From the IMG/VR virus record IMGVR_UViG_3300025874_000005, positions 1-64,000 of that record: a stretch of 64,000 nucleotides of DNA; one strand, written 5' to 3'. Source of the stretch: a virus. This document shows, piece by piece, positions 1 through 64,000 of this stretch (position 1 is its first letter; the number at the start of each line of letters is the position of its first letter). Both the position numbers and the translations under genes were made by a program. The notes under the pieces are model-generated. The model saw nothing but the letters and a program-made list of their open reading frames with translations. It did no database searches and was not told where the DNA came from.

Positions 1-1
1 A

Positions 2-106
2 TCTTGGACAACATCAACAAGATCAAATTATAATACAGATTTCCCATATAGATCTAGAGTAGGAGATAATTGGACATATTTAATATTTACAGCACCCGCA
101 GAATAA
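2..106 (+). CDS. 3' end of a CDS entering from upstream (partial)
   Basis: Open frame from nt 2 (SWTTSTRSNY...TAPAE) to TAA at 104-106, 2 nt before the next ATG. Confidence 0.6.
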   Translation, partial: SWTTSTRSNYNTDFPYRSRVGDNWTYLIFTAPAE

Positions 107-108
107 TT

Positions 109-789
109 ATGTATATACCAAAAAGTAGAATATTAACCAATCAATATAGTAATGATAACTCATTAGTATATAAATCAAATAAAGAAGTTTATACGGGATT
201 TTACTACAAAACCTTTGAAGGTAAATACTTTACAGGTAAAACCCAAAATGACCCACCTAATGAAGAATTAGAATTAATAGAAGATATAAATTCAATTCCT
301 ATTGTTGAGCAACCTCAAAATTCAATAGCTTATAGTGATGCACCTACTATATTTGAAGATATTAACACACCCGGATACTCAGAAAGTATGGTAGTAAAAT
401 ATGCTACTTTACAAAAAGTGGATTTATCTAAATCTACCTTAATAAATATGCCCACACAGGAATATCCTTCTCCAACAGAAGAAGACTATAAAGTTGGTAG
501 TTTTACTAGATATTTCTGTGTTAAAACAAACCAACCAATTTGGCTTGAAATATCATCAGATACCTTTGATAAACTTGAAAGTAGAAGCGGAGAATGGTTG
601 TGGCAACCTTACAAATTAGTAACTTTACAATGGGCTTTAGTAGGAAGTGAAAATTACGTAGCTACTACTAATAAAAATATTATAATATTAGCAGAAAGAA
701 GAAATAAAGTAATAGGGTTAAATGAATTTTTAAGAGGTAATTGGTTAAAATATTATAGAACTCCACTTGCCAATGCTTTAATAGGATAA
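109..789 (+). CDS. hypothetical phage protein
   Basis: Track ORF 70..789; ATG at 109 (MYIPKSRI) follows the upstream stop. Confidence 0.7.
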   Translation: MYIPKSRILTNQYSNDNSLVYKSNKEVYTGFYYKTFEGKYFTGKTQNDPPNEELELIEDINSIPIVEQPQNSIAYSDAPTIFEDINTPGYSESMVVKYATLQKVDLSKSTLINMPTQEYPSPTEEDYKVGSFTRYFCVKTNQPIWLEISSDTFDKLESRSGEWLWQPYKLVTLQWALVGSENYVATTNKNIIILAERRNKVIGLNEFLRGNWLKYYRTPLANALIG

Positions 790-813
790 TGAGGTAATAA
801 ACTTTAATTTTAA

Positions 814-845
814 TTTGGCTAAACCCAAATTATTTCTTATATTAC
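814..845 (+). promoter_or_regulatory. Bacteroidota sigma70-type promoter
   Basis: TTGG 815-818, N19, TATATT 838-843. Confidence 0.7.
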
Positions 846-859
846 GTTAAAATAAAGTT

Positions 860-2119
860 ATGTTTTGGTTAGTAGAATCTGAGGATCAAATAAAAAGGTT
901 TTTTCAAAGTAGTTATAAGGAAGCATTTGTAGAAATAATTCCATATAATGACACCGTACACCCCACACAAAACCAAGTTTGTGCCGTTTATATTCGTCCG
1001 TTAGTATCCACAAAAGGATTCATGTTGCCCATTTCGCATAGCGAAACGATTGATACTAGTATTGACAATATAAAACACATATTATCAAAATATGATGCAT
1101 TGTACGTGCGTGATAAAAAGGAATTTTTACATTATTTTCCTTTAAAAACTCTTTATGACATAACACTTAGTTCTCATACGTATATACGTGAAACAACACA
1201 AACCCACTCTTACTTCTACAGCAAGATGGGTGATAAAAAAGATTTAAACCGCATTATTCCAATAGTAAAACATTATGAATATTGTGAAAACCTATTTAAT
1301 GATTTAAAAGATAAAATAAATGAGCCAATCAACGAATTTTACAACACAAAAGCCTCAGTGGTATTCAACGCCGTGGAGCGAAGTGGTTTACGAATTGATA
1401 GAGAAAAATTCCAATCGCACTTTCACGATGTCGATGGAGAGTATGTCTACACACAATTCAACTTTAAAACCCTTACAGGAAGACCAAGTAATAAATTCAA
1501 AGGAGTAAATTATGCGGCGATACCCAAAGATGACGGTAGTAGAGACAGTTTTATCGCAAGTAATGATTGCTTGCTTGAGCTTGATATTGGTGCTTATCAT
1601 CCTACTTTGTTGGCTAAGTTGGTCGATTATGATTTTGGTGATGAGGATATTCATGCTGCCTTTGCTAAAATGTATGGGGTGGATTACCAAAAAGCTAAGG
1701 AGTTAACATTTAAACAACTATACGGAGGAGTATTTGATAAGTATAAAGATCTGGAATTCTTTAGAAAAGTAACGGCATATACGGATGATTTGTGGGATAC
1801 TTTTCAATATCAAGGCTACATTGAATGCCCTATCTCTAAAAAAATATTCAAAAGAGATGAATTAGATAATATGAAGCCTCAAAAGTTGTTAAATTATTTG
1901 CTTCAAAACTTGGAGACGTCATATAACATTCGTATATTGTGGGAAATATTTAAAACATTAAACGGTGCTAATACAAAATTAATACTATATACTTACGATT
2001 CTTTTTTGTTTGATTTAGATAGAAGTGAAAGGGTAAAAATGGTGGAGATATTAAATATATTTAAAGATTATAAATTAAACATAAAATTCAACTATGGCAA
2101 CACATACAATTTTAAATAA
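860..2119 (+). CDS. short family A DNA polymerase-like protein
   Basis: TLTGRPS; motif A LELDIGAYHP; motif B KAKELTFKQLYG; motif C LYTYDSFLFD; only 419 aa. Confidence 0.8.
   Translation: MFWLVESEDQIKRFFQSSYKEAFVEIIPYNDTVHPTQNQVCAVYIRPLVSTKGFMLPISHSETIDTSIDNIKHILSKYDALYVRDKKEFLHYFPLKTLYDITLSSHTYIRETTQTHSYFYSKMGDKKDLNRIIPIVKHYEYCENLFNDLKDKINEPINEFYNTKASVVFNAVERSGLRIDREKFQSHFHDVDGEYVYTQFNFKTLTGRPSNKFKGVNYAAIPKDDGSRDSFIASNDCLLELDIGAYHPTLLAKLVDYDFGDEDIHAAFAKMYGVDYQKAKELTFKQLYGGVFDKYKDLEFFRKVTAYTDDLWDTFQYQGYIECPISKKIFKRDELDNMKPQKLLNYLLQNLETSYNIRILWEIFKTLNGANTKLILYTYDSFLFDLDRSERVKMVEILNIFKDYKLNIKFNYGNTYNFK
1909..1940 (+). promoter_or_regulatory. intragenic sigma70-type promoter
   Basis: TTGG 1910-1913, N19, TTCG-TATATT 1933-1938, inside the polA-like gene. 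Confidence 0.5.
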
Positions 2120-2129
2120 ACCTTCGCAT

Positions 2130-2582
2130 ATGTATAAGGTAGACGACTTTCAGGAGTTGGATAACTTAAACATTAGCGATTTGAATAATAAATTATTTTG
2201 CACCTTTACAACTTTAGAGGAATTAGATGGCCTTTTAGACCACATAACATCTAGTTATTCTATAATGTATAATAAGATATTTGTTTTACATATAAAAAGT
2301 AATGATGAATATGTTTGCACATATAACATAGATCAGGGAAACATATCTCATTTAGATAGAAATTCATTACCACCTAATACTATAATGGTGCATAGGAAAA
2401 AAGATACTAATACTTTATATACTATCAATGCCCTAAATGAATTAATTAAAAAATTAAATGGGGGAGTAGTTGATACTAAATTCCCAATTGATTGGCAACA
2501 TTACAGAAACACAGTTCTTCTTACCCAACATGATGAATTAAAGCAACTGAAAACAAAGATTTTCAAGATTATTGAACTTTAG
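2130..2582 (+). CDS. hypothetical phage protein
   Basis: Track ORF 2094..2582; start probably ATG 2130 or TTG 2181. Confidence 0.7.
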   Translation: MYKVDDFQELDNLNISDLNNKLFCTFTTLEELDGLLDHITSSYSIMYNKIFVLHIKSNDEYVCTYNIDQGNISHLDRNSLPPNTIMVHRKKDTNTLYTINALNELIKKLNGGVVDTKFPIDWQHYRNTVLLTQHDELKQLKTKIFKIIEL

Positions 2583-2614
2583 GTTGGTTTACCCAAAAGA
2601 AGTTCTTATATTAA
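2583..2614 (+). promoter_or_regulatory. sigma70-type promoter
   Basis: TTGG 2584-2587, N19, TATATT 2607-2612. Confidence 0.7.
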
Positions 2615-2649
2615 CACAGTTATTAAATTAAAATTAAAAGTTATAAAAC

Positions 2650-3492
2650 ATGGATTTAAATGCAATTAAAAAGCGTCTGAATGATTTTCAAAATCAGACA
2701 AACAGTTCCGGAGGTCAACAAAAACAACTATTCTGGAAGCCAACAGTAGGTAAACAACTAATTAGAGTTGCACCTAACAAATACAACAAAGATTTTCCAT
2801 TTACGGAAATGAAATTCTACTATGGAATTGGTAGTAAACGAGTAATGGCATCTCCTTCAAATTGGGGTGAGAAAGATCCAATTATGGAATTTGCTAAACA
2901 ACTTCGTGGAACTAGTGATAGAGAAAATTGGAGACTAGCTAAAAAATTAGACCCAAAAACACGTATTTTTGCTCCTGTAGTTATTCGTGGGCAAGAAGAT
3001 GAAGGTGTTAAGCTGTGGCAGTTTGGTAAAGAAGTTTATCAAGAATTTTTGAATATGGCTGCTGATGATGAAATTGGTGATTTTACTGATATTGCTGGTG
3101 GTAGAGATATTAAACTATCTACAGTAGGACCAGAAACAACAGGTACTCCTTATAATAAAACATCAATTGGACCATCTTTAAAAACATCTCCACTTCATGA
3201 TGATGCTACATTAGTTGAAAGTTTGATGAATGATCAAGCAGATCCAATGAAGGTATTTAAACCACTTTCATATGATGAAATGAAAGTAGCCCTTCAAGAA
3301 TGGTTAGCCCCAGAGGGTAGTGAAGAAGAAGGAGAAATAACTTCAGAACCTGCAGTAGCGTTTGACAGTGATGAAAAAAAGTCTAATTACTCATTAGATA
3401 CAACATCTACCAATGTTAAAAAGTCAAAAGCCGCACAATTTGATGATTTGTTTTCAGATGATAAAAATAAATCAGACGATTTACCGTTTTAA
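2650..3492 (+). CDS. single-stranded DNA-binding protein (gp32-like)
   Basis: FWKP..., VKLWQFGK, acidic tail ending SDDLPF; next to the recombinase. Confidence 0.8.
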   Translation: MDLNAIKKRLNDFQNQTNSSGGQQKQLFWKPTVGKQLIRVAPNKYNKDFPFTEMKFYYGIGSKRVMASPSNWGEKDPIMEFAKQLRGTSDRENWRLAKKLDPKTRIFAPVVIRGQEDEGVKLWQFGKEVYQEFLNMAADDEIGDFTDIAGGRDIKLSTVGPETTGTPYNKTSIGPSLKTSPLHDDATLVESLMNDQADPMKVFKPLSYDEMKVALQEWLAPEGSEEEGEITSEPAVAFDSDEKKSNYSLDTTSTNVKKSKAAQFDDLFSDDKNKSDDLPF

Positions 3493-3502
3493 TAAATAAT
3501 TT

Positions 3503-4579
3503 ATGGCTAGAAAGAAAAAATCACTATCGGAGGCAGTCTCCTCAGAAATACAGGCAAATTTTAACTTAGATGGGTTTAAATCTAAAAAAGGTTTAACATC
3601 CAAAGCTAAATTTAAGGATCAAGAATGGATTCCTCTATCACCAGCATACCAGGAAATAACGTCAGTACCTGGTATTCCTATGGGTCATATAGTTTTACTT
3701 AGAGGTCATTCTGACACTGGAAAAACTACAGCTCTATTAGAAACAGCAGTTGAAGCTCAAAAACGTAAAGTACTTCCGGTTTTTATCATTACAGAGATGA
3801 AATGGAATTGGGAGCATGCTATACAGATGGGTTTAAAAGTTAATGAAGTTGTTGATGAAGAAACAGGTGAAATAACTGATTATAATGGTAATTTTATTTA
3901 TGTAGACAGAGAAACTATCCATTCAATTGAAGATGTTTCTGGATTTATTCTTGATTTAATTGATGAGCAGAAAAATGGTAACTTACCTTATGATTTACTA
4001 TTTCTTTGGGATTCAATTGGTTCAGTACCATGTGAAATGTCTATTAAATCTAATAAAAATAATAATGAGTGGAATGCTGGAGCAATGTCAACACAGTTTG
4101 GAAATAGTGTAAACCAACGCATTACATTATCTCGTAAAGAATCATCTCCATATACTAATACTTTAGTTTGTATTAATAAAGTATGGACAGCAAAAGCAGA
4201 ATCACCAATGGGTAAACCAAAACTTATGAATAAAGGTGGATTTGCTATGTGGTTTGATTCAACATTTGTTGTAACCTTTGGTAATATTATGAATGCTGGA
4301 ACTTCTAAAATAAAAGCTATTAAAGGAGGAAAACAAGTAGAATTTGCTAAACGTGTAAATGTTCAGGTTGATAAAAACCACATTAATGGTATGACAACAA
4401 GAGGAAAACTTGTAATGACACCTCATGGGTTTATTTTGGATAATGATAAAGATTTGAAGAAATATAAAGAAGACCATGCAGAAGAATGGGCTGCTATATT
4501 AGGTGGAAGTGATTTCAAGATCGCAGAAGAAGATCAAGAATATCATGATATAACATCTCACACAGACGAGCCACAATAA
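3503..4579 (+). CDS. uvsX: RecA/UvsX-like recombinase
   Basis: Walker A GHSDTGKT, Walker B FLWDS, NKGG, DKNH. Confidence 0.85.
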   Translation: MARKKKSLSEAVSSEIQANFNLDGFKSKKGLTSKAKFKDQEWIPLSPAYQEITSVPGIPMGHIVLLRGHSDTGKTTALLETAVEAQKRKVLPVFIITEMKWNWEHAIQMGLKVNEVVDEETGEITDYNGNFIYVDRETIHSIEDVSGFILDLIDEQKNGNLPYDLLFLWDSIGSVPCEMSIKSNKNNNEWNAGAMSTQFGNSVNQRITLSRKESSPYTNTLVCINKVWTAKAESPMGKPKLMNKGGFAMWFDSTFVVTFGNIMNAGTSKIKAIKGGKQVEFAKRVNVQVDKNHINGMTTRGKLVMTPHGFILDNDKDLKKYKEDHAEEWAAILGGSDFKIAEEDQEYHDITSHTDEPQ

Positions 4580-4581
4580 AC

Positions 4582-4618
4582 TTTGATACCCGGGATATCT
4601 TTCGTATATTCCGGGTAT
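4582..4618 (+). promoter_or_regulatory. promoter embedded in a 13-bp inverted repeat
   Basis: TTTGA...TTCGTATATT (TATATT 4605-4610); arms ATACCCGGGATAT 4586-4598 / ATATTCCGGGTAT 4606-4618. Confidence 0.6.
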
Positions 4619-4632
4619 ATAAAAAAATCACA

Positions 4633-5661
4633 ATGAAACAAAAGGAATTATTAAATCTCCTCAACAATATTGAGGAGCATGGGGAAGAAACTGTAGAAGG
4701 GGAAAGAATTCTAATGATAGATGGATTAAATCTATTTTTTAGAAACTTTGCAATGATGAATATGGTAAACCCCGATGGGGTTCATATTGGGGGGTTAGGC
4801 GGATTTTTTAGATCTTTAGGAGCTGAAATTCGTAGAGTTGATCCTACTCAAGTTTATGTAATATTTGATGGTGCTGGGTCAGCTAATGCTAGGAAAAATC
4901 TCCTCCCTGAATATAAATCAGGTAGGGATTTACAACGTATTACTAATTGGGAAGCTTTTGATGATATAGAAGATGAACATGATGCTAAAGTGGATCAAAT
5001 GGTCAGGGTAATTCAATACCTAAAAACTTTACCTGTTAAAACTATAACATTACCTAAAGTTGAAGCTGATGATGTTATAGCATATTTGTCAGATATTATC
5101 CCTGAAAAACCAGAAGATAAAGTGTTTATAGTATCCTCAGATAAAGATTTTTTACAACTAATTAATAAAAATGTTATTGTATATCGCCCTATGGAAAAGG
5201 AATTTTATACTGAAGAAACAGTAGTTGAAAAATTTAATATGTCCCCTCATAATTTTATTTTATATAAAACCCTAATGGGAGACAATTCAGATAAAGTAAA
5301 AGGAGTTAAAGGGTTAGGTGAAAAGAAACTAAGAAAACTATTTCCTGAATTAAGTGAAAGAGATTTATCATTAGATGATATCTATAATATTTGTGAATCA
5401 AAATTTAAGGAAAATGTTATATATGCTAGGGTAATTCAACATATTGATGAATTAGAAAAGAATTACAAAATAATGGATTTATCTAACCCAATGTTAGATG
5501 AAAATGATAAAAAATACCTCACTCAGGTTGTGAAAACTAATGATTATCATTATCTTCCTGATCAATTCGTAGCATTCTACAATGAAGATAAATTAGGTGG
5601 AATGATAAGAAATGTTAATTTTTGGGTAAAGGAAATATTTGAATCATTGCAAATTAAATAA
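4633..5661 (+). CDS. 5'-3' exonuclease / flap endonuclease (T4 RNase H-like)
   Basis: IDGLN, FDG, EYK..R, EADD, SSDKD, LMGDNSD..GVKGLG. Confidence 0.9.
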   Translation: MKQKELLNLLNNIEEHGEETVEGERILMIDGLNLFFRNFAMMNMVNPDGVHIGGLGGFFRSLGAEIRRVDPTQVYVIFDGAGSANARKNLLPEYKSGRDLQRITNWEAFDDIEDEHDAKVDQMVRVIQYLKTLPVKTITLPKVEADDVIAYLSDIIPEKPEDKVFIVSSDKDFLQLINKNVIVYRPMEKEFYTEETVVEKFNMSPHNFILYKTLMGDNSDKVKGVKGLGEKKLRKLFPELSERDLSLDDIYNICESKFKENVIYARVIQHIDELEKNYKIMDLSNPMLDENDKKYLTQVVKTNDYHYLPDQFVAFYNEDKLGGMIRNVNFWVKEIFESLQIK

Positions 5662-5676
5662 ATTAAAATAAAAGTT

Positions 5677-7041
5677 ATGACATTAACCAGTTTAAATCAA
5701 TATGGAAACCATTTCCAAATAAAGGTACTATCTTCACTTTTAACCCATAAAGAATTCTTAACCAATATTCATGATATTTTGAGTGATGAATATTTTGATA
5801 ACCAAGCACATCAATGGGTTATTAATGAAATTCTTAGGTATTATGATAAATACCATACTACGCCTTCAATGGATACCCTTAAGGTAGAACTTCAAAAAAT
5901 TGAAAATGAAGTATTAAAACTATCAGTAAGAGAACAACTCAAATCAGCATATGAATCATCTGATGAAGATTTAGAGTATGTTCAAGAAGAATTTTCAACA
6001 TTTTGTAAAAATCAACAATTAAAAAAAGCCTTACTTAATAGTGTAGATTTACTTAAGGCTGGGGATTTTGATGGGATTAAATATCTAGTAGAATCTGCAT
6101 TAAAAGCAGGAAACGATAAAAATGTAGGTCATGAATATAATAAAGATATCGAATCACGTTTTAGAGAAGATTCAAGAACTACATTACCAACTCCTTGGGA
6201 AAATGTCAACGACATATTGCAAGGTGGATTGGGAAATGGAGATTTTGGTCTTATATTTGGCAATCCAGGAGGTGGTAAATCTTGGTCATTAGTTGCCTTA
6301 GGTGGGTATGCTGTAAGGATGGGATTTAATGTTTTACATTATACTCTTGAATTAGGCGAGCAGTATGTTGGTAGAAGATATGATGCTTTCTTCAGCAAAA
6401 TCCCAGTAGACCAAGTACTTAAAAATCGAGATAAAATTGAAGAAATTTTACCTCAACTTCCTGGAGAACTTATTATCAAAGAATTCCCTACAGGAAGAGC
6501 AACAATTTCAACAATTGAATCTCACATTCGTAAAGTAGAAGATTTGGGAACTAAAGCAGATTTAATTATAATTGATTATGTAGATCTTCTCTCAACAAAG
6601 AAAAGAACAGCTGATCGTAAAGGGGAAATTGATGATATTTATACAAGCACTAAAGGACTTGCTAGAGAATTAGATGTACCAATTTGGTCAGTTTCTCAAG
6701 TAAATCGTGCAGGTGCAAAAGATGATGTTATTGAAGGAGATAAAGCAGCAGGATCATATGATAAAATTATGATTACTGATTTTTGTATGTCTTTATCAAG
6801 AAAAAAACAAGATAAGGTAAATGGAACAGGAAGATTTCACATTATGAAGAATAGGTATGGTATGGATGGTTTAACATTTGGTGTAAAAGCTGATACATCT
6901 ACAGGACATTTCGAAGTTCATGATTACAATCCAGATGACTATGAATCAGATGAACCTACCCCACAAAATAAAGGTTATGGTGATTTTGATACCTTTGATA
7001 AGCAAGTATTAAAAAATAAATTTTTTGAATTAAATAAATAA
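5677..7041 (+). CDS. dnaB: replicative DNA helicase (DnaB/gp41-like)
   Basis: GNPGGGKS, IIIDY, SQVNR, KNRYG. Confidence 0.9.
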   Translation: MTLTSLNQYGNHFQIKVLSSLLTHKEFLTNIHDILSDEYFDNQAHQWVINEILRYYDKYHTTPSMDTLKVELQKIENEVLKLSVREQLKSAYESSDEDLEYVQEEFSTFCKNQQLKKALLNSVDLLKAGDFDGIKYLVESALKAGNDKNVGHEYNKDIESRFREDSRTTLPTPWENVNDILQGGLGNGDFGLIFGNPGGGKSWSLVALGGYAVRMGFNVLHYTLELGEQYVGRRYDAFFSKIPVDQVLKNRDKIEEILPQLPGELIIKEFPTGRATISTIESHIRKVEDLGTKADLIIIDYVDLLSTKKRTADRKGEIDDIYTSTKGLARELDVPIWSVSQVNRAGAKDDVIEGDKAAGSYDKIMITDFCMSLSRKKQDKVNGTGRFHIMKNRYGMDGLTFGVKADTSTGHFEVHDYNPDDYESDEPTPQNKGYGDFDTFDKQVLKNKFFELNK

Positions 7042-7047
7042 AAATAA

Positions 7048-8034
7048 ATGGCAAAAACTTCCCTACTAAAAGAACGTATAGTATATAAACCTTTTGAATA
7101 TCAGGAGGCATCAGATTTTTGGTTACAACAACAACAAGCTCATTGGTTACATACAGAAGTTCCAATGATGAGTGATGTTAATGATTGGAAACAAAATTTA
7201 ACAGAGAATGAAAAAAATATAATTGGAACTATATTAAAAGGATTCGCTCAAACTGAAACAGTTGTAAATGATTATTGGTCAACTTTAGTTACAAAATGGT
7301 TTAGAAAACCTGAGATAATTAAAATGGCTGTTACATTTGGGGCTTTTGAAACTATTCATGCTGAAGCTTATTCTTTGTTAAATGAAGAATTAGGGTTAGA
7401 TGATTTTAGCGAATTTTTAGAGGATGAAGCAACAATGGCTAAAATTGATGCCTTAACAAAAGTAAGAGATTCACATGATGGTACTCCTAATTGGCATGAA
7501 AGAGCTAAATCATTAGCTATATTCTCAGCATTTACGGAAGGTGTTAATTTATTTTCTTCATTTGCTGTTTTATTATCTTTTAAATTAGATAATAAACTTA
7601 AGGGTGTAGGTCAAATAGTTGAGTGGAGTATTAGAGATGAATCATTACACTCAAATGCTGGGTGTTGGCTATTTAGAACCTTAATGCAAGAACACCCTGA
7701 ATTTAACACCCCAGAGTTGAAAACTGATATTGAAGAAGCAGCTAAATTATCTTTAAAATTAGAATTAGATTTTATTGATAAAGTTTATGAAATGGGGGAT
7801 TTAAAAGGATGTCCAAAATATGATTTAGTATCATTCATTAAACATAGAGTAAACACTAAAATGGGTGATTTAGGATATGGCGCAATTGTTAATGGTATAG
7901 ATAAAGACGCAGTACAAAGAATGAAATGGTTTGATAGTCTATCAGGTGGTAAACAACACACAGATTTCTTTGCGAATCGAGTTACTAACTATTCCAAAGG
8001 AGTTCAAGATTGGGATGCTAATTCAATATTTTAA
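7048..8034 (+). CDS. nrdB: ribonucleotide reductase class I beta subunit
   Basis: ETIHAEAY, EGVNLFSSF, RDESLH, DFFANR. Confidence 0.95.
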   Translation: MAKTSLLKERIVYKPFEYQEASDFWLQQQQAHWLHTEVPMMSDVNDWKQNLTENEKNIIGTILKGFAQTETVVNDYWSTLVTKWFRKPEIIKMAVTFGAFETIHAEAYSLLNEELGLDDFSEFLEDEATMAKIDALTKVRDSHDGTPNWHERAKSLAIFSAFTEGVNLFSSFAVLLSFKLDNKLKGVGQIVEWSIRDESLHSNAGCWLFRTLMQEHPEFNTPELKTDIEEAAKLSLKLELDFIDKVYEMGDLKGCPKYDLVSFIKHRVNTKMGDLGYGAIVNGIDKDAVQRMKWFDSLSGGKQHTDFFANRVTNYSKGVQDWDANSIF

Positions 8035-8037
8035 GAT

Positions 8038-9753
8038 ATGGAAAATAACGCACTACAAGTAGATTATAGTAATTGGGAAGCTGGAAAGCAATACCCAGAA
8101 TGGATGGATGAAATATCTTTAGCTACAATTTCCAAAGGATACTTACTCCCAGGGGAAACCGTAAGAGTAGCTTATAAAAGAGTAGCCAATGCAGCTGCTA
8201 TAAGACTTAAAAAACCAGAATTATCTAATAAATTTTTTAAAATAATGTGGAATGGTTGGTTAGGATTAGCATCACCAGTATTATCAAATATGGGGACTGA
8301 TCGAGGTTTACCAATTTCATGTTTTGGTGTTGATACACCTGATTCTATACGTGGTATAGGCCTAACAAACGCAGAGCTAATGAAATTAACAGCATCCGGT
8401 GGTGGTGTTGGAATCTCATTATCTCGCATTAGACAACGTGGGGAAGAAATTACAGGAAATGGTAAAAGTGAGGGTGTAGTGCCTTGGGCTAAAATTTATG
8501 ATTCATCTATTATAGCTACTAACCAAGGAAATGTTAGAAGAGGAGCAGCATCCGTTAATTTAGATATTGAGCATGGAGACATAGATGAGTTTTTACAAAT
8601 TCGTAGACCTAAAGGAGACCCTAACAGACAGTGTTTAAATCTCCACCAATGTGTTGTTGTAGGTGATTCATTTATGAGAAAATTAGAAGCTAGAGACCCA
8701 GAATCAATGAATAGGTGGGCTACAGTTTTAAAATCAAGAATGGAAACTGGTGAACCTTATATTATGTATAAGGATAATGTTAATAAAGATAACCCAATTG
8801 CCTATAGACTAAATAATTTAGATGTAAGTATGACTAATATTTGCTCTGAAATTACTTTATTTACAGATGAAGAGCATTCATTTATTTGTTGTTTATCATC
8901 TTTAAACTTAGCTAAATATGAAGAGTGGAAAGATACAGATACTGTAGAATTAGCTACTTGGTTTTTAGATGGGGTAATGCAAGAATTTATTGATAAATCT
9001 AATGGTAAAGATTCGTTAAGGAGAACCCACCAACATGCCAAAAAAGGTAGAGCATTAGGTTTAGGTGTAATGGGTTGGCATTCATTTTTACAACAAAAAA
9101 GCTTACCATTTAATTCAATTGCTTCAACTGCTTGGACTCACACTATTTTTAGTGATATTAGAGGGAAAGCAGAAAAAGCATCTATGGATTTAGCTAAAGA
9201 ATATGGTGAACCTCTATGGTGTAAAGGTACAGGTATGAGAAATACCCACTTATTAGCAATTGCCCCAACAGTATCAAATTCAGTTATTGTAGGAGGTATC
9301 AGTGCAGGTATTGAACCATTACCAGCAAACATTTATACTTTTAATGGAGCAAAAGGTACATTTATTAGAAAAAATAAAGTACTACAAGCATTATTAAAGG
9401 AAAAAGGTGAAGATAAAGATGAATGGTGGGATCAAATGTTAGTTGATGGGGGTTCTGTAATGAATTTACCCGATACTATTCTAACACCAGATGAAAAAGA
9501 ATTATTTTTAACATTTCCGGAAGTAAACCAATTAGAATTAGTAAGACAAGCAGCTCTAAGACAAAGATATATAGATCAAACTCAATCTTTAAATTTATCT
9601 TTTGATGTAAATGATTCACCAAAATGGATTAATCAAGTGCATTTAGAAGGGTGGAAATTAGGAATTAAAACATTTTATTACCTAAGAACTGATTCAGTTA
9701 TTAAAGGAGATTTAGGAAGTAGAATGGCAGATTGTGTATCTTGTGATGGGTAA
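8038..9753 (+). CDS. nrdA: ribonucleotide reductase class I alpha subunit (no ATP cone)
   Basis: ISCF, GGGVG, NICSE, APT, DQTQS, C-terminal CVSCDG. Confidence 0.95.
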   Translation: MENNALQVDYSNWEAGKQYPEWMDEISLATISKGYLLPGETVRVAYKRVANAAAIRLKKPELSNKFFKIMWNGWLGLASPVLSNMGTDRGLPISCFGVDTPDSIRGIGLTNAELMKLTASGGGVGISLSRIRQRGEEITGNGKSEGVVPWAKIYDSSIIATNQGNVRRGAASVNLDIEHGDIDEFLQIRRPKGDPNRQCLNLHQCVVVGDSFMRKLEARDPESMNRWATVLKSRMETGEPYIMYKDNVNKDNPIAYRLNNLDVSMTNICSEITLFTDEEHSFICCLSSLNLAKYEEWKDTDTVELATWFLDGVMQEFIDKSNGKDSLRRTHQHAKKGRALGLGVMGWHSFLQQKSLPFNSIASTAWTHTIFSDIRGKAEKASMDLAKEYGEPLWCKGTGMRNTHLLAIAPTVSNSVIVGGISAGIEPLPANIYTFNGAKGTFIRKNKVLQALLKEKGEDKDEWWDQMLVDGGSVMNLPDTILTPDEKELFLTFPEVNQLELVRQAALRQRYIDQTQSLNLSFDVNDSPKWINQVHLEGWKLGIKTFYYLRTDSVIKGDLGSRMADCVSCDG

Positions 9754-9754
9754 T

Positions 9755-9763
9755 ATATTTATA
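9755..9763 (+). promoter_or_regulatory. putative late promoter motif ATATTTATA
   Basis: Recurrent intergenic motif upstream of envelope/structural genes. Confidence 0.5.
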
Positions 9764-9789
9764 AGGGTAAATCATAAAAATTAACAAAA

Positions 9790-10035
9790 ATGGCACGTAA
9801 AAAAGCAATTAAAAAAGAAGTAGTAGTTGAAAAAATCTCAGCTATTAAAAAAACAATCAACGCAGTAAAATCTTGGTTGGAAGGTAATGGAATTGAAGGT
9901 ATATTAGGTCTAGTTGCAGGTCTATTACTTTGGTCTTTTGGTTTTAAAATTTATGCTGGGTTTGCATTTGGTGTATTTGCTACACGAAATTGGGATTTAG
10001 CTAAAGCATGGGTATTAAGAGTACTTAATAAATAG
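9790..10035 (+). CDS. small membrane protein
   Basis: Basic N-terminus plus hydrophobic segment. Confidence 0.7.
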   Translation: MARKKAIKKEVVVEKISAIKKTINAVKSWLEGNGIEGILGLVAGLLLWSFGFKIYAGFAFGVFATRNWDLAKAWVLRVLNK

Positions 10036-10061
10036 TATAAAAATAATTTATTAAAACTTTG

Positions 10062-10090
10062 AAAAGGGGGTGCATCAGCACCTCCTTTTT
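10062..10090 (+). terminator. intrinsic terminator
   Basis: AAAAGGGGGTGC-ATCA-GCACCTCCTTTTT. Confidence 0.85.
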
Positions 10091-10092
10091 AT

Positions 10093-10101
10093 GTATTTAT
10101 A
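10093..10101 (+). promoter_or_regulatory. putative late promoter motif (GTATTTATA)
   Basis: Directly after the terminator, before the envelope operon. Confidence 0.45.
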
Positions 10102-10159
10102 ATTGAATAAGTTTTCATCTAAATCATGTTATATAATGAACTATATTAAAGATAAATTA

Positions 10160-10405
10160 ATGGCATTTAGAGATATATTTAAAGATAACAACGATATAAA
10201 CGAAAAAAGCGTTATAGGGTTTATGTCATTTGCAGTAATGGTAATATTTGCGGTAGCTGATTTAGTTACTGGTTACTTTAGTAAAGACTTAGTAATAAAT
10301 GAGTTTATATATGAATCGTTTTTAATAATAACTTTAGGTTGTTTTGGGATTGCGGGATTAGAAAAAATCTTTGTGGGGAAAAAGAACCCCAATAAAACAG
10401 AATAA
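10160..10405 (+). CDS. two-TM membrane protein (holin-like)
   Basis: Two hydrophobic helices, basic C-terminus; start may be 10136 or 10160. Confidence 0.6.
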   Translation: MAFRDIFKDNNDINEKSVIGFMSFAVMVIFAVADLVTGYFSKDLVINEFIYESFLIITLGCFGIAGLEKIFVGKKNPNKTE

Positions 10406-10419
10406 CTTAAAATTAAAAA

Positions 10420-11622
10420 ATGAAAAAACTAATATTTATTGCTTTATTATTAATAGGAACCCAATCCCAAGCTCAGGGTTTATTAGATTCATTTTATCAA
10501 GACTTCCTAAAATATGGTACTATATATGGAGCTGGAGAAGTAAGAAATTCCATTGAGGCATCAGAACCAACATATTTTTTAAGAACTAACCCAGATGGCA
10601 GTCTTTATTCTATTCCTGATGTAGTAGATAATACTCCTATTTATCCATTTGATTATAGATTAGGATTTGGTATAAGAAAATTAGCTAGATTTAATTATGA
10701 AAGAAAACCTAAAAATTACTATGATGGTACTGAAGAACAATTAGTGTTTGGTGCCCCCACATCTGCAGTTACAGGTTTAGAATATCAATTTCATTTTGAA
10801 AAAGAAAGATGGAGAGGTGAAAATTTTACAAATTATAACTTTTTTATAAAACACACAGGAAAATATCATATTGTAAAAGTTCAATCTAGAGAAGTAGGTA
10901 AAATAAATTTAAATTTTAACTCTGCTGAAGTAAGAGGTAGATTACCAATTGGTGAAAAATTTAGTATATCAGCAGGTGCTATTTTAAGAGGACATGAAAG
11001 AGCATATGGTTATAATCCAGTAGAAATATGGTTAAATGAAACACAAATAATAGGTGGTCAAGAATACCCAGTTAATTATTGGTATGAGTTAGGCTATCAA
11101 TATGGTTATCAAGATGTTTTTTATACACAAACAAGTACTGATCCTAATACTGGAGAAGAAATAACAACCCAAGATTGGTGTTGGATTGATTCAAATGGTG
11201 CTGAAGTAGCTCATTCAGATTTAGATTTTAGAGAAACAATAATGCCTGGATTAATGAATCGTTTTAATGGTGAAGCTTGGGATTTATTAGATCCTTGGAT
11301 GGAAGTAGCTCCAATAGTAGGTATAGATTTTTATCATTATAAAAGAGATTTTTGGTTACATGCCTATGCAAATTATATTCTTCCATATCACAAATATATT
11401 GCTGGAGAAGAAGAATTTAGTTATCTTAATAGAAACAATTGGGGTAAAGGTGGATTAATACAAGACTCAGAACTAGAACAATGGAATGATTATTCAGCAG
11501 GAATTAGTTTTGGTTATAAATTTGGAAAAAACTTAGGAATTTTTGCAGAAGGTGAATTTTCAAAAATGTGGGATAGTAGATTATATCAAACTAGTTTTGG
11601 AATAAATTATACATTTAAGTAA
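10420..11622 (+). CDS. predicted outer-membrane beta-barrel protein
   Basis: Sec signal MKKLIFIALLLIGTQSQA; alternating aromatic strands; C-terminal FGINYTFK BAM-like signal. Confidence 0.65.
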   Translation: MKKLIFIALLLIGTQSQAQGLLDSFYQDFLKYGTIYGAGEVRNSIEASEPTYFLRTNPDGSLYSIPDVVDNTPIYPFDYRLGFGIRKLARFNYERKPKNYYDGTEEQLVFGAPTSAVTGLEYQFHFEKERWRGENFTNYNFFIKHTGKYHIVKVQSREVGKINLNFNSAEVRGRLPIGEKFSISAGAILRGHERAYGYNPVEIWLNETQIIGGQEYPVNYWYELGYQYGYQDVFYTQTSTDPNTGEEITTQDWCWIDSNGAEVAHSDLDFRETIMPGLMNRFNGEAWDLLDPWMEVAPIVGIDFYHYKRDFWLHAYANYILPYHKYIAGEEEFSYLNRNNWGKGGLIQDSELEQWNDYSAGISFGYKFGKNLGIFAEGEFSKMWDSRLYQTSFGINYTFK

Positions 11623-11625
11623 AAA

Positions 11626-11910
11626 ATGGCAAAACAAATAGGAGAAGAAACAAAAGTAACGTTAGATTTAAAAACTATCGGAATGGTACTAGTAGGAGTA
11701 GCTACTGTAGTAGGTATGTGGTTTGCTCTACAAGCTGATATACAAAAAGCTAAAGAACTCCCAGTACCCCCAATAGATCGTATAGAGTATGATTTAAAAG
11801 ATGAATTAATTCGCCAAACTATTATGGATACTCAAGATGATGTTGAATCAATATTAGAAGAATTAGAAAAAATTGATCAACGTCTTTATGAATTACAAAA
11901 ACAAAGATAA
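11626..11910 (+). CDS. single-TM coiled-coil protein
   Basis: N-proximal TM then heptad-rich acidic region. Confidence 0.7.
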   Translation: MAKQIGEETKVTLDLKTIGMVLVGVATVVGMWFALQADIQKAKELPVPPIDRIEYDLKDELIRQTIMDTQDDVESILEELEKIDQRLYELQKQR

Positions 11911-11911
11911 T

Positions 11912-12343
11912 ATGAGAAATCTATTAGTATTATTATTTTTATTTCCTATATTTATTTTTGCTCAAGATAGAATCCCTGAAAAATATTGGATTAATGATAA
12001 TACTTTTGAAGGTGTAATTTCTCCTAATGGAGGATTTGAAGATGATTATCATGAAGTTATTGTTATTGAGTTTTATGCAGATTTTAATAAAAGTAATGCA
12101 TTTAGTGATTGGAAAAAATTAGATGATTTAGAAGGGGTTAGTTATTATCGTATTGATATAGCAACCTCCCCTAAACTTAAAAAAGAATTAAGAATTCGAA
12201 TGGCCCCAACTATTTTACTTTATCTTAAAGGAGATGCATATATAAAATTCACAGCAAAAGCAGGATTAGATTTATTATGTCCTGTAGACTATCCTAAAAT
12301 GTTAAGAGCTATAGAAGTAGTTAAACAAGAATCAGCTTACTAA
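11912..12343 (+). CDS. exported thioredoxin-fold protein lacking CxxC
   Basis: Signal peptide; VIEFYADFN where WCxxC is expected; cis-Pro loop MAPTILL. Confidence 0.6.
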   Translation: MRNLLVLLFLFPIFIFAQDRIPEKYWINDNTFEGVISPNGGFEDDYHEVIVIEFYADFNKSNAFSDWKKLDDLEGVSYYRIDIATSPKLKKELRIRMAPTILLYLKGDAYIKFTAKAGLDLLCPVDYPKMLRAIEVVKQESAY

Positions 12344-12351
12344 TATTTATA
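12343..12351 (+). promoter_or_regulatory. putative late promoter motif ATATTTATA
   Basis: Upstream of the endolysin. Confidence 0.5.
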
Positions 12352-12369
12352 ATAAACAATTACTATAAA

Positions 12370-13251
12370 ATGGTATTAAAATTAGGATCAAAAGGTTTAG
12401 AAGTTAAAAAATTACAAGAATTTTTAAATATTTTAGCTGATGGTAAATTTGGTAAAGGAACTGAAAAAGCAGTTAAAAAATATCAATCACAAAATAATTT
12501 AATTTCTGATGGGATAGTAGGCCCTGTTACTTTAGATTATATGGGGTTAATAAGTACAGACAATTCAGAATCAGTATACACTACATTTAATGATTTATTA
12601 ATCCATAAACATTACTTACCTAAAGGTGAATATAAAGAAGGTAATATTGAACCTGAATTTTTATTCCTTCACCATACTGCAGGGTGGAATAATCCTTACA
12701 GAACAATTGATCATTGGGGGAGAGATAATAGGGGGGCAGTAGCAACAGAATTTGTATTAGGAGGACAATCAATAAAAGGAAATGATGATGAATATGATGG
12801 AGAAGTTGTTCAAGCTTTTCCTGAAGGATGCTTTGGGTGGCATTTAGGTAAAAATGGCTCACAACACATGCATGTTTATTCTGTTGGTATCGAAGTAAAC
12901 AACTTTGGATACTTAAAAAATGGTAAAACATATGCAGGAACTACAGCAAATGAATCACAAATCGTTACATTAGATAAACCATTCAGAGGATATAAAACAT
13001 GGCACAAATATTCAGATAAACAAATAGAATCTTTACGTAAATTAATTTTACACATTGCAGATAGAGATAATATAGATGTAAGAGCAGGTCTTCCTGCTTT
13101 AATTAAAGAAAAAGGGGCTAAAGCCTTTGAGTTTAATCCAGATGCTTATTATGGTAAAGTAAAAGGATTATGGACACACACCAACACACGTAAAGATAAA
13201 TTTGATATGTTTCCACAACCAGAACTTTTAGAAATGTTAATAAATTTATAA
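12370..13251 (+). CDS. endolysin: peptidoglycan-binding domain + N-acetylmuramoyl-L-alanine amidase
   Basis: DGKFGKGT/DGIVGPVT PG-binding repeats; LHHTAG, SVGIEV, H..RKDK.D. Confidence 0.9.
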   Translation: MVLKLGSKGLEVKKLQEFLNILADGKFGKGTEKAVKKYQSQNNLISDGIVGPVTLDYMGLISTDNSESVYTTFNDLLIHKHYLPKGEYKEGNIEPEFLFLHHTAGWNNPYRTIDHWGRDNRGAVATEFVLGGQSIKGNDDEYDGEVVQAFPEGCFGWHLGKNGSQHMHVYSVGIEVNNFGYLKNGKTYAGTTANESQIVTLDKPFRGYKTWHKYSDKQIESLRKLILHIADRDNIDVRAGLPALIKEKGAKAFEFNPDAYYGKVKGLWTHTNTRKDKFDMFPQPELLEMLINL

Positions 13252-13254
13252 ACA

Positions 13255-13668
13255 ATGCAAACTAAATTATCAATAGTGGGAATAACATCATTTTGTACAT
13301 ATCTTTGTACGTACTTTCTAAACTTATCAATGGAAAATATGGAACAGTATTTAGCTGTAGTAGCAGTATTATGGTTAGATGGCATATTCGGTATTTGGGC
13401 TGGAATAAAAAGAGAAGGATTTAAAACATATAAAGCTCTAAAAATAACAAAAAATACATTTGTGTGGTTAGCTATTTTAACAGTTATTTTAATGGTAGAA
13501 AAAGGATTTACAGGAGCAGGTTGGCTATCTGAAGTAATTATTGTACCGTTCATGGTATTACAGCTAATAAGCGCTCTTAAAAATGCATCTATGGCAGGTT
13601 TAATTAAAGTTAAAGAATTAAATAAAATTTTAGACCGAATAGATAAGCATAAGGGTTTTAGAAGCTAA
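13255..13668 (+). CDS. holin (phage holin family 4-like)
   Basis: TM helices, LD.IFGIW, LISALKN; directly after the endolysin. Confidence 0.75.
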   Translation: MQTKLSIVGITSFCTYLCTYFLNLSMENMEQYLAVVAVLWLDGIFGIWAGIKREGFKTYKALKITKNTFVWLAILTVILMVEKGFTGAGWLSEVIIVPFMVLQLISALKNASMAGLIKVKELNKILDRIDKHKGFRS

Positions 13669-13679
13669 AACTTTTTATT

Positions 13680-14792
13680 ATGTTTGAAAAAATCAAAGAA
13701 AGAATATTCCCTTTCATTATAGCACTTTCTGCTTTATCAGTAAGTGCATCTGCTGCTTTTTATTCAATAAGTGGCCTTAGTAAACTATTTGCAGGAGCAA
13801 CCTTTGCTGTTATCGTAATGGCAACATCTTTAGAAATAGCAAAACTAGTAATTGCATCTCTTTTATATCAATATAGAAAAGGATTACCTAAATTTTTAAA
13901 ATATTATCTATCAGTAGCTTGTATAATATTAATTCTTATTACATCAATGGGAATTTATGGATTTCTTTCATCAGCATATCAAGAAACAGCAGCAAAAGCC
14001 GGAAATATAGATTCCCAAATTGCATTAGTTGAAACCAGAAGAGATAATACTAAGGGGCAACTTGACGTATATAACGACGAAAAAGAAAATATCAATAAAG
14101 CCGTTGCCGATTTACGTACTGGACTAGCAAACAACGTTATACAATATACAAACGCCGAAGGTGTATTGATTACTACAACTTCAAGAGCAACTCGTAATGC
14201 TTTAGAAAAACAATTAGATCAAGCTATTGATAGACAAACTAAGATTAATGATAAGGTAGATATTTTAAATGAGAAATTATTTAATTATGAAACAGAAATA
14301 GTCGAAATAAAAACAAGTAGTTCTGTCGCTAGTGAATTAGGCCCTTTAAAATATCTATCAGGATTAACAGGTTTACCTATGGATCAAATTATTAATTATT
14401 TACTATTAACTATTATATTTGTATTTGATCCTTTAGCAATTGCTTTAGTAATAGCTGCTAACTACGCATTTGAAAGAATACGCCCTATTACAAAAAAAAA
14501 CCTTTATGGTGAAAAAGTTATAGTTAAACCAAAAGATAATGAAGAAAACATTGATGATGATAAATTTACTGATATTTATGATTACGAAATTGATAAGGAA
14601 CCCACAAGCCATACAGAAGAATCGGCATTCCCACAAGGGTACTCATCAGAAATAGAACAATTAGAAAAACAAATTCAAAATACCTCAAAAAATCGAAAAA
14701 GAGGTCCTAGAGGTTTAGCAGCTTTAAACAAAAAGTTGAATAAACTCAAAGGAAAAAATAATGATGATGACGACTTAGTCATTCGTTATTAA
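13680..14792 (+). CDS. multi-TM coiled-coil membrane protein
   Basis: Three N-terminal TMs, long coiled coil, FVFDPLA TM, charged tail. Confidence 0.7.
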   Translation: MFEKIKERIFPFIIALSALSVSASAAFYSISGLSKLFAGATFAVIVMATSLEIAKLVIASLLYQYRKGLPKFLKYYLSVACIILILITSMGIYGFLSSAYQETAAKAGNIDSQIALVETRRDNTKGQLDVYNDEKENINKAVADLRTGLANNVIQYTNAEGVLITTTSRATRNALEKQLDQAIDRQTKINDKVDILNEKLFNYETEIVEIKTSSSVASELGPLKYLSGLTGLPMDQIINYLLLTIIFVFDPLAIALVIAANYAFERIRPITKKNLYGEKVIVKPKDNEENIDDDKFTDIYDYEIDKEPTSHTEESAFPQGYSSEIEQLEKQIQNTSKNRKRGPRGLAALNKKLNKLKGKNNDDDDLVIRY

Positions 14793-14952
14793 AGAATATC
14801 CAATTCTGTTACTTTAGGTTGGATATATTGGTCAATTTTATTATCGTTCCGGTTCGACATTTGAATAATGTATATAGGTCACGATAAGTTATCCAAAGTA
14901 GCTGGCCACTACGTTTTCAAATATTAATTATTTATTAACCAAAATCAAAAAA

Positions 14953-15378
14953 ATGAAAAAGATGATTTTAACACTAGCTTTAGGACTGTTTATTGCAGTT
15001 GGAGCTAACGCACAAGAAGTGCAAAACGCAAAAGGTGATTGGTACGTTGGTACTGGTAACATTGCAGATGTATCATGGACTGAATGGTCTTTAAGCCCAA
15101 CAGTGGGATATGCTATAACAGATGACCTTATGATAGGGGCAAATGTTTCTCAAGCAGATTCTTCTAAGGATGTAAGTTTAGATCTACATGCAAGATATTT
15201 CTATAAAGGATATTTCGCATATGTAGCTACAGACGGACTAGACACAGATGGTATGAAATTAGGAGTTGGTAGAATGTTTGCCTTTCATAAAGGTGGAATG
15301 TTCCTAGATCCGAAAGTTGTGTACGATACACAAGCTAAAACTACTAACTTACAGTTAGGGTTTGGTTTGAAGTTTTAA
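14953..15378 (+). CDS. small outer-membrane beta-barrel protein
   Basis: Signal peptide ending ANA-Q; amphipathic strands; terminal LGFGLKF. Confidence 0.7.
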   Translation: MKKMILTLALGLFIAVGANAQEVQNAKGDWYVGTGNIADVSWTEWSLSPTVGYAITDDLMIGANVSQADSSKDVSLDLHARYFYKGYFAYVATDGLDTDGMKLGVGRMFAFHKGGMFLDPKVVYDTQAKTTNLQLGFGLKF

Positions 15379-15405
15379 TTATTGTTTAACTTAAATTAAA
15401 TTAAA

Positions 15406-15633
15406 ATGGAAAATGTAATTAAGTATGTAACTGGATTTTTTGGAGGTTTGTTATCAATTATGATGGCAGTTCTTCCAGTAGCGATCCTATGGAATGTTTT
15501 AACTGGTCAAACTATATTCGGAATGGATGTAGTTGGTAACTTAACAGGTTTAATCTCAAGCTTTGGTGAGGGTGGATTTGTTGGTTTAGTAGCACTAGTT
15601 ATTTTAGCTCAATTCTTTATTAATAAGAAATAA
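15406..15633 (+). CDS. small Gly-rich membrane protein
   Basis: Two hydrophobic segments. Confidence 0.7.
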   Translation: MENVIKYVTGFFGGLLSIMMAVLPVAILWNVLTGQTIFGMDVVGNLTGLISSFGEGGFVGLVALVILAQFFINKK

Positions 15634-15652
15634 GCTTAATCTATATAGTAGA

Positions 15653-15680
15653 GAAAGGCGCCTTAATTGGCGCCTTTTTT
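15653..15680 (+). terminator. intrinsic terminator
   Basis: GAAAGGCGCC-TTAATT-GGCGCCTTTTTT. Confidence 0.9.
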
Positions 15681-15697
15681 CTTTCTATGCGAAAAAA

Positions 15698-15752
15698 TTT
15701 GGAGAAGCGGAAGAGGGTTCGTATATTTACGTATAAATAAGGGCGTTAAGCC
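15698..15752 (+). promoter_or_regulatory. early promoter + leader stem-loop cassette
   Basis: TTGGAGAAGC 15699, TATATT 15722-15727, then GGC-GTTAA-GCC. Confidence 0.75.
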
Positions 15753-15774
15753 AAGTATAAATTAAATAAAAGTT

Positions 15775-16101
15775 ATGTCAAAAGAAATTAAAGAAACATT
15801 AAAGAAAGGTAAAGTTGATTTTACAGTCACAGGTATTACTACTTATTGTAAAGGTGATGATGGTAAGTGGGGGATGAATCCAAAAGTATTTACTGTAAGT
15901 GAAAAAGGTGATTCAATTAATTGTGATTGGAATGGAATGAATGTTACTAAATGGGGTCCTACCTGTGTTACATTATATACATTTGATATGTTAGGTAAAA
16001 AATCAGTAGGGAAAATTAATTATAAAGACATTACACTAAAAGAAATAAAAGTAGAATGTTCAGCAGCATTAGATAATGAATGGGCTAACGAAAGTATTTA
16101 A
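15775..16101 (+). CDS. hypothetical protein
   Basis: ORF with AAATAAAAGTT-ATG start context. Confidence 0.7.
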   Translation: MSKEIKETLKKGKVDFTVTGITTYCKGDDGKWGMNPKVFTVSEKGDSINCDWNGMNVTKWGPTCVTLYTFDMLGKKSVGKINYKDITLKEIKVECSAALDNEWANESI

Positions 16102-16116
16102 TTAAAAAATAAAATT

Positions 16117-16254
16117 ATGTTTATAGACATTGAAGTATTAGCAGATCAATGGGAATTAGAACAAGAACTAATAACCCAACTCCAAGAAGAATTATTAGAA
16201 AACCCAGGAATTTTCCTTACTGAAGAAGGGGAAGAAGATGATTTACCATTCTGA
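16117..16254 (+). CDS. 45-aa acidic microprotein ending in DDLPF (not in ORF track)
   Basis: MFIDIEVLADQWELEQELITQLQEELLENPGIFLTEEGEEDDLPF*; A-rich start context; fills the intergenic gap. Confidence 0.7.
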   Translation: MFIDIEVLADQWELEQELITQLQEELLENPGIFLTEEGEEDDLPF

Positions 16255-16255
16255 T

Positions 16256-16651
16256 ATGAAAGTTCCAAATAATTTATATGTAAAGTGGACTGATAAAAAA
16301 GGCTATGGAGTCTTCACAGACACACCTATTAAAAAGGGAGAACTTATTGAAAGATGCTATTGTATAAAAACTGGTAGTCCAAAAGACCATGTTAATGGTA
16401 CTTTAATGGATTATGTATTTAATTATCCTAGAGGTACTAGTATGGATAATGGAGCAGAACATGTATTACCTTTAGGTTTTGGTTGTATATACAACCATAG
16501 TAATGATAATAGTAATGCAATGTGGGATAATACTAAAGATATACCTTACCATTTTGATTTTATTGCTTTAAAAAATATTGAAGTTGGGGAAGAAATTTGC
16601 ACTTATTATGGAGATGAATATTGGCCAACTAAAGACATATCACCAATATAA
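16256..16651 (+). CDS. SET-domain protein-lysine methyltransferase
   Basis: GYGVF, IYNHS, GEEICTYYG. Confidence 0.85.
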   Translation: MKVPNNLYVKWTDKKGYGVFTDTPIKKGELIERCYCIKTGSPKDHVNGTLMDYVFNYPRGTSMDNGAEHVLPLGFGCIYNHSNDNSNAMWDNTKDIPYHFDFIALKNIEVGEEICTYYGDEYWPTKDISPI

Positions 16652-16652
16652 C

Positions 16653-17153
16653 ATGAAAACCCCTAAAAAACCAAGTGGAAGAAGAGCTTTACCTTTTTAT
16701 TGGTGGAGGCGTTTTAGAACTCATAAATCTTTACCTTATAAATTTTCCCTTTTAGATAAAATTAGAAACGGGGATTTTGAATACCCAGAATACTTCCAAC
16801 AAGCAGAATGGGAGTTAAAGTGGATGAAGGATGAACAAAAAGAATTTATTGATAATTACCAAGGTCGAGAACCAGAGCAAGATAGACTTTATCTTGAAAT
16901 TGAGTTGCGTGCTAGGAAACGCTATAATAAATTGTTTGAAGATGGTATGAAAACCGAGTATGAAAGAATGGATGATTTAAAACAAAAATTGGGTAAAGTA
17001 TTTAAAATTAGTAAACAAGAAGTTCAAGATATTATGGAACAATTTGGAGGTACTACTGAAGAGTTGTATTTTCACATAGCAAAGATTAAAAATTATAACA
17101 TAGACACTTTAAATAAATTAAATGCAAGTAAAACTATTAAACATTACTCCTAA
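16653..17153 (+). CDS. hypothetical protein
   Basis: Track ORF 16578; ATG at 16653. Confidence 0.7.
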   Translation: MKTPKKPSGRRALPFYWWRRFRTHKSLPYKFSLLDKIRNGDFEYPEYFQQAEWELKWMKDEQKEFIDNYQGREPEQDRLYLEIELRARKRYNKLFEDGMKTEYERMDDLKQKLGKVFKISKQEVQDIMEQFGGTTEELYFHIAKIKNYNIDTLNKLNASKTIKHYS

Positions 17154-17778
17154 TGCTGAAGAGCATATTGTGGAGATTGCACGTGTATCTAGTTCACGTA
17201 AGGATAAGAAGACTAATGCAGCAGGCCTTCTCAAATACCTTGTACGCCACAAGCACTGGTCGCCGTTTGAACATAGTCACGCGACGTTCGAAATTGAAAC
17301 TTCCAAAGCAATCGGAATCCAGCTCATCCGCCACCGTTCGTTTTCTTTTCAAGAGTTTAGCCAACGATATCAAGATGTTAATAAAGTTGGATCCATTTTT
17401 GAACCCATCGAGCTTCGAGAACAATGCGAAGACAACAGACAAAGCTCAACCAAAGTAGTTAATCCTATTATAAAGGGAGTAGACCTAAAAACCATTCAAA
17501 CTACAGCTTTAAACGCTATCAACGGACTTTTAAATAACTCCCATATTCTTTATAATCAACTTTTAGAAGCGGGAGTTGCTAGGGAGCAAGCTAGAATGAT
17601 TTTACCATTAACTACTACTACTAAAATTCAAATGACTGGATCGATTCGTTCTTGGGTTCATTTTCTTGAATTAAGAGATGATGAGCACGCCCAAAAAGAA
17701 ATACAACTAATAGCAAAAGAAATTAAAAAACAACTAAAAACAAACCTTCCAGTAATATCGGAAGCCTTAAATTTTTAA
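17122..17778 (+). CDS. thyX: FAD-dependent thymidylate synthase
   Basis: HWSPFEH, RHRSFSFQEFSQRY, REQAR, HAQKEI. Confidence 0.95.
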   Translation: MQVKLLNITPNAEEHIVEIARVSSSRKDKKTNAAGLLKYLVRHKHWSPFEHSHATFEIETSKAIGIQLIRHRSFSFQEFSQRYQDVNKVGSIFEPIELREQCEDNRQSSTKVVNPIIKGVDLKTIQTTALNAINGLLNNSHILYNQLLEAGVAREQARMILPLTTTTKIQMTGSIRSWVHFLELRDDEHAQKEIQLIAKEIKKQLKTNLPVISEALNF

Positions 17779-17779
17779 A

Positions 17780-17959
17780 ATGATAGAATTTTTTAAACAT
17801 GCTTTAGGATTATGTGGTGAACATTGGCACCCAAACATTTTTACAATTATCTTAGGTGGGCTTGGATTATCCGCTCCATTTTCGTATATTAAATACAAAT
17901 TAAACAGTTATGGCAATAAAAATAAGTCACGAAACACCCCTATGTCTATTAAACGATAG
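17780..17959 (+). CDS. 59-aa membrane microprotein (not in track)
   Basis: MIEFFKHALGLCGEHWHPNIFTIILGGLGL...; ATG 1 nt after the thyX stop. Confidence 0.5.
   Translation: MIEFFKHALGLCGEHWHPNIFTIILGGLGLSAPFSYIKYKLNSYGNKNKSRNTPMSIKR
17861..17892 (+). promoter_or_regulatory. sigma70-type promoter for the dpdA-like gene
   Basis: TTGG 17862-17865, N19, TATATT 17885-17890. Confidence 0.7.
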
Positions 17960-18701
17960 TAGACGATTTAATGATTATGACTATTGTCTTCCCCATTTAT
18001 TGGATGAAGAACCAGGTTATTTAGAATATTTTTTAGAATCTAAAAGACAAGGTCGTTATATTATAATGGATAATTCTCTTCATGAATTAGGCGAAGCCTA
18101 TAACCATGAACGTCTTGTATATTGGGTTAATGAATTAGAACCTAATGAATTTATAGTACCAGATGTTTGGGAAAATTGTGTAGAATCTATTCAAAATGCT
18201 GAAATATGGAATATTTATGATTTTCCTGAAGGAGTTGAGAAAGTTGCTGTAGTTCAAGCAAAAACAATTCATGAAGCTTCACAATGTGTTAAAGCTTATA
18301 AAAATTTAGGTTACGGTAAAATTTGTTTTTCATATGGGGCTTCTTATTATAATGATGTTTGTCCTCACCCAAATAAGGATTTAGGTAAAGCTTTAGGAAG
18401 ACTTTATGTAATTTCAGCTTTAATGAAAATGGGAGATATTAAACAAGATGATAGAATTCATTTATTAGGATGTGCTGTACCCCAAGAGTTTGGGTGGTAT
18501 GAAGGTATTAATTGCATAGAATCAATTGATACATCAAACCCAGTTATGGCGACATTAGAAGATGTTCAATATAGAAATTATGGTTTATATCAAAAACCAA
18601 AAGCAAATATGAATGATTATTTTTATATGTTAAATGATCAAGTTGATTATGATCTTTTAACTTACAATTTAGATGTGTTTAAAATGATAAATAATTTATA
18701 A
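17910..18701 (+). CDS. dpdA: DpdA-like (TGT-fold) deazaguanine DNA transglycosylase
   Basis: IMDNS, VPDV, VVQ, IHLLG, SIDTS motifs of TGT/DpdA; context with queCDE and folE. Confidence 0.7.
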   Translation: MAIKISHETPLCLLNDSRRFNDYDYCLPHLLDEEPGYLEYFLESKRQGRYIIMDNSLHELGEAYNHERLVYWVNELEPNEFIVPDVWENCVESIQNAEIWNIYDFPEGVEKVAVVQAKTIHEASQCVKAYKNLGYGKICFSYGASYYNDVCPHPNKDLGKALGRLYVISALMKMGDIKQDDRIHLLGCAVPQEFGWYEGINCIESIDTSNPVMATLEDVQYRNYGLYQKPKANMNDYFYMLNDQVDYDLLTYNLDVFKMINNL

Positions 18702-18702
18702 A

Positions 18703-18897
18703 ATGGCAAAACTAACAAGAAATGTAAATTACGCAAATTACAGATGGGAAGAATATGTGTTAACCGAAGAAGAATTAACACAGTGGAAAACGGGTGATGA
18801 AGATATCCAACAAGAGATTATAGATAATGCAGATTGGGATCTAGTAAGAGATAAACCAATTGATGATTACAGTGAACCAGAATTTATAGAAGAATAA
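18703..18897 (+). CDS. small acidic hypothetical protein
   Basis: Tightly packed ORF. Confidence 0.65.
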   Translation: MAKLTRNVNYANYRWEEYVLTEEELTQWKTGDEDIQQEIIDNADWDLVRDKPIDDYSEPEFIEE

Positions 18898-18901
18898 AGA
18901 T

Positions 18902-19126
18902 ATGTTAAAAAAACAATCAATAAGGTCTAATCAGACCATTTTTATCAATAATAATGATAAATCAGCAAGTAAAGATGAAATTCTAGCACTTAGTGAATTT
19001 TGGACTGATAGAGAAGAAGGATTATTTCGAAAACTTCTTAAACAAGGTGGAAGTACAAAAATACAAGGTACTCATTTTAAAGTGGTTGTTGAAGAAAAAC
19101 AACTTAAATTACGTGACATGCAATAG
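18902..19126 (+). CDS. hypothetical protein
   Basis: Tightly packed ORF. Confidence 0.65.
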   Translation: MLKKQSIRSNQTIFINNNDKSASKDEILALSEFWTDREEGLFRKLLKQGGSTKIQGTHFKVVVEEKQLKLRDMQ

Positions 19127-19158
19127 CGTTTGCCTATACGCTTAAAATACCTGGCAAA
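19125..19158 (+). ncRNA. candidate cis-regulatory H-type pseudoknot (riboswitch-like) upstream of queC
   Basis: S1 AGCGT 19125-29 / ACGCT 19138-42; S2 TTGCC 19130-34 / GGCAA 19153-57; A-rich linker. Confidence 0.45.
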
Positions 19159-19173
19159 TATAAATAAATAAAA

Positions 19174-20046
19174 ATGACACAATTGGAATTAAATTTTAAG
19201 GACTCACGACGTCCGAAACACGCAGTAGTATCACTTTCAGGTGGTATGGATTCAAGTACATTATTGCTTAAATGTCTTGATAAATTTGAAACAGTAACAG
19301 CTTTATCCTTTGACTATGGTCAAAAACATAAGGTTGAACTAAAAAGAGCAAGAGCATTAGTTGATTATTTAAATAGACAATGTACTGACAATAATTGTTA
19401 TGGTGGTTGTAGAATTAAATATCAGGTTATTAAATTAGATGGATTAGTTGATTTACTAGATTCAGCATTAGTTGAAGGTGGTGAAGAAGTACCAGAAGGG
19501 CATTACGCAGCTGAAAATATGAAAGCTACTGTAGTACCTAATAGAAATAAAATATTTGCTTCTATAACTCAGGCAGTTGCTTTATCAGTAGCAAATAGAA
19601 CAGAAGAAGGAACATCAATTGCTTTAGGAATTCATGCCGGGGATCATGATATTTACCCTGATTGTAGACAAGAATTTAGAGATGCTGATGATCATGCTTT
19701 TAGAGAAGGTAATTGGGATGCTGAAAGAGTAGGTTATTATACTCCTTATCTTAAAGGTGATAAATTTACTATTCTTCAAGATGGAGAAGTATTATGTGAA
19801 AAATTAGGTATTGATTTTGATGAAGTTTATGCTAGAACAAACACTTCATATAAACCAACACCTGAAGGGTGGTCTGATTACAAATCAGCATCATCTGTAG
19901 AACGTATTGAAGCGTTCATTAAATTAGGAAGACCTGATCCAGTACAATATGCCGATGAAACAGGTCCTGTTGATTATGAAACGGCAAGAATATATGTTGA
20001 ACAAGTTCTTTCAGAATACGAAAAAGAACAATTAAAAATTAAATAA
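19174..20046 (+). CDS. queC: 7-cyano-7-deazaguanine synthase
   Basis: SLSGGMDS PP-loop, FDYGQKH, VPNRN, YPDCR. Confidence 0.93.
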   Translation: MTQLELNFKDSRRPKHAVVSLSGGMDSSTLLLKCLDKFETVTALSFDYGQKHKVELKRARALVDYLNRQCTDNNCYGGCRIKYQVIKLDGLVDLLDSALVEGGEEVPEGHYAAENMKATVVPNRNKIFASITQAVALSVANRTEEGTSIALGIHAGDHDIYPDCRQEFRDADDHAFREGNWDAERVGYYTPYLKGDKFTILQDGEVLCEKLGIDFDEVYARTNTSYKPTPEGWSDYKSASSVERIEAFIKLGRPDPVQYADETGPVDYETARIYVEQVLSEYEKEQLKIK

Positions 20047-20047
20047 A

Positions 20048-20269
20048 ATGGAAAATAAAGAATTAAATAAAGAAGTAGATAAAATAGTTAACCAATTAGC
20101 AGGTGCTAATATAAAAGAATTACCTGATGCTTACATGCACCAAAAAATCAGTTTTATTAAATCTGGTGTAAGAATTTTAGGTTATTGTTTTATCCCATTT
20201 AGCTTGGGTTGGGCAACTGCTTTTCTTATATTGAGTGAAGTAATAGGTATAATCGAAGAATTAGTATAA
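20048..20269 (+). CDS. small membrane protein
   Basis: C-terminal hydrophobic segments. Confidence 0.65.
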   Translation: MENKELNKEVDKIVNQLAGANIKELPDAYMHQKISFIKSGVRILGYCFIPFSLGWATAFLILSEVIGIIEELV

Positions 20270-20285
20270 ATTAAATAAATAAAAA

Positions 20286-20543
20286 ATGAATAGAGGAATT
20301 TTGTATTTCAGCGCACCATGGTGCGGACCTTGTAAAGTAATGTCTCCTTTGATGGAACAAATGGAAAAACAAGGAAAAATTAAGATGAAAAAAATTAATG
20401 TTGATTATGATGCTTCAATGCCTCAAAAATATAACATTAAAAGTGTACCTACTATGGTCTTAACAGATTTAGATGGTAATGAAATTAAAAGAACAACAGG
20501 AAATATGTCTGAGGTTCAAATAATGGAGTTTTACAATGGGTAA
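20286..20543 (+). CDS. trxA: thioredoxin
   Basis: WCGPC, SVPT. Confidence 0.92.
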   Translation: MNRGILYFSAPWCGPCKVMSPLMEQMEKQGKIKMKKINVDYDASMPQKYNIKSVPTMVLTDLDGNEIKRTTGNMSEVQIMEFYNG

Positions 20544-21000
20544 ATTTTCATCAAGTAAAGTATTTGACGGGTTTAGTACAGTGTTTCGTCAATGGAAAGC
20601 TGAAGATACACATTGTAGATTTTTACATGGATATGGTATTAGTTTCAAAGTATATTTTGAAGGTGATTTAGATGATAGAAACTGGGTTTGGGATTTTGGT
20701 GGTATGAAGCGTGCTAAAACCCAAATTGAGGGTAAATCACCTAAGGAATGGATGGATTATATGTTTGACCATACTGTTATCATTGCAGAAGATGACCCAG
20801 GTATGAAAGGTTGGGAAACTATGAATCAACTAGGAGTAATTCAATTAAGAGTAATTGAAGCTACAGGTGCAGAAAAATTTGCAGAATATATTTATAATAA
20901 GCTCAATGATTTTGTATTTGAAGAAACAGATAATAGAGTTAGAGTAACAAAAGTTAAATTTATGGAGCATGGAAAAAATGCTGCATATTATAGTGAATAA
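20536..21000 (+). CDS. queD: 6-carboxy-5,6,7,8-tetrahydropterin synthase
   Basis: HCRFLHGY, DFG, FDH, AE. Confidence 0.9.
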   Translation: MGKFSSSKVFDGFSTVFRQWKAEDTHCRFLHGYGISFKVYFEGDLDDRNWVWDFGGMKRAKTQIEGKSPKEWMDYMFDHTVIIAEDDPGMKGWETMNQLGVIQLRVIEATGAEKFAEYIYNKLNDFVFEETDNRVRVTKVKFMEHGKNAAYYSE

Positions 21001-21021
21001 AAAACCACTTAAAAAAATTGT

Positions 21022-21798
21022 ATGTTAAAAAGAATAGAAGATTATAATAAAAATCTACCTGTTGTAGAAATTTATACAGCAGTTCAGTCAGAAGGATCAA
21101 GAGCAGGTTACCCAACAGTAGTTATTAGAACAACAGGTTGTACTCATCGATGTTATTTTGGAGAAGGTGGTTGGTGTGACTCTTGGTATACTAGTATTCA
21201 TCCTGAAAAAGGACATTTTAATTTCAAAGACATTATTGAAATGTATGAGAAAAATCCTCATATAAAAGAAATGATGTTAACTGGAGGCTCACCTACTATG
21301 CATCCTGCTTTGGTAAATGAATTAACACATTTTGCACATGAAAATGATATTTTTATTACTATCGAAACTGAGGGATCTCATTTCCTCCCCACAGACTATC
21401 CTATTAATTTATTATCTATTAGCCCTAAGTTTAGTAATTCTGTACCAGTTGTAGGTGTTTTAACTCCCCAAGGTAAAGAAACGGATGAAAAAATGATTAA
21501 AACTCATAATAGGCTTAGACTTAATTATGATGCAATGAAACAATCAATTGAATATCATTCTGATTATCATATCAAACCAGTATGGGACGGTAAGGATGAA
21601 GGAGCATTAGCTGAGATTATGGAATGTATTAAAACATTAGAAGTACCTCAACATAAAGTATGGTTTATGCCTGCTGGAGATTCAAGAGAAGCATTATTTA
21701 AGTCATACCCAGTATTATTTGATTGGGTTAGGGACAATGGTTATAGAATGACATGGAGACCTCACATTATTGCCTTTGAAGACAAAAGAGAAGTATAA
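21022..21798 (+). CDS. queE: 7-carboxy-7-deazaguanine synthase (radical SAM)
   Basis: QSEG, GCTHRC..WCDS, LTGG, IETEG, SISPK. Confidence 0.92.
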   Translation: MLKRIEDYNKNLPVVEIYTAVQSEGSRAGYPTVVIRTTGCTHRCYFGEGGWCDSWYTSIHPEKGHFNFKDIIEMYEKNPHIKEMMLTGGSPTMHPALVNELTHFAHENDIFITIETEGSHFLPTDYPINLLSISPKFSNSVPVVGVLTPQGKETDEKMIKTHNRLRLNYDAMKQSIEYHSDYHIKPVWDGKDEGALAEIMECIKTLEVPQHKVWFMPAGDSREALFKSYPVLFDWVRDNGYRMTWRPHIIAFEDKREV

Positions 21799-21932
21799 TG
21801 TCTAAAGAAGAAGCACTTGAAATACTGGAAGAAATATCAGAAAATGTTAGTGTTTGTTGTGCTATAACAATGGAACCAGATGAAGTTTTACTATTAATAG
21901 ATAAATTAAAGAAATACTTAGAAAATGTATAA
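21798..21932 (+). CDS. 44-aa hypothetical (not in track)
   Basis: MSKEEALEILEEISENVSVCC...; TAATG coupling. Confidence 0.55.
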   Translation: MSKEEALEILEEISENVSVCCAITMEPDEVLLLIDKLKKYLENV

Positions 21933-22263
21933 ATACAATGCAAAATTAGATAGAGTTGTTGATGGAGATACTGTTGATGCCCTTGTAGATTTAGGATTTA
22001 ATACTTGGAAAAAAGTAAGAATTAGAATGGTAGGGATGAATGCCCCAGAGTCAAGAACTAGAGATTTAGAAGAAAAAGCAAGAGGAATTGCTGCTAAAAT
22101 TAGATTAGAAGAATTACTAGAAAAAGGATCATTTATTTTAGAATCTCAAGGTGTAGGTAAATACGGTAGATGTTTAGGAATTATATTTGTTAATGAAGTA
22201 AATGTAAATAAACAATTAATAACTGAAGGACATGCTGTAGAGTATAATGGAGGGAAAAGATAA
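21925..22263 (+). CDS. thermonuclease (SNase-like)
   Basis: RVVDGDT, GMNAPE, GKYGR. Confidence 0.85.
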   Translation: MYKYNAKLDRVVDGDTVDALVDLGFNTWKKVRIRMVGMNAPESRTRDLEEKARGIAAKIRLEELLEKGSFILESQGVGKYGRCLGIIFVNEVNVNKQLITEGHAVEYNGGKR

Positions 22264-22264
22264 A

Positions 22265-22651
22265 ATGCATTATATAACCCAACACCCAATTAAAAAATCA
22301 GATTTAGGATTCCATGGAAATTTATTTGGAGGAAAATTACTAGCTTGGTTAGATGCAGCAGCTGCTTCTTATGCTTCTGAGTTTTGTGATACCCCACGAA
22401 TGGTAACTAAGAGTATAGATAAATGCATTTTTAATAAACCTGCTAAAGAAGGTCAGTTATTAAAAATATATGGTGATGTAAAAAAAATTGGAACTACTTC
22501 TTTAACATTATATATGGAAGCACGTTCACATAATGTTTATAATGGAAAGCAAAATGTTATTTTAGCAACAAATATTACATTTGTTAGAATAGATGAAATG
22601 GGAGATGCTATCCCAATATCAGATAGAGTTAAATCAAAATTAAAAATATGA
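22265..22651 (+). CDS. hotdog-fold acyl-CoA thioesterase
   Basis: HGNLFGGKLLAWLD, GTTS, TFVRID. Confidence 0.85.
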   Translation: MHYITQHPIKKSDLGFHGNLFGGKLLAWLDAAAASYASEFCDTPRMVTKSIDKCIFNKPAKEGQLLKIYGDVKKIGTTSLTLYMEARSHNVYNGKQNVILATNITFVRIDEMGDAIPISDRVKSKLKI

Positions 22652-23151
22652 ATCAATTAATTAGTGCTAAAGATATAGATATCCAAACAAAAATAGTTGC
22701 AAAACAAATATCAGATGAACATAAAGGTGATAAAACTCCTGTAGTAATGGTTGGGTTACTTAATGGTTGTTTTGCGTTTTATGCTGATTTAGTACGGGCT
22801 ATGCCAATTGATGTGGAATGTGATTTTATGCGCGTTAAATCGTATATAAATCGTAAACAAGGCGATATAGTTATTGCTAAAGACCTTGAGACTCCTATTA
22901 AAGGTAAGCATGTTTATATTGTAGATGACATTTATGACACTGGAAATACTATGAAAGTTGTTATTGATTATTTAAATGTTAAAAAACCAGCTTCTATTTC
23001 AATTGTAAGTTTAGTTACTAGAAAATCATCCCCAACACCTCCAGTTAAAATGTTTAATGCTTTTAAGATTGATAATGAGTGGTTAGTTGGATTTGGGATG
23101 GATAATGAAAAAGGTTATTTAAGAAATTTACCTGCTATTTATTCTCTATAA
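22648..23151 (+). CDS. hpt: hypoxanthine/guanine phosphoribosyltransferase
   Basis: GLLNG, KSY, IVDDIYDTGNT, VGFGMD, RNLP. Confidence 0.9.
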   Translation: MNQLISAKDIDIQTKIVAKQISDEHKGDKTPVVMVGLLNGCFAFYADLVRAMPIDVECDFMRVKSYINRKQGDIVIAKDLETPIKGKHVYIVDDIYDTGNTMKVVIDYLNVKKPASISIVSLVTRKSSPTPPVKMFNAFKIDNEWLVGFGMDNEKGYLRNLPAIYSL

Positions 23152-23159
23152 TATTTATA
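23151..23159 (+). promoter_or_regulatory. putative late promoter motif ATATTTATA
   Basis: Upstream of a virion-like gene. Confidence 0.5.
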
Positions 23160-23169
23160 ATAAAATACT

Positions 23170-24642
23170 ATGGGAAGACCTCTTAAACACGCTACATCAA
23201 AACCTGCAAGATCTATGAGGCAGGGGAATATTGCTGCTCGAGTAGGAAAAGGAAATATTGGCCCTACATCTGCAACAGGATATTATAATGCAATTGAACC
23301 TACAGAAATTGGTAAGTATGTAGTTTATAAAATGTTAGGAGCTTCCCAAGCACCTTTATCTTTTACTCCTCAAAATGATAATGAATTTTTAAGATTAGCT
23401 AATCAAGAAGGAGCAGGAGTTTCTGATGTCACATCAGCTTTAGAATGGTTTGCTACGCAAAATAATTTTACAGTAGCAGCAATAATTAATTCTACAGGAA
23501 GCTTGAACGTTGATCCTTTTTGTATTTTTGATGCATTAGGTAATAACCCATCACCTCAAGGCAAATGGTTTAATTCAGTTGCTCCTTTAGATAATATGAA
23601 TGTAGATAATAGAGAGCATGCTTTATCTGAAATTGTATGTATGGAAAATACTACTGCTTATTGGGGTGCCCCCTATACTGGTACTATTATTTATGAAATA
23701 AATGGAAGTAGTATTACTACAAAGGTATCAGCTACATCAGCCCCTTCTAATGGCTCATTTGCAGCTATTGCTGGTCGTCGCTATGTAGGTAATAAACCAA
23801 TATCAATTAAAGGTGTAAGTAATGGTCATGCTTTTTGTCCTATTTCTTATTATGGTAAAGAGTGGGGGTATTACTATTCTAGATATCAACCCCCAATAGT
23901 ATTTTTCTATTGTCTTAAAGATAATACATCTATACAAATTTTTGTAGCTAATTCCTCATCAAGTGGTGGTAGAACCGGAATGGCGAATACTACATTACTT
24001 ACAACTATTACTGGAAATGAAAATGATGTAGTAAATTATACATTTCCATCCTCACCAGATTATAGAAATTATTATATTACAATTAAATCAAATGAGCCTG
24101 TAGTAATGACTGCTAGAGGCACCTTAGGAGATAAATCAATTGGAGCTTTAGCAGGTGAGTATAATTATAGAAGAAGAAATGCATATGAAGCAACTGCTGA
24201 AAATACATCACCTTCTACTCAAGCTACTAATGTAGTTTATGATAATTCTTATAATTCTTGGGCATTATCTATTGCAGATGGTTCAGGTGGGGATAATGAA
24301 GTAAGTATGCCTTTAGATATGTTAACTAAAAATTATACTTTTGGAGAACGTTTAAATTCTTATTATATTGTAAGTCCTTATGCTAGTAATAATATTACAA
24401 TTTCTTCTTGGAATGGTGGTAGTTGGGAAATATTCTCAACTCACACAGTTAATGGAACAATAACTAGCCCTGCTTTTGCTGAAAGTGGATCACAAAGTGG
24501 TGGTGGGGGTAATTTTAATGGTAACAGATTATGGAAGTTTACAGGTGATGATCCCTTTTACATTGTTGTTAACGATAATGGTAGAGATGAAGAAATGTTA
24601 TTAGGATGGAATACCGGAGAAGTAGATACATTTTTTATGTAA
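23170..24642 (+). CDS. putative virion/adhesin-like beta-rich protein
   Basis: S/T/G/N/Y-rich 490 aa; late motif upstream. Confidence 0.5.
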   Translation: MGRPLKHATSKPARSMRQGNIAARVGKGNIGPTSATGYYNAIEPTEIGKYVVYKMLGASQAPLSFTPQNDNEFLRLANQEGAGVSDVTSALEWFATQNNFTVAAIINSTGSLNVDPFCIFDALGNNPSPQGKWFNSVAPLDNMNVDNREHALSEIVCMENTTAYWGAPYTGTIIYEINGSSITTKVSATSAPSNGSFAAIAGRRYVGNKPISIKGVSNGHAFCPISYYGKEWGYYYSRYQPPIVFFYCLKDNTSIQIFVANSSSSGGRTGMANTTLLTTITGNENDVVNYTFPSSPDYRNYYITIKSNEPVVMTARGTLGDKSIGALAGEYNYRRRNAYEATAENTSPSTQATNVVYDNSYNSWALSIADGSGGDNEVSMPLDMLTKNYTFGERLNSYYIVSPYASNNITISSWNGGSWEIFSTHTVNGTITSPAFAESGSQSGGGGNFNGNRLWKFTGDDPFYIVVNDNGRDEEMLLGWNTGEVDTFFM

Positions 24643-24656
24643 AAATTTATATTTAG

Positions 24657-24688
24657 TTTGGAGTTAACCAAACATATTCGTATATTAA
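24657..24688 (+). promoter_or_regulatory. sigma70-type promoter for folE
   Basis: TTGG 24658-61, N19, TATATT 24681-86. Confidence 0.7.
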
Positions 24689-24709
24689 ATCAAATAAAAA
24701 GTTATATTA

Positions 24710-25405
24710 ATGGAAAACAAACGAAGAAAAATTCACGAAGAATTAGAAGTAGTACAAACAGGTTTTGCAAATGGAGTTGCTGAAGGATTTCCCCTAGAAC
24801 AATCTGAAAAAGATAAAATGATTGATGAAGCAGAAGTAGCTTATGGTCAATTTTTAGATGCTTTAAAATGTGATTGGAGAAATGATCCAAACTCAATGGA
24901 AACCCCAAGACGTGTAGCTAAAGCATATGTAAATGATTTATGGGCAGGTAGATATACTGCAATGTCTCCTATTACATCATTTCCTTCTGATGGTTATGAT
25001 GGAATTATTATTGAAAGAAATATTCCTTTAACATCAATGTGTTCACACCACCACCAAACAATTGGGGGGGTAGTTCATATTGGTTACATAGCAGGAGAAG
25101 GTGGTCAAGTAATTGGTTTAAGTAAACTAAATAGAATCGTTGAGTTATTTGGTCGTAGAGGAGCTATCCAAGAACAATTAACATCAGCTATTCATAATGC
25201 AGTATGTAAAATTACTGAAGGTAATAAAGGTGTTATTGTTACTATTGTTGGTACTCATAATTGTGTGAGTTGTAGAGGTGTAAAACACCAAGGAGCAGCT
25301 ATGGTTACAACCAAAGCATCAGGAGTATTTAGAGATAATGATAATTTAGCAAGGAAAGAATTTTTTGACAGTCTGAAGATTAACAACGGAGGACATAATA
25401 TTTAA
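24710..25405 (+). CDS. folE: GTP cyclohydrolase I
   Basis: ETPRRV, SMCSHH, GLSKL.R, IQE, HNCVSCRG. Confidence 0.95.
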   Translation: MENKRRKIHEELEVVQTGFANGVAEGFPLEQSEKDKMIDEAEVAYGQFLDALKCDWRNDPNSMETPRRVAKAYVNDLWAGRYTAMSPITSFPSDGYDGIIIERNIPLTSMCSHHHQTIGGVVHIGYIAGEGGQVIGLSKLNRIVELFGRRGAIQEQLTSAIHNAVCKITEGNKGVIVTIVGTHNCVSCRGVKHQGAAMVTTKASGVFRDNDNLARKEFFDSLKINNGGHNI

Positions 25406-25418
25406 AATAATAATAGTT

Positions 25419-25916
25419 ATGAGTAAAAGTAATGTACCATTTGTAAATGAAGTAGAGGAATTTAATTCCACTATGGGTAAACCAAACAATTATGAACCTA
25501 CAATCCCTGAAAAAAAGGAGTGGCAATTTGTTTATGATTTCATCCTCGAAGAACTCGAGGAATATAAACATGCTTGTGAAACAGGAGATATTGTTGAGAT
25601 TCTTGATGCTTTATGTGATATTGCCTACGTTTCGTTGGGTAATGGAACTATGCTACATGGTCTTAAGGATAAGATATGGCCAGCATATCAAGAAGTACAA
25701 GGGTCGAATATGTCAAAGGCTTGCTCAAGCGAAGAGGATGCACAAGCGACCGTGGAGCTTAGATCAAAAGAGCAAGAGGAACCATGTCACTATGAGAAGG
25801 TTGGAAAATATTATATTGTCTATAGAACACGTGATAGAAAAGTGATGAAAAATATTAATTACTACCGCCCGGACCTTAAACAATTCTTTACTAAGGAAGA
25901 AATTAAAAATTCATAA
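25419..25916 (+). CDS. MazG-like/all-alpha NTP pyrophosphohydrolase
   Basis: EELEEY, DALCD, SNMSK, KVMK. Confidence 0.85.
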   Translation: MSKSNVPFVNEVEEFNSTMGKPNNYEPTIPEKKEWQFVYDFILEELEEYKHACETGDIVEILDALCDIAYVSLGNGTMLHGLKDKIWPAYQEVQGSNMSKACSSEEDAQATVELRSKEQEEPCHYEKVGKYYIVYRTRDRKVMKNINYYRPDLKQFFTKEEIKNS

Positions 25917-25933
25917 TTTTTATTAAATTGTGG

Positions 25934-25942
25934 ATATGTATA
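25934..25942 (+). promoter_or_regulatory. putative late promoter motif ATATGTATA
   Basis: Variant of the recurrent motif. Confidence 0.45.
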
Positions 25943-25989
25943 ATCGTATACAAATTTTCAATTATTAATTAATAAAAAACAAAAAAATT

Positions 25990-26544
25990 ATGGCATTTAA
26001 TCAACCAACGTCTAGCGCAAGAGCTACACAAAACTTCAATTACACCGCAGGAATAAACCCCTCTGATGTAGTAGGAGGAAGACTTAACGACATCGCTGCT
26101 TACTTAGGCGAAGTACAAAGAGCAAAATCATCAGCTACAATTACCATCCCATCCGGTATTGCAACAACTAATTTTGAATTAGCTAGTTTCATACCAGCAG
26201 GATCTTTAGTATCATCTTTAGGTATTTTCTTTACTGAAAATGTTGCTACGGCTGCAGGTACATTAGCAGTAGGATTTGGTAACGTCTCAGGAGATGTATC
26301 AATTGTAGCATCAACAGTATTAAATGGTCCAGGTGACAATTTTAATATTAACTCATTTACATCTACTTCAAGTAAACATAAAGTAGAACCTTCAGGTAAT
26401 GCAATTGAATTTGCTGCTGGGTCAGAATTATGGTTTGGTAATGCATCATCATTATGGTTCCAATCAATAGTAGCTACAGGTGCATTAGATACACCAGTTG
26501 ATGTTAAAATAGTAATGGAATATTTAGCAGTTTCAAACGTATAA
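25990..26544 (+). CDS. putative virion structural (decoration-like) protein
   Basis: A/S/T/G-rich beta protein; own late motif and terminator. Confidence 0.5.
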   Translation: MAFNQPTSSARATQNFNYTAGINPSDVVGGRLNDIAAYLGEVQRAKSSATITIPSGIATTNFELASFIPAGSLVSSLGIFFTENVATAAGTLAVGFGNVSGDVSIVASTVLNGPGDNFNINSFTSTSSKHKVEPSGNAIEFAAGSELWFGNASSLWFQSIVATGALDTPVDVKIVMEYLAVSNV

Positions 26545-26567
26545 TATAACATTTCTTTAAAATAATT

Positions 26568-26608
26568 AGGGCTTAACTTGGAGACGGGTTAAGCCCTCAT
26601 TATATTTA
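26568..26608 (+). promoter_or_regulatory. 13-bp GAGA-loop hairpin overlapping the polB promoter
   Basis: AGGGCTTAACTTG-GAGA-CGGGTTAAGCCCT; TTGG 26578-81, N19, TATATT 26601-06. Confidence 0.7.
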
Positions 26609-26626
26609 CGTCTAAATAGGTTATAG

Positions 26627-28309
26627 ATGTATAAAAAATGTTTTGCACAACGAAAAAAAGGAAATCAATTTTTGATTCACCTTTGGGAAGATACAGGTTA
26701 TAGTAAAGTTGAATGGACTAATCAAGCTTATGTCGAGTGTGATGATAATCAATCTACTCACACAGGTCTAAATGGAGAATCTTTAAAGAAAATAGCAAAT
26801 TGGAAGTCAGATAATTCTAAACTTCACTTCCATGATATGACCCCATACCAGAAATTTTTAGTAGAAAAATATGGGGTTAATGATGAACCTTCTACTACCC
26901 AAAAAGAATTTTTCTTTGATATTGAAACAGAAATGGGTGATGCTCTTACTGAAGATTATATCAAATCAGCTCCTAAAAAAGTAACATCAATTGCTTGGTA
27001 CGATAAACAAGTAGATGAATGGGTTATTTTAATTTTAGACCCAAAATCTAAATTAAAACGAACAAAGGCTAAAACAAAGGAAATTATACCTTGTGCTACT
27101 GAAGAAGAGTTATTACTTAAATTTTTAGAACGATTTAGAGAAATTGATCCTGATATTGTGGTAGGATGGAATAGTGATTATTTTGATATTCCATATTTGT
27201 ATTATAGAATGTGTAATGTATTAGGGCAAGATGTAGCACGTTATTTATCCCCAATAGGCTATGTTCGAGAAACCCCTTGGTTTAAGGATCAATATATCCA
27301 AATTGCAGGAGTTGAATCTTTAGATTATATGAGACTACATAAAAAGTTTAGTTGGAAAGATGAGCCATCTTTTAAATTAGATGTTATTGGTGAAAAATAT
27401 GCAGGTTTAAATAAAATTGAATATGATGGGAATTTAGATAAATTATTTGAAGATGATCCACTTAAATTTATTCAATATAACTTTCGAGATGTTGAAATAT
27501 TAAAAGTATTAGATGAAAAATTAGAATATTTATCATTAGTAAAAAACTTAGCTCATAAAGGTAAACATAATTATAGTGAAGTTTATGCTAATACAAAAAC
27601 TCAAGATGGAGCAATTTCAGCTTACTTACTAAGTAAAAAAATAGTTCCACCTGCTAAAGATCGTAATCCCCTATCTAAAAAGAATTATGCTGGTGGTTAT
27701 TTATTCTGTCCTAAGGCTGGTATTTACAATTATGTATTTGATGAGGATTTAACTTCACTATACCCTTCAATTATAATGACTATTAATATTGGTAAAGAAA
27801 CTATGGTTGGTAGGATTATAGATGCTGACGACAGAAATAATCGTTTAGGGTTAAATGATTTAAAACGTAGGGATCCTGAAGAAGAATTTATAGTAGAGAA
27901 TATTAAAAGAAGTAGAACAAAAGTTAATGTTGGTCGATTAATTTCTATGATAGAACAAAATGAACTATCAGTATCAGCTAATGGGGTATTATTTAACACA
28001 AATCGTGAATCAGTACTATCAACCATATTAAAGAAATGGTTTGATGAAAGGGTTTTATATAAAAACAAAATGAAAAAAGCATATAAAGCCGGGGATAAAG
28101 AGGCAGGTGCTGGTTTTCATATGAAACAATATACTATGAAGATTTTACTTAATTCATTATATGGCGCTACGGCTTTAGGGTCATTCCGTTATGGGAATGT
28201 TATATTATCTGAAGCTATAACGCTTAGTGGACAGCGAATTATACAGGAATCTGCACTAGCAGCTAATAGACATATGAATAAAGTAATGAAAAATGAAATA
28301 AAATTATGA
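26627..28309 (+). CDS. family B DNA polymerase, N-terminal subunit (exonuclease + motifs A, B)
   Basis: FDIET, GWNS..FD, YN.RD, DLTSLYPS, KILLNSLYG. Confidence 0.92.
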   Translation: MYKKCFAQRKKGNQFLIHLWEDTGYSKVEWTNQAYVECDDNQSTHTGLNGESLKKIANWKSDNSKLHFHDMTPYQKFLVEKYGVNDEPSTTQKEFFFDIETEMGDALTEDYIKSAPKKVTSIAWYDKQVDEWVILILDPKSKLKRTKAKTKEIIPCATEEELLLKFLERFREIDPDIVVGWNSDYFDIPYLYYRMCNVLGQDVARYLSPIGYVRETPWFKDQYIQIAGVESLDYMRLHKKFSWKDEPSFKLDVIGEKYAGLNKIEYDGNLDKLFEDDPLKFIQYNFRDVEILKVLDEKLEYLSLVKNLAHKGKHNYSEVYANTKTQDGAISAYLLSKKIVPPAKDRNPLSKKNYAGGYLFCPKAGIYNYVFDEDLTSLYPSIIMTINIGKETMVGRIIDADDRNNRLGLNDLKRRDPEEEFIVENIKRSRTKVNVGRLISMIEQNELSVSANGVLFNTNRESVLSTILKKWFDERVLYKNKMKKAYKAGDKEAGAGFHMKQYTMKILLNSLYGATALGSFRYGNVILSEAITLSGQRIIQESALAANRHMNKVMKNEIKL

Positions 28310-29238
28310 AGCATTTAGAAGATACTCCTTGGTGGATTTGTGATCCTGAAGATACAAATTATGTTGCATACTCTGATACCGATTCAATCTATATACATGC
28401 AGAACCATTACTTAGACATTTATACCCTAACTTTGAAGAAATGTCAAGTGAAGAAAAAGATGATGTTTTAGAAGAAGCAGCTTTAAAATACCAAGATATT
28501 ATTACTGACTCCTATAGTGATCTAGCATCAGATTGTTTTAATGCTAGAGGTAAACATAGACTTGAAATGAAAACTGAATGTGTGATCAGATCAGCTTATT
28601 TTAGAGCTACAAGAAGATATGCTCAGTGGATTACTAAACAAGAAGGAATTGTAAAAGAATCACTTGATGTAAAAGGTCTTGAATTTAAAAAAGCAAATTT
28701 CCCTCCAGTGTTGGGTAAATTTTTTCACAAGACCTTAGTTGATGTTTTGAAAGGAGAACAACAAGAAGAGATAGATAAAAGGTTAAAAAAATTCAAAACC
28801 CAAATATTAGATGGTACAATTCCTCTTACCGAATTAGGTAACCCAACATCCGTAAAAACATTAAATAAATATACTGAACGAAAAGCAAGGGCAGGAGAAA
28901 TGTTTACAGTAGTAGCTAAAGGAGCTCCAGCAGCTGTAAGGGCAGTTATAAGATATAATGATTTACTTAATTTTTGGGGGTTAAACAAAACCCACCGTCA
29001 AATTGCTCAAGGTGATAAAATTAAATGGATTTACTTAAAACCAAACCCATACCAAATTGACGCAATTGCCTTTTTAGAGTGGGATTTGCCAGAAAAAATT
29101 CGTATGTTTATTGAGCAAAATGCAGATAGGAAAAAGATTTTCGAATCAATACTGCTTAATAAACTAGAAGGATTTTATAATGATTTAGGGTGGACTTTAA
29201 ATTTAAACCCTTATAAAGAAATGTTTTTTAAATTTTAA
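28306..29238 (+). CDS. family B DNA polymerase, C-terminal subunit (motif C + thumb)
   Basis: YSDTDS, RRYA, VKGLE; ATGA overlap with the upstream half. Confidence 0.92.
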   Translation: MKHLEDTPWWICDPEDTNYVAYSDTDSIYIHAEPLLRHLYPNFEEMSSEEKDDVLEEAALKYQDIITDSYSDLASDCFNARGKHRLEMKTECVIRSAYFRATRRYAQWITKQEGIVKESLDVKGLEFKKANFPPVLGKFFHKTLVDVLKGEQQEEIDKRLKKFKTQILDGTIPLTELGNPTSVKTLNKYTERKARAGEMFTVVAKGAPAAVRAVIRYNDLLNFWGLNKTHRQIAQGDKIKWIYLKPNPYQIDAIAFLEWDLPEKIRMFIEQNADRKKIFESILLNKLEGFYNDLGWTLNLNPYKEMFFKF

Positions 29239-29240
29239 AT

Positions 29241-29975
29241 ATGATAAATAAATTAACTGTACAAAGTATAATAGATAAATATTATCTAGGAACAAATGAA
29301 TCCGTAAAATGGGTTATTGAAAATAACTCACTTAGTATTGATTTTATGACACCTACTAAAGATGTTATTGGTAAAGTAACTTGTAAAGATTTTGAATTAG
29401 AAGATAGTAACTTAGCAATTTACGATACTAAAAAACTAAACAGTTTAATTAGTATTTGTAATGGAGATTTACTTTTAGAACTAGAAAAAAGAAATGCAAT
29501 TTATACTAAGCTAAAAATATCAGATCTTAATTTTAATCTCAATTATGCATTATCCGACCCTTTACTAATTGGTAAAGTTGGTGAAGTAAATGAAGCTGAG
29601 TGGGTTGTTAAACTAGATTTAACTCAAGAAGACGTAGTTAATATTATTAAAGCAAAAAGTGCATTAGCACAAATTGATAATATGTTAGTAACAACCACAA
29701 CTAATTTAGATGGTGAAAATGTTGTTGAATTTGTATTTGGGGATGAATCAGGACATAATAATAAAATCACATATCAAGTATTAGGGGATGTAAAAGAAAC
29801 AGATTTAAAACTACCATTTAATTCAGACACATTTAAAACAATCCTACAAGCTAACAAAGATATGGATGGTGGACAATTACTATTAAGCAGTATGGGATTA
29901 ATGAGATTAAATTTTGATTTAGATAATATTTCTTCAAATTACTTTATGGTAAGGAAAGCAGAAACTGAATTTTAA
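29241..29975 (+). CDS. sliding clamp (gp45/PCNA-like)
   Basis: 244 aa, AIYD motif, directly after polB, clamp loader nearby. Confidence 0.7.
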   Translation: MINKLTVQSIIDKYYLGTNESVKWVIENNSLSIDFMTPTKDVIGKVTCKDFELEDSNLAIYDTKKLNSLISICNGDLLLELEKRNAIYTKLKISDLNFNLNYALSDPLLIGKVGEVNEAEWVVKLDLTQEDVVNIIKAKSALAQIDNMLVTTTTNLDGENVVEFVFGDESGHNNKITYQVLGDVKETDLKLPFNSDTFKTILQANKDMDGGQLLLSSMGLMRLNFDLDNISSNYFMVRKAETEF

Positions 29976-29976
29976 C

Positions 29977-29985
29977 ATATGTATA
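29977..29985 (+). promoter_or_regulatory. putative late promoter motif ATATGTATA
   Basis: Upstream of hsp20. Confidence 0.45.
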
Positions 29986-29988
29986 ATA

Positions 29989-30500
29989 AATTGACCTAAG
30001 GGCGCACGTTTTATTTTATTAATCGGTGATCGAAAGACACCACAAAACCAAATGATATGAGTACATTATTTTATGAACACACCCCATTCGATATTTTATA
30101 TCGAAATTTTTTCAAAGCAGATGAGCAATATGCCCCTGCATTAAATTCCAAACAACCACATCCTCTAGACATCTACTACGATCAAGAAGGCATTTACTTC
30201 GAGATTGCGTGTACTGGTCTTACTAAAGAAGATATTAACATTGAGATTGAATCTGATGTTTTACGTATTTCTTATGATAAACCAAAAGATGAGGAACCAA
30301 AAGATCTATCAGGGTATATTTACCATGGTTTATCTAGAAAGTCATTTAGTTTAGGATATAAAATTGCTCCTAAATTTGACTTAACAAAAATAAATGCTGA
30401 AATGGAAGATGGATTATTAAAAATTGATATCCCACTTTCAAAAGAAGCAAAACCAAAAGCAATTAAAATCAAGTAACCTAAATGCGCCTTTAGGTTGGTT
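29989..30500 (+). repeat. 18-nt inverted repeat flanking hsp20 (RNA wobble-compatible)
   Basis: AATTGACCTAAGGGCGCA 29989-30006 pairs with TGCGCCTTTAGGTTGGTT 30483-30500 (14 Watson-Crick + 4 G-U). Confidence 0.7.
30057..30476 (+). CDS. small heat shock protein (Hsp20)
   Basis: P.DIY, YIYHGLS.KSF, AEMEDGLLKI, IKIK tail. Confidence 0.92.
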   Translation: MSTLFYEHTPFDILYRNFFKADEQYAPALNSKQPHPLDIYYDQEGIYFEIACTGLTKEDINIEIESDVLRISYDKPKDEEPKDLSGYIYHGLSRKSFSLGYKIAPKFDLTKINAEMEDGLLKIDIPLSKEAKPKAIKIK

Positions 30501-30525
30501 TATATTGATTCTCTTCGTATATTCA
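30494..30525 (+). promoter_or_regulatory. sigma70-type promoter for the groES/groEL operon
   Basis: TTGG 30495-98, N19, TATATT 30518-23. Confidence 0.7.
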
Positions 30526-30548
30526 CGTTATAAATAAAAAATAGTTAT

Positions 30549-30844
30549 ATGTCAAAAATTACAGATCCAAGGATGAAGCCCTATTACATAGGCAAAGATT
30601 CACACTGTTACACAGTATATGAAGTAGTAACTCCACAAGAAAAATATTTAGAAAAAGGTAGTGAAGGTAAAGATTATGAAAAACCTGTAGCCCACTATTC
30701 TAGCTTTGGTAATGCTTTGAAAAAAGTTATGAAAGAAAAACTTCATAATGAAACAGAAGAGTATACAAGTATCAAGGATTATATTGAACGATGGGAACAG
30801 TTACAAAATGAAATTACAGAAATTTTAACACAAAAACAATTATA

Positions 30845-30845
<1 letters not shown>
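30549..30845 (+). CDS. hypothetical protein
   Basis: ORF coupled to groES. Confidence 0.7.
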
Positions 30846-32780
<1,935 letters not shown>

Positions 32781-32783
32781 ACT

Positions 32784-33056
32784 ATGGAAAAGAAAGTTGT
32801 TGAACACAATGAGTTGATTGCTACTAGAGTACCTCCTGGAGACAGGTGGTCTCTAGTTGGTGATCCAACTAAAGAAGTTTTTAATACTTTAACAGATGCC
32901 TTAGAAGCATTTTTCCATCAAACAAATTTTAATGGAGCTTTTAGATTAGATCCTATGAATAGTAAATTATATGCTATCCAATCATCAGAAATTGAGGTTA
33001 AAAAAGAAGCACCAAAAGTCTATGGAATGTATGGAGAATTTAGACAGGGAGTTTAA
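32784..33056 (+). CDS. hypothetical protein
   Basis: Tightly packed ORF. Confidence 0.7.
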   Translation: MEKKVVEHNELIATRVPPGDRWSLVGDPTKEVFNTLTDALEAFFHQTNFNGAFRLDPMNSKLYAIQSSEIEVKKEAPKVYGMYGEFRQGV

Positions 33057-33057
33057 A

Positions 33058-33089
33058 TTTGGTTTTTTAAATAAAAGTTATTATATTCA
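33058..33089 (+). promoter_or_regulatory. sigma70-type promoter
   Basis: TTGG 33059-62, N19, TATATT 33082-87. Confidence 0.6.
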
Positions 33090-33092
33090 CGT

Positions 33093-34001
33093 ATGAATAA
33101 GAATCATAGTTTATTAGTAGAAAAGTATCGCCCCATTAATTTAGAAAATTATGTTGGGAATGAACATATTAAAAAAAGTATTAAACAATATCTAGGACAA
33201 AATGATATTCAAAATCTAATTTTTTATGGGCCTGCAGGAACAGGAAAAACAACTCTTGCTAAACTTATTGTTAAAAACCTTGATTGTGAGCATCTTTATA
33301 TTAATGCCTCAGATGAACGTGGTATTGAAACGATTAGAGATAAAGTGTCAGGGTTTGCGTCATCAGCTAGTTTTAAACCACTTAAAGTGGTCATTTTGGA
33401 TGAAGCTGATTTTCTTACTATACAAGCGCAAGCTTCTCTCCGTAATGTTATTGAAACGTTTTCGCGTACTACTAGGTTTATCTTAACTTGTAATTATGTA
33501 GAACGTATTATTGATCCGTTACAATCAAGGTGTCAAACCCTAAAAATTGTACCACCTAGTAAAGTAGATGTTGTTAGACATTTACAAAAAATTACTGAAA
33601 AAGAAAATATTAAATATCAGACTGTAAATGATTTAGCAATAATAGTTAATCAATTCTACCCAGATTTACGTAAATGTCTTAATACAATTCAGTTATCAAC
33701 TCAAGATAATGAATTAAAGATTGATAAATCTATATTAGTATCATCTAACTATATGTCTGAAGTAGTTAGTGAACTATCAGGTAAAAAATCATGGAAAGGT
33801 ATTAGACAAATTATAGCAGATGCTAATGTTCAAGATTTTGAAGAACTATATCGTTATCTTTATGATAATGCTGATAAATTTGCTCCTGGTAAAGAAGGAA
33901 TGGTAGCTTATTATGTTAATGAATATTCATACCAATCTAACTTTAGAATTGATAAAGAAATTAATTGTATGGCCTTAATAAACCAACTGATTACTTTATA
34001 A
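33093..34001 (+). CDS. clamp loader ATPase subunit (RFC/gp44-like)
   Basis: VEKYRP, GPAGTGKT, NASD, LDEAD, SRC. Confidence 0.93.
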   Translation: MNKNHSLLVEKYRPINLENYVGNEHIKKSIKQYLGQNDIQNLIFYGPAGTGKTTLAKLIVKNLDCEHLYINASDERGIETIRDKVSGFASSASFKPLKVVILDEADFLTIQAQASLRNVIETFSRTTRFILTCNYVERIIDPLQSRCQTLKIVPPSKVDVVRHLQKITEKENIKYQTVNDLAIIVNQFYPDLRKCLNTIQLSTQDNELKIDKSILVSSNYMSEVVSELSGKKSWKGIRQIIADANVQDFEELYRYLYDNADKFAPGKEGMVAYYVNEYSYQSNFRIDKEINCMALINQLITL

Positions 34002-34630
34002 TGTACCCCAACAAAGAATACCATAACGAAAAACTTACATACACAAAACAAGGAGATTTACTAGATAGTAAAGGTTTACCTGTTATGATGGAGTGGGAAA
34101 GAGATATTATGGAACATGATGCTAGTATTATTTGTAAAAATGGTGGTGATATTCTTAATGTAGGTTTTGGATTAGGTATAATTGATAATTATATTCAATC
34201 TTATAACCCAAATTCACATTGGATTATAGAATCTCATCCTGACGTTTATAATAAAATAGTAAAAGATGGATGGTTAGATAAACCTAATGTAAATGTTATT
34301 TTTAAAACATGGCAGGAAGTATTAGAAGATTTACCAAAATTTGATGGTATTTATTTTGATACTTGGAATGAAGACCAATTCTTATTTGATGCGTATGCTA
34401 ATAGAATTTTAAAAGAGGGAGGTATTTATTCATTTTTTAATAACCCAAGAACATCAGATAAAAAGTTAAACCCTTTAACCCAACAAATATTAAATGAAAA
34501 CTTTGACATAATAACAAACCCTGTAGAAATTAAAGGACCTATAAAAAATGCTGAATCATATTTTGATAAGGACATTAAAACTTATTGGAGTCCTGAGTGT
34601 AGATTAAAAAAGAATGAAAAGATTTATTGA
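34001..34630 (+). CDS. Rmt2/GAMT-like class I SAM methyltransferase
   Basis: VMMEWE, ILNVGFGLGIID, IIESHP, FDGIYFDT. Confidence 0.8.
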   Translation: MYPNKEYHNEKLTYTKQGDLLDSKGLPVMMEWERDIMEHDASIICKNGGDILNVGFGLGIIDNYIQSYNPNSHWIIESHPDVYNKIVKDGWLDKPNVNVIFKTWQEVLEDLPKFDGIYFDTWNEDQFLFDAYANRILKEGGIYSFFNNPRTSDKKLNPLTQQILNENFDIITNPVEIKGPIKNAESYFDKDIKTYWSPECRLKKNEKIY

Positions 34631-34814
34631 ATTTGCTCTTATTTGGTATAGTCAACAGATGGCTATTCCATTTTGGATGATTGGACACGTTCATTTATCT
34701 TTGAATACATATCAAGACTTACATGAAATAATCGCTAGTGTAGGTTTAAATATTTTAGTAGCGATTGGATTTATAATAGATTTTAAACAAAATAGTAATA
34801 ATAAAAAAAAGTAA
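34614..34814 (+). CDS. small membrane protein
   Basis: Hydrophobic segments. Confidence 0.6.
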   Translation: MKRFIEFALIWYSQQMAIPFWMIGHVHLSLNTYQDLHEIIASVGLNILVAIGFIIDFKQNSNNKKK

Positions 34815-34815
34815 A

Positions 34816-35061
34816 ATGGCAGAACAACAACAACAAATGAATGTAGATGTTAAAAACACTACAATTATCCAAACCCCAGAAGGTGGGGTAGTTTTTCAAC
34901 AAGGAGTATTACTTCGTAAAGTATCCAAATTTGTAGTAGGTGCTGATGAAGATGCATTAATGCCAATTCCAGTATTTTTTGATCCTTCAACCGGTAAAAT
35001 ACTTGAATCAACAGTACCAGCTGAACTTAGAGAAGAGTATAAAGATTATACACTTGCCTAA
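34816..35061 (+). CDS. hypothetical protein
   Basis: Tightly packed ORF. Confidence 0.7.
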   Translation: MAEQQQQMNVDVKNTTIIQTPEGGVVFQQGVLLRKVSKFVVGADEDALMPIPVFFDPSTGKILESTVPAELREEYKDYTLA

Positions 35062-35474
35062 TGAAGCTTTGGGATTGGTTAGATGAAATAACCGTTAAGA
35101 AAACACCAGCATCTCAATTCTCATCTGAGGATTGGGATAGCTGGAATTCTTACATGGTTCATAGATTTATGTCTATGGGGAAGAATAATATAGAAATATC
35201 TAACATGGCACAAAGATTCTTACCTACAGATAAAATAGGAATTTATAATTTTTATTGTAATATGATTCCTAGAAAAAAAGTATGGAATAAGTATATTAAA
35301 TCTGGAGTTAAGGGTAAAAATAAAGAATTAGTTGAAGTAATAGCTAATTATTTTGAAGTTGGATCCCACGAAGCAGATGATTATATTGATGTTATAGGTA
35401 AGGATGAAGTTAAAAATATCCTTAAATCTATAGGAATAGAAAAAAAGGAAATAACTAAATTATTTAAAACATGA
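35061..35474 (+). CDS. clamp loader small subunit (gp62-like)
   Basis: YMVHRFMS, RKK.WNKY pattern; size and context. Confidence 0.7.
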   Translation: MKLWDWLDEITVKKTPASQFSSEDWDSWNSYMVHRFMSMGKNNIEISNMAQRFLPTDKIGIYNFYCNMIPRKKVWNKYIKSGVKGKNKELVEVIANYFEVGSHEADDYIDVIGKDEVKNILKSIGIEKKEITKLFKT

Positions 35475-35692
35475 CAACAGAACTATTTAATATGCTTAAA
35501 ACATCAGCTGAAGCTGATAGAGCTAAAGCATTATTATCACTAGATTTATTAGGAAACAAAGCAACAGGTATTGGAGACCATTCAACAGAAGATTTTTATA
35601 AAAATGCTGAAGAAGCACTTATAAAATTAGTAGATGCTGATGATCGACTTAATACTTTAAAAATTTACTTTAACAACAAAACAGTAATATAA
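35471..35692 (+). CDS. hypothetical protein
   Basis: GIGDH helical ORF, coupled on both sides. Confidence 0.7.
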   Translation: MTTELFNMLKTSAEADRAKALLSLDLLGNKATGIGDHSTEDFYKNAEEALIKLVDADDRLNTLKIYFNNKTVI

Positions 35693-36099
35693 TGGGAAGT
35701 ACAGTAGAAAAATATTATGACCAAAAGTCTGCAGAAAAATCTACAATTACTACGGAAACAACAAATACTATAGAGATATTTCAAAGTGAGTATCCTGAAC
35801 TATCTGATGAGTTTATTAGAATTCAAGCAGAAATGTATGAAATGTTTGCTCGTAAACATATGGATTATGGTTTAAACAATATTGCCTTAGGTGGTGACAT
35901 ATTAAATAATAATGATGATAAAAAGTTTTCATTAACAGGTTTAGCTATTAGACTTACAGATAAAATATCACGTTTGAAAAATCTTTTAGTTAATGGAAGA
36001 AATTTTGTAAAAGGTGAAGGAATGGAAGATACATTCATTGATATAGCAAATTACGGTATAATTGGTCTATTAGTAGGCCGCGATAAGTGGAAAAAATAA
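35692..36099 (+). CDS. nucleotide-modification-associated domain protein (DUF1599/Nmad1-like)
   Basis: KHMDYG, RLTDKISRL, EDTFIDIANY. Confidence 0.75.
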   Translation: MGSTVEKYYDQKSAEKSTITTETTNTIEIFQSEYPELSDEFIRIQAEMYEMFARKHMDYGLNNIALGGDILNNNDDKKFSLTGLAIRLTDKISRLKNLLVNGRNFVKGEGMEDTFIDIANYGIIGLLVGRDKWKK

Positions 36100-36100
36100 C

Positions 36101-36817
36101 ATGGCTAGAAATACAAGATTAGTTAGTATAAAAGGGTGTCCTATGGTAATATTTGAAGCACCTGAATGCATTTCAGATGAAATTGTTAAGTACAACAATT
36201 TTTGGGAATATGAAGTATTTGATAAATGGAAACAACACTTTCCAAAAGAAGGATTAATGTTAGATATAGGAGCTAATATTGGAGGACATTGTATACAATT
36301 TCACCACCATTTCCCTAATTTAAAAATATGGGGTTTTGAACCGTATCCTCCTAATTATGAATTATTAAGAGTAAATGTTGAAAATCTTCAAAATGTTCAT
36401 AGTTTTTCTTTAGGAGTTGGAAGTGGAAATTCTATGGTTCACTTTGGAAATGAATATTCTAAAAATTGTGGATCTGTAATGGTAGTAAATCCGGATGAAA
36501 ATTGCTTTACTAAACCTTACTCTAATTTTGTTATAGCTTTAGATACCATTAAATTCCCAGAGCCTGTCAAATTTATTAAAATTGATATTGAAGGTCATGA
36601 ATATTCAGCTTTTGAAGGTGCTAAAGAATTATTATTAAGAGATAAACCTTTAGTATGGTTAGAAGATCATGGTCAACCTTTAGGTGAAGGAGATTCAATT
36701 AAATATCTAGAAGGATTAGGATATAAAATGTTAGATAGTTATTTAGAAAGAGACGATAAATCGTCAACATCCTCAGACTTTTTAATGTACCATCCAGACA
36801 ATGTTTGGTATAAATAA
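36101..36817 (+). CDS. FkbM-family methyltransferase
   Basis: LDIGANIG, FEP, IKIDIEGHE. Confidence 0.9.
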   Translation: MARNTRLVSIKGCPMVIFEAPECISDEIVKYNNFWEYEVFDKWKQHFPKEGLMLDIGANIGGHCIQFHHHFPNLKIWGFEPYPPNYELLRVNVENLQNVHSFSLGVGSGNSMVHFGNEYSKNCGSVMVVNPDENCFTKPYSNFVIALDTIKFPEPVKFIKIDIEGHEYSAFEGAKELLLRDKPLVWLEDHGQPLGEGDSIKYLEGLGYKMLDSYLERDDKSSTSSDFLMYHPDNVWYK

Positions 36818-36849
36818 TTAGGATACTCAATAATATTTTCGTATATTTA
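36818..36849 (+). promoter_or_regulatory. sigma70-type promoter
   Basis: TAGG 36819-22, N19, TATATT 36842-47. Confidence 0.65.
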
Positions 36850-36869
36850 CGTCAATAAAATACATAGTT

Positions 36870-37826
36870 TTGGCTAAAAAAAAATTACCTGTAATAGTTA
36901 GAGATATAAGAGAAAATCCCCCAACACCCGTTAATTTTGGTGTTGAAAAAAATATCTCATATTCTCAATTATCAATGTTTACTCAATGTCCTAAAAAATG
37001 GTCTCTACAATATAGAGATGGTCATAAAATAAGTGAACAAAGTATTCATATGACTTTTGGTACAGCCCTACATGAGGTTTTACAACATTATTTAGATGTA
37101 ATGTATGCCAAAAGTGGTGCAGAAGCAGATAGGATTGATATTAATGAATTATTTGAAGATACCTTAAGAGAATGTTATGCTAAAGACTATAAAAAAAACA
37201 AAAATCAACATTTTAGCACACCTGAGGAGTTAAGAGAATTCTATGAAGATGGGAAAGCTATATTAGATAATTTTAAAAAGAAAAAAGGTGGTTATTTTTC
37301 TAAAAAAGGGTGGTATTTAGTAGGTTGTGAAATACCAATAGTTATGGCGCCTAATTTACGTCTTAACCGCGTTAAATACATGGGTTATTTAGATATCGTA
37401 ATGTATCATGAACCAACGAATACATTTAAAATAATCGACATAAAAACGAGTACAAAAGGTTGGAATAAGTACACTAAAAAGGATGAATCCAAACAATTCC
37501 AATTAATACTTTATAAGTACTTTTTTAGTAAACAATATAATATTCCAATTGAAAATATAGAAATTGAATTTTTTATTGTTAGAAGGAAAGTTTATTTAGA
37601 TGGTGAATATCCTCAAAAACGTATACAAACATTTGTACCTGCTTCTGGTAGAAATAAAGTAAACAAAGCTACTAAAAATTTAGATGATTTTATAAATAGA
37701 GCATTTAATTTGGATGGCTCATATAAAGATACTACATTTATGGCAAAACCAAGCAAATGGAATTGTACATTTTGTCCTTATAAAGAAAATAAAGAACTAT
37801 GTAGCGCAGTTGGTAAATCTTTATAA
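36870..37826 (+). CDS. PD-(D/E)XK exonuclease (Cas4/AddB-like)
   Basis: SYSQL...CP, GTALH, GYLD, IIDIKT, QL.LY, C.FCPY...C. Confidence 0.85.
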   Translation: MAKKKLPVIVRDIRENPPTPVNFGVEKNISYSQLSMFTQCPKKWSLQYRDGHKISEQSIHMTFGTALHEVLQHYLDVMYAKSGAEADRIDINELFEDTLRECYAKDYKKNKNQHFSTPEELREFYEDGKAILDNFKKKKGGYFSKKGWYLVGCEIPIVMAPNLRLNRVKYMGYLDIVMYHEPTNTFKIIDIKTSTKGWNKYTKKDESKQFQLILYKYFFSKQYNIPIENIEIEFFIVRRKVYLDGEYPQKRIQTFVPASGRNKVNKATKNLDDFINRAFNLDGSYKDTTFMAKPSKWNCTFCPYKENKELCSAVGKSL

Positions 37827-37833
37827 TCTGCAT

Positions 37834-37842
37834 ATATGTATA
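37834..37842 (+). promoter_or_regulatory. putative late promoter motif ATATGTATA
   Basis: Heads the glycosylation island. Confidence 0.45.
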
Positions 37843-37868
37843 GACAAATATATTAAAAAATAATAATT

Positions 37869-38063
37869 ATGTCACAAACAAAAGAAATGACACTTACGAG
37901 TGTAAAAGTAAAAAGCAATTTATTCGAAAATTTTAAAATAGAATGTGTAAAACGGAAATTTAGTTTCCAAAAACTTGCTGATCGAGCTATATTCTTATAT
38001 CTTACAGATGAAGATTTTAGGAAAAAAATTAATAATCAAACTAACTTAGAAATTAAAGACTAA
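37869..38063 (+). CDS. small ribbon-helix-helix-like protein
   Basis: TSVKV strand followed by two helices. Confidence 0.5.
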   Translation: MSQTKEMTLTSVKVKSNLFENFKIECVKRKFSFQKLADRAIFLYLTDEDFRKKINNQTNLEIKD

Positions 38064-38070
38064 AACAAAA

Positions 38071-39501
38071 ATGAAAGAAGGTTATATTAAACAAGATAAT
38101 AGAAAGAAAATTCTATTGTTAACTGATGATATTAGAGTACATTCAGGTGTTGCGCAGATTGGTAGAGAAATTATTTCAAAAACTTCTCATCGTTATAATT
38201 GGTGTCAATTAGCAGGATCAGTCCAACATCCAGAAAAGGGAAAAGTACAAGATATATCAGCAGATATTAACAAACAAGAAGGGATTGAAGATACTTATTG
38301 TAAGTTATATCCCGTAGATGGTTATGGAACTAGTGATATTTTAAGGGAAGTTATTAAAATAGAAAAACCAGATGCAATTCTTTTAATTACAGATCCAAGA
38401 TATTTTAATTGGGTTTTTCAAATGGAAGATGAAATTAGAACTAAAATTCCAATTGCTTATCTTAACATTTGGGATGATATGCCTGCCCCCCAATATAATG
38501 AGGAATTTTATGAATCTTGTGATGCTTTATTTGGTATTTCAAAACAAACTACAGCAATTAATAAAATTGTTTTAGGAGATAAAGCTAAAGATAAAATTAT
38601 TGAATACATCCCTCATGGTTTAGATAATAAAAAATTCTTCCCAATGGTAGAAAAAGATGAGGAGTTTACAAAGTTTAAAAATCTACTAACTAAGGGTGTA
38701 GAAAAAGACTTTATTTTACTTTTTAATTCAAGAAACATTAGAAGAAAATCTATCCCAGACGCTATTGCAGCTTGGAAATTATTTGTAGATACATTAACTA
38801 AAAAAGAAAAAGAAAAAGTACAATTTATTTTACATACAGACCCTGTAAGTGATGCTGGAACAGATCTACCAGCAGTAATAGATTATATAATGGGTGAAGA
38901 TGATGAAACTGTAGTAATTTCAAACCAAAAACTCCCACATACTCATATGAATTATCTTTATAATATGGCTGATGGGGTTATATTATTATCTTCAGCTGAG
39001 GGTTGGGGATTAGCATTAACTGAATCTTTACTTACAGGAACACCTATTATTGCTAATGTAACTGGAGGTATGCAAGACCAAATGAGATTTGTTGATGAAA
39101 ATGGAAATTGGTATACTAATTCAAAAGAAATACCATCAAATCAATTTGGTACATATAAAGAGCATGGAATATGGGCACTACCAGTTTTTCCAAAAGCAGT
39201 AGGTATGGTAGGTTCACCTATGACACCTTATATTTGGGATAGTAGATGTGATTTTAGAGATGCTAAAGATAGAATTATTGAATTATACAAAATGCCTAAA
39301 GAACAAAGATTTACGCAAGGTAATGCTGGTAGAGAATGGGCTTTAAGTGATGAAGCTGGGTTTACAGCTGAACATATGGGTAATAGATTTATTGATGGAA
39401 TGGAAAAATTATTTTCAACTTGGATGCCTAGAGAAAATTTCACATTTTGGAAAGATACAGATTACAAATCAAGAAAACTTAATCATAAATTAGAATATTA
39501 A
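38071..39501 (+). CDS. glycosyltransferase (GT-B/GT4-like)
   Basis: HSGVA, IPHG, RNIRRK, EGWGLALTES. Confidence 0.88.
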   Translation: MKEGYIKQDNRKKILLLTDDIRVHSGVAQIGREIISKTSHRYNWCQLAGSVQHPEKGKVQDISADINKQEGIEDTYCKLYPVDGYGTSDILREVIKIEKPDAILLITDPRYFNWVFQMEDEIRTKIPIAYLNIWDDMPAPQYNEEFYESCDALFGISKQTTAINKIVLGDKAKDKIIEYIPHGLDNKKFFPMVEKDEEFTKFKNLLTKGVEKDFILLFNSRNIRRKSIPDAIAAWKLFVDTLTKKEKEKVQFILHTDPVSDAGTDLPAVIDYIMGEDDETVVISNQKLPHTHMNYLYNMADGVILLSSAEGWGLALTESLLTGTPIIANVTGGMQDQMRFVDENGNWYTNSKEIPSNQFGTYKEHGIWALPVFPKAVGMVGSPMTPYIWDSRCDFRDAKDRIIELYKMPKEQRFTQGNAGREWALSDEAGFTAEHMGNRFIDGMEKLFSTWMPRENFTFWKDTDYKSRKLNHKLEY

Positions 39502-40806
39502 ATGAAGAATACATTTGTTATAAGCGCTCCAGTTGATACTTACTCAGGTTACGGAGCCCGAAGTAGAGATTTTGTGAAAGCATTAATTGAGTCAGATAAA
39601 TATGATATTAAAATTATCCCTCAAAGATGGGGAGATACTAGAAAAGGATTTTTAGATGATTTTCCAGAATGGAACTTTATGAGAGAATATCTCACCCCTC
39701 AACTAACGTCAAAACCCGATATTTGGTGTCAAGTAACAGTACCCAATGAATTCCAAGCTGTAGGCATATATAACATTGGTCTAACGGCAGGTATCGAAAC
39801 TACAGCATGTGCCCCTCAATGGATTGAAGGGTGTAATAGAATGGATATGATACTTACATCCTCAAACCATTCTAAACAAGTATTCGAAAATACTTCATTT
39901 GAGATACAAGATAAAAATACAGGTAAAAAAGGTGAATTAAAATGTACTACCCCAGTAAACGTATTGTTTGAGGGAGCTAATTTAGAAATTTATAAACCGG
40001 TTAAAGAATTCACAAATAAAAAGTTATATGATCATATTAAGGATATTCCTGAGAAATTTGCTTATTTATTTGTTGGTCATTGGTTACAAGGAAGTTTAGG
40101 GCATGATAGAAAAAATGTAGGTTTATTAATTAAAGCTTTTTATGAAGTATATAAAAATAAAAAAAATTCACCGGCATTAATTTTAAAAACCTCAATAGGG
40201 AAGGGATCACATATGGATAGGAGAGAAATACTTAAAAGAATGAAAAGTATTAGAGATACTCTCCCAAAAACAGACAGATTACCTTCAATTTATTTAATTC
40301 ATGGGGATCTATCAGATGCTGAAATTAATGAATTATACCACAACCCAAAAGTAAAAGCTATGATTAGTGCTACTAAAGGTGAGGGATTTGGAAGACCATT
40401 ATTAGAGTTTGCTTTAACAGGTAAACCCACAATAGCAACAGCTTGGTCAGGCCATATTGATTTTTTAAATCCTAAATTAGCACCTTTAATGGGGGGTAAA
40501 TTAAATAACTTAGATCAATCATCAATACAGAAAGATGTACTTATTGAAGGTTCACAATGGTTTGATGTAGACCATCAACATTTGGGTCACTTCTTAACAG
40601 ATGTTAAGAAAAATTATAAAACTTGGAATCAAAAATCAAAAACATTAGCTGGTAGATTAAAGAAAAACTTTAGTTATGAAGCTATGAAATCTTTATTAAT
40701 TGAGATTTTAGATGATAATGTTAGTGTTCCAACACAAATTCAATTAAACCTCCCAGAAGTTAAAAAATCTGGATTACCTAAATTAGAATTACCAATACTA
40801 AAATAA
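39502..40806 (+). CDS. glycosyltransferase (GT-B/GT4-like)
   Basis: SGYG, DRKN, GEGFGRPLLEF. Confidence 0.88.
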   Translation: MKNTFVISAPVDTYSGYGARSRDFVKALIESDKYDIKIIPQRWGDTRKGFLDDFPEWNFMREYLTPQLTSKPDIWCQVTVPNEFQAVGIYNIGLTAGIETTACAPQWIEGCNRMDMILTSSNHSKQVFENTSFEIQDKNTGKKGELKCTTPVNVLFEGANLEIYKPVKEFTNKKLYDHIKDIPEKFAYLFVGHWLQGSLGHDRKNVGLLIKAFYEVYKNKKNSPALILKTSIGKGSHMDRREILKRMKSIRDTLPKTDRLPSIYLIHGDLSDAEINELYHNPKVKAMISATKGEGFGRPLLEFALTGKPTIATAWSGHIDFLNPKLAPLMGGKLNNLDQSSIQKDVLIEGSQWFDVDHQHLGHFLTDVKKNYKTWNQKSKTLAGRLKKNFSYEAMKSLLIEILDDNVSVPTQIQLNLPEVKKSGLPKLELPILK

Positions 40807-40807
40807 A

Positions 40808-41269
40808 ATGGACGATTTAAAAACGTGTGATAGATGTGGCTCAGATGCTTGCTATGTACAAGAAGTAAATGAAAAAATAAAAAATTACCAATGCTATGGT
40901 TGTGGTTTTATTACTAATAGCTTATTAGTAAAAGATACTGAATTTTTTGAAGAACAAATGGAATTACTCCCAAATCTTTATAAAGAATTAATGGGTGAGG
41001 ATGATGATGGTAAAATTTGGATGCCTTCAACAGTTAATATGCCTACAAAAGGAATGATATTTGCTAATGGTAAAAGTATTGAAAATTGGAAGTGGGCTGC
41101 TGTATTAGCTATACCCGTAAAGGACGAAGAAAAAGAAAAATATCCAATACCAAATAAGGAAGGGGAATTTTATGAGTGGAGAATGGATATGAATAATGTA
41201 AAGGAATTCCCAGAAACAGATTATATAGAAGCTTTAGATTATATTGGAATTTTTAACCCTGAGAATTAA
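40808..41269 (+). CDS. Zn-ribbon hypothetical protein
   Basis: CDRC...CYGC. Confidence 0.65.
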   Translation: MDDLKTCDRCGSDACYVQEVNEKIKNYQCYGCGFITNSLLVKDTEFFEEQMELLPNLYKELMGEDDDGKIWMPSTVNMPTKGMIFANGKSIENWKWAAVLAIPVKDEEKEKYPIPNKEGEFYEWRMDMNNVKEFPETDYIEALDYIGIFNPEN

Positions 41270-42150
41270 TGAAAGTATTAGTAACAGGTGGTGCAGGTTT
41301 TATTGGTCACAATTTAGTATGGAGACTTTTAGATGAAGGGCATGAAGTTCAATCATTAGATAATTATTCTACAGGTACAGTTAAAAATGAAGTTGATGGT
41401 TGCAAATATTGGCATGGTGACATTTCAACAATAACTAATCTTAATAAAGATTTTGATTTAATATTCCACTTAGCTGCTCAATCTAGAGTACAACCTTCAT
41501 TTGATAATCCAACTAAAACGTTTAGGGTAAATGTAGAAGGAACTGAAACTGTGTGTAAATTTGCTCTTGATATAGGAGCAAAAGTAGTATATGCGGGTTC
41601 ATCTTCAAAACACCATAATCCAGCAACTTCACCCTATGCTATGTACAAATACTTAGGTGAGGGAGTATGTAATTTATATAAAGAATCATTTGGGGTAAAT
41701 ATTGAGGTTTGTAGATTTTACAATGTATATGGTCCCGGTGAAGCATTAGATGAAAAAAATGGCAATGTAATTGGTATTTGGAGATCTAGGATATCAAGGG
41801 AATCTCATATTGAGATTGTTGGGGATGGAGAACAAAAAAGAGATTTTACTCATGTGGATGATATTGTAGATGGATTATATAGAATTGGTTTATCTAATTT
41901 TTATACAGGTGAAGCTGATTTTCAAAGGCCATCATCAATTAAAGCTTGGGAATTAGGGACTGGAGTTAATTATTCTATTAAAGAATTAGCAGAAACTTTC
42001 CAAAATAAAACAGGCTGCGCCATTAAATTTACTACAGACCAACCAGGTAATTATAGAAAAACTTTATGTACTGATACTACAGCACAGGATATTTTAGGTT
42101 GGAAACCTAAAGACCAATTATTATATTATATTAATAATTTAAAATTCTAA
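41269..42150 (+). CDS. NAD-dependent sugar epimerase/dehydratase
   Basis: TGGAGFIG, YAMYK, YNVYG, RDFTHVDD. Confidence 0.92.
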   Translation: MKVLVTGGAGFIGHNLVWRLLDEGHEVQSLDNYSTGTVKNEVDGCKYWHGDISTITNLNKDFDLIFHLAAQSRVQPSFDNPTKTFRVNVEGTETVCKFALDIGAKVVYAGSSSKHHNPATSPYAMYKYLGEGVCNLYKESFGVNIEVCRFYNVYGPGEALDEKNGNVIGIWRSRISRESHIEIVGDGEQKRDFTHVDDIVDGLYRIGLSNFYTGEADFQRPSSIKAWELGTGVNYSIKELAETFQNKTGCAIKFTTDQPGNYRKTLCTDTTAQDILGWKPKDQLLYYINNLKF

Positions 42151-42774
42151 ATGAAAATAAGCTACGCTATAACAGTTTGTAATGAAGCTGTAGAAATACA
42201 AAGATTAATATCATTTCTCCTAGAAAATAAAAGAAGTGAAGATGAAGTAGTAGTACTATTTGATTCTAAAAACGGAACTAACACTGTTGAAGAATATTTA
42301 AGATCTCATTCTATTAATGGTGAATTTATTTGGCATAAAAAAGAATTTGAAGGACATTTTGCTGATTGGAAAAATTATTTAACTTCTTTATGTGATGGTG
42401 ATTTTATATTTCAAATTGATGCTGATGAAATACCCCATCAAACTTTAATTGAATACCTCCCAGAAATTATTGATAGTAATCCTAAAAATGAAGTAATCAG
42501 AGTACCAAGGGTAAATACAGTACATGGTTTAACTGAAGAATATGAAAGACAGTGGGGTTGGAGAGTAAATGCTTTAGGTTGGGTTAATTGGCCTGATTTT
42601 CAATGGAGAATTTATAAAAATCACCCTAAAATTAAATGGGTTAATAAAGTACATGAAGTATTAGAAGGTTATGATACATGGTCTAACCTAAATGAAGTTG
42701 AAGAATTTGCTTTATACCACCCAAAAGATATAGAAAGACAAGTAAAACAAAATAATTATTATAATACCCTCTAA
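42151..42774 (+). CDS. glycosyltransferase family 2-like
   Basis: NE, IDADE, KVHE. Confidence 0.85.
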   Translation: MKISYAITVCNEAVEIQRLISFLLENKRSEDEVVVLFDSKNGTNTVEEYLRSHSINGEFIWHKKEFEGHFADWKNYLTSLCDGDFIFQIDADEIPHQTLIEYLPEIIDSNPKNEVIRVPRVNTVHGLTEEYERQWGWRVNALGWVNWPDFQWRIYKNHPKIKWVNKVHEVLEGYDTWSNLNEVEEFALYHPKDIERQVKQNNYYNTL

Positions 42775-42775
42775 T

Positions 42776-43600
42776 ATGAAAATAGGAATAATAGGACAAG
42801 GTTTTGTTGGTAATGCAATTTATCAAAAGTTTAGTAAATATTATGATGTTAAAACATATGATATTAAAGGTATGATTCATTGTAATAGTAGTGAACAAGA
42901 AACATTAGATAACGAAATAGTATTTATATGTTTACCAACACCAATGAGTGCAGAAGGTAATTGCCATACAGATATCGTTGAAGCAGCTATTAAACGTGTA
43001 TTTGAATTTGGAGTTGCTAAAACAGTAGTTATTAAATCAACTGTACCCCCAGGTACGTGTGCAAAATGGAATAAGCAATTTAATTCACTTGATGTTGTAT
43101 TTAATCCTGAGTTTTTAACTGAAGCAAATGCTGTGCAGGATTTTGAAAACCAAACTAGAATTATATTAGGAGGACCAAGACCTGCTACTACTAAATTAAA
43201 ACAACTATATTCTAAAGTATTTCCTAAAGCAGCTATTGTTAAAACAGATTCATCATATGCTGAAATGGTCAAATATGTTACTAATAGTTTTCTAGCAACT
43301 AAAGTATCATTTGCAAATGAAATGTATCAAATATGCGGTGCTTTAGATATTGATTATGATAAAGTTGTAGAATATGCTACATATGATGAAAGATTAGGTA
43401 AATCACATTGGAATACACCAGGACCTGATGGAGACTTTGGATATGGTGGGCATTGTTTCCCAAAGGATGTTAAAGCATTAATTCATTTAGCAGAAGAATT
43501 GGAATTGCATCCAACTATGTTAAGAGCCACCGATAAGAAAAACAATGTGGTTCGAAAAAATAGGGATTGGGAAAAAATGAAAGGAAGAGCAATTATATAA
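42776..43600 (+). CDS. ugd: UDP-glucose/GDP-mannose dehydrogenase family (short form)
   Basis: GQGFVG, KSTVPPG, NPEFL, GYGGHCFPKD. Confidence 0.85.
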   Translation: MKIGIIGQGFVGNAIYQKFSKYYDVKTYDIKGMIHCNSSEQETLDNEIVFICLPTPMSAEGNCHTDIVEAAIKRVFEFGVAKTVVIKSTVPPGTCAKWNKQFNSLDVVFNPEFLTEANAVQDFENQTRIILGGPRPATTKLKQLYSKVFPKAAIVKTDSSYAEMVKYVTNSFLATKVSFANEMYQICGALDIDYDKVVEYATYDERLGKSHWNTPGPDGDFGYGGHCFPKDVKALIHLAEELELHPTMLRATDKKNNVVRKNRDWEKMKGRAII

Positions 43601-43611
43601 TTATTAAAAAA

Positions 43612-44640
43612 ATGGACAAACAAAAAACAGTATTAATTACAGGAGTAGCAGGACTACTAGGAAGTAGATTAGCAGATTGGATTATTGAAAACAAACCAGA
43701 ATATAAAGTAGTAGGTATTGATGATTTAAGTGGTGGTTTTGAAGAAAACATTAACCCAAAAGTAGATTTTTGGACAATGAACCTTACAGAACATCCAATT
43801 GAAAATTGTTTTGAAGTAAATAATTTTGATTATGTATTTCATTTTGCTGCTTATGCTGCTGAAGGATTATCTCCATTTATTCGTTGCTACAACTATGATA
43901 ATAACTTAAAATCTACAGCCCGCATAGTTAATGAGTGTATAAAACACGACGTTAAAAGACTGGTATTCACGTCAACTCTCGCAGTATATGGGCATGGTGA
44001 TGGTGGAATATTTGATGAATCCCAAAGACAATCTCCAATTGATCCTTATGGTGTAGCTAAATATGCTTGTGAAATGGATATTCAAATTGCTGGAGAACAG
44101 CATGGTTTAGATTGGTGTATTGTTAGACCCCACAATGTATATGGTATTAAACAAAATATTTGGGATAAGTATAGAAATGTATTAGGTATTTGGATGTATC
44201 AACATTTAAATGGTATGCCTATGACCATATTTGGTGATGGTGAACAAACACGAGCCTTTAGTTTTATAGACGATTCTCTTGAACCTTTATTTAATGCTGC
44301 TGTTAGACCCGAAGCTAGTAATGAAATTATTAATTTAGGGGGTATTGAAGAAATTTCAATAAATGATGCTAATAAGCTTTTATGTAAAGTAATAGGTGAA
44401 GATGCTGAAGTTCAACATTTAGAGGGTAGACATGAAGTAAAACACTCAATTCCAACTTACCAAAAATCAATAGATATATTAGGGTTTAAATACAAAACCT
44501 CAATGATTGATGGTTTAACCCAAATGTGGGAATGGGCTAAAGAACAACCTATGAGAAATAGATTTGTATGGCCAAGTTATGAATTAGAAAAAGGAATATA
44601 TAGTTTTTGGAAAAATGAAACTAAAAAATCTAATAAATAA
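43612..44640 (+). CDS. NAD-dependent sugar epimerase/dehydratase
   Basis: TGVAGLLG, YGVAK, HNVYG, RAFSFIDD. Confidence 0.9.
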   Translation: MDKQKTVLITGVAGLLGSRLADWIIENKPEYKVVGIDDLSGGFEENINPKVDFWTMNLTEHPIENCFEVNNFDYVFHFAAYAAEGLSPFIRCYNYDNNLKSTARIVNECIKHDVKRLVFTSTLAVYGHGDGGIFDESQRQSPIDPYGVAKYACEMDIQIAGEQHGLDWCIVRPHNVYGIKQNIWDKYRNVLGIWMYQHLNGMPMTIFGDGEQTRAFSFIDDSLEPLFNAAVRPEASNEIINLGGIEEISINDANKLLCKVIGEDAEVQHLEGRHEVKHSIPTYQKSIDILGFKYKTSMIDGLTQMWEWAKEQPMRNRFVWPSYELEKGIYSFWKNETKKSNK

Positions 44641-45406
44641 AAGCCATTATTGTACTATAGGCCATATAGGCAGTGAAAGCGATCTACAACTCCATGAAAG
44701 GTACATACTATACAATCTCCCAGTACTAAAAGAGTACAAGGGTCATATAGTAGTAACTAACTATTCAGGAAATTTCCGAAAAGAAAATAATACTTTGTGG
44801 AAAAAGTACTTCCCAGATTGTATAATTTTAGATTTGGGAATGAATAGGGGCCATTCATTTGGGATAGCAGACCAGGAAAATGCTATAATTGATTATTGTC
44901 ACGCTAAAGATATAAAATGGATATGTAAATCTTCTTATGATGTAGTATTCCAACCTACCATATTAGATATTGAAATTGATGATAGTGAATTTTATTATAT
45001 GAATGGTATTGGTTTTGGGGGAATGGAAAAATATAATTTTGATTTAGATAAAATAGCTAAAGAAGATTTTTATCCACAAACAAACTTTTATTTTATAGAT
45101 ACGACTAAAGTAGATTATCTCTACGATAAAGAATATGTTGATGATACTTACAATTTTATTCAAAATTTAGAAAATTATAGTGGTAGAGTCTGGGAATATA
45201 TTGAAGGATGGACTTGTGAAGATTTTCTAAAAGAATGTGTAATTAGAAATAATCTTTCAAAATATCATTTGGTTTCTAATAAAAGTTATCGTATATTATT
45301 GGAAACAATAAAAAAACAACAAATACACGATTGTAGTCACAAAAACATCATGATAGAAGGAATATGTCATTTCCAACATCTTAACCAAAATATTTTAATT
45401 ATATGA
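44615..45406 (+). CDS. hypothetical (possible GT-A-fold) protein
   Basis: NRGHSFG; context in the glycosylation island. Confidence 0.5.
   Translation: MKLKNLINKSHYCTIGHIGSESDLQLHERYILYNLPVLKEYKGHIVVTNYSGNFRKENNTLWKKYFPDCIILDLGMNRGHSFGIADQENAIIDYCHAKDIKWICKSSYDVVFQPTILDIEIDDSEFYYMNGIGFGGMEKYNFDLDKIAKEDFYPQTNFYFIDTTKVDYLYDKEYVDDTYNFIQNLENYSGRVWEYIEGWTCEDFLKECVIRNNLSKYHLVSNKSYRILLETIKKQQIHDCSHKNIMIEGICHFQHLNQNILII
45268..45299 (+). promoter_or_regulatory. intragenic sigma70-type promoter
   Basis: TTGG 45269-72, N19, TATATT 45292-97. Confidence 0.5.
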
Positions 45407-46002
45407 TAGTAAATTTAGAACAACTAGTAAATGATCTTTACAGAACCCCATCGGATATTAATGAACATATCCCTACAATAATCAAATTATCTCAAGAATG
45501 TGACCATATTACAGAAATGGGTGTAAGAGGAATTTTTTCAACTTGGGGGTGGTTAGCAGGTATGCCCAAAAAAGGTTTATATTGTTATGATCTTTTAAAT
45601 CCTGATAAATGGGGGGGAGATATTAATAATGTTTATGATACTGCTGAAGCATTAAATATTCCTTTTAAATTTACACAAGCTGATGTATTGGAAATTGATA
45701 TTGAAGAAACAGATTTATTATTTATTGATACCTGGCATCGTTATGAACAATTAACAGAAGAACTAAAAACACACTCAGATAAAGTAAAAAAATATATCTG
45801 TTTTCATGATACTACAACTTATGCTCATCGAGGAGAAGCAATGTCTTCTGAAGGTGGTGAAAATTGGCATGGTAAGCCTTTATCAAAAGATAAAGGTTTA
45901 TGGGATGCTGTTACTGAATTTTTAGATAATAATAAAGATAGTTGGGAATTAGTTAAAAGATATGAAAATAATAATGGGTTTACAATTATAAAACGTAAAT
46001 GA
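45403..46002 (+). CDS. class I SAM methyltransferase (Methyltransf_24-like)
   Basis: EMGVRG..ST, DLLFIDTWH, FHDT. Confidence 0.8.
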   Translation: MIVNLEQLVNDLYRTPSDINEHIPTIIKLSQECDHITEMGVRGIFSTWGWLAGMPKKGLYCYDLLNPDKWGGDINNVYDTAEALNIPFKFTQADVLEIDIEETDLLFIDTWHRYEQLTEELKTHSDKVKKYICFHDTTTYAHRGEAMSSEGGENWHGKPLSKDKGLWDAVTEFLDNNKDSWELVKRYENNNGFTIIKRK

Positions 46003-46697
46003 AAGTAATATATAGAATATCAGACGCAGGCTATAATAAAATAAAACCAGACTATATCAATAATGAAAAATGTTTGGCAAATGCTATAAAAGTATTTAAA
46101 GATGCTGAGTGGTCTGTAATTGCAGACAATATATCAGAAGAGACTAATAGTATGATTCAACAATATATACCCCGCAGTTATATTTACTATGTTAATGAAG
46201 GTAATGGTGCCCGTACATTTAATATAGCTTTAGATGAAGCTATAATGAGTGATGATGATGATGAAATTATTTATTTTTTAGAGAATGATTATTTACATAA
46301 ACTAGATTCACAAAAAATATTAGAAGAAGGATTTAAGTTAGGGGCATCATTTGTATCACTATATGACCACCCAGATAAATATTTACCGCCTAATAAAGGA
46401 GGAAATCCTTATTGTGAGGGTGGAGCTGAAGACACAAGAGTATATTTAACTGATAGTTGTCATTGGAAGATTACAAATAGTACAACAATGACATTTGCTG
46501 CTAAAGTATCTACTTTAAGGGTTAATGAAGATATTATACGCAAACATACTAATACTGCTCACCCTAATGACTTTGGTATGTTTTTAGAATTAAGAGAAAA
46601 AAATCAACTATTAATAACTTCAATCCCGGGTTATTCAACTCATGGTGAAACACAGTGGTTATCACCATTAAATGATTGGAAAAAAACATCAATTTAG
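45999..46697 (+). CDS. glycosyltransferase-like (GT-A)
   Basis: IYFLENDYLH, STH. Confidence 0.65.
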   Translation: MKVIYRISDAGYNKIKPDYINNEKCLANAIKVFKDAEWSVIADNISEETNSMIQQYIPRSYIYYVNEGNGARTFNIALDEAIMSDDDDEIIYFLENDYLHKLDSQKILEEGFKLGASFVSLYDHPDKYLPPNKGGNPYCEGGAEDTRVYLTDSCHWKITNSTTMTFAAKVSTLRVNEDIIRKHTNTAHPNDFGMFLELREKNQLLITSIPGYSTHGETQWLSPLNDWKKTSI

Positions 46698-46705
46698 AAT
46701 AAAAT

Positions 46706-47500
46706 ATGATCAGCATAATAATACCAACTTACAGGAATCCTGCTTACTTAGATCTATGTCTATTTTCAGCAATCGATCAACAAGGTTTTGATAATGAAAT
46801 AATTGTTGTTGTAGATGGTTTTATTGAAGAAAGTCAAGAAGTACTAGACAAATACAAAGATAATATTAAAGTATTGGATTTGGGTGAAAACCAAGGAATG
46901 CAACAGGCCCTTAATTTAGGGGTTATGAATGCTACCAATGAACTTATTTTAATAGTAAATGATGATAATGTTTTTTGTAAAGATTATGATTTAGCTGTAT
47001 TAACTATATCTGATAAAGAAAAAACAGTATTGACTTTAAACCAAATTGAACCTATAGGACCCGGTATATTTCATTTCCCAGTTAATAACTTTGGAAGAAA
47101 CCCCAGTGAATTTGAATATGATGAATTTATTAAGTATGAAAATGTAATTAAAAAAGATGAATTAACTCTTGATGGGGGTATTTTTCCATTCGCGATGCAT
47201 AAAAAATATTATATGGCAGCTGGAGGATTTGATACAATGTATCAATCCCCATTTATATGTGATTGGGATTTCTTTCTAAAATTAGATTTGATGGGTTTAG
47301 GATTTGTTAGAACTCATAATGCTCATTTATATCATTTTGGAAGTACAGCGACTAAAAATGGTAAAGAAAGTGAAAAATTTAGAGCAACAGAAAACCCAGC
47401 TGCTGAAATGTTTAAATATAAATGGGGAATGGTTCCTAACCTATATGAAAACAATTCTCACCGTCCTAAAGGTGTTCGTATTAAAGGAATTATATTTTAA
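46706..47500 (+). CDS. glycosyltransferase family 2
   Basis: ISIIIPTY, VVDG, VNDD, GGFD, DWDF. Confidence 0.9.
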   Translation: MISIIIPTYRNPAYLDLCLFSAIDQQGFDNEIIVVVDGFIEESQEVLDKYKDNIKVLDLGENQGMQQALNLGVMNATNELILIVNDDNVFCKDYDLAVLTISDKEKTVLTLNQIEPIGPGIFHFPVNNFGRNPSEFEYDEFIKYENVIKKDELTLDGGIFPFAMHKKYYMAAGGFDTMYQSPFICDWDFFLKLDLMGLGFVRTHNAHLYHFGSTATKNGKESEKFRATENPAAEMFKYKWGMVPNLYENNSHRPKGVRIKGIIF

Positions 47501-47509
47501 ATATTTATA
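47501..47509 (+). promoter_or_regulatory. putative late promoter motif ATATTTATA
   Basis: Directly after the island. Confidence 0.45.
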
Positions 47510-47526
47510 ATCGAACCTATAAAACC

Positions 47527-47871
47527 ATGCTAAAGATGAAAGAAAAAGATAAAATGGATAAAGTAGTTAAAAGAGAGGTTGTAAATATAGAATTAGATTG
47601 GGATAATGAACAGGATTTAATTGAGTTGGGGGATAACGAAGTATTTGTTGATTTTATACTAGAAGAAAGTTTAAAAGCAATAGTTGATGCTTTAAAAAAT
47701 AATAAAGAGAAGGCAGAATTATTTAATGTGTTTAATATGTCTGTTATTATAGAATTAAAAAAACCCCAATTTAAAACAGTTTTGGAAAAAGTCAACCGTA
47801 TGCTTATTAAAAATGAAGAATACGAAAGATGTAATGAGTTGAAAAAATTAATAAAAAAACATAACTTATGA
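47527..47871 (+). CDS. hypothetical protein (UVR-like C-terminus)
   Basis: EEYERCNELK. Confidence 0.6.
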   Translation: MLKMKEKDKMDKVVKREVVNIELDWDNEQDLIELGDNEVFVDFILEESLKAIVDALKNNKEKAELFNVFNMSVIIELKKPQFKTVLEKVNRMLIKNEEYERCNELKKLIKKHNL

Positions 47872-48026
47872 AAAAATACAAATATTACTCTTTAAACGAT
47901 AAAACTAAAGAAAAAATAGGAAGTTGTTGGGCTGAAGATATAAATGAAGCATTTTTAATAGCTAGTAGAATGAAAAAATTACCTTTAGACCAATTCAAAA
48001 AATTATTCACAGTCGAATTAATATAA
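47868..48026 (+). CDS. 52-aa hypothetical (not in track)
   Basis: MKKYKYYSLNDK...TVELI*; ATGA overlap. Confidence 0.55.
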   Translation: MKKYKYYSLNDKTKEKIGSCWAEDINEAFLIASRMKKLPLDQFKKLFTVELI

Positions 48027-48027
48027 T

Positions 48028-48417
48028 ATGAATACAGGGAATGATGGATTAAAAAAACTATTTAAAATAGTTCTGGGTACAGAAGTTAATATTAAAGATA
48101 ATATTGATGTAACTGAAGAATTAGTATTTATAGGATTAATTACAAGGTTAGAAGAATCCGAAAAAATGGAACATACCGTGTTTCAAACTAGCGGTATAGA
48201 TTTAAGTAAAGTAACAGATGGGTTATGGTTTGTTATAGAAAATCAAATGAGAATGTTATATGGTCCTGAAGCATCAGAATTGATTCAATGGTACATATAT
48301 GACAGATTTAACCCTGATGGTAGTATAGTACCTTTAGAAGGTCCCCATGAAAAATTATTTATACTTAAGGAGCCAAAAGATTTATGGTCTTACATAAGAT
48401 ACAAATCCATAAAATAA
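48028..48417 (+). CDS. hypothetical protein
   Basis: Tightly packed ORF. Confidence 0.7.
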   Translation: MNTGNDGLKKLFKIVLGTEVNIKDNIDVTEELVFIGLITRLEESEKMEHTVFQTSGIDLSKVTDGLWFVIENQMRMLYGPEASELIQWYIYDRFNPDGSIVPLEGPHEKLFILKEPKDLWSYIRYKSIK

Positions 48418-48449
48418 TTTGGATATCTAACATCCTTTTCGTATATTTA
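48418..48449 (+). promoter_or_regulatory. sigma70-type promoter
   Basis: TTGG 48419-22, N19, TATATT 48442-47. Confidence 0.7.
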
Positions 48450-48494
48450 CACGTAAATAGTTTATAATTATAGTGTAAATTAAATATAACTTTA

Positions 48495-48746
48495 ATGAAA
48501 TTAAAAATGATATCATGCATCGCATGTAAAGAACCTATGCCTGAATTAAGGTTAACTAAATATGGGTATAAATCATGCGTAGAATGCTCGACTGTAGGCG
48601 CATATAAGGCAGTAAGCATGCAACACGGCAAAGGTGACCACACATGGAATGATATCCAAATTATGACACCTGAACAAATGGAAAGGTATAGTAAAGTTGA
48701 AAAACAAAAAGCAAAATTAGATTCATATAATAATTTAGATGCCTAA
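48495..48746 (+). CDS. C4 zinc-finger protein (DksA/TraR-like finger)
   Basis: CIAC.EPMPELRL...SCVEC. Confidence 0.55.
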   Translation: MKLKMISCIACKEPMPELRLTKYGYKSCVECSTVGAYKAVSMQHGKGDHTWNDIQIMTPEQMERYSKVEKQKAKLDSYNNLDA

Positions 48747-49365
48747 AGCAAGACCACTTACTAAAGAACTTATTCTAGCTGCAATGGCTAAGACAAAATC
48801 AAACATGGCAGCTGCTAGATATTTGAATTGTTCTTACCAGCATTATAAAAAATGGGCTAAGTTCTATGAAAGTGAAACTCATGATAGTTTATTTGAACAA
48901 CATAAAAACCAATCAGGTAAAGGCATACCTAAATTTTTAAGAATTGGTGGGAAAGAACCGGCATTGTTAGATATCATTGAAGGGAGAGCAAACGCATCAT
49001 CTTTCACTCCAGCTAAGATTAAATATAGACTTATTACTGAGGGGTATTTGGAAGAAAAATGTGCTAATTGTGGTTTTGAAGAACGTAGGGTATTAGATTA
49101 TAAAATGCCTTTATTATTACATTTTAAAGATAATAATAAAAAAAATTATAAGTTAGATAATATAGAATTGTTATGTTACAATCATTACTTTTTAACAGTG
49201 GGTGATATTTTTAGTGATAAACAGGTAGAAGGTATTGAAGATCATAAACCAGTAAATCAAGGGAAGGTGGAATGGGAAGTTGATGATTATCATCTTCAAC
49301 GTTTAAAAGAATTAGGGTTAGACCCAAATGATGAGGATGAATATGATATAATTTCAAGAATATAA
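48739..49365 (+). CDS. HTH + HNH-like endonuclease domain protein
   Basis: AAARYL helix; CANC, LHFKD.N..N..L.N..LLC.NH. Confidence 0.7.
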   Translation: MPKARPLTKELILAAMAKTKSNMAAARYLNCSYQHYKKWAKFYESETHDSLFEQHKNQSGKGIPKFLRIGGKEPALLDIIEGRANASSFTPAKIKYRLITEGYLEEKCANCGFEERRVLDYKMPLLLHFKDNNKKNYKLDNIELLCYNHYFLTVGDIFSDKQVEGIEDHKPVNQGKVEWEVDDYHLQRLKELGLDPNDEDEYDIISRI

Positions 49366-49541
49366 TGGCTAAAAAAACAAGAAATATTAAAAGGTCAAAA
49401 CATGACAAACTTGTTAATGACTATGATAAACAAAAAGAAAAACATCTAGAACGTTTAGCAAATAAAATGTTAAAAGATGAAGATAAAAAGGAGAGATTAA
49501 GAAGTAAAACAATTAAAGGAGATTTTTTAAACAAATTTTAA
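49365..49541 (+). CDS. 58-aa basic hypothetical (not in track)
   Basis: MAKKTRNIKRSKH...FLNKF*; TAATG coupling. Confidence 0.6.
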   Translation: MAKKTRNIKRSKHDKLVNDYDKQKEKHLERLANKMLKDEDKKERLRSKTIKGDFLNKF

Positions 49542-49544
49542 GTT

Positions 49545-50105
49545 ATGAAACTATTTAAGTACAATGAAAGCCAATTGAAGTATGAACCTTTTAGTTCAAC
49601 ATCAATATTTTTAAAATTAGCAATAATATTTTTTAGTGCCTTCCTATTTTTAGGATTAGCTAATTCCCCTGTAGTAGAATATGTAATTGAAACTGAAGAT
49701 ATACTTTTAGTAGAGACAACAGATGAATTTAGTGAGGACAAATTAATAGAAAATATTCAAAAATTAAATTTCAAATTTCCTCATATTGTGTTAGCTCAGT
49801 CAATTCTAGAAACAGGACACTATGATTCAAAAATATTTAAAGAGAATCATAATTTATTTGGTATGAAAGAAGCACGAGTTAGACTTAATTTAGCTAAAGG
49901 TACTCAATTTGGTCATGCTTATTATGAAAGTTGGGAAGAGTCACTTACAGATTATGCTTTATGGTATTCAACATATGCTTATAAATGTAAAACAGAAAAA
50001 CAATTATATAAATTATTAGATAAGCAATATGCTGAAGCCGCGGCATATGTATCAATGTTACAAGAAATAGTATTGATTAATAACTTAAAAGAAAAATTCG
50101 AATAA
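49545..50105 (+). CDS. membrane-anchored glucosaminidase (GH73-like)
   Basis: TM; LAQSILETG, NLFGMK, YA. Confidence 0.8.
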   Translation: MKLFKYNESQLKYEPFSSTSIFLKLAIIFFSAFLFLGLANSPVVEYVIETEDILLVETTDEFSEDKLIENIQKLNFKFPHIVLAQSILETGHYDSKIFKENHNLFGMKEARVRLNLAKGTQFGHAYYESWEESLTDYALWYSTYAYKCKTEKQLYKLLDKQYAEAAAYVSMLQEIVLINNLKEKFE

Positions 50106-50106
50106 A

Positions 50107-50244
50107 ATGGCTAAAATGGTATCATTCACCCACAGGGGGAGTGCAAAGAAAAAGCGTCCAGGTGTTCACGCTAAAACAAAAACATCAAAATCAAAAAATA
50201 GTGTTAATTATAGAAAGGCCTATAGAGGGCAAGGTAAAATTTAA
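50107..50244 (+). CDS. 45-aa basic microprotein ending YRGQGKI (not in track)
   Basis: MAKMVSFTHRGSAKKKRPGVHAKTKTSKSKNSVNYRKAYRGQGKI*. Confidence 0.65.
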   Translation: MAKMVSFTHRGSAKKKRPGVHAKTKTSKSKNSVNYRKAYRGQGKI

Positions 50245-50259
50245 AAATGTAGAAAGATT

Positions 50260-50382
50260 ATGTCAAAGAATTCAATGAAACAAACAGTAGACCAGAGTAT
50301 GTTGTGGAGAAACTGGATGATTAATAAAGGAAGTCTGAAAATTGTAAAAAAATCTAAACCACTATATACTGTAAACAGATAA
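50260..50382 (+). CDS. 40-aa hypothetical (not in track)
   Basis: MSKNSMKQTVDQ...VNR*. Confidence 0.45.
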   Translation: MSKNSMKQTVDQSMLWRNWMINKGSLKIVKKSKPLYTVNR

Positions 50383-50562
50383 ATGTTAAAAACACCAACC
50401 AACCATTTTGAACACTTTGATGATGAAATATTATTGGAAATGGCAATGTTTTATCCAATACAGTTAAGAAAAATGTGTGTATTAATTAGTTTAGACCAAC
50501 AATTGGAAAAGGAAAGTTATGAAAAAGTTAAAAGTAGTAGTAGTAGGGGAAACTTGTGTTGA
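50383..50562 (+). CDS. 59-aa hypothetical (not in track)
   Basis: MLKTPTNHFEHFDDE...; ATG directly after the previous stop. Confidence 0.45.
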   Translation: MLKTPTNHFEHFDDEILLEMAMFYPIQLRKMCVLISLDQQLEKESYEKVKSSSSRGNLC

Positions 50563-51265
50563 TAAATTTATCTATTGTAAAATTAATAGATTATCTCCTG
50601 AAGCACCTGTACCAGTTTTAATACCAACCCACACTGAAGTAAACCCAGGCATGTCAGGAAATACTTGTGCTAATATTAAGGCATTAGATCCAAGCTCACA
50701 AGTTATACATTTTTCAAACTTAAAACAAATAACTAAAACTAGGTATGTTGAAGGGAAAACAAACCATATGTTTTTAAGAGTTGATGAAGGTGATAGTAAA
50801 ATTGAATCTTTTAAGTGGAGTAATGACTATAAACATTTTATTAAAGAAGCTGATGTTGTTATCGTAAGTGATTATGATAAGGGATATTTAACAGATTTAG
50901 ATTTAATAAAAATTGCTACACATTCAAGACTATCTATCCTAGACAGCAAACGTAAACTTACAGATAAAGTTATAAATTCTTTTAATTTTGTTAAACTAAA
51001 TGAAGAAGAATGGGAAAACAATTATGGATTAGATGATAAAAATATTATTGTAACTTTAGGTGCTAAGGGTTCAATGTACATGGGAGAAATATTCCCATCT
51101 AATAACCCACAAGAAACAATTGATGTTAGTGGTGCTGGTGACACATTTACAGCTGCATTTGCTATATCATATGTAACAGCCCCATCTGTTCCTAATGCTA
51201 TTAAATATGCTAATACAGTGGCGTCTAAAGTCGTTAGTAAACGAGGAGTAAAGACTCCCGCATAA
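50519..51265 (+). CDS. rfaE: PfkB-family heptose-7-phosphate kinase (HldE/RfaE kinase domain)
   Basis: RLSPEAPVPV, KTR, SDYDKG, DVSGAGDT. Confidence 0.85.
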   Translation: MKKLKVVVVGETCVDKFIYCKINRLSPEAPVPVLIPTHTEVNPGMSGNTCANIKALDPSSQVIHFSNLKQITKTRYVEGKTNHMFLRVDEGDSKIESFKWSNDYKHFIKEADVVIVSDYDKGYLTDLDLIKIATHSRLSILDSKRKLTDKVINSFNFVKLNEEEWENNYGLDDKNIIVTLGAKGSMYMGEIFPSNNPQETIDVSGAGDTFTAAFAISYVTAPSVPNAIKYANTVASKVVSKRGVKTPA

Positions 51266-51268
51266 ATA

Positions 51269-51300
51269 TTTGGAGAAGCAAAAGAAGGTTCGTATATTTA
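51269..51300 (+). promoter_or_regulatory. early promoter
   Basis: TTGGAGAAGC 51270, TATATT 51293-98. Confidence 0.75.
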
Positions 51301-51322
51301 GGTATAAATAAAGGTAACGCAT

Positions 51323-51763
51323 ATGGCACTCTGGAAATTTTCAAATTTAAATAAATACGGAAACATTAGGTCTAGGATTATTTATAGACCTGATGGTGAA
51401 GCATTTGGTTTTAATCCTAAAGGATTTGGTCCCTTTGTTAATGTACAAAGGTTCAAATATGAACATAAACATGAAATTATACCTCCGTCATTAGTAGAAT
51501 CAAATGGTAAAATGTATATTGTACCAACATGGAAAGAAGTTGATCCAAACACTACTTTAAATGATATTCAGTGGATTAGACCAAAAGTTAAAGTAACTAA
51601 ATCTGAAACTGTAGTTAAAATATCTAAAAGTAGTAGTAGTGATGCTGAGTATACTACGAAATACTACCCAGATTCAGGTAAATATCATTGTGATTGTCCT
51701 GGTACTTGGAGAACTAGAGGAAATTGTAAACACGTAAAACAAATGAGAAATGAGCAGGGGTAG
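51323..51763 (+). CDS. SWIM zinc-finger protein
   Basis: YHCDCP...CKHV. Confidence 0.75.
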   Translation: MALWKFSNLNKYGNIRSRIIYRPDGEAFGFNPKGFGPFVNVQRFKYEHKHEIIPPSLVESNGKMYIVPTWKEVDPNTTLNDIQWIRPKVKVTKSETVVKISKSSSSDAEYTTKYYPDSGKYHCDCPGTWRTRGNCKHVKQMRNEQG

Positions 51764-52172
51764 ACCATCAGAACAAACAGAACGTAGAACAAAATATGTT
51801 CTAGAATTTATTGATGTACCATCTAAACCAGAATTAGGTGGTAGACAGTTATGGCATTTTGATGATGCCAAACATAAAAATGGTCCTTGGAAAGTAGAAA
51901 ATTTTGAAGGTCCTGAAGAAAAAAAACTAAATAGTAAATTTAAACCAAAGATTCAAAAAGGTAAACCATATGGTAAACTACCAGTGGTTATGGTGTTTAA
52001 ATCATCAAATCGCTCAAATGCCGTAACTAAAATGAAAATTTGGAATAATGAAAATATAGATTATATTAACTCTGCTAAAAAACTCCCAGGTGTACCTGAT
52101 ACATCTATTATATTAGAATTGGGGGTAGGTAAAAACCTTATTAAAAAATGGCAATTAGAATATAATTTGTAA
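51750..52172 (+). CDS. hypothetical protein
   Basis: N-terminal RGRP motif. Confidence 0.65.
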   Translation: MSRGRPSEQTERRTKYVLEFIDVPSKPELGGRQLWHFDDAKHKNGPWKVENFEGPEEKKLNSKFKPKIQKGKPYGKLPVVMVFKSSNRSNAVTKMKIWNNENIDYINSAKKLPGVPDTSIILELGVGKNLIKKWQLEYNL

Positions 52173-52201
52173 TATTTATCAACGAATATAAATTAAACAA
52201 C

Positions 52202-52834
52202 ATGGCAACACGAGCACTTATAGGTTATTTAGACGAAGACAGAAACTTCACATGCACATATAACCACTATGATGGTTACCCAGAAGGTTTAGGTAAAGCA
52301 TTACTAGACCATTACGATACTGATGAACAAGCTAAAAAAATAGCAAATACAGGATATATCTCATCTGTAGATGAAGATGGTACTATTGATTCAAAATATG
52401 ATGAACCTGCTGACAAAATGGTTCTTGATGAGGATGTAATAGAAGCAGGATTACAAATCGGTGAGAAAGTAGATGAGTATGGTGGTGATTATGGTTATGT
52501 ATGGTTTGGTAATGAATGGATGACACTTAAAAATAATGGTATTCGTTCAATTGCAGATCAATTTGAATTTAAAATGCCAGCTGACGGTGCAGGAATATTT
52601 AGAGTAGAAGAAAATTTAAACGAAAAAGAAAAAGAAGATATGGCAGAAAGTTACAAAGCAAAATGGAATGAATTTATTACTGAAAATAAAGTAATTGATG
52701 ATCAATGGACAGTATATGTAAAATCATTAGTTAATTCTATTAGATTAAATGGTGTTGATGATTATGTTAATTTTAGTGAAGATGATTTCAAAGAAGATTT
52801 TGATAATTATATAGCAGATAAAATGGATCTCTAG
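52202..52834 (+). CDS. hypothetical phage protein (MATR...HYDGYP type)
   Basis: MATRALIG, YNHYDGYPEGLG; ATATTTATC upstream at 52172. Confidence 0.7.
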   Translation: MATRALIGYLDEDRNFTCTYNHYDGYPEGLGKALLDHYDTDEQAKKIANTGYISSVDEDGTIDSKYDEPADKMVLDEDVIEAGLQIGEKVDEYGGDYGYVWFGNEWMTLKNNGIRSIADQFEFKMPADGAGIFRVEENLNEKEKEDMAESYKAKWNEFITENKVIDDQWTVYVKSLVNSIRLNGVDDYVNFSEDDFKEDFDNYIADKMDL

Positions 52835-52861
52835 TATTATTTCCCCTCTGATCCTAAGATT

Positions 52862-52887
52862 GAGGCACCTAACGGTGCCTCTTTTTT
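52862..52887 (+). terminator. intrinsic terminator
   Basis: GAGGCACC-TAAC-GGTGCCTC-TTTTTT. Confidence 0.9.
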
Positions 52888-52897
52888 ATGTTAAAAA

Positions 52898-52929
52898 TTT
52901 GGATAAGCCAAAAACTATTCGTATATTCA
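52898..52929 (+). promoter_or_regulatory. sigma70-type promoter
   Basis: TTGG 52899-902, N19, TATATT 52922-27. Confidence 0.7.
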
Positions 52930-52933
52930 CCCC

Positions 52934-53332
52934 ATGAATAAAGAGAGCATTCAGTCTATAATAAATAAATCTTACCCAAAGATAGAAAAATATTATGGAC
53001 ATTCAAAATATCACAATTGTACTCCCTATATTGAAATTCACCACAACATTTATATAAGAATAACAGGTGATGAGTATGACCAAGATATACTATCAGAAAC
53101 AGAATGTAATCCTGATGCTGAATATGATAAAGTTGATAATACTATTATAATTTATTGGCCTAAAATGATTAATAAAGAGACTATTATAAAATCCCTAATA
53201 CACGAATACCAACATTATTTACAGTCTCCATCATGGATGAAAAGATATTACAATATGGGTTATGATTATAATAACCATCCTTATGAAATAGCAGCAACTC
53301 AAGAAGAAAGTAATTGGAAGATATTCGCGTAA
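52934..53332 (+). CDS. HExxH metallopeptidase-like protein
   Basis: LIHEYQH...PYE. Confidence 0.7.
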   Translation: MNKESIQSIINKSYPKIEKYYGHSKYHNCTPYIEIHHNIYIRITGDEYDQDILSETECNPDAEYDKVDNTIIIYWPKMINKETIIKSLIHEYQHYLQSPSWMKRYYNMGYDYNNHPYEIAATQEESNWKIFA

Positions 53333-53389
53333 AATTTGGAGAAGCAAGGAAGCCTTCGTATATTTACGGGGTAAATGAGGCATGAAGCC
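53331..53389 (+). promoter_or_regulatory. early promoter + leader stem-loop cassette
   Basis: 37 nt identical to 53601-53637; then TAAATGA-GGC-ATGAA-GCC. Confidence 0.8.
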
Positions 53390-53418
53390 AATAGAACACA
53401 AATAAAAATAAAGGTTAT

Positions 53419-53601
53419 ATGAAAAAAGTAAATTTAAATCCGTCAAATTCAAAAGTTATTAATGGTACTGTATTTGTTACTGCATTAAAAGCATTAGCAA
53501 TGTCTAAGGTGCTATCAGACCAATTAGAACATGGTAATAACATCACTCACCCTACATTAGGAATTATGTATCAATATAATGGTCCTTATTCTCGCGCATA
53601 A
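53419..53601 (+). CDS. hypothetical protein
   Basis: Single ORF between two identical promoters. Confidence 0.6.
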   Translation: MKKVNLNPSNSKVINGTVFVTALKALAMSKVLSDQLEHGNNITHPTLGIMYQYNGPYSRA

Positions 53602-53659
53602 AAATTTGGAGAAGCAAGGAAGCCTTCGTATATTTACAGGGTAAAACGGGTGCAAACCC
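53601..53659 (+). promoter_or_regulatory. early promoter + leader stem-loop cassette
   Basis: TTGG 53606, TATATT 53629-34; GGGT-GCAA-ACCC GNRA hairpin. Confidence 0.8.
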
Positions 53660-53682
53660 AATTATTAATAAAAATAAAAGTT

Positions 53683-53868
53683 ATGTTGAAGAAAATTGAT
53701 TTTAAGTATTTAGTAGGAGCAGTAAGTGCATTTATGCTTAGTATAGGAACAATGCATGGTGCCGTTCAGAATTATATCCCTTTTGAGGGTATTGATAATG
53801 AAATGGCATTTTGTGTTATGTCCTTTATGCTTGGTGGGATATGTTTAATGTGTATTAAAAAATCATAA
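53683..53868 (+). CDS. small membrane protein
   Basis: Two hydrophobic segments; AAAAGTT-ATG start. Confidence 0.65.
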   Translation: MLKKIDFKYLVGAVSAFMLSIGTMHGAVQNYIPFEGIDNEMAFCVMSFMLGGICLMCIKKS

Positions 53869-53871
53869 GGT

Positions 53872-54102
53872 ATGAAAATTAAAACAATACATGATGGTTG
53901 GGATTGCGTCCCAGAATTAAAAGATGTTACCTATGAATTAAGCACGGTGAATGATTACATTTATGAAATCAAAAATTGTGTAAGAAATTCAGATTTAGAG
54001 AGTATGGTAAATGATATGAGGGAGATTATGGATAATGTTAAATACCATTTAGATAAAATAGACACTACTAAAGAGTTTATTACAGTAGATATAGAAGATT
54101 AA
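53872..54102 (+). CDS. hypothetical protein
   Basis: ORF in early array. Confidence 0.65.
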   Translation: MKIKTIHDGWDCVPELKDVTYELSTVNDYIYEIKNCVRNSDLESMVNDMREIMDNVKYHLDKIDTTKEFITVDIED

Positions 54103-54121
54103 TTAATTAAAAATAAAAGTT

Positions 54122-54499
54122 ATGGCAAAAATTGAAAAAAGTTTTTTAACCCCCAAGTGGTTAGTAGTTAAAGAAATGTATGAAACTGGAACTAATGGTT
54201 CTGATAAGTTTGGTGATAATTTCCCAGTTGATGGTGAGTTAAATGAATTAGCAAGTGAGTTTGTTGATATTTTAGGTGAATTTACTAGGCAATTTGGTTA
54301 TGAAAGTACCATTGAAGGAGTTCATATGAATTTATGGAAAGAAAGAATTTGGTCATTAATTGAAAACGCAGGTTTACTTCCAGAAATTGCTTGGAGAGAT
54401 GATTTAGAAACAGATCGTTTAAACCAAATGGAGGTAGAAGAAGATGATATCTACGAGGTGGATTTAGATGAATTAGAAAAAGAAATTTATAACTCATAA
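54122..54499 (+). CDS. acidic hypothetical protein
   Basis: E/D-rich; AAAAGTT-ATG start. Confidence 0.7.
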   Translation: MAKIEKSFLTPKWLVVKEMYETGTNGSDKFGDNFPVDGELNELASEFVDILGEFTRQFGYESTIEGVHMNLWKERIWSLIENAGLLPEIAWRDDLETDRLNQMEVEEDDIYEVDLDELEKEIYNS

Positions 54500-54500
54500 T

Positions 54501-54719
54501 ATGGCAAATACAAAACAATACACAGGTGAATATATTTCACTATTCGACCATTTAGGTAGAGCTGCTGGTGGCGAATTAGGTACAAAAGTAGCTTATGCCG
54601 CTGCTAAAGCAGGCATTAAACATGGTACTAGACAACTGGAAGAAAGTTATTATACTGGTGAGGTTTATACTTACCCAAGTGACTTTTTAACAGATTACTT
54701 TAATGTAACACTAAAATAA
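54501..54719 (+). CDS. hypothetical protein
   Basis: ORF in early array. Confidence 0.65.
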   Translation: MANTKQYTGEYISLFDHLGRAAGGELGTKVAYAAAKAGIKHGTRQLEESYYTGEVYTYPSDFLTDYFNVTLK

Positions 54720-54724
54720 ACAAA

Positions 54725-54859
54725 ATGGATAAACTAGAAAAGGAAAATCTATATCGAAAATTAAATTTAATACTTCAATTAGTAGAAGATCGTAACAATA
54801 GCGAAGCAATGCAACATTTAGAAGAATTAATTCATAGAATTCAATTTAATAAAATTTAA
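54725..54859 (+). CDS. 44-aa hypothetical (not in track)
   Basis: MDKLEKENLYRKLN...FNKI*. Confidence 0.5.
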   Translation: MDKLEKENLYRKLNLILQLVEDRNNSEAMQHLEELIHRIQFNKI

Positions 54860-54863
54860 AGTT

Positions 54864-55214
54864 ATGTTGTATAAGGATATGCTAATTGGAATATTCATGT
54901 TTAGTATAGCTCATGTGCTAACATTCTTCCAATTAAACGGACAATTTTTTAAAACAGATTGGTTTAGAAAGAATGAACTGTTAGTAGCAGCAGCGGGTAT
55001 AATTCTATCATTTTTCTATATTTGGGGAACTAAATATACTGTTAGTGGATTTGAAGGTTTATTATGGCCTGCTAGGTTTGTAGGATTTGGGGTTGGGATG
55101 ATAATTTATGCTGTTGGTGTTAATTATTTTTTCGGTGAAACTTTAAATCCTAAAACAATTGTTAGTTTATGTCTATCATTAATTTTAATTTGTATCCAAG
55201 TATTATGGAAGTAA
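54864..55214 (+). CDS. four-TM small membrane protein (SMR/DMT-like size)
   Basis: Four hydrophobic helices in 116 aa. Confidence 0.6.
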   Translation: MLYKDMLIGIFMFSIAHVLTFFQLNGQFFKTDWFRKNELLVAAAGIILSFFYIWGTKYTVSGFEGLLWPARFVGFGVGMIIYAVGVNYFFGETLNPKTIVSLCLSLILICIQVLWK

Positions 55215-55387
55215 ATAAAAGAAAATATTTACTAGAAAATGGATGGTGGGCTCACTACCATGATGATTGTTGGTTTGATGGTAAACTAGATGAATTAGAT
55301 GTTGATGAAAAAGGATTTATGGTTGGGTTTAGGCCCGAAAGTGAAGGAATAACATTAGAAGAAGCATATGAAAAAGCGAGAATATAG
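55205..55387 (+). CDS. hypothetical protein
   Basis: Track ORF 55169; ATG at 55205. Confidence 0.55.
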   Translation: MEVNKRKYLLENGWWAHYHDDCWFDGKLDELDVDEKGFMVGFRPESEGITLEEAYEKARI

Positions 55388-55499
55388 AGGTTGTGAATGG
55401 AATAGTCCAATCTATAGACAAATTGTAGCAGAAAAAAATAAAAAAGAAGGCAAAGCAACAATAAATGAATATAAAACAAAACGTGGAAAAAGAAGCTAA
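55368..55499 (+). CDS. 43-aa basic hypothetical (not in track)
   Basis: MKKREYRGCEWNSPIYRQ...GKRS*. Confidence 0.45.
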   Translation: MKKREYRGCEWNSPIYRQIVAEKNKKEGKATINEYKTKRGKRS

Positions 55500-55542
55500 A
55501 AAGCTTTTTATACAAATAATATCCAGTTAATACGTATATACG

Positions 55543-55770
55543 ATGATAACCGATTACTTAAAATATGTAAATGACAATGCTTACATTGTAAAGCGTGAGG
55601 TACCAACCCACGTATTTGAAGTTAAAGGTCAAAATAAATTAAACATGCAACTCTTACAAGACTATAGAGATTACCTTGGGTGCGATCACGTTCTTAGATC
55701 TCAAACCCATTTCCTAATGTGTGAAACCATTGAAGAAGCAGAAATTCTAGAAGAAAATGTCAAAAGTTAA
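55543..55770 (+). CDS. hypothetical protein
   Basis: ORF in array. Confidence 0.65.
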   Translation: MITDYLKYVNDNAYIVKREVPTHVFEVKGQNKLNMQLLQDYRDYLGCDHVLRSQTHFLMCETIEEAEILEENVKS

Positions 55771-55963
55771 TTATGGCGATTGGATTGAAGAAGATCCATT
55801 CCACCCCTGTTTGAAGTGTGGGGGAAATGATTTTAGTATAAACATGATAACCGACTTATACACATGCGATAATTGTGGTGAGGTTTTGGTTGCGCCAAAA
55901 GAAGCGCATAAAAAGAAGAGGCCTACGAAAGCTCGTCCTCGCCTTGAGGAAGACTGGGAATAA
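55757..55963 (+). CDS. zinc-ribbon protein
   Basis: CLKC...CDNCG. Confidence 0.65.
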   Translation: MSKVNYGDWIEEDPFHPCLKCGGNDFSINMITDLYTCDNCGEVLVAPKEAHKKKRPTKARPRLEEDWE

Positions 55964-55977
55964 GAGTTGTAGGCTCA

Positions 55978-55986
55978 ATATTTATA
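55978..55986 (+). promoter_or_regulatory. putative late promoter motif ATATTTATA
   Basis: Upstream of the LamG-like gene. Confidence 0.5.
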
Positions 55987-55993
55987 ATCAAAA

Positions 55994-57130
55994 ATGAGAA
56001 AATGGAATGATTGGAAGTCACATGGTGTAGCAAGTGTTTTTCAAGTAGCAGAAGGCTTTAGACCTATGTCGGTTCATAATGGAAATCAATTTTCAGGCTT
56101 GCGTTTGTATACACAAACACCTCGTGTTGATATTAATGATGTTGCTAATCCAAATAATTGGACTTGGGTTAGTCATCAAGGTGGGTTAGGTGCTGGAGCA
56201 AATACAAGCCCAGATGGAGATCCACAAATGGTGTTTTGTTGTCATGATATTTTATCAAGAGAAAATCCTGAAAATATAATAAATTTTTGGGAAGGTGATC
56301 ATTTAGATGTAGATTGGTTACTCTCGCTTCCATATTTTACTACATTAGGTAACACACCAGATTCAACTACAGATTGGAATACTATTGTACTACAGCTTTA
56401 TAGAGTAGGTGGTTGGTTTTGGACTGAAGGTGGTTGGCCTCCAATAAAAGGACCAGGTACTGAAAGTATTGATTTACGACCTGTACATAATTATGAGTTT
56501 CACATGGATGAGTGTTGGGATGGGACCACATTAACGTCTTATGTAGATAGTCATAATCAATCAGCAAATACAATTAGTGGTACTGCACCCTCTGAAACTG
56601 CTGCTTACACTTCATGGCCTTGGGATGCTACATTTAATTTTAATAATGCTGCTGGAATTACAAATACTTCAGATCCAGCAATTACCGGGCAACTTACTTA
56701 TGAGTATATAGGAAACACTAATAATGTTACTGATGATCAATATTTGTGTGATGGTAGGAATGATGGTGGAACTTGGAATTATATGGGCTATCAAGGGTTT
56801 AGGTGGAATTGGTCGGCAAGACTTCAATATAATGGAAGTGATAGTAGTATTAGACATCATGGTGTTATGACTGGGAATTCTTCAACCAATACTAGTAAAT
56901 TATATTATGGTAGTGGGAATGGGTACACTGCTGGTCCAGTTGCCAGTGGAACTTGTTCTACAGCAATGACTACACTTGGGGATAATTTTACTATTGGGAT
57001 GAGGTTTACCAATACTCAGAAATGGAGAGGACAAATGTCAATGTTTAGAGTTTGGGGGTTTGAATTTGATGATGATATGGCTGAAATAGCATGGTTACAT
57101 AACCAAGCACGGATGCCGCTTTATATTTAA
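55994..57130 (+). CDS. putative virion protein with LamG/ConA-like domain
   Basis: C-terminal FTIG...WRGQMSMFRVW LamG-like pattern; W/G/N/T-rich. Confidence 0.6.
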   Translation: MRKWNDWKSHGVASVFQVAEGFRPMSVHNGNQFSGLRLYTQTPRVDINDVANPNNWTWVSHQGGLGAGANTSPDGDPQMVFCCHDILSRENPENIINFWEGDHLDVDWLLSLPYFTTLGNTPDSTTDWNTIVLQLYRVGGWFWTEGGWPPIKGPGTESIDLRPVHNYEFHMDECWDGTTLTSYVDSHNQSANTISGTAPSETAAYTSWPWDATFNFNNAAGITNTSDPAITGQLTYEYIGNTNNVTDDQYLCDGRNDGGTWNYMGYQGFRWNWSARLQYNGSDSSIRHHGVMTGNSSTNTSKLYYGSGNGYTAGPVASGTCSTAMTTLGDNFTIGMRFTNTQKWRGQMSMFRVWGFEFDDDMAEIAWLHNQARMPLYI

Positions 57131-57146
57131 GACTTCTGCAAAAATA

Positions 57147-57200
57147 TGTGGAGAAGCAAGAAATTATTCGTATATTTATGGTATAAATGAGGCGCACGCC
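57147..57200 (+). promoter_or_regulatory. early promoter + leader stem-loop cassette
   Basis: GTGGAGAAGC 57148, TATATT 57171-76; TAAATGA-GGC-GCAC-GCC. Confidence 0.75.
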
Positions 57201-57210
57201 CAATACAGTT

Positions 57211-57702
57211 ATGAAACAAAAAATATTATATTTACATGGTTTAGAAAGTCCACAGGGTGGTGATAAGGTTGATTTCTTAGCAACTAAAGCATTTGTTCAT
57301 GCACCTGAGTTAGATTATACAAGGAGTGATATATTTCCATTCCTTATTAGCACAGTTGAGGAGTTTAAACCTGATGTAATTATAGGTTCATCAATGGGTG
57401 GTTATTCTGCATTCGTTTTAGGAGCGCTTTATAAAATTCCAGTTGTTGCTTTTAATCCTGCTTTGCATTCTAGAAGAATTGAGCCTAATTTCCCTAAATT
57501 TGTAAAAGAGCATGTTCCTGATAACTTTCATTTGGTGTTGGGTGAAAAAGACACCGTTATTGATGGTAGTAAAACGTTAGATTACCTTAAAGACCATGTT
57601 GCCGGTAAGTATATGCAATCTCAAATTCATCGCGTTAAAACAATGGGACATAGAGTGCCACTTGATGTGTTTTGCGATATGTATAATAAAACAATTAAAT
57701 AA
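57211..57702 (+). CDS. YqiA/YcfP-like alpha/beta-hydrolase (esterase)
   Basis: LYLHG, GSSMGG, NPA, D.VI, GH. Confidence 0.85.
   Translation: MKQKILYLHGLESPQGGDKVDFLATKAFVHAPELDYTRSDIFPFLISTVEEFKPDVIIGSSMGGYSAFVLGALYKIPVVAFNPALHSRRIEPNFPKFVKEHVPDNFHLVLGEKDTVIDGSKTLDYLKDHVAGKYMQSQIHRVKTMGHRVPLDVFCDMYNKTIK
57677..57685 (+). promoter_or_regulatory. putative late promoter motif ATATGTATA
   Basis: Upstream of the 57704-59295 operon. Confidence 0.45.
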
Positions 57703-57703
57703 G

Positions 57704-58063
57704 ATGAAGGAATTAAATAATTTTAGAGAATATCTTAACGAAGCTAAATTTAAAGTTGGTGATAAAGTAACCATGAATAATGGTGGTCCAGAAATGGAGA
57801 TTACTAAAACACGTAGGATGTTTGGGTCTGATCTTAATGCTTACTCAGTTAAAAAAGCTGATGGAGAAGAAATGGAGTATGATGAAAAGCAATTGAGATT
57901 AGCTGAAATAAGCTTTGGTGCTGCGGGTACAGATAAAAGATCTGGCCAAGTAATAGGTGAAATAATTCAAATGATTAGAGATACAGGAATAGACCCATCA
58001 GATGTATTAGAAGAAGTAGGCCAAGAGTTTGGTATTGCTTTTGAATTTGGAAGAGGTCAATAA
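57704..58063 (+). CDS. YodC/DUF2158-like domain protein, possible head-internal protein
   Basis: MKELNNFREYLNE leader; FKVGDKV..GGPEM. Confidence 0.55.
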   Translation: MKELNNFREYLNEAKFKVGDKVTMNNGGPEMEITKTRRMFGSDLNAYSVKKADGEEMEYDEKQLRLAEISFGAAGTDKRSGQVIGEIIQMIRDTGIDPSDVLEEVGQEFGIAFEFGRGQ

Positions 58064-58086
58064 AAATAAAAATAAAATAAAATAAA

Positions 58087-58401
58087 ATGGATAAATTTAA
58101 CTTGAAAAAATTTCTTGGTGAAAAATCACTATTAAATGAAAACTCACCTGGGTATGATACTAGAAAGACAGGTGAAGCACTACCAACACTAGAAAGTGTT
58201 AAAGCAGCTTATGAAGCTAAACAAGATAAAGAAGAAATTAAAGAAGGTGTTTGGAATATGCCTTCAGCAGATGAAGTAATGGAATTTGTTGCTTATATGG
58301 AAGATGCTAAAGAAAAATTTTATCATATAGGTAGTGATGATGTACATGATGGTTTAGAACAAGCAATTATTAGTGCTAAAGATTTAGTAACTGGAGAATA
58401 A
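58087..58401 (+). CDS. possible head-internal protein
   Basis: MDKFNLKKFLGEKSLLNE leader. Confidence 0.5.
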   Translation: MDKFNLKKFLGEKSLLNENSPGYDTRKTGEALPTLESVKAAYEAKQDKEEIKEGVWNMPSADEVMEFVAYMEDAKEKFYHIGSDDVHDGLEQAIISAKDLVTGE

Positions 58402-58402
58402 T

Positions 58403-58954
58403 ATGAGTTTTAATCTACAAAAATACTTTAAAAATCAATACCTGCTAGAAGGGGATTGGGATAAATTAAGTTCTACAGAAGCTTCTGATGAAGCTGATGA
58501 TATTATAGAGTTAATTAAATCTGCTTATGCCTACATTGGAGGTCATAGTAATTTTAAAAGTGTTGGTGACGTAGATAAAGAAACAGGCAGAGGTGCTGAG
58601 TATGAAGTGATTGATTTAGATGATGATGGAGATATTGATGCAGTTAACGTATCTAAACGTAAAGCTGCTGGTGAAAAGTTCGTTGCTACAGGCCATGATG
58701 GTTCTCGTGAAGCTAAAAGAGCTGTTATTACACATAAAATAGATAGGTTAAAAAAACCAGGTTTTTATGTTGAAGTATCAGGAAAAATAAAAGATATCTT
58801 ACTTAAAGCAGGTGTACCTCAGGTAACTGACCAAGCTACTATTGAGAAAGCATTGGCTGGTAAAGATATTATTATGAACGATGATGGTTCATATACAAGG
58901 AGCATTGCTGGTACAAAGCATGAAAAAATAATGCTAGGAACTCCGCTAGTATAA
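58403..58954 (+). CDS. possible head-internal protein
   Basis: MSFNLQKYFKNQYLLE leader; AYIGG. Confidence 0.5.
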   Translation: MSFNLQKYFKNQYLLEGDWDKLSSTEASDEADDIIELIKSAYAYIGGHSNFKSVGDVDKETGRGAEYEVIDLDDDGDIDAVNVSKRKAAGEKFVATGHDGSREAKRAVITHKIDRLKKPGFYVEVSGKIKDILLKAGVPQVTDQATIEKALAGKDIIMNDDGSYTRSIAGTKHEKIMLGTPLV

Positions 58955-58959
58955 AATGT

Positions 58960-59295
58960 ATGAAAGAATCTTTAGTAGTATTAGTACTCTTATCTATAAT
59001 AAGTTGTGCTTCTTACCAACCTTCAACAGAGTATAATTTTGTTAAAGTATTAGGTGTCACTCCTCAGGGTGATACAATTCTTATTGATGTCAATTCATTA
59101 AGACCAAAAGTTTATAACAACTATTATTATGATAATGGGATTAATAGATATCCTTACAACTACAATTATTATAATACACCTCCAGTAATTATAAGACCTG
59201 TAAATCCAAAGCCAAGACCTACAAAACCTGTAGTAACCCCACCTTCGTTTACAGCTCCTAAACCAATTACTAAACCCACAAAAGACAAACAGTAA
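58960..59295 (+). CDS. lipoprotein with Tyr/Asn- and Pro-rich tail
   Basis: Lipobox-like IISC after a hydrophobic stretch. Confidence 0.65.
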   Translation: MKESLVVLVLLSIISCASYQPSTEYNFVKVLGVTPQGDTILIDVNSLRPKVYNNYYYDNGINRYPYNYNYYNTPPVIIRPVNPKPRPTKPVVTPPSFTAPKPITKPTKDKQ

Positions 59296-59314
59296 ATTTA
59301 TTAAAGACTCATGC

Positions 59315-59376
59315 GAGGGGATTTGGCTTAGCCAGATCCCCTTCGTATATTTACAAGGTAAATGGGGTGCGAGCCC
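59315..59376 (+). promoter_or_regulatory. hairpin-embedded early promoter + leader stem-loop
   Basis: GAGGGGATTTGGC-TTA-GCCAGATCCCCTT; TTGG 59323, TATATT 59346-51; GGGT-GCGA-GCCC. Confidence 0.75.
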
Positions 59377-59391
59377 AAAATAAAAATAAAA

Positions 59392-59574
59392 ATGGAAAAG
59401 TTTGAAGAAAAGATATTCTGGAAAGATGGTTTCGATGGGGAAGCATTAAGTGGTATCATGTTTAGATCGTTTGATTTGAATAAGTTCATCAAAAAAGTAG
59501 AAGTTGATAATGGACATGAAGTTGTTGGTATCAAATTTGAAGATAATAATTTAGAATTAATAATTAAAAAATAA
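59392..59574 (+). CDS. hypothetical protein
   Basis: Track ORF 59362; ATG at 59392. Confidence 0.65.
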   Translation: MEKFEEKIFWKDGFDGEALSGIMFRSFDLNKFIKKVEVDNGHEVVGIKFEDNNLELIIKK

Positions 59575-59579
59575 AGGTT

Positions 59580-59906
59580 ATGAGTAAATTTGTTAGTACA
59601 TTTAATAAAGGGTTTAATATGACCTTTGAAAACGGGTTTGGTATATCAGTTCAATGGGGTGTAGGTAACTACTGTAGCAGGAAAAATGATGGTTCGTTTG
59701 ATGAATCTATGAAGGGTGAATTTTGGGAAGCCACATCTGCTGAGATTATGATTACAGGTAACAATAAGGATGTTGTTTTAGGTAATGGTGATCAAGTTGC
59801 AGGTTGGTTATCAACTGATAAAGTTGCTGAAGTGATTAGAATGTGTTCAACTGCTAGAAACACAGCTCATCTCAACCAAATGTTAAAGAATTCCACATTA
59901 AGTTAA
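59580..59906 (+). CDS. hypothetical protein
   Basis: FENGFGISVQWG; AAAGGTT-ATG start. Confidence 0.7.
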   Translation: MSKFVSTFNKGFNMTFENGFGISVQWGVGNYCSRKNDGSFDESMKGEFWEATSAEIMITGNNKDVVLGNGDQVAGWLSTDKVAEVIRMCSTARNTAHLNQMLKNSTLS

Positions 59907-59923
59907 AAATAATGCGCAAAATA

Positions 59924-59978
59924 TGTGGAGAAGCGAGGAAGCGTTCGTATATTTACGGGGTAAATGAGGTGAGAGCCC
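59924..59978 (+). promoter_or_regulatory. early promoter + leader stem-loop cassette
   Basis: GTGGAGAAGC 59925, TATATT 59948-53; GGT-GAGA-GCC. Confidence 0.75.
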
Positions 59979-60007
59979 AGAAATGTTAAATTAATTAAAT
60001 AAAGGTT

Positions 60008-60808
60008 ATGGTAAATAAAGTTAAAAGAGGTCGTCCGAGTAAGAAAGTTGTTAACAACCCAACACAAAGTGTTGTTGTTAAAACAGTTAAAATGGATAAT
60101 ATGGAATTCAACAAGAAATTGTTTGAGCCAATGAAAACAGGTACAAAGGTTGATCCATTCTTCAGTATGGAAGGTGGAGTAATGCCTGGTACAAATGTTG
60201 TAGTTACTGGTGATCCAGGTGTTGGTAAAACAACAGTATTGTTAGATGTTCTTGCTGATCTTAATCAGAAAGGTAAAAAATGTTTGTTCATTTCAGGTGA
60301 AATGAATGCTATTGACATGGTTGGTTATGTTAAGCGATTCCCAAAATTTGGAGATTTAGATATCTTGTTTATGGGTGATTATAGTGAAGTTAATCCTGAT
60401 GTTGTTCTTCGAACTGCACTTAAAGAGGGTTATGATTGTGTATTAATTGATTCGCTTGCTGAGATTTCAGATAATTATGTTGATTATTTTGGTGGTACTG
60501 GTAAGTCAAATACCAACCGAATTTTGCAGTTGCTTGATGAGCATAACCAAGCAAATAATGATGATAAAATTAATAGCACGTTTTTGATCATTCAACAAGT
60601 TACTAAAGGTGGAACGTTTGTTGGGTCAAATAAGATTAAGCATATGACAACAGCAATGGGTCATTTAAAATTTGACGGTGATGGTCAGCGTTTTTTCCAT
60701 TTCAGTAAAAACCGTCGAGGTGGTAGTGGAAATAAATTGTTCTTCAACTTGAACAGTAAAAATAAAGTTAACTGGTTATTTGATGAGCCGATAAACATGA
60801 CAGCATAA
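60008..60808 (+). CDS. RadA/Sms-like RecA-family ATPase
   Basis: GDPGVGKT, ISGE, LIDS, QVTKGG..GS, KNR. Confidence 0.85.
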   Translation: MVNKVKRGRPSKKVVNNPTQSVVVKTVKMDNMEFNKKLFEPMKTGTKVDPFFSMEGGVMPGTNVVVTGDPGVGKTTVLLDVLADLNQKGKKCLFISGEMNAIDMVGYVKRFPKFGDLDILFMGDYSEVNPDVVLRTALKEGYDCVLIDSLAEISDNYVDYFGGTGKSNTNRILQLLDEHNQANNDDKINSTFLIIQQVTKGGTFVGSNKIKHMTTAMGHLKFDGDGQRFFHFSKNRRGGSGNKLFFNLNSKNKVNWLFDEPINMTA

Positions 60809-60984
60809 TGTATATTTTAATTTACATAGTAATAGGATCAGCTCTCACTTCATTGTGGGACTGGTTGCTATTTGGGACTAAGAATCAATTTTCAAATATA
60901 GAAAGAGCTGTTTGTATATTAGTTTGGCCTGCAGCTTTAGGTTTATATTTGTATAATTTATATAATACATTTAAAAAAAAGTAA
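60808..60984 (+). CDS. 58-aa two-TM protein (not in track)
   Basis: MYILIYIVIGSAL...LVWPAALG...; TAATG coupling on both sides. Confidence 0.6.
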   Translation: MYILIYIVIGSALTSLWDWLLFGTKNQFSNIERAVCILVWPAALGLYLYNLYNTFKKK

Positions 60985-61223
60985 TGATGGGTAAAGAAGA
61001 AAAAAGATACGTTGTAAAGATGGATATGTATGTTTATGCTGAAAATGATTATATGGCTCGTAAACGAGCTCATCAAATGAAGAAAGAAATTGATAGTAAA
61101 TATGGTGGTGGAGTTGGTATATTAGAATTAGGTGAACAACCTTTTGCTTCTTTTAATTATAGAAAATTAGAAGACCATTCTGAACCTATTAGTAAACAAA
61201 AACAAGAAGAATTACCATTTTAA
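60984..61223 (+). CDS. hypothetical protein ending EELPF
   Basis: C-terminus KQEELPF. Confidence 0.65.
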   Translation: MMGKEEKRYVVKMDMYVYAENDYMARKRAHQMKKEIDSKYGGGVGILELGEQPFASFNYRKLEDHSEPISKQKQEELPF

Positions 61224-61225
61224 AT

Positions 61226-62368
61226 ATGAAGGGAGAAAGAATTAATTTTACGGTTAATACATCATTCTATAAACGAAGTGATTGGGTAGACCATATTTAT
61301 GAAGGTTTAAAAGCTCAAACTTACAAATATTGGGAATGGGTTGTAACTGATGATTTTTCTCCCGATAAAAATGCTGAAGAGCGTTTAAAAGAGATAGCTA
61401 AAAATGACCATAGGGTAGTTTATTACACTCAGTCTAGAAAAAAAGAATTATTTTATAATCCTAATTATGGTGCTAGTGGTAATGTTATCTTCCAGATGGA
61501 TAGTGATGACACAATGTACCCTAATATACTTGAAGTTTACGCTAAACATTTTATGGAAGATCCTTCATTGATTGGGATATGTTGTGGTGCTTTAAAAAAT
61601 AAAAATGGTGTTGAGTTGTTTGAGTGGACTGCTCCTAATTTAGAGGCGCAGAGTAATTTTATTATGACTTATGGCCGAGCTTGGAGAAATGTAATACCAC
61701 ATTTTGATTATGATGGTAAATTAGATTATTTTCAAAATGATCTTAATATTTGGAGACATATTGAAGCTAGGGGTAAAGTAATGTTTTTACCTAGAGAATT
61801 ATATAAATACAATTATGCTAGTCAAGGTAGTTTCTCACACAGACAATTTGATGGTTATGATAATGAATCAGAGCGATTAATTGAGGAAGAAAGATGTAGG
61901 ATTGAAGAAAAGTATAGTACTATTTGGAAAGATGATGATGAGTGTACTTTTGATTTAAAATATTTACCAATTAATAAGTTAGCCTGGGCTTTTTATGAAG
62001 CTGATTTTCATAAAACATCACATAATAGTAGAGTTAATTTTATAAAAACAGATATAAAGCCTTATGAAAAACAACTATTGAATGAGTTGTATTATGATAA
62101 TACTATAATTTATAATGGTAGTGTTGAGGAGGAATATGATGAAGTTATTATTTATGTAAGTAATCAAGAAACATTAGATATAATGTATGAAAATTATGAA
62201 AAGTGGAAAGTTAATAAAGTAAGATTTCACATTAATAAACAAATATTTGATTGTAATATTGATAATGCACCTCATAATTATTTTGGGTTTGGACACATAT
62301 TGAATGGATGGTATGGATATATTAGTTATAATGGAGATGATGTTTTAAAAATTAGTGATGAGTACTGA
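61226..62368 (+). CDS. glycosyltransferase family 2
   Basis: AQTY..WEWVVTDDFS, QMDSDD, ND. Confidence 0.8.
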   Translation: MKGERINFTVNTSFYKRSDWVDHIYEGLKAQTYKYWEWVVTDDFSPDKNAEERLKEIAKNDHRVVYYTQSRKKELFYNPNYGASGNVIFQMDSDDTMYPNILEVYAKHFMEDPSLIGICCGALKNKNGVELFEWTAPNLEAQSNFIMTYGRAWRNVIPHFDYDGKLDYFQNDLNIWRHIEARGKVMFLPRELYKYNYASQGSFSHRQFDGYDNESERLIEEERCRIEEKYSTIWKDDDECTFDLKYLPINKLAWAFYEADFHKTSHNSRVNFIKTDIKPYEKQLLNELYYDNTIIYNGSVEEEYDEVIIYVSNQETLDIMYENYEKWKVNKVRFHINKQIFDCNIDNAPHNYFGFGHILNGWYGYISYNGDDVLKISDEY

Positions 62369-62528
62369 AAAGGATAAAAATAAAAAATTAGAGAAAGTAA
62401 CACTCACTCAACAAGAAATTTGGCAGGCTATGCGAGGTAATATTCATAAGAGTAAAAAAGATTATAAACGTAAACCTAAACATAAGGGTGGTGATGATTA
62501 TAATTGGCATCCTGATAGACAAATTTGA
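62358..62528 (+). CDS. 56-aa basic microprotein (not in track)
   Basis: ...HKSKKDYKRKPKHKG... Confidence 0.6.
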   Translation: MSTEKDKNKKLEKVTLTQQEIWQAMRGNIHKSKKDYKRKPKHKGGDDYNWHPDRQI

Positions 62529-62544
62529 AACTCCCGGTGAATTG

Positions 62545-62599
62545 CTTGGAGAAGCAAGAGAGGGTTCGTATATTTACGTATAAATGAGGCGCGAAGCCG
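62545..62599 (+). promoter_or_regulatory. early promoter + leader stem-loop cassette
   Basis: TTGGAGAAGC 62546, TATATT 62569-74; TAAATGA-GGC-GCGAA-GCC. Confidence 0.8.
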
Positions 62600-62625
62600 A
62601 ATTAATAATTAAAAAAATAAAGGTT

Positions 62626-62850
62626 ATGATTAGAAAAAAACAAGATTTAAAACCGTCAACTCCAATGATAATTGACTTGACAGGTCCCGATGGTAATGCG
62701 TTTGCATTACTAGGCTTTGCTAAAAACTTTGCCAACCAACTCAAATTAGATTTTAGTAAGATAAGTGATGAAATGACTTCAGGTGATTATGAGAATCTAA
62801 TTGAAGTATTTGATAAGTATTTTGGTTCATTTGTAATATTAGAAAGATAA
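62626..62850 (+). CDS. hypothetical phage protein
   Basis: DLTGPDGNAF.LLG, SGDYE. Confidence 0.7.
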   Translation: MIRKKQDLKPSTPMIIDLTGPDGNAFALLGFAKNFANQLKLDFSKISDEMTSGDYENLIEVFDKYFGSFVILER

Positions 62851-62855
62851 TGGTT

Positions 62856-64000
62856 ATGACTGAATTAGAAGATTTTATAAATGAAATGCGAAGTACGAGC
62901 AGTGCTACGGACAAAATAGACATTATTAAGCGTAGTTCTGCGTTTATTCATGATGTACTTGAAGCGACATATAACCCCTACAAACAATACTATGTCACCA
63001 GTAAAACGTGTAAGAAAAATAAAGGGAAATTCAAATATAACACACATAAGGATGTTTTTAGTTTGTTAAATGACCTAACTAATAGAGTTTACACAGGACA
63101 TGATGCAATTCATCAAGTAAATGGGTTTGAAATGGCTACTGCTTATGGACATAATGTTTATAAAATTATTGATAAAGATTTAGGTATTAGGGCTGGAGCT
63201 AAAGTTATTAATAAAGCAGTACCAGGTCTTATTCCTGAGTTTAACGTAGTGTTGGCTCAAGAGTATAAAGGTAAATGTGAATGGAGTGATGAATGGTATG
63301 TTTCTAGAAAATTAGATGGAGTTAGATGTATAGCTAGAGTTGATAGTGAGGGTAATTGCTCATTATTTAGTAGAACAGGTAAAGAATTTACCACATTAAA
63401 TAAAGTTAAAGAAGCTATTGAAGATACTGGTATTATTAGTACTACATTTGATGGTGAGATTTGTTTAGTTGATGAAGATGGTAATGAAGATTTTCAAGGT
63501 GTAATGAAGCAATTGAGACGTAAAGATCATCAAATTAAAAACCCAGCATATATGGTATTTGATATGTTGAGAAATGATGAATTTGATAGTGGTAAAGGTA
63601 CAGAGCCATTAAAAACACGTTTGCTTAAATGTAGGTCTTGGGTTAGAAATAATTTAGATAAGCCAATGATAGAAAGTAAATGTGATATTTTACGTTTTAC
63701 AGATCAAACATTAATTACAGGTGAGGATCATTTTGAATATTGGAGAAATATTGAATGTAAAGATAATTGGGAAGGTTTAATGTTACGTAAGAATTGTGGT
63801 TATGAAGGTAAGCGTACTAAAAACTTGGTTAAGGTAAAGAAATTCCATGATGCTGAGTATGAAGTGTTAGGGTGGGATAATGATACACATGAGGTAGTTA
63901 GAGATGGTAAGTCTGAGTCGATGACGATGTTGGCTCAGGTTTGGATTGAACATAAAGGACATATTGTGAAGGTAGGTAGTGGATTTACCCAAGAGCAGCG
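62856..64000 (+). CDS. ATP-dependent DNA ligase (3' partial, not in track)
   Basis: Manual translation: RKLDGVRC, SRTGK, FDGEI, VFD, EGLMLRK, KVKK, KVGSGF; no stop seen before the window end. Confidence 0.92.
   Translation, partial: MTELEDFINEMRSTSSATDKIDIIKRSSAFIHDVLEATYNPYKQYYVTSKTCKKNKGKFKYNTHKDVFSLLNDLTNRVYTGHDAIHQVNGFEMATAYGHNVYKIIDKDLGIRAGAKVINKAVPGLIPEFNVVLAQEYKGKCEWSDEWYVSRKLDGVRCIARVDSEGNCSLFSRTGKEFTTLNKVKEAIEDTGIISTTFDGEICLVDEDGNEDFQGVMKQLRRKDHQIKNPAYMVFDMLRNDEFDSGKGTEPLKTRLLKCRSWVRNNLDKPMIESKCDILRFTDQTLITGEDHFEYWRNIECKDNWEGLMLRKNCGYEGKRTKNLVKVKKFHDAEYEVLGWDNDTHEVVRDGKSESMTMLAQVWIEHKGHIVKVGSGFTQEQ

Follow-up and report, generated by a model that had tools for sequence, protein, structure and literature searches.

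A small acidic phage protein that ends in the docking tip of bacterial SSBs

The window analysed here, the first 64 kb of a complete virus record of 164,118 bases (31.9% G+C), contains a conserved gene for an acidic microprotein of 45 residues, whose last five residues, DDLPF, are also the last five of the phage's own gp32-type SSB. Our leading explanation, which we hold tentatively and at a little less than even confidence, is that the microprotein is a free carrier of the SSB tip; as a competitor or as an adaptor, it would fill the pocket with which client enzymes, in all likelihood host ones, receive this tip. The data establish the gene, its architecture, the conservation of the tip and its identity with documented SSB tips, whereas binding, the choice of client and a blocking or recruiting effect are inferred.

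The microprotein gene and the identity of its tip

Gene order and an SSB of 38% identity place the phage in a loose relationship with Flavobacterium phage immuto and with marine phages that have not been cultured. The microprotein has 15 acidic residues (4 Asp and 11 Glu) and no Lys, Arg or His, and its calculated charge at pH 7 is -15.5. A search of the whole genome in six frames for the pattern [DE][DE][ILMV]PF returned three occurrences, all three immediately before a stop codon and on the + strand, and their bearers are the SSB, the microprotein and a 79-codon ORF near the end of the window. The number of ORFs ending in [DE][DE]LPF expected from composition is 0.0007, and the DDLPF ending is far above chance expectation; sequence, charge and rarity of the motif agree with the initial annotation, which had described an acidic ORF of 45 residues with an SSB-type end. 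Elsewhere in the genome, beyond the window, a 135-codon ORF at about 111806-112213 (+) has an NLPF end, which may be there by chance.

Comparison of eight distinct DNA versions of the gene gave a dN/dS of 0.10 in the microprotein frame versus 0.37-4.0 in the other five frames, and the variable columns were distributed as 15/4/21 over codon positions 1/2/3. The A-rich start context lies in the 98th percentile of the starts of long ORFs and in the 99.9th percentile of all ATGs. Purifying selection acts on the gene, and the ORF is a real gene.

The AlphaFold2 model, built with 26 sequences, consists of one helix, residues 5-28, followed by a low-confidence tail with a pLDDT of about 50; the last two ten-residue blocks have values of 54 and 48, i.e. 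the tip ends a disordered segment. Alignment of the homologues revealed that D4, I5, E6, A9, D10 and E25 are invariant and that the conserved acidic positions are D4, E6, D10, E13, E25 and E28, and in one cluster of the family the helix contains an eight-residue duplication. The hydrophobic moment of the helix was not significant against shuffled sequences, 8% of which reach the same value. The short hydrophobic patch between helix and tail would be spaced from the end about like the Leu-Phe of the FDDLF motif in the SSB tail.

With 45 residues against a domain of about 100, and a single-helix model, the microprotein falls outside the bacterial OB-fold SSBs (PF00436), and Pfam and PHROG searches with it gave no match, including to the gp32 core domain (PF08804). 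The earlier claim that it has no OB fold is borne out by its length and by its modelling as one helix plus a disordered tail. Its charge, together with the absence of surfaces that are basic or have stacked aromatics, speaks against binding of ssDNA. What the protein does have are the features of the SSB-Ct short linear motif, namely a position at the extreme C-terminus, a Pro-Phe end with a free carboxylate, an aliphatic side chain at -3 preceded by acidic ones from -4 to -7, and a disordered segment before them.

The S. aureus SsbA tip is DDLPF. EDDLPF, the last six residues of the microprotein, is the SSB-Ct peptide that was crystallised in the C-terminal pocket of RecJ with its Phe buried (PMC4846377). 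The SSBs of F. psychrophilum and P. torquis end in DLPF, and gammaproteobacterial SSBs end in DIPF (PMC3991886, Table 1). Since EDDLPF is the peptide seen in RecJ and DLPF the ending of these two Flavobacteriia SSBs, we identify the tip as the docking peptide of bacterial SSBs, in the form that goes with the probable host class; the initial reading of the tip as a docking peptide is in agreement with both the crystallised peptide and the Flavobacteriia variant.

Table 1. Locations of the microprotein gene, its parts and related features. Positions are those of the window unless a contig (L number) is named.
Feature	Location	Strand	Remarks
Microprotein gene	16117-16254	+	45 codons plus TGA; ATG start
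Acidic helix, codons 5-28	16129-16200	+	AlphaFold2, pLDDT 82-93; heptad Ile5, Leu8, Trp12, Ile19, Leu22, Leu26
Short hydrophobic patch, codons 32-34	16210-16218	+	From alignment; 12-14 residues from the end
Disordered acidic tail, codons 35-45	16219-16251	+	pLDDT 48-54; last six residues EDDLPF (16234-16251)
Terminator-like G+C hairpin plus T run	15651-15680	+	12 pairs, 6 of them G-C; closes the upstream unit
Repeated promoter cassette	15698-15739	+	TTTG, 20 nt, then a TAnnTTT-type element
108-codon gene	15775-16101	+	First gene of the unit; no family match
SET-domain gene	16256-16651	+	PF00856, E 1.2e-11; starts 1 nt past the microprotein stop
gp32-type SSB, 280 residues	2650-3492	+	Pfam PF08804, E 4.5e-13; PHROG SSB families
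Two-part SSB tail	FDDLF 3439-3453; DDLPF tip 3475-3489	+	Inside the SSB gene
RecA/UvsX-like recombinase	3503-4579	+	Adjoins the SSB gene; second candidate reader of the tip, a putative link
RecA-core ATPase (AAA_24, Sak4-like)	60008-60808	+	Candidate phage-encoded reader of the tip, a putative link
79-codon gene with EELPF end	60984-61223	+	No family; third LPF bearer; two genes after the Sak4-like ATPase
Chimeric genes	L094 4926-5100; L095 5001-5189; L096 5001-5174		Microprotein helix plus basic module
Intact 72-codon gene	L101 8464-8682		Its first 25 or so residues correspond to the basic module
Unrelated EDDLPF-ended phage ORFs (IMG/VR, among the matches listed)	L140, L177, L207, L181, L186, L167, L149, L191, L160, L206, L173		

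Expression signals, distribution and variants

The microprotein gene lies behind a terminator-like hairpin, a promoter cassette and a 108-codon gene. The cassette, of about 45 nt, recurs about 11 times from 15.7 to 70.5 kb, always on the + strand and a short way ahead of a gene start, and no match to it was found in 100 shuffles. It resembles what we take to be the Bacteroidota sigma-A promoter consensus, TTTG / TAnnTTTG, and the cassettes are probably the phage's set of host-type early promoters. The microprotein had been placed behind such an early promoter; a cassette is indeed upstream, but it directly fronts the 108-codon gene, and the microprotein is second in the unit. In some relatives the microprotein is the first gene of the unit, and in L092-L096 the downstream element of the cassette is found about 24 nt before its ATG.

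Inspection of the relatives also revealed that the genes around the microprotein are not constant. The homologue of the 108-codon gene, although often close by, may be located upstream of it or downstream of it or may be absent, the SET-domain gene is present in some relatives only, and the downstream neighbour can be the SET-domain gene, a 166-residue gene, thyX or others. A fixed partner gene was considered and rejected on these grounds, for both the 108-residue neighbour and the SET gene. Because the neighbours swap while the microprotein gene stays, the tail is not conserved as a signal belonging to another gene.

Metagenomes contain about 25 protein clusters at 63-98% identity to the microprotein, and further homologues, at 43-52% identity, emerged from a full profile search, giving a total of about 30, all from phages. 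Cultured phages yielded no match, either to tblastn of the microprotein against 50,697 records or to megablast of positions 15000-19000; the family is known from metagenomic contigs only. There was no match to the microprotein in 185,579 prokaryote species genomes, a prokaryote genome scan with a 141-residue protein returned no relative, and a search of the ESM Atlas gave no usable match. One relative is 97% complete and has an SSB that is 81% identical with the same tip, yet it is without the microprotein gene, which is therefore accessory.

The conservation check proposed with the initial annotation was run, and both the ORF and its tip are kept in relatives. Between the close and the distant subfamily, identity is 56% in the helix, 25% in the middle, 77% over the last five residues and 96% over the last three, so that the tip is the best-kept part of the protein. 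The end is LPF in 25 of 26 homologues and LPI in the remaining one; the Leu at -3 is invariant, and all homologues but one have D, E or N at positions -4 and -5; Gly stands at -4 in one homologue. The codons for the Leu, Pro and Phe of the tip vary synonymously among the eight DNA versions. No fused or longer forms of the microprotein were found, with the single exception of an over-extended ORF call of a chimera.

Three contigs (L094-L096) carry chimeric genes in which the microprotein helix is kept and the tail is replaced by a basic module. This module matches the N-terminal 25 or so residues encoded by another early gene, of 72 codons, which is intact in L101. An origin of the basic-tail variants by frameshift was rejected, as the DNA alignment shows a swap of modules. 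The chimeras show that modules are shuffled among tiny early genes. A phage with one such chimera still has an LPF-tipped SSB.

The phage SSB, a third LPF bearer and a possible phage hub

The initial annotation had stated that the phage's own SSB shares the tip of the microprotein. The shared tip is confirmed, and the class of the protein has to be specified as phage gp32-type and not bacterial OB-fold; no match to PF00436 was found in the phage genome. The SSB tail has two parts, and among 80 SSB relatives at 68-98% identity the LPF end is present in 78, with FDDLF followed by the LPF tip 8-16 residues later in 74. In the immuto-like SSBs, which are more distant, the chain terminates directly behind FDDLF, which indicates that the FDDLF end is the older one and that this clade has gained the DDLPF tip beyond it. 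The added tip would give the SSB access to the readers of the host SSB tail, and the gain of the same tip by the SSB argues that it is useful in this host. The tips of the microprotein and of the SSB did not co-vary in the five phages that have both on one contig; in two of these the microprotein has Gly at -4 and the SSB is not changed likewise.

The third bearer of the ending, the 79-residue protein, retains an [LM]PF end in 16/16 homologues (52-89% identity), preceded by residues that are variable and not acidic, and the family keeps this end even in phages whose SSB is without LPF. Its model comprises a small domain with a disordered end (tail 73-79), and a Foldseek search with the model gave no PDB match. 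Since the LPF end of this family stands in a non-acidic context and is also found where the SSB is without it, LPF may be read by something other than a classical client of SSB.

These data bear on the strongest of the other explanations, in which LPF is a shared docking tag for one phage-encoded hub, be it the family-A polymerase, a DnaB-type helicase or a RecA-core ATPase, and the microprotein is part of the phage's replication/recombination machinery. Such a tag would account for an end that is common to three proteins of one phage and that the 79-residue family retains where the SSB is without it, and the phage has a T7-like set of replication parts, with a split family-A polymerase, a DnaB helicase and two RecA-core ATPases. 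Precedents exist in T7, where a DTDF peptide in gp4 and the tail of gp2.5 have been mapped to a common site on the polymerase gp5 (PMC12339929), and in HK620, where Sak4 depends on the six C-terminal residues of its SSB (PMC5928155). By analogy, the two RecA-like ATPases of the present phage are possible clients of the tip. However, the microprotein gene is dispensable, being missing in the 97%-complete relative with the same SSB tip, it is found in a variable early region outside the replication module, and the tip, a bacterial one of the Flavobacteriia kind, came as an addition to an SSB with its FDDLF end already in place. We consider a phage hub unlikely as the target of the microprotein, while regarding it as a serious contender.

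With respect to the replication genes themselves, the family-A DNA polymerase appears to be encoded in two distant genes, the first of them at 860-2119 (+), as annotated in phage immuto (NC_055915 1-1326 / 37898-40231). This first part has a weak PHROG match only (2e-6). No DHH (RecJ-type) gene was found in the phage.

Proposed function and comparison with known systems

The proposal of a free tip carrier directed at host enzymes can be laid out as a series of steps. The gene would be expressed early from a host-type promoter, and its product, with no OB fold and a charge of about -15, would not bind DNA. Its EDDLPF end with the free carboxylate would insert into the hydrophobic, basic-rimmed pocket where clients read the SSB tail, and the clients would most likely be host genome-maintenance enzymes, RecJ, RecQ, PriA, RecO or Ung; host clients are favoured because the tip is the Flavobacteriia variant. 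The inserted tip would compete with the tails of the host SSB, and the helix may bundle several tips or may hold a second partner, in which case the microprotein would act as an adaptor. The initial annotation had offered titration of host repair factors, shielding of the phage SSB from sensors and DNA mimicry as candidate roles of a decoy. As the phage's own SSB bears the same tip, a blanket competitor would also compete with the phage SSB, and the idea of a pure decoy is complicated by the conserved N-terminal helix, by the L094-L096 chimeras, by the third LPF bearer and by the phage RecA-like ATPases as possible clients.

The composition of the protein could also be explained by a DNA mimic or general acidic inhibitor, in which the helix, perhaps bundled, blocks a host DNA-binding protein such as a nuclease, a restriction enzyme or a nucleoid protein, with the tip being secondary. 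A small, early, phage-only protein with 15 acidic and no basic residues and with conserved acidic positions would suit such a role, but it is the LPF end and not the acidic surface that is most conserved, and a lone helix of 24 residues is not a known mimic scaffold. We therefore regard this explanation as improbable.

A role as a regulator of SSB, in which the acidic tail binds the ssDNA groove of the host or phage SSB and lowers its ssDNA binding or frees the SSB tail, is quite improbable in our view. It draws on the intramolecular binding of the E. coli SSB C-terminus, the subject of PMC3936761, and on the discussion of the Sak4 paper (PMC5928155), which cites the E. coli tail as interacting weakly with the DNA-binding site of its own protein, and the last 14 residues of the microprotein are laid out like the two-part SSB tail. 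Intramolecular contacts of this kind are, however, described as weak and dependent on tethering, and the lack of co-variation between the two tips in five phages is a further point against it. Finally, LPF as a degradation tag that targets the microprotein and the SSB to a ClpXP-type protease, or saturates the protease, is highly improbable: the C-terminal LPF of SsbA is sufficient for ClpXP degradation in Streptococcus mutans, but, according to section headings of that paper, recognition is strain dependent and LPF is unrecognised by ClpXP in other bacteria (PMC5143411).

The host-directed tip carrier may have counterparts in other phages. A scan of IMG/VR for E-D-D-L-P-F-stop found, among the matches listed, at least 20 complete ORFs of 74-100 residues in 80 loci. 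Ten of these EDDLPF-ended ORFs were compared with the SSB and gp32 Pfam families and none of them matched (0/10). Among such ORFs there may be mini-SSBs that have escaped recognition as well as tip carriers. It is conceivable, though we would lean against it at present, that the microprotein is one of a widespread and undescribed class of small phage proteins, unrelated in fold, which have the tip of a bacterial SSB but not its body and with which phages block or rewire the host SSB hub. If true, no natural protein antagonist or adaptor of this hub would have been known before them, and their tips would be matched to the lineage of the host, as DLPF is to Flavobacteriia. Replication, repair and recombination in bacteria all have the SSB tail as their central docking hub, which is also a drug target, and a free tip of natural origin would reveal the way in which phages exploit or obstruct it. 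The microprotein would also offer a ready-made probe for hub clients in Bacteroidota, where these have barely been studied, and would add mimicry of an SSB motif to the known strategies of phage take-over.

With the bacterial SSB-Ct, in the form of DDDIPF in E. coli, EDDLPF in D. radiodurans and DLPF in Flavobacterium psychrophilum and Psychroflexus torquis, the microprotein shares the Pro-Phe end, the aliphatic residue at -3, the acidic residues before it and the disordered stretch; unlike in bacterial SSBs, the carrier is a 45-residue helical protein without an OB fold. Small acidic early phage proteins that act as DNA mimics or through docking tails include Ocr, phi29 p56, PBS2 Ugi and T4 gp33, the last of which has a small helical body plus a C-terminal clamp-binding docking peptide common to other T4 proteins. 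The microprotein has no known sequence or fold relation to any of these four, and LPF is, to our knowledge, not a clamp-binding motif.

In T7, likewise, several phage proteins, the SSB gp2.5 and the helicase-primase gp4, have acidic tails that end in Phe, and these dock at the same place on the polymerase according to PMC12339929 and to Ghosh et al. 2009 as cited there. As in the T7-type sharing of tails, three ORFs of one phage here have the same acidic, aromatic-ended tail, with no other occurrence in six frames. The T7 bearers are large core replication enzymes, whereas the present phage has a bacterial-type tip and, among its bearers, a microprotein that is dispensable. In HK620, a phage RecA-core ATPase, Sak4, reads the last six residues of the SSB, and the present phage has two RecA-core ATPases; HK620 differs in that it has no free-standing tip carrier and in its tip, NDYPPF.

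A search of the full-text literature on phage SSB-tail mimics and decoys returned synthetic inhibitors and SSB-sensing defence, and no natural stand-alone carrier of the SSB tip. The synthetic SSB-Ct peptides and mimetics (PMC10143822, PMC5872125) rely on the same principle that we propose here, a free tip set against SSB for the client pocket. Those inhibitors are laboratory compounds, whereas the microprotein would be a natural and genetically encoded counterpart with an added helix.

Follow-up and report, generated by a model that had tools for sequence, protein, structure and literature searches.

A conserved pseudoknot family upstream of phage queC resembles preQ1-I riboswitches and probably tunes a DNA-modification precursor

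The window analyzed here, a 64,000-nt stretch of DNA, belongs to a 164-kb phage genome rated complete. Its plus strand carries a gene for a DpdA3-like DNA guanine transglycosylase (17910..18701; 37% to the immuto and Campylobacter phage enzymes), followed in the same putative operon by queC, encoding preQ0 synthase (19174..20046). Farther downstream on this strand lie queD (PTPS; 20536..21000), whose leader lacks the motif described below, a gene for a queE-like radical SAM protein (21022..21798) in synteny with immuto, and folE (GTP cyclohydrolase I; 24710..25405), which has its own promoter-like site. QueF, ArcS and a formyltransferase were not found in this complete-rated genome, which encodes a DpdA3-type enzyme, FolE, QueD, QueE and QueC. 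The pathway region (17910-25916) adjoins genes for a phosphoribosyltransferase, a thioesterase and an NTP pyrophosphohydrolase. Assignment of 19174..20046 as queC, made in a preliminary description from the sequence, agreed with its Pfam match (PF06508, E 1.6e-36). This QueC aligns with solved QueC structures only at residues 15-177, and the usual C-terminal cysteine cluster was not visible on inspection. A promoter-like motif (TTGG, ~17 nt, TTCGTATATT) recurs across the genome, e.g. at 4580-4632, 15634-15774, 17779-17909 and 24643-24709, and a second motif, TATTTATA, precedes structural genes.

Directly upstream of queC, a 47-nt gap separates it from a 74-aa ORF and carries an H-type pseudoknot of 31 nt on the plus strand (19125-19155), with a 5-bp P1 and a 3-bp P2. 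The P1 5' strand (19125..19129) ends in the U of an invariant U-A top pair, and its first bases overlap the stop codon of the 74-aa ORF (19124-26). Loop 1 (19130..19131) consists of two variable nucleotides. It is followed by the P2 5' strand GCC (19132..19134), whose final C forms an invariant C-G pair at the junction. This pair was present in 117 of 117 distinct cores and was not imposed by the parse. Loop 2 (UAU, 19135..19137) is AU or U in relatives, always with the terminal U, and leads into the P1 3' strand (19138..19142). Loop 3 (19143..19152) comprises a variable A-rich stretch, a conserved AYAC (19147-50) and CU. The P2 3' strand GGC (19153..19155) then gives way to an A/U-rich translation initiation region of 18 nt without a Shine-Dalgarno (SD) sequence (19156..19173).

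The preliminary description had located P1 at 19125-29/19138-42, UUGCC at 19130-34, GGCAA at 19153-57 and the ATG at 19174, all correctly. It had also proposed a 5-bp P2 ending 16 nt before the ATG, which needs revision. Positions 19130-31 vary freely among relatives (UU, UA, AA, UC, CC) without compensation and so belong to loop 1, leaving as conserved P2 the pairing of GCC with GGC, which ends 18 nt before the ATG. A longer pairing of loop-2 UAU with loop-3 AUA was rejected, as it is lost in variants.

When the gap was dinucleotide-shuffled 5000 times, a 5+5 bp pseudoknot with this geometry appeared once, and the plus strand of the 164-kb genome has a single occurrence. Nearest-neighbor folding of the gap, which cannot model pseudoknots, was not significant (z -1.2 to -1.35), so the main evidence for the element is its conservation. 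The window form is marginally stable, with P1 alone at about -4.3 kcal/mol and a P2 of 3 bp.

The pseudoknot precedes queC in hundreds of phage contigs, including that of the cultured Flavobacterium phage immuto_2-6A. Upstream genes differ among relatives, while the element stays with queC. For a motif census we selected 202 distinct queC leaders by protein only. These comprised 105 leaders with the exact short core, 5 with a single change at the P2 end, 29 with longer forms and 63 with none. The motif is thus dispensable, given these 63 leaders without it. Of 314 viral queC leaders, 250 yielded a strong pseudoknot in a parse that used geometry alone. The element's register was found in 233 of the 314, and the remainder showed the same motif in alternative registers.

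Both helices showed the substitutions expected of paired RNA. Pairing held in 99% of P1 cells, and double changes there numbered 37, where shuffles gave 7.8. Mapped onto the QueC tree, P1 changed state 17 times or more, a count that recombination may inflate. Several lineages have exchanged P2 wholly for other complementary strands while keeping the junction. In the long forms, eight pairs across both helices had double changes (23 cells vs 5.5). G-U wobbles were consistent with the plus strand only, which identifies the selected molecule as the mRNA. The fixed core consists of the U-A pair at the top of P1, the final U of loop 2, the first C-G pair of P2 and AYAC in loop 3; all pairs outside it covary. 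Around these ~9 nt, P1 ranges from 4 to 8 bp and P2 from 3 to 7 bp, a wide variation that would suit a small pocket. The preliminary description had named orthologous queC leaders as the test of the element, and there it recurred with covariation in both helices. Taken together, these comparisons show that selection maintains an H-type pseudoknot in the mRNA, with an invariant core at the junction and a set distance to the queC start downstream, and make the queC-leader pseudoknot well supported as a real cis-acting RNA family. A conserved unpaired core within covarying helices, in cis to one metabolic gene, is also the general form of a riboswitch.

Some loci depart from the usual arrangement. 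The dpdA3 reading frame traverses the motif at seven loci (L016, L017, L421, L447, L473, L479 and L487), where P2 is extended to 5 bp and the outermost pair of P1 shows covariation at synonymous sites of that frame. On one contig (L170), a short form (10606-10637) precedes a degraded queC start, and another variant (10996-11030) precedes the intact queC. Another (L745) bears a tandem pair of short-form motifs before queC, upstream of position 1501.

Association with queC was nearly exclusive. A sequence-free parse found the core in 230 of 313 queC leaders, compared to 1 of 1200 unrelated leaders. It was absent from all 645 leaders of other pathway genes (0 of 180 queD, 146 queE, 67 folE, 45 queF, 191 dpdA and 16 yhhQ). 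Among 120 strict matches in metagenomes, 116 preceded queC and the other four lay on truncated or chimeric contigs. A near-identical copy of the window region joined to bacterial genes rather than queC (L650:3560-3830) probably reflects a chimeric contig. A motif-like pseudoknot 31 nt before an unrelated gene (L405, minus strand, ~345 on the reverse complement) is likely a chance match, as the scan pattern imposed P2. The motif was single-copy in five long genomes, and no relocated copy was found in motif-less phages. Its single copy, unlike the repeated promoter motif, and the freedom of its stem sequence to change led us to reject a role as promoter or DNA operator. A ToxI-like antitoxin mimic and an HDV-like ribozyme were likewise rejected, since the element is single-copy and tied to the start, lacks an extra hairpin and has no Rfam match.

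In one phage (L087:138-982), the motif was retained though a distant homologue has replaced queC immediately after the start; this QueC is only 46% identical and falls outside the clade (AU p 0.007). Complete genomes carrying the motif include some with QueF and some without. Other Immutovirus-like phages carry long forms, as do T4-like phages that use SD sequences, and one SD-using phage has the order queF - motif - queC - yhhQ, the last encoding a Vut_1 transporter (L769:478-2914). Searches for bacterial copies by strict scans gave chance matches, two phage-like MAG contigs and one unassigned 1.9-kb contig. With the short-form model, 151 genomes from the family of one Flavobacteriaceae MAG scored at most 26 bits, against at least 51 for true members, and none of 54 bacterial or archaeal queC leaders had the core.

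In four T4-like, SD-using phages (L803, L814, L833 and L871) with a long queC motif, queE is also preceded by a preQ1-I-like pseudoknot, distinct from the queC element. This second knot has a loop that pairs with the SD, a canonical-looking loop 3 and no Rfam match (L871, ~3975-4012, plus strand). From these features, the queE-leader pseudoknot is a candidate second phage riboswitch variant.

The position of the queC element relative to the start codon is also constrained. The spacer from the end of P2 to the queC AUG measured 17-25 nt in 208 of 217 short-form instances, and at two loci where the spacer became shorter, another in-frame ATG has arisen at 20-21 nt. In SD-using phages the distance from the end of the knot to the SD is mostly 3-8 nt. 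Of the 217 instances, 62 have a promoter-like site immediately upstream of the element, which is a 5' leader there. In the window genome it would instead be intercistronic, since the nearest upstream promoter-like motif copy (approximately 17860..17895, plus strand) precedes the dpdA3-like gene. No terminator-like site was found downstream of the element; together with the promoter position, this points to translational control within the operon. In 66 of 139 leaders, an upstream stop codon lay no more than 3 nt from where P1 begins, and terminating ribosomes may melt the pseudoknot where the stop adjoins P1.

The preliminary description had judged that the element is not a canonical preQ1-I riboswitch, and we concur. 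Rfam scans of the window gave nothing at gathering score, and RF00522 did not match the element even at E 10. A minus-strand SAM-V match (E 5.6) was dismissed as chance, with G-U wobbles supporting the plus strand only. The element also fails on the G5-C floor and on the specificity cytosine. Long forms come closer. The best scored 27.2 bits with RF00522 (E 4e-4 in 111 nt) exactly at the motif, where gathering is 39 bits, and a second gave a sub-threshold 20.3 bits, again exactly at the motif. The phage family resembles preQ1-I and fails membership.

Structures of preQ1-I have a G5-C18 floor, a C17 that reads the ligand, and U6, U7, A30 and C31 lining one or two stacked sites (PMC8752633). A specificity cytosine at the end of loop 2 is a feature of the class (PMC8752633, PMC10622847). 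In the long forms, As stand in place of the specificity C and pair with the bases equivalent to U6 and U7. As the lower of these U-A pairs covaries, it is a true base pair and closes the old preQ1-I site. The fixed bases of the phage family sit one level above. We infer from these alignments that preQ1-I is the ancestor of the family, whose pocket was then rebuilt; small A-rich pseudoknots could also have converged on this likeness.

Overall, the element is probably a phage riboswitch variant sensing either preQ0 (as an OFF switch) or its precursor in the QueC reaction, CDG (as an ON switch). The reading we favor, held at close to an even chance, is a preQ1-I-derived riboswitch with a rebuilt pocket that would sense preQ0 and turn OFF, tuning queC translation by product feedback. 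P1 would fold alone, weakly, and P2 would dock stably only on binding a 7-deazaguanine, most likely preQ0, the product of QueC. A weak P1 and a 3-bp P2 make such a stabilizing partner plausible. The ligand would sit between the U-A floor and the C-G ceiling. This pocket is a model, since the canonical preQ1 contacts are absent. In preQ1-I the O6 of the G5 floor disfavors the nitrile of preQ0 (PMC10622847), and the phage family has U-A where preQ1-I has G5. Occurrence of the motif both with and without QueF, along with its exclusive link to queC, would favor preQ0 or CDG over preQ1, with the proviso that a host QueF could supply preQ1.

Once formed, the compact knot at the 5' edge of the 30S footprint would lower initiation sterically, without pairing to SD or AUG, and preQ0 supply would be matched to its use in DNA by DpdA3. 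The short form has no conserved expression-platform helix over the start and no predicted pairing between motif and initiation region; in the absence of a conserved alternative helix, steric OFF control is the simplest model. Initiation in Flavobacterium prefers low structure from -20 to +20 and uses no SD (PMC6847099), and a preQ1-I aptamer represses by its bulk at 24 nt from the AUG but not at 29 nt (PMC10018353). A reading that covers either ligand, which we put at a little below even, is a new phage-specific class built on the preQ1-I scaffold, selective for CDG or preQ0 over preQ1, that would meter the precursor used to replace guanine across the whole genome and, in Bacteroidota hosts, act without pairing to an SD.

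The strongest rival is an ON riboswitch for CDG, the QueC substrate, in which ligand-driven P2 formation would free the initiation region so that QueC is made only on substrate build-up. We consider it unlikely, if a real contender. The queC-only link suits a substrate sensor, and T4-like phages have the different, SD-sequestering queE leader, such that the queC element may read another signal. In SD-using relatives, the P2 3' strand is pyrimidine-rich and can pair with the SD/AUG 3-8 nt downstream, and such anti-SD hairpins would point to ON rather than OFF. However, those available to SD-type long forms are weak (0 to -4.8 kcal/mol), and pairing of the P2 3' strand with SD/AUG (mean 0.52, against 0.21 for the reverse complement) hardly differed from the value for a shuffled P2 strand (0.49). 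For the short form, the type present in the window, no such pairing is predicted. Anti-AUG and SGG-codon pairings were unsupported, and pairing to the coding region was not enriched.

A protein-bound operator, at which QueC or another phage protein would bind the pseudoknot and repress queC translation as gp32 does in T4, appears quite unlikely. It would explain a single copy always followed by one gene and co-inherited with one QueC subfamily. T4 gene 32 sets a precedent, as both it and the element combine a phage 5' pseudoknot with an unstructured A/U-rich leader that can overlap an upstream ORF (PMC535899), here in the lineage whose dpdA3 frame runs through the motif. The T4 leader exceeds 40 nt for cooperative filling by gp32 and its sequence diverges between phages, whereas the element has fixed loops, a spacer of ~20 nt and an enzyme gene downstream. 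Moreover, the motif was retained before the 46%-identical QueC from outside the clade, and QueC keeps ~68% identity across large differences in the length and sequence of the helices. The likeness to a ligand-binding scaffold also speaks against an operator, and our literature search found no report of QueC autoregulation, which the preliminary description had offered as an alternative.

At least as doubtful is a constitutively folded preQ1-I relic whose own U-A pairs plug the ligand sites, and which would position the start, enhance translation or stabilize mRNA in SD-poor messages. The As that pair with the U6/U7 positions of long forms in place of the specificity C fit such plugging. The second in-frame ATG gained in the two short-spacer loci suggests that the ribosome needs the knot outside its footprint. 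Yet a generic enhancer would be expected before many genes, while the element is single-copy and queC-only. The marginal stability of the window form also weighs against a constitutive fold, and a binding partner is suggested by the invariant unpaired bases. That the element recodes or couples the upstream ORF (stop read-through, frameshift or reinitiation) is highly improbable: upstream stops do overlap or adjoin P1 in the window and in the 66 leaders noted above, but upstream genes are unrelated between phages, 62 of 217 instances have a promoter-like site close upstream, and spacing is fixed relative to the downstream AUG, not the stop.

Our literature search found no description of the queC-leader family, with the qualification that an unnamed entry is possible in a catalogue of 10,000 viral structured-RNA motifs (PMC10690425), and no report of a riboswitch controlling DNA hypermodification. 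The family seems to be an as yet uncatalogued branch of the preQ1-I riboswitches, carried by aquatic phages whose DNA guanine is replaced with 7-deazaguanines, where it probably tunes the DNA-modification precursor. A sensor specific to preQ0 or CDG would, if so, add a new pairing of RNA and ligand and give a natural case of riboswitch specificity changed by filling the old pocket. The SD-less form would provide a test case for riboswitch control of translation in Bacteroidota, whose ribosomes ignore the SD. Direct tests are feasible with an RNA of 31-45 nt and a cultured carrier. In that carrier, Flavobacterium phage immuto_2-6A, guanines are fully replaced by fdPreQ1.

Among known systems, preQ1-I (RF00522; C. 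antarcticum, B. subtilis queC, T. tengcongensis and E. coli yhhQ; types I-III) is the closest. Members share an H-type pseudoknot of ~30-45 nt with an A-rich loop 3, and the element has the same ~5-bp P1, short P2 and A-rich loop 3. The long forms further share the Rfam P1 consensus, the UU after P1 and the loop-3 pattern. Both families lie upstream of queuosine-pathway genes, the phage family of queC only, with a yhhQ transporter gene also downstream in one phage group.

The differences concern the pocket, the expression platform and the range. Where preQ1-I has a G5-C floor at the top of P1, the phage family has U-A throughout, and the long-form G-C lies two pairs lower. The specificity cytosine (C15/C17) at the end of loop 2 is replaced by a U (alignments A1, A3); when long forms are set in the preQ1-I register, its position is an A pairing into the pocket. 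The phage family has an extra fixed AYAC, which preQ1-I lacks. The preQ1-I expression platform is an SD inside P2 or a terminator, whereas in the window the queC leader has no SD and no terminator-like site follows the motif, and SD-using phage relatives carry the SD 3-8 nt outside P2. Unlike preQ1-I, the phage family comes so far from phage sequences only. Of the other classes, preQ1-II and preQ1-III contain inserted hairpins that the phage element lacks, and the element has no Rfam match to them. They resemble it in having a single loop-2 U at the helix junction.

Riboswitches have been called rare in phages, and the Melnitz glutamine riboswitches are likewise riboswitch-type elements on a marine phage (PMC9004378). 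Those match a catalogued bacterial family, while the queC element has no above-threshold match to any catalogued family, and the searches above turned up no copy in bacteria. For the proposed mode of control, the closest precedent is the C. antarcticum preQ1-I uncoupled from its SD, in which a compact pseudoknot 15-24 nt from the start represses without SD pairing (PMC10018353). That spacing was engineered in E. coli, whereas the phage spacing is natural and extends to SD-less hosts.
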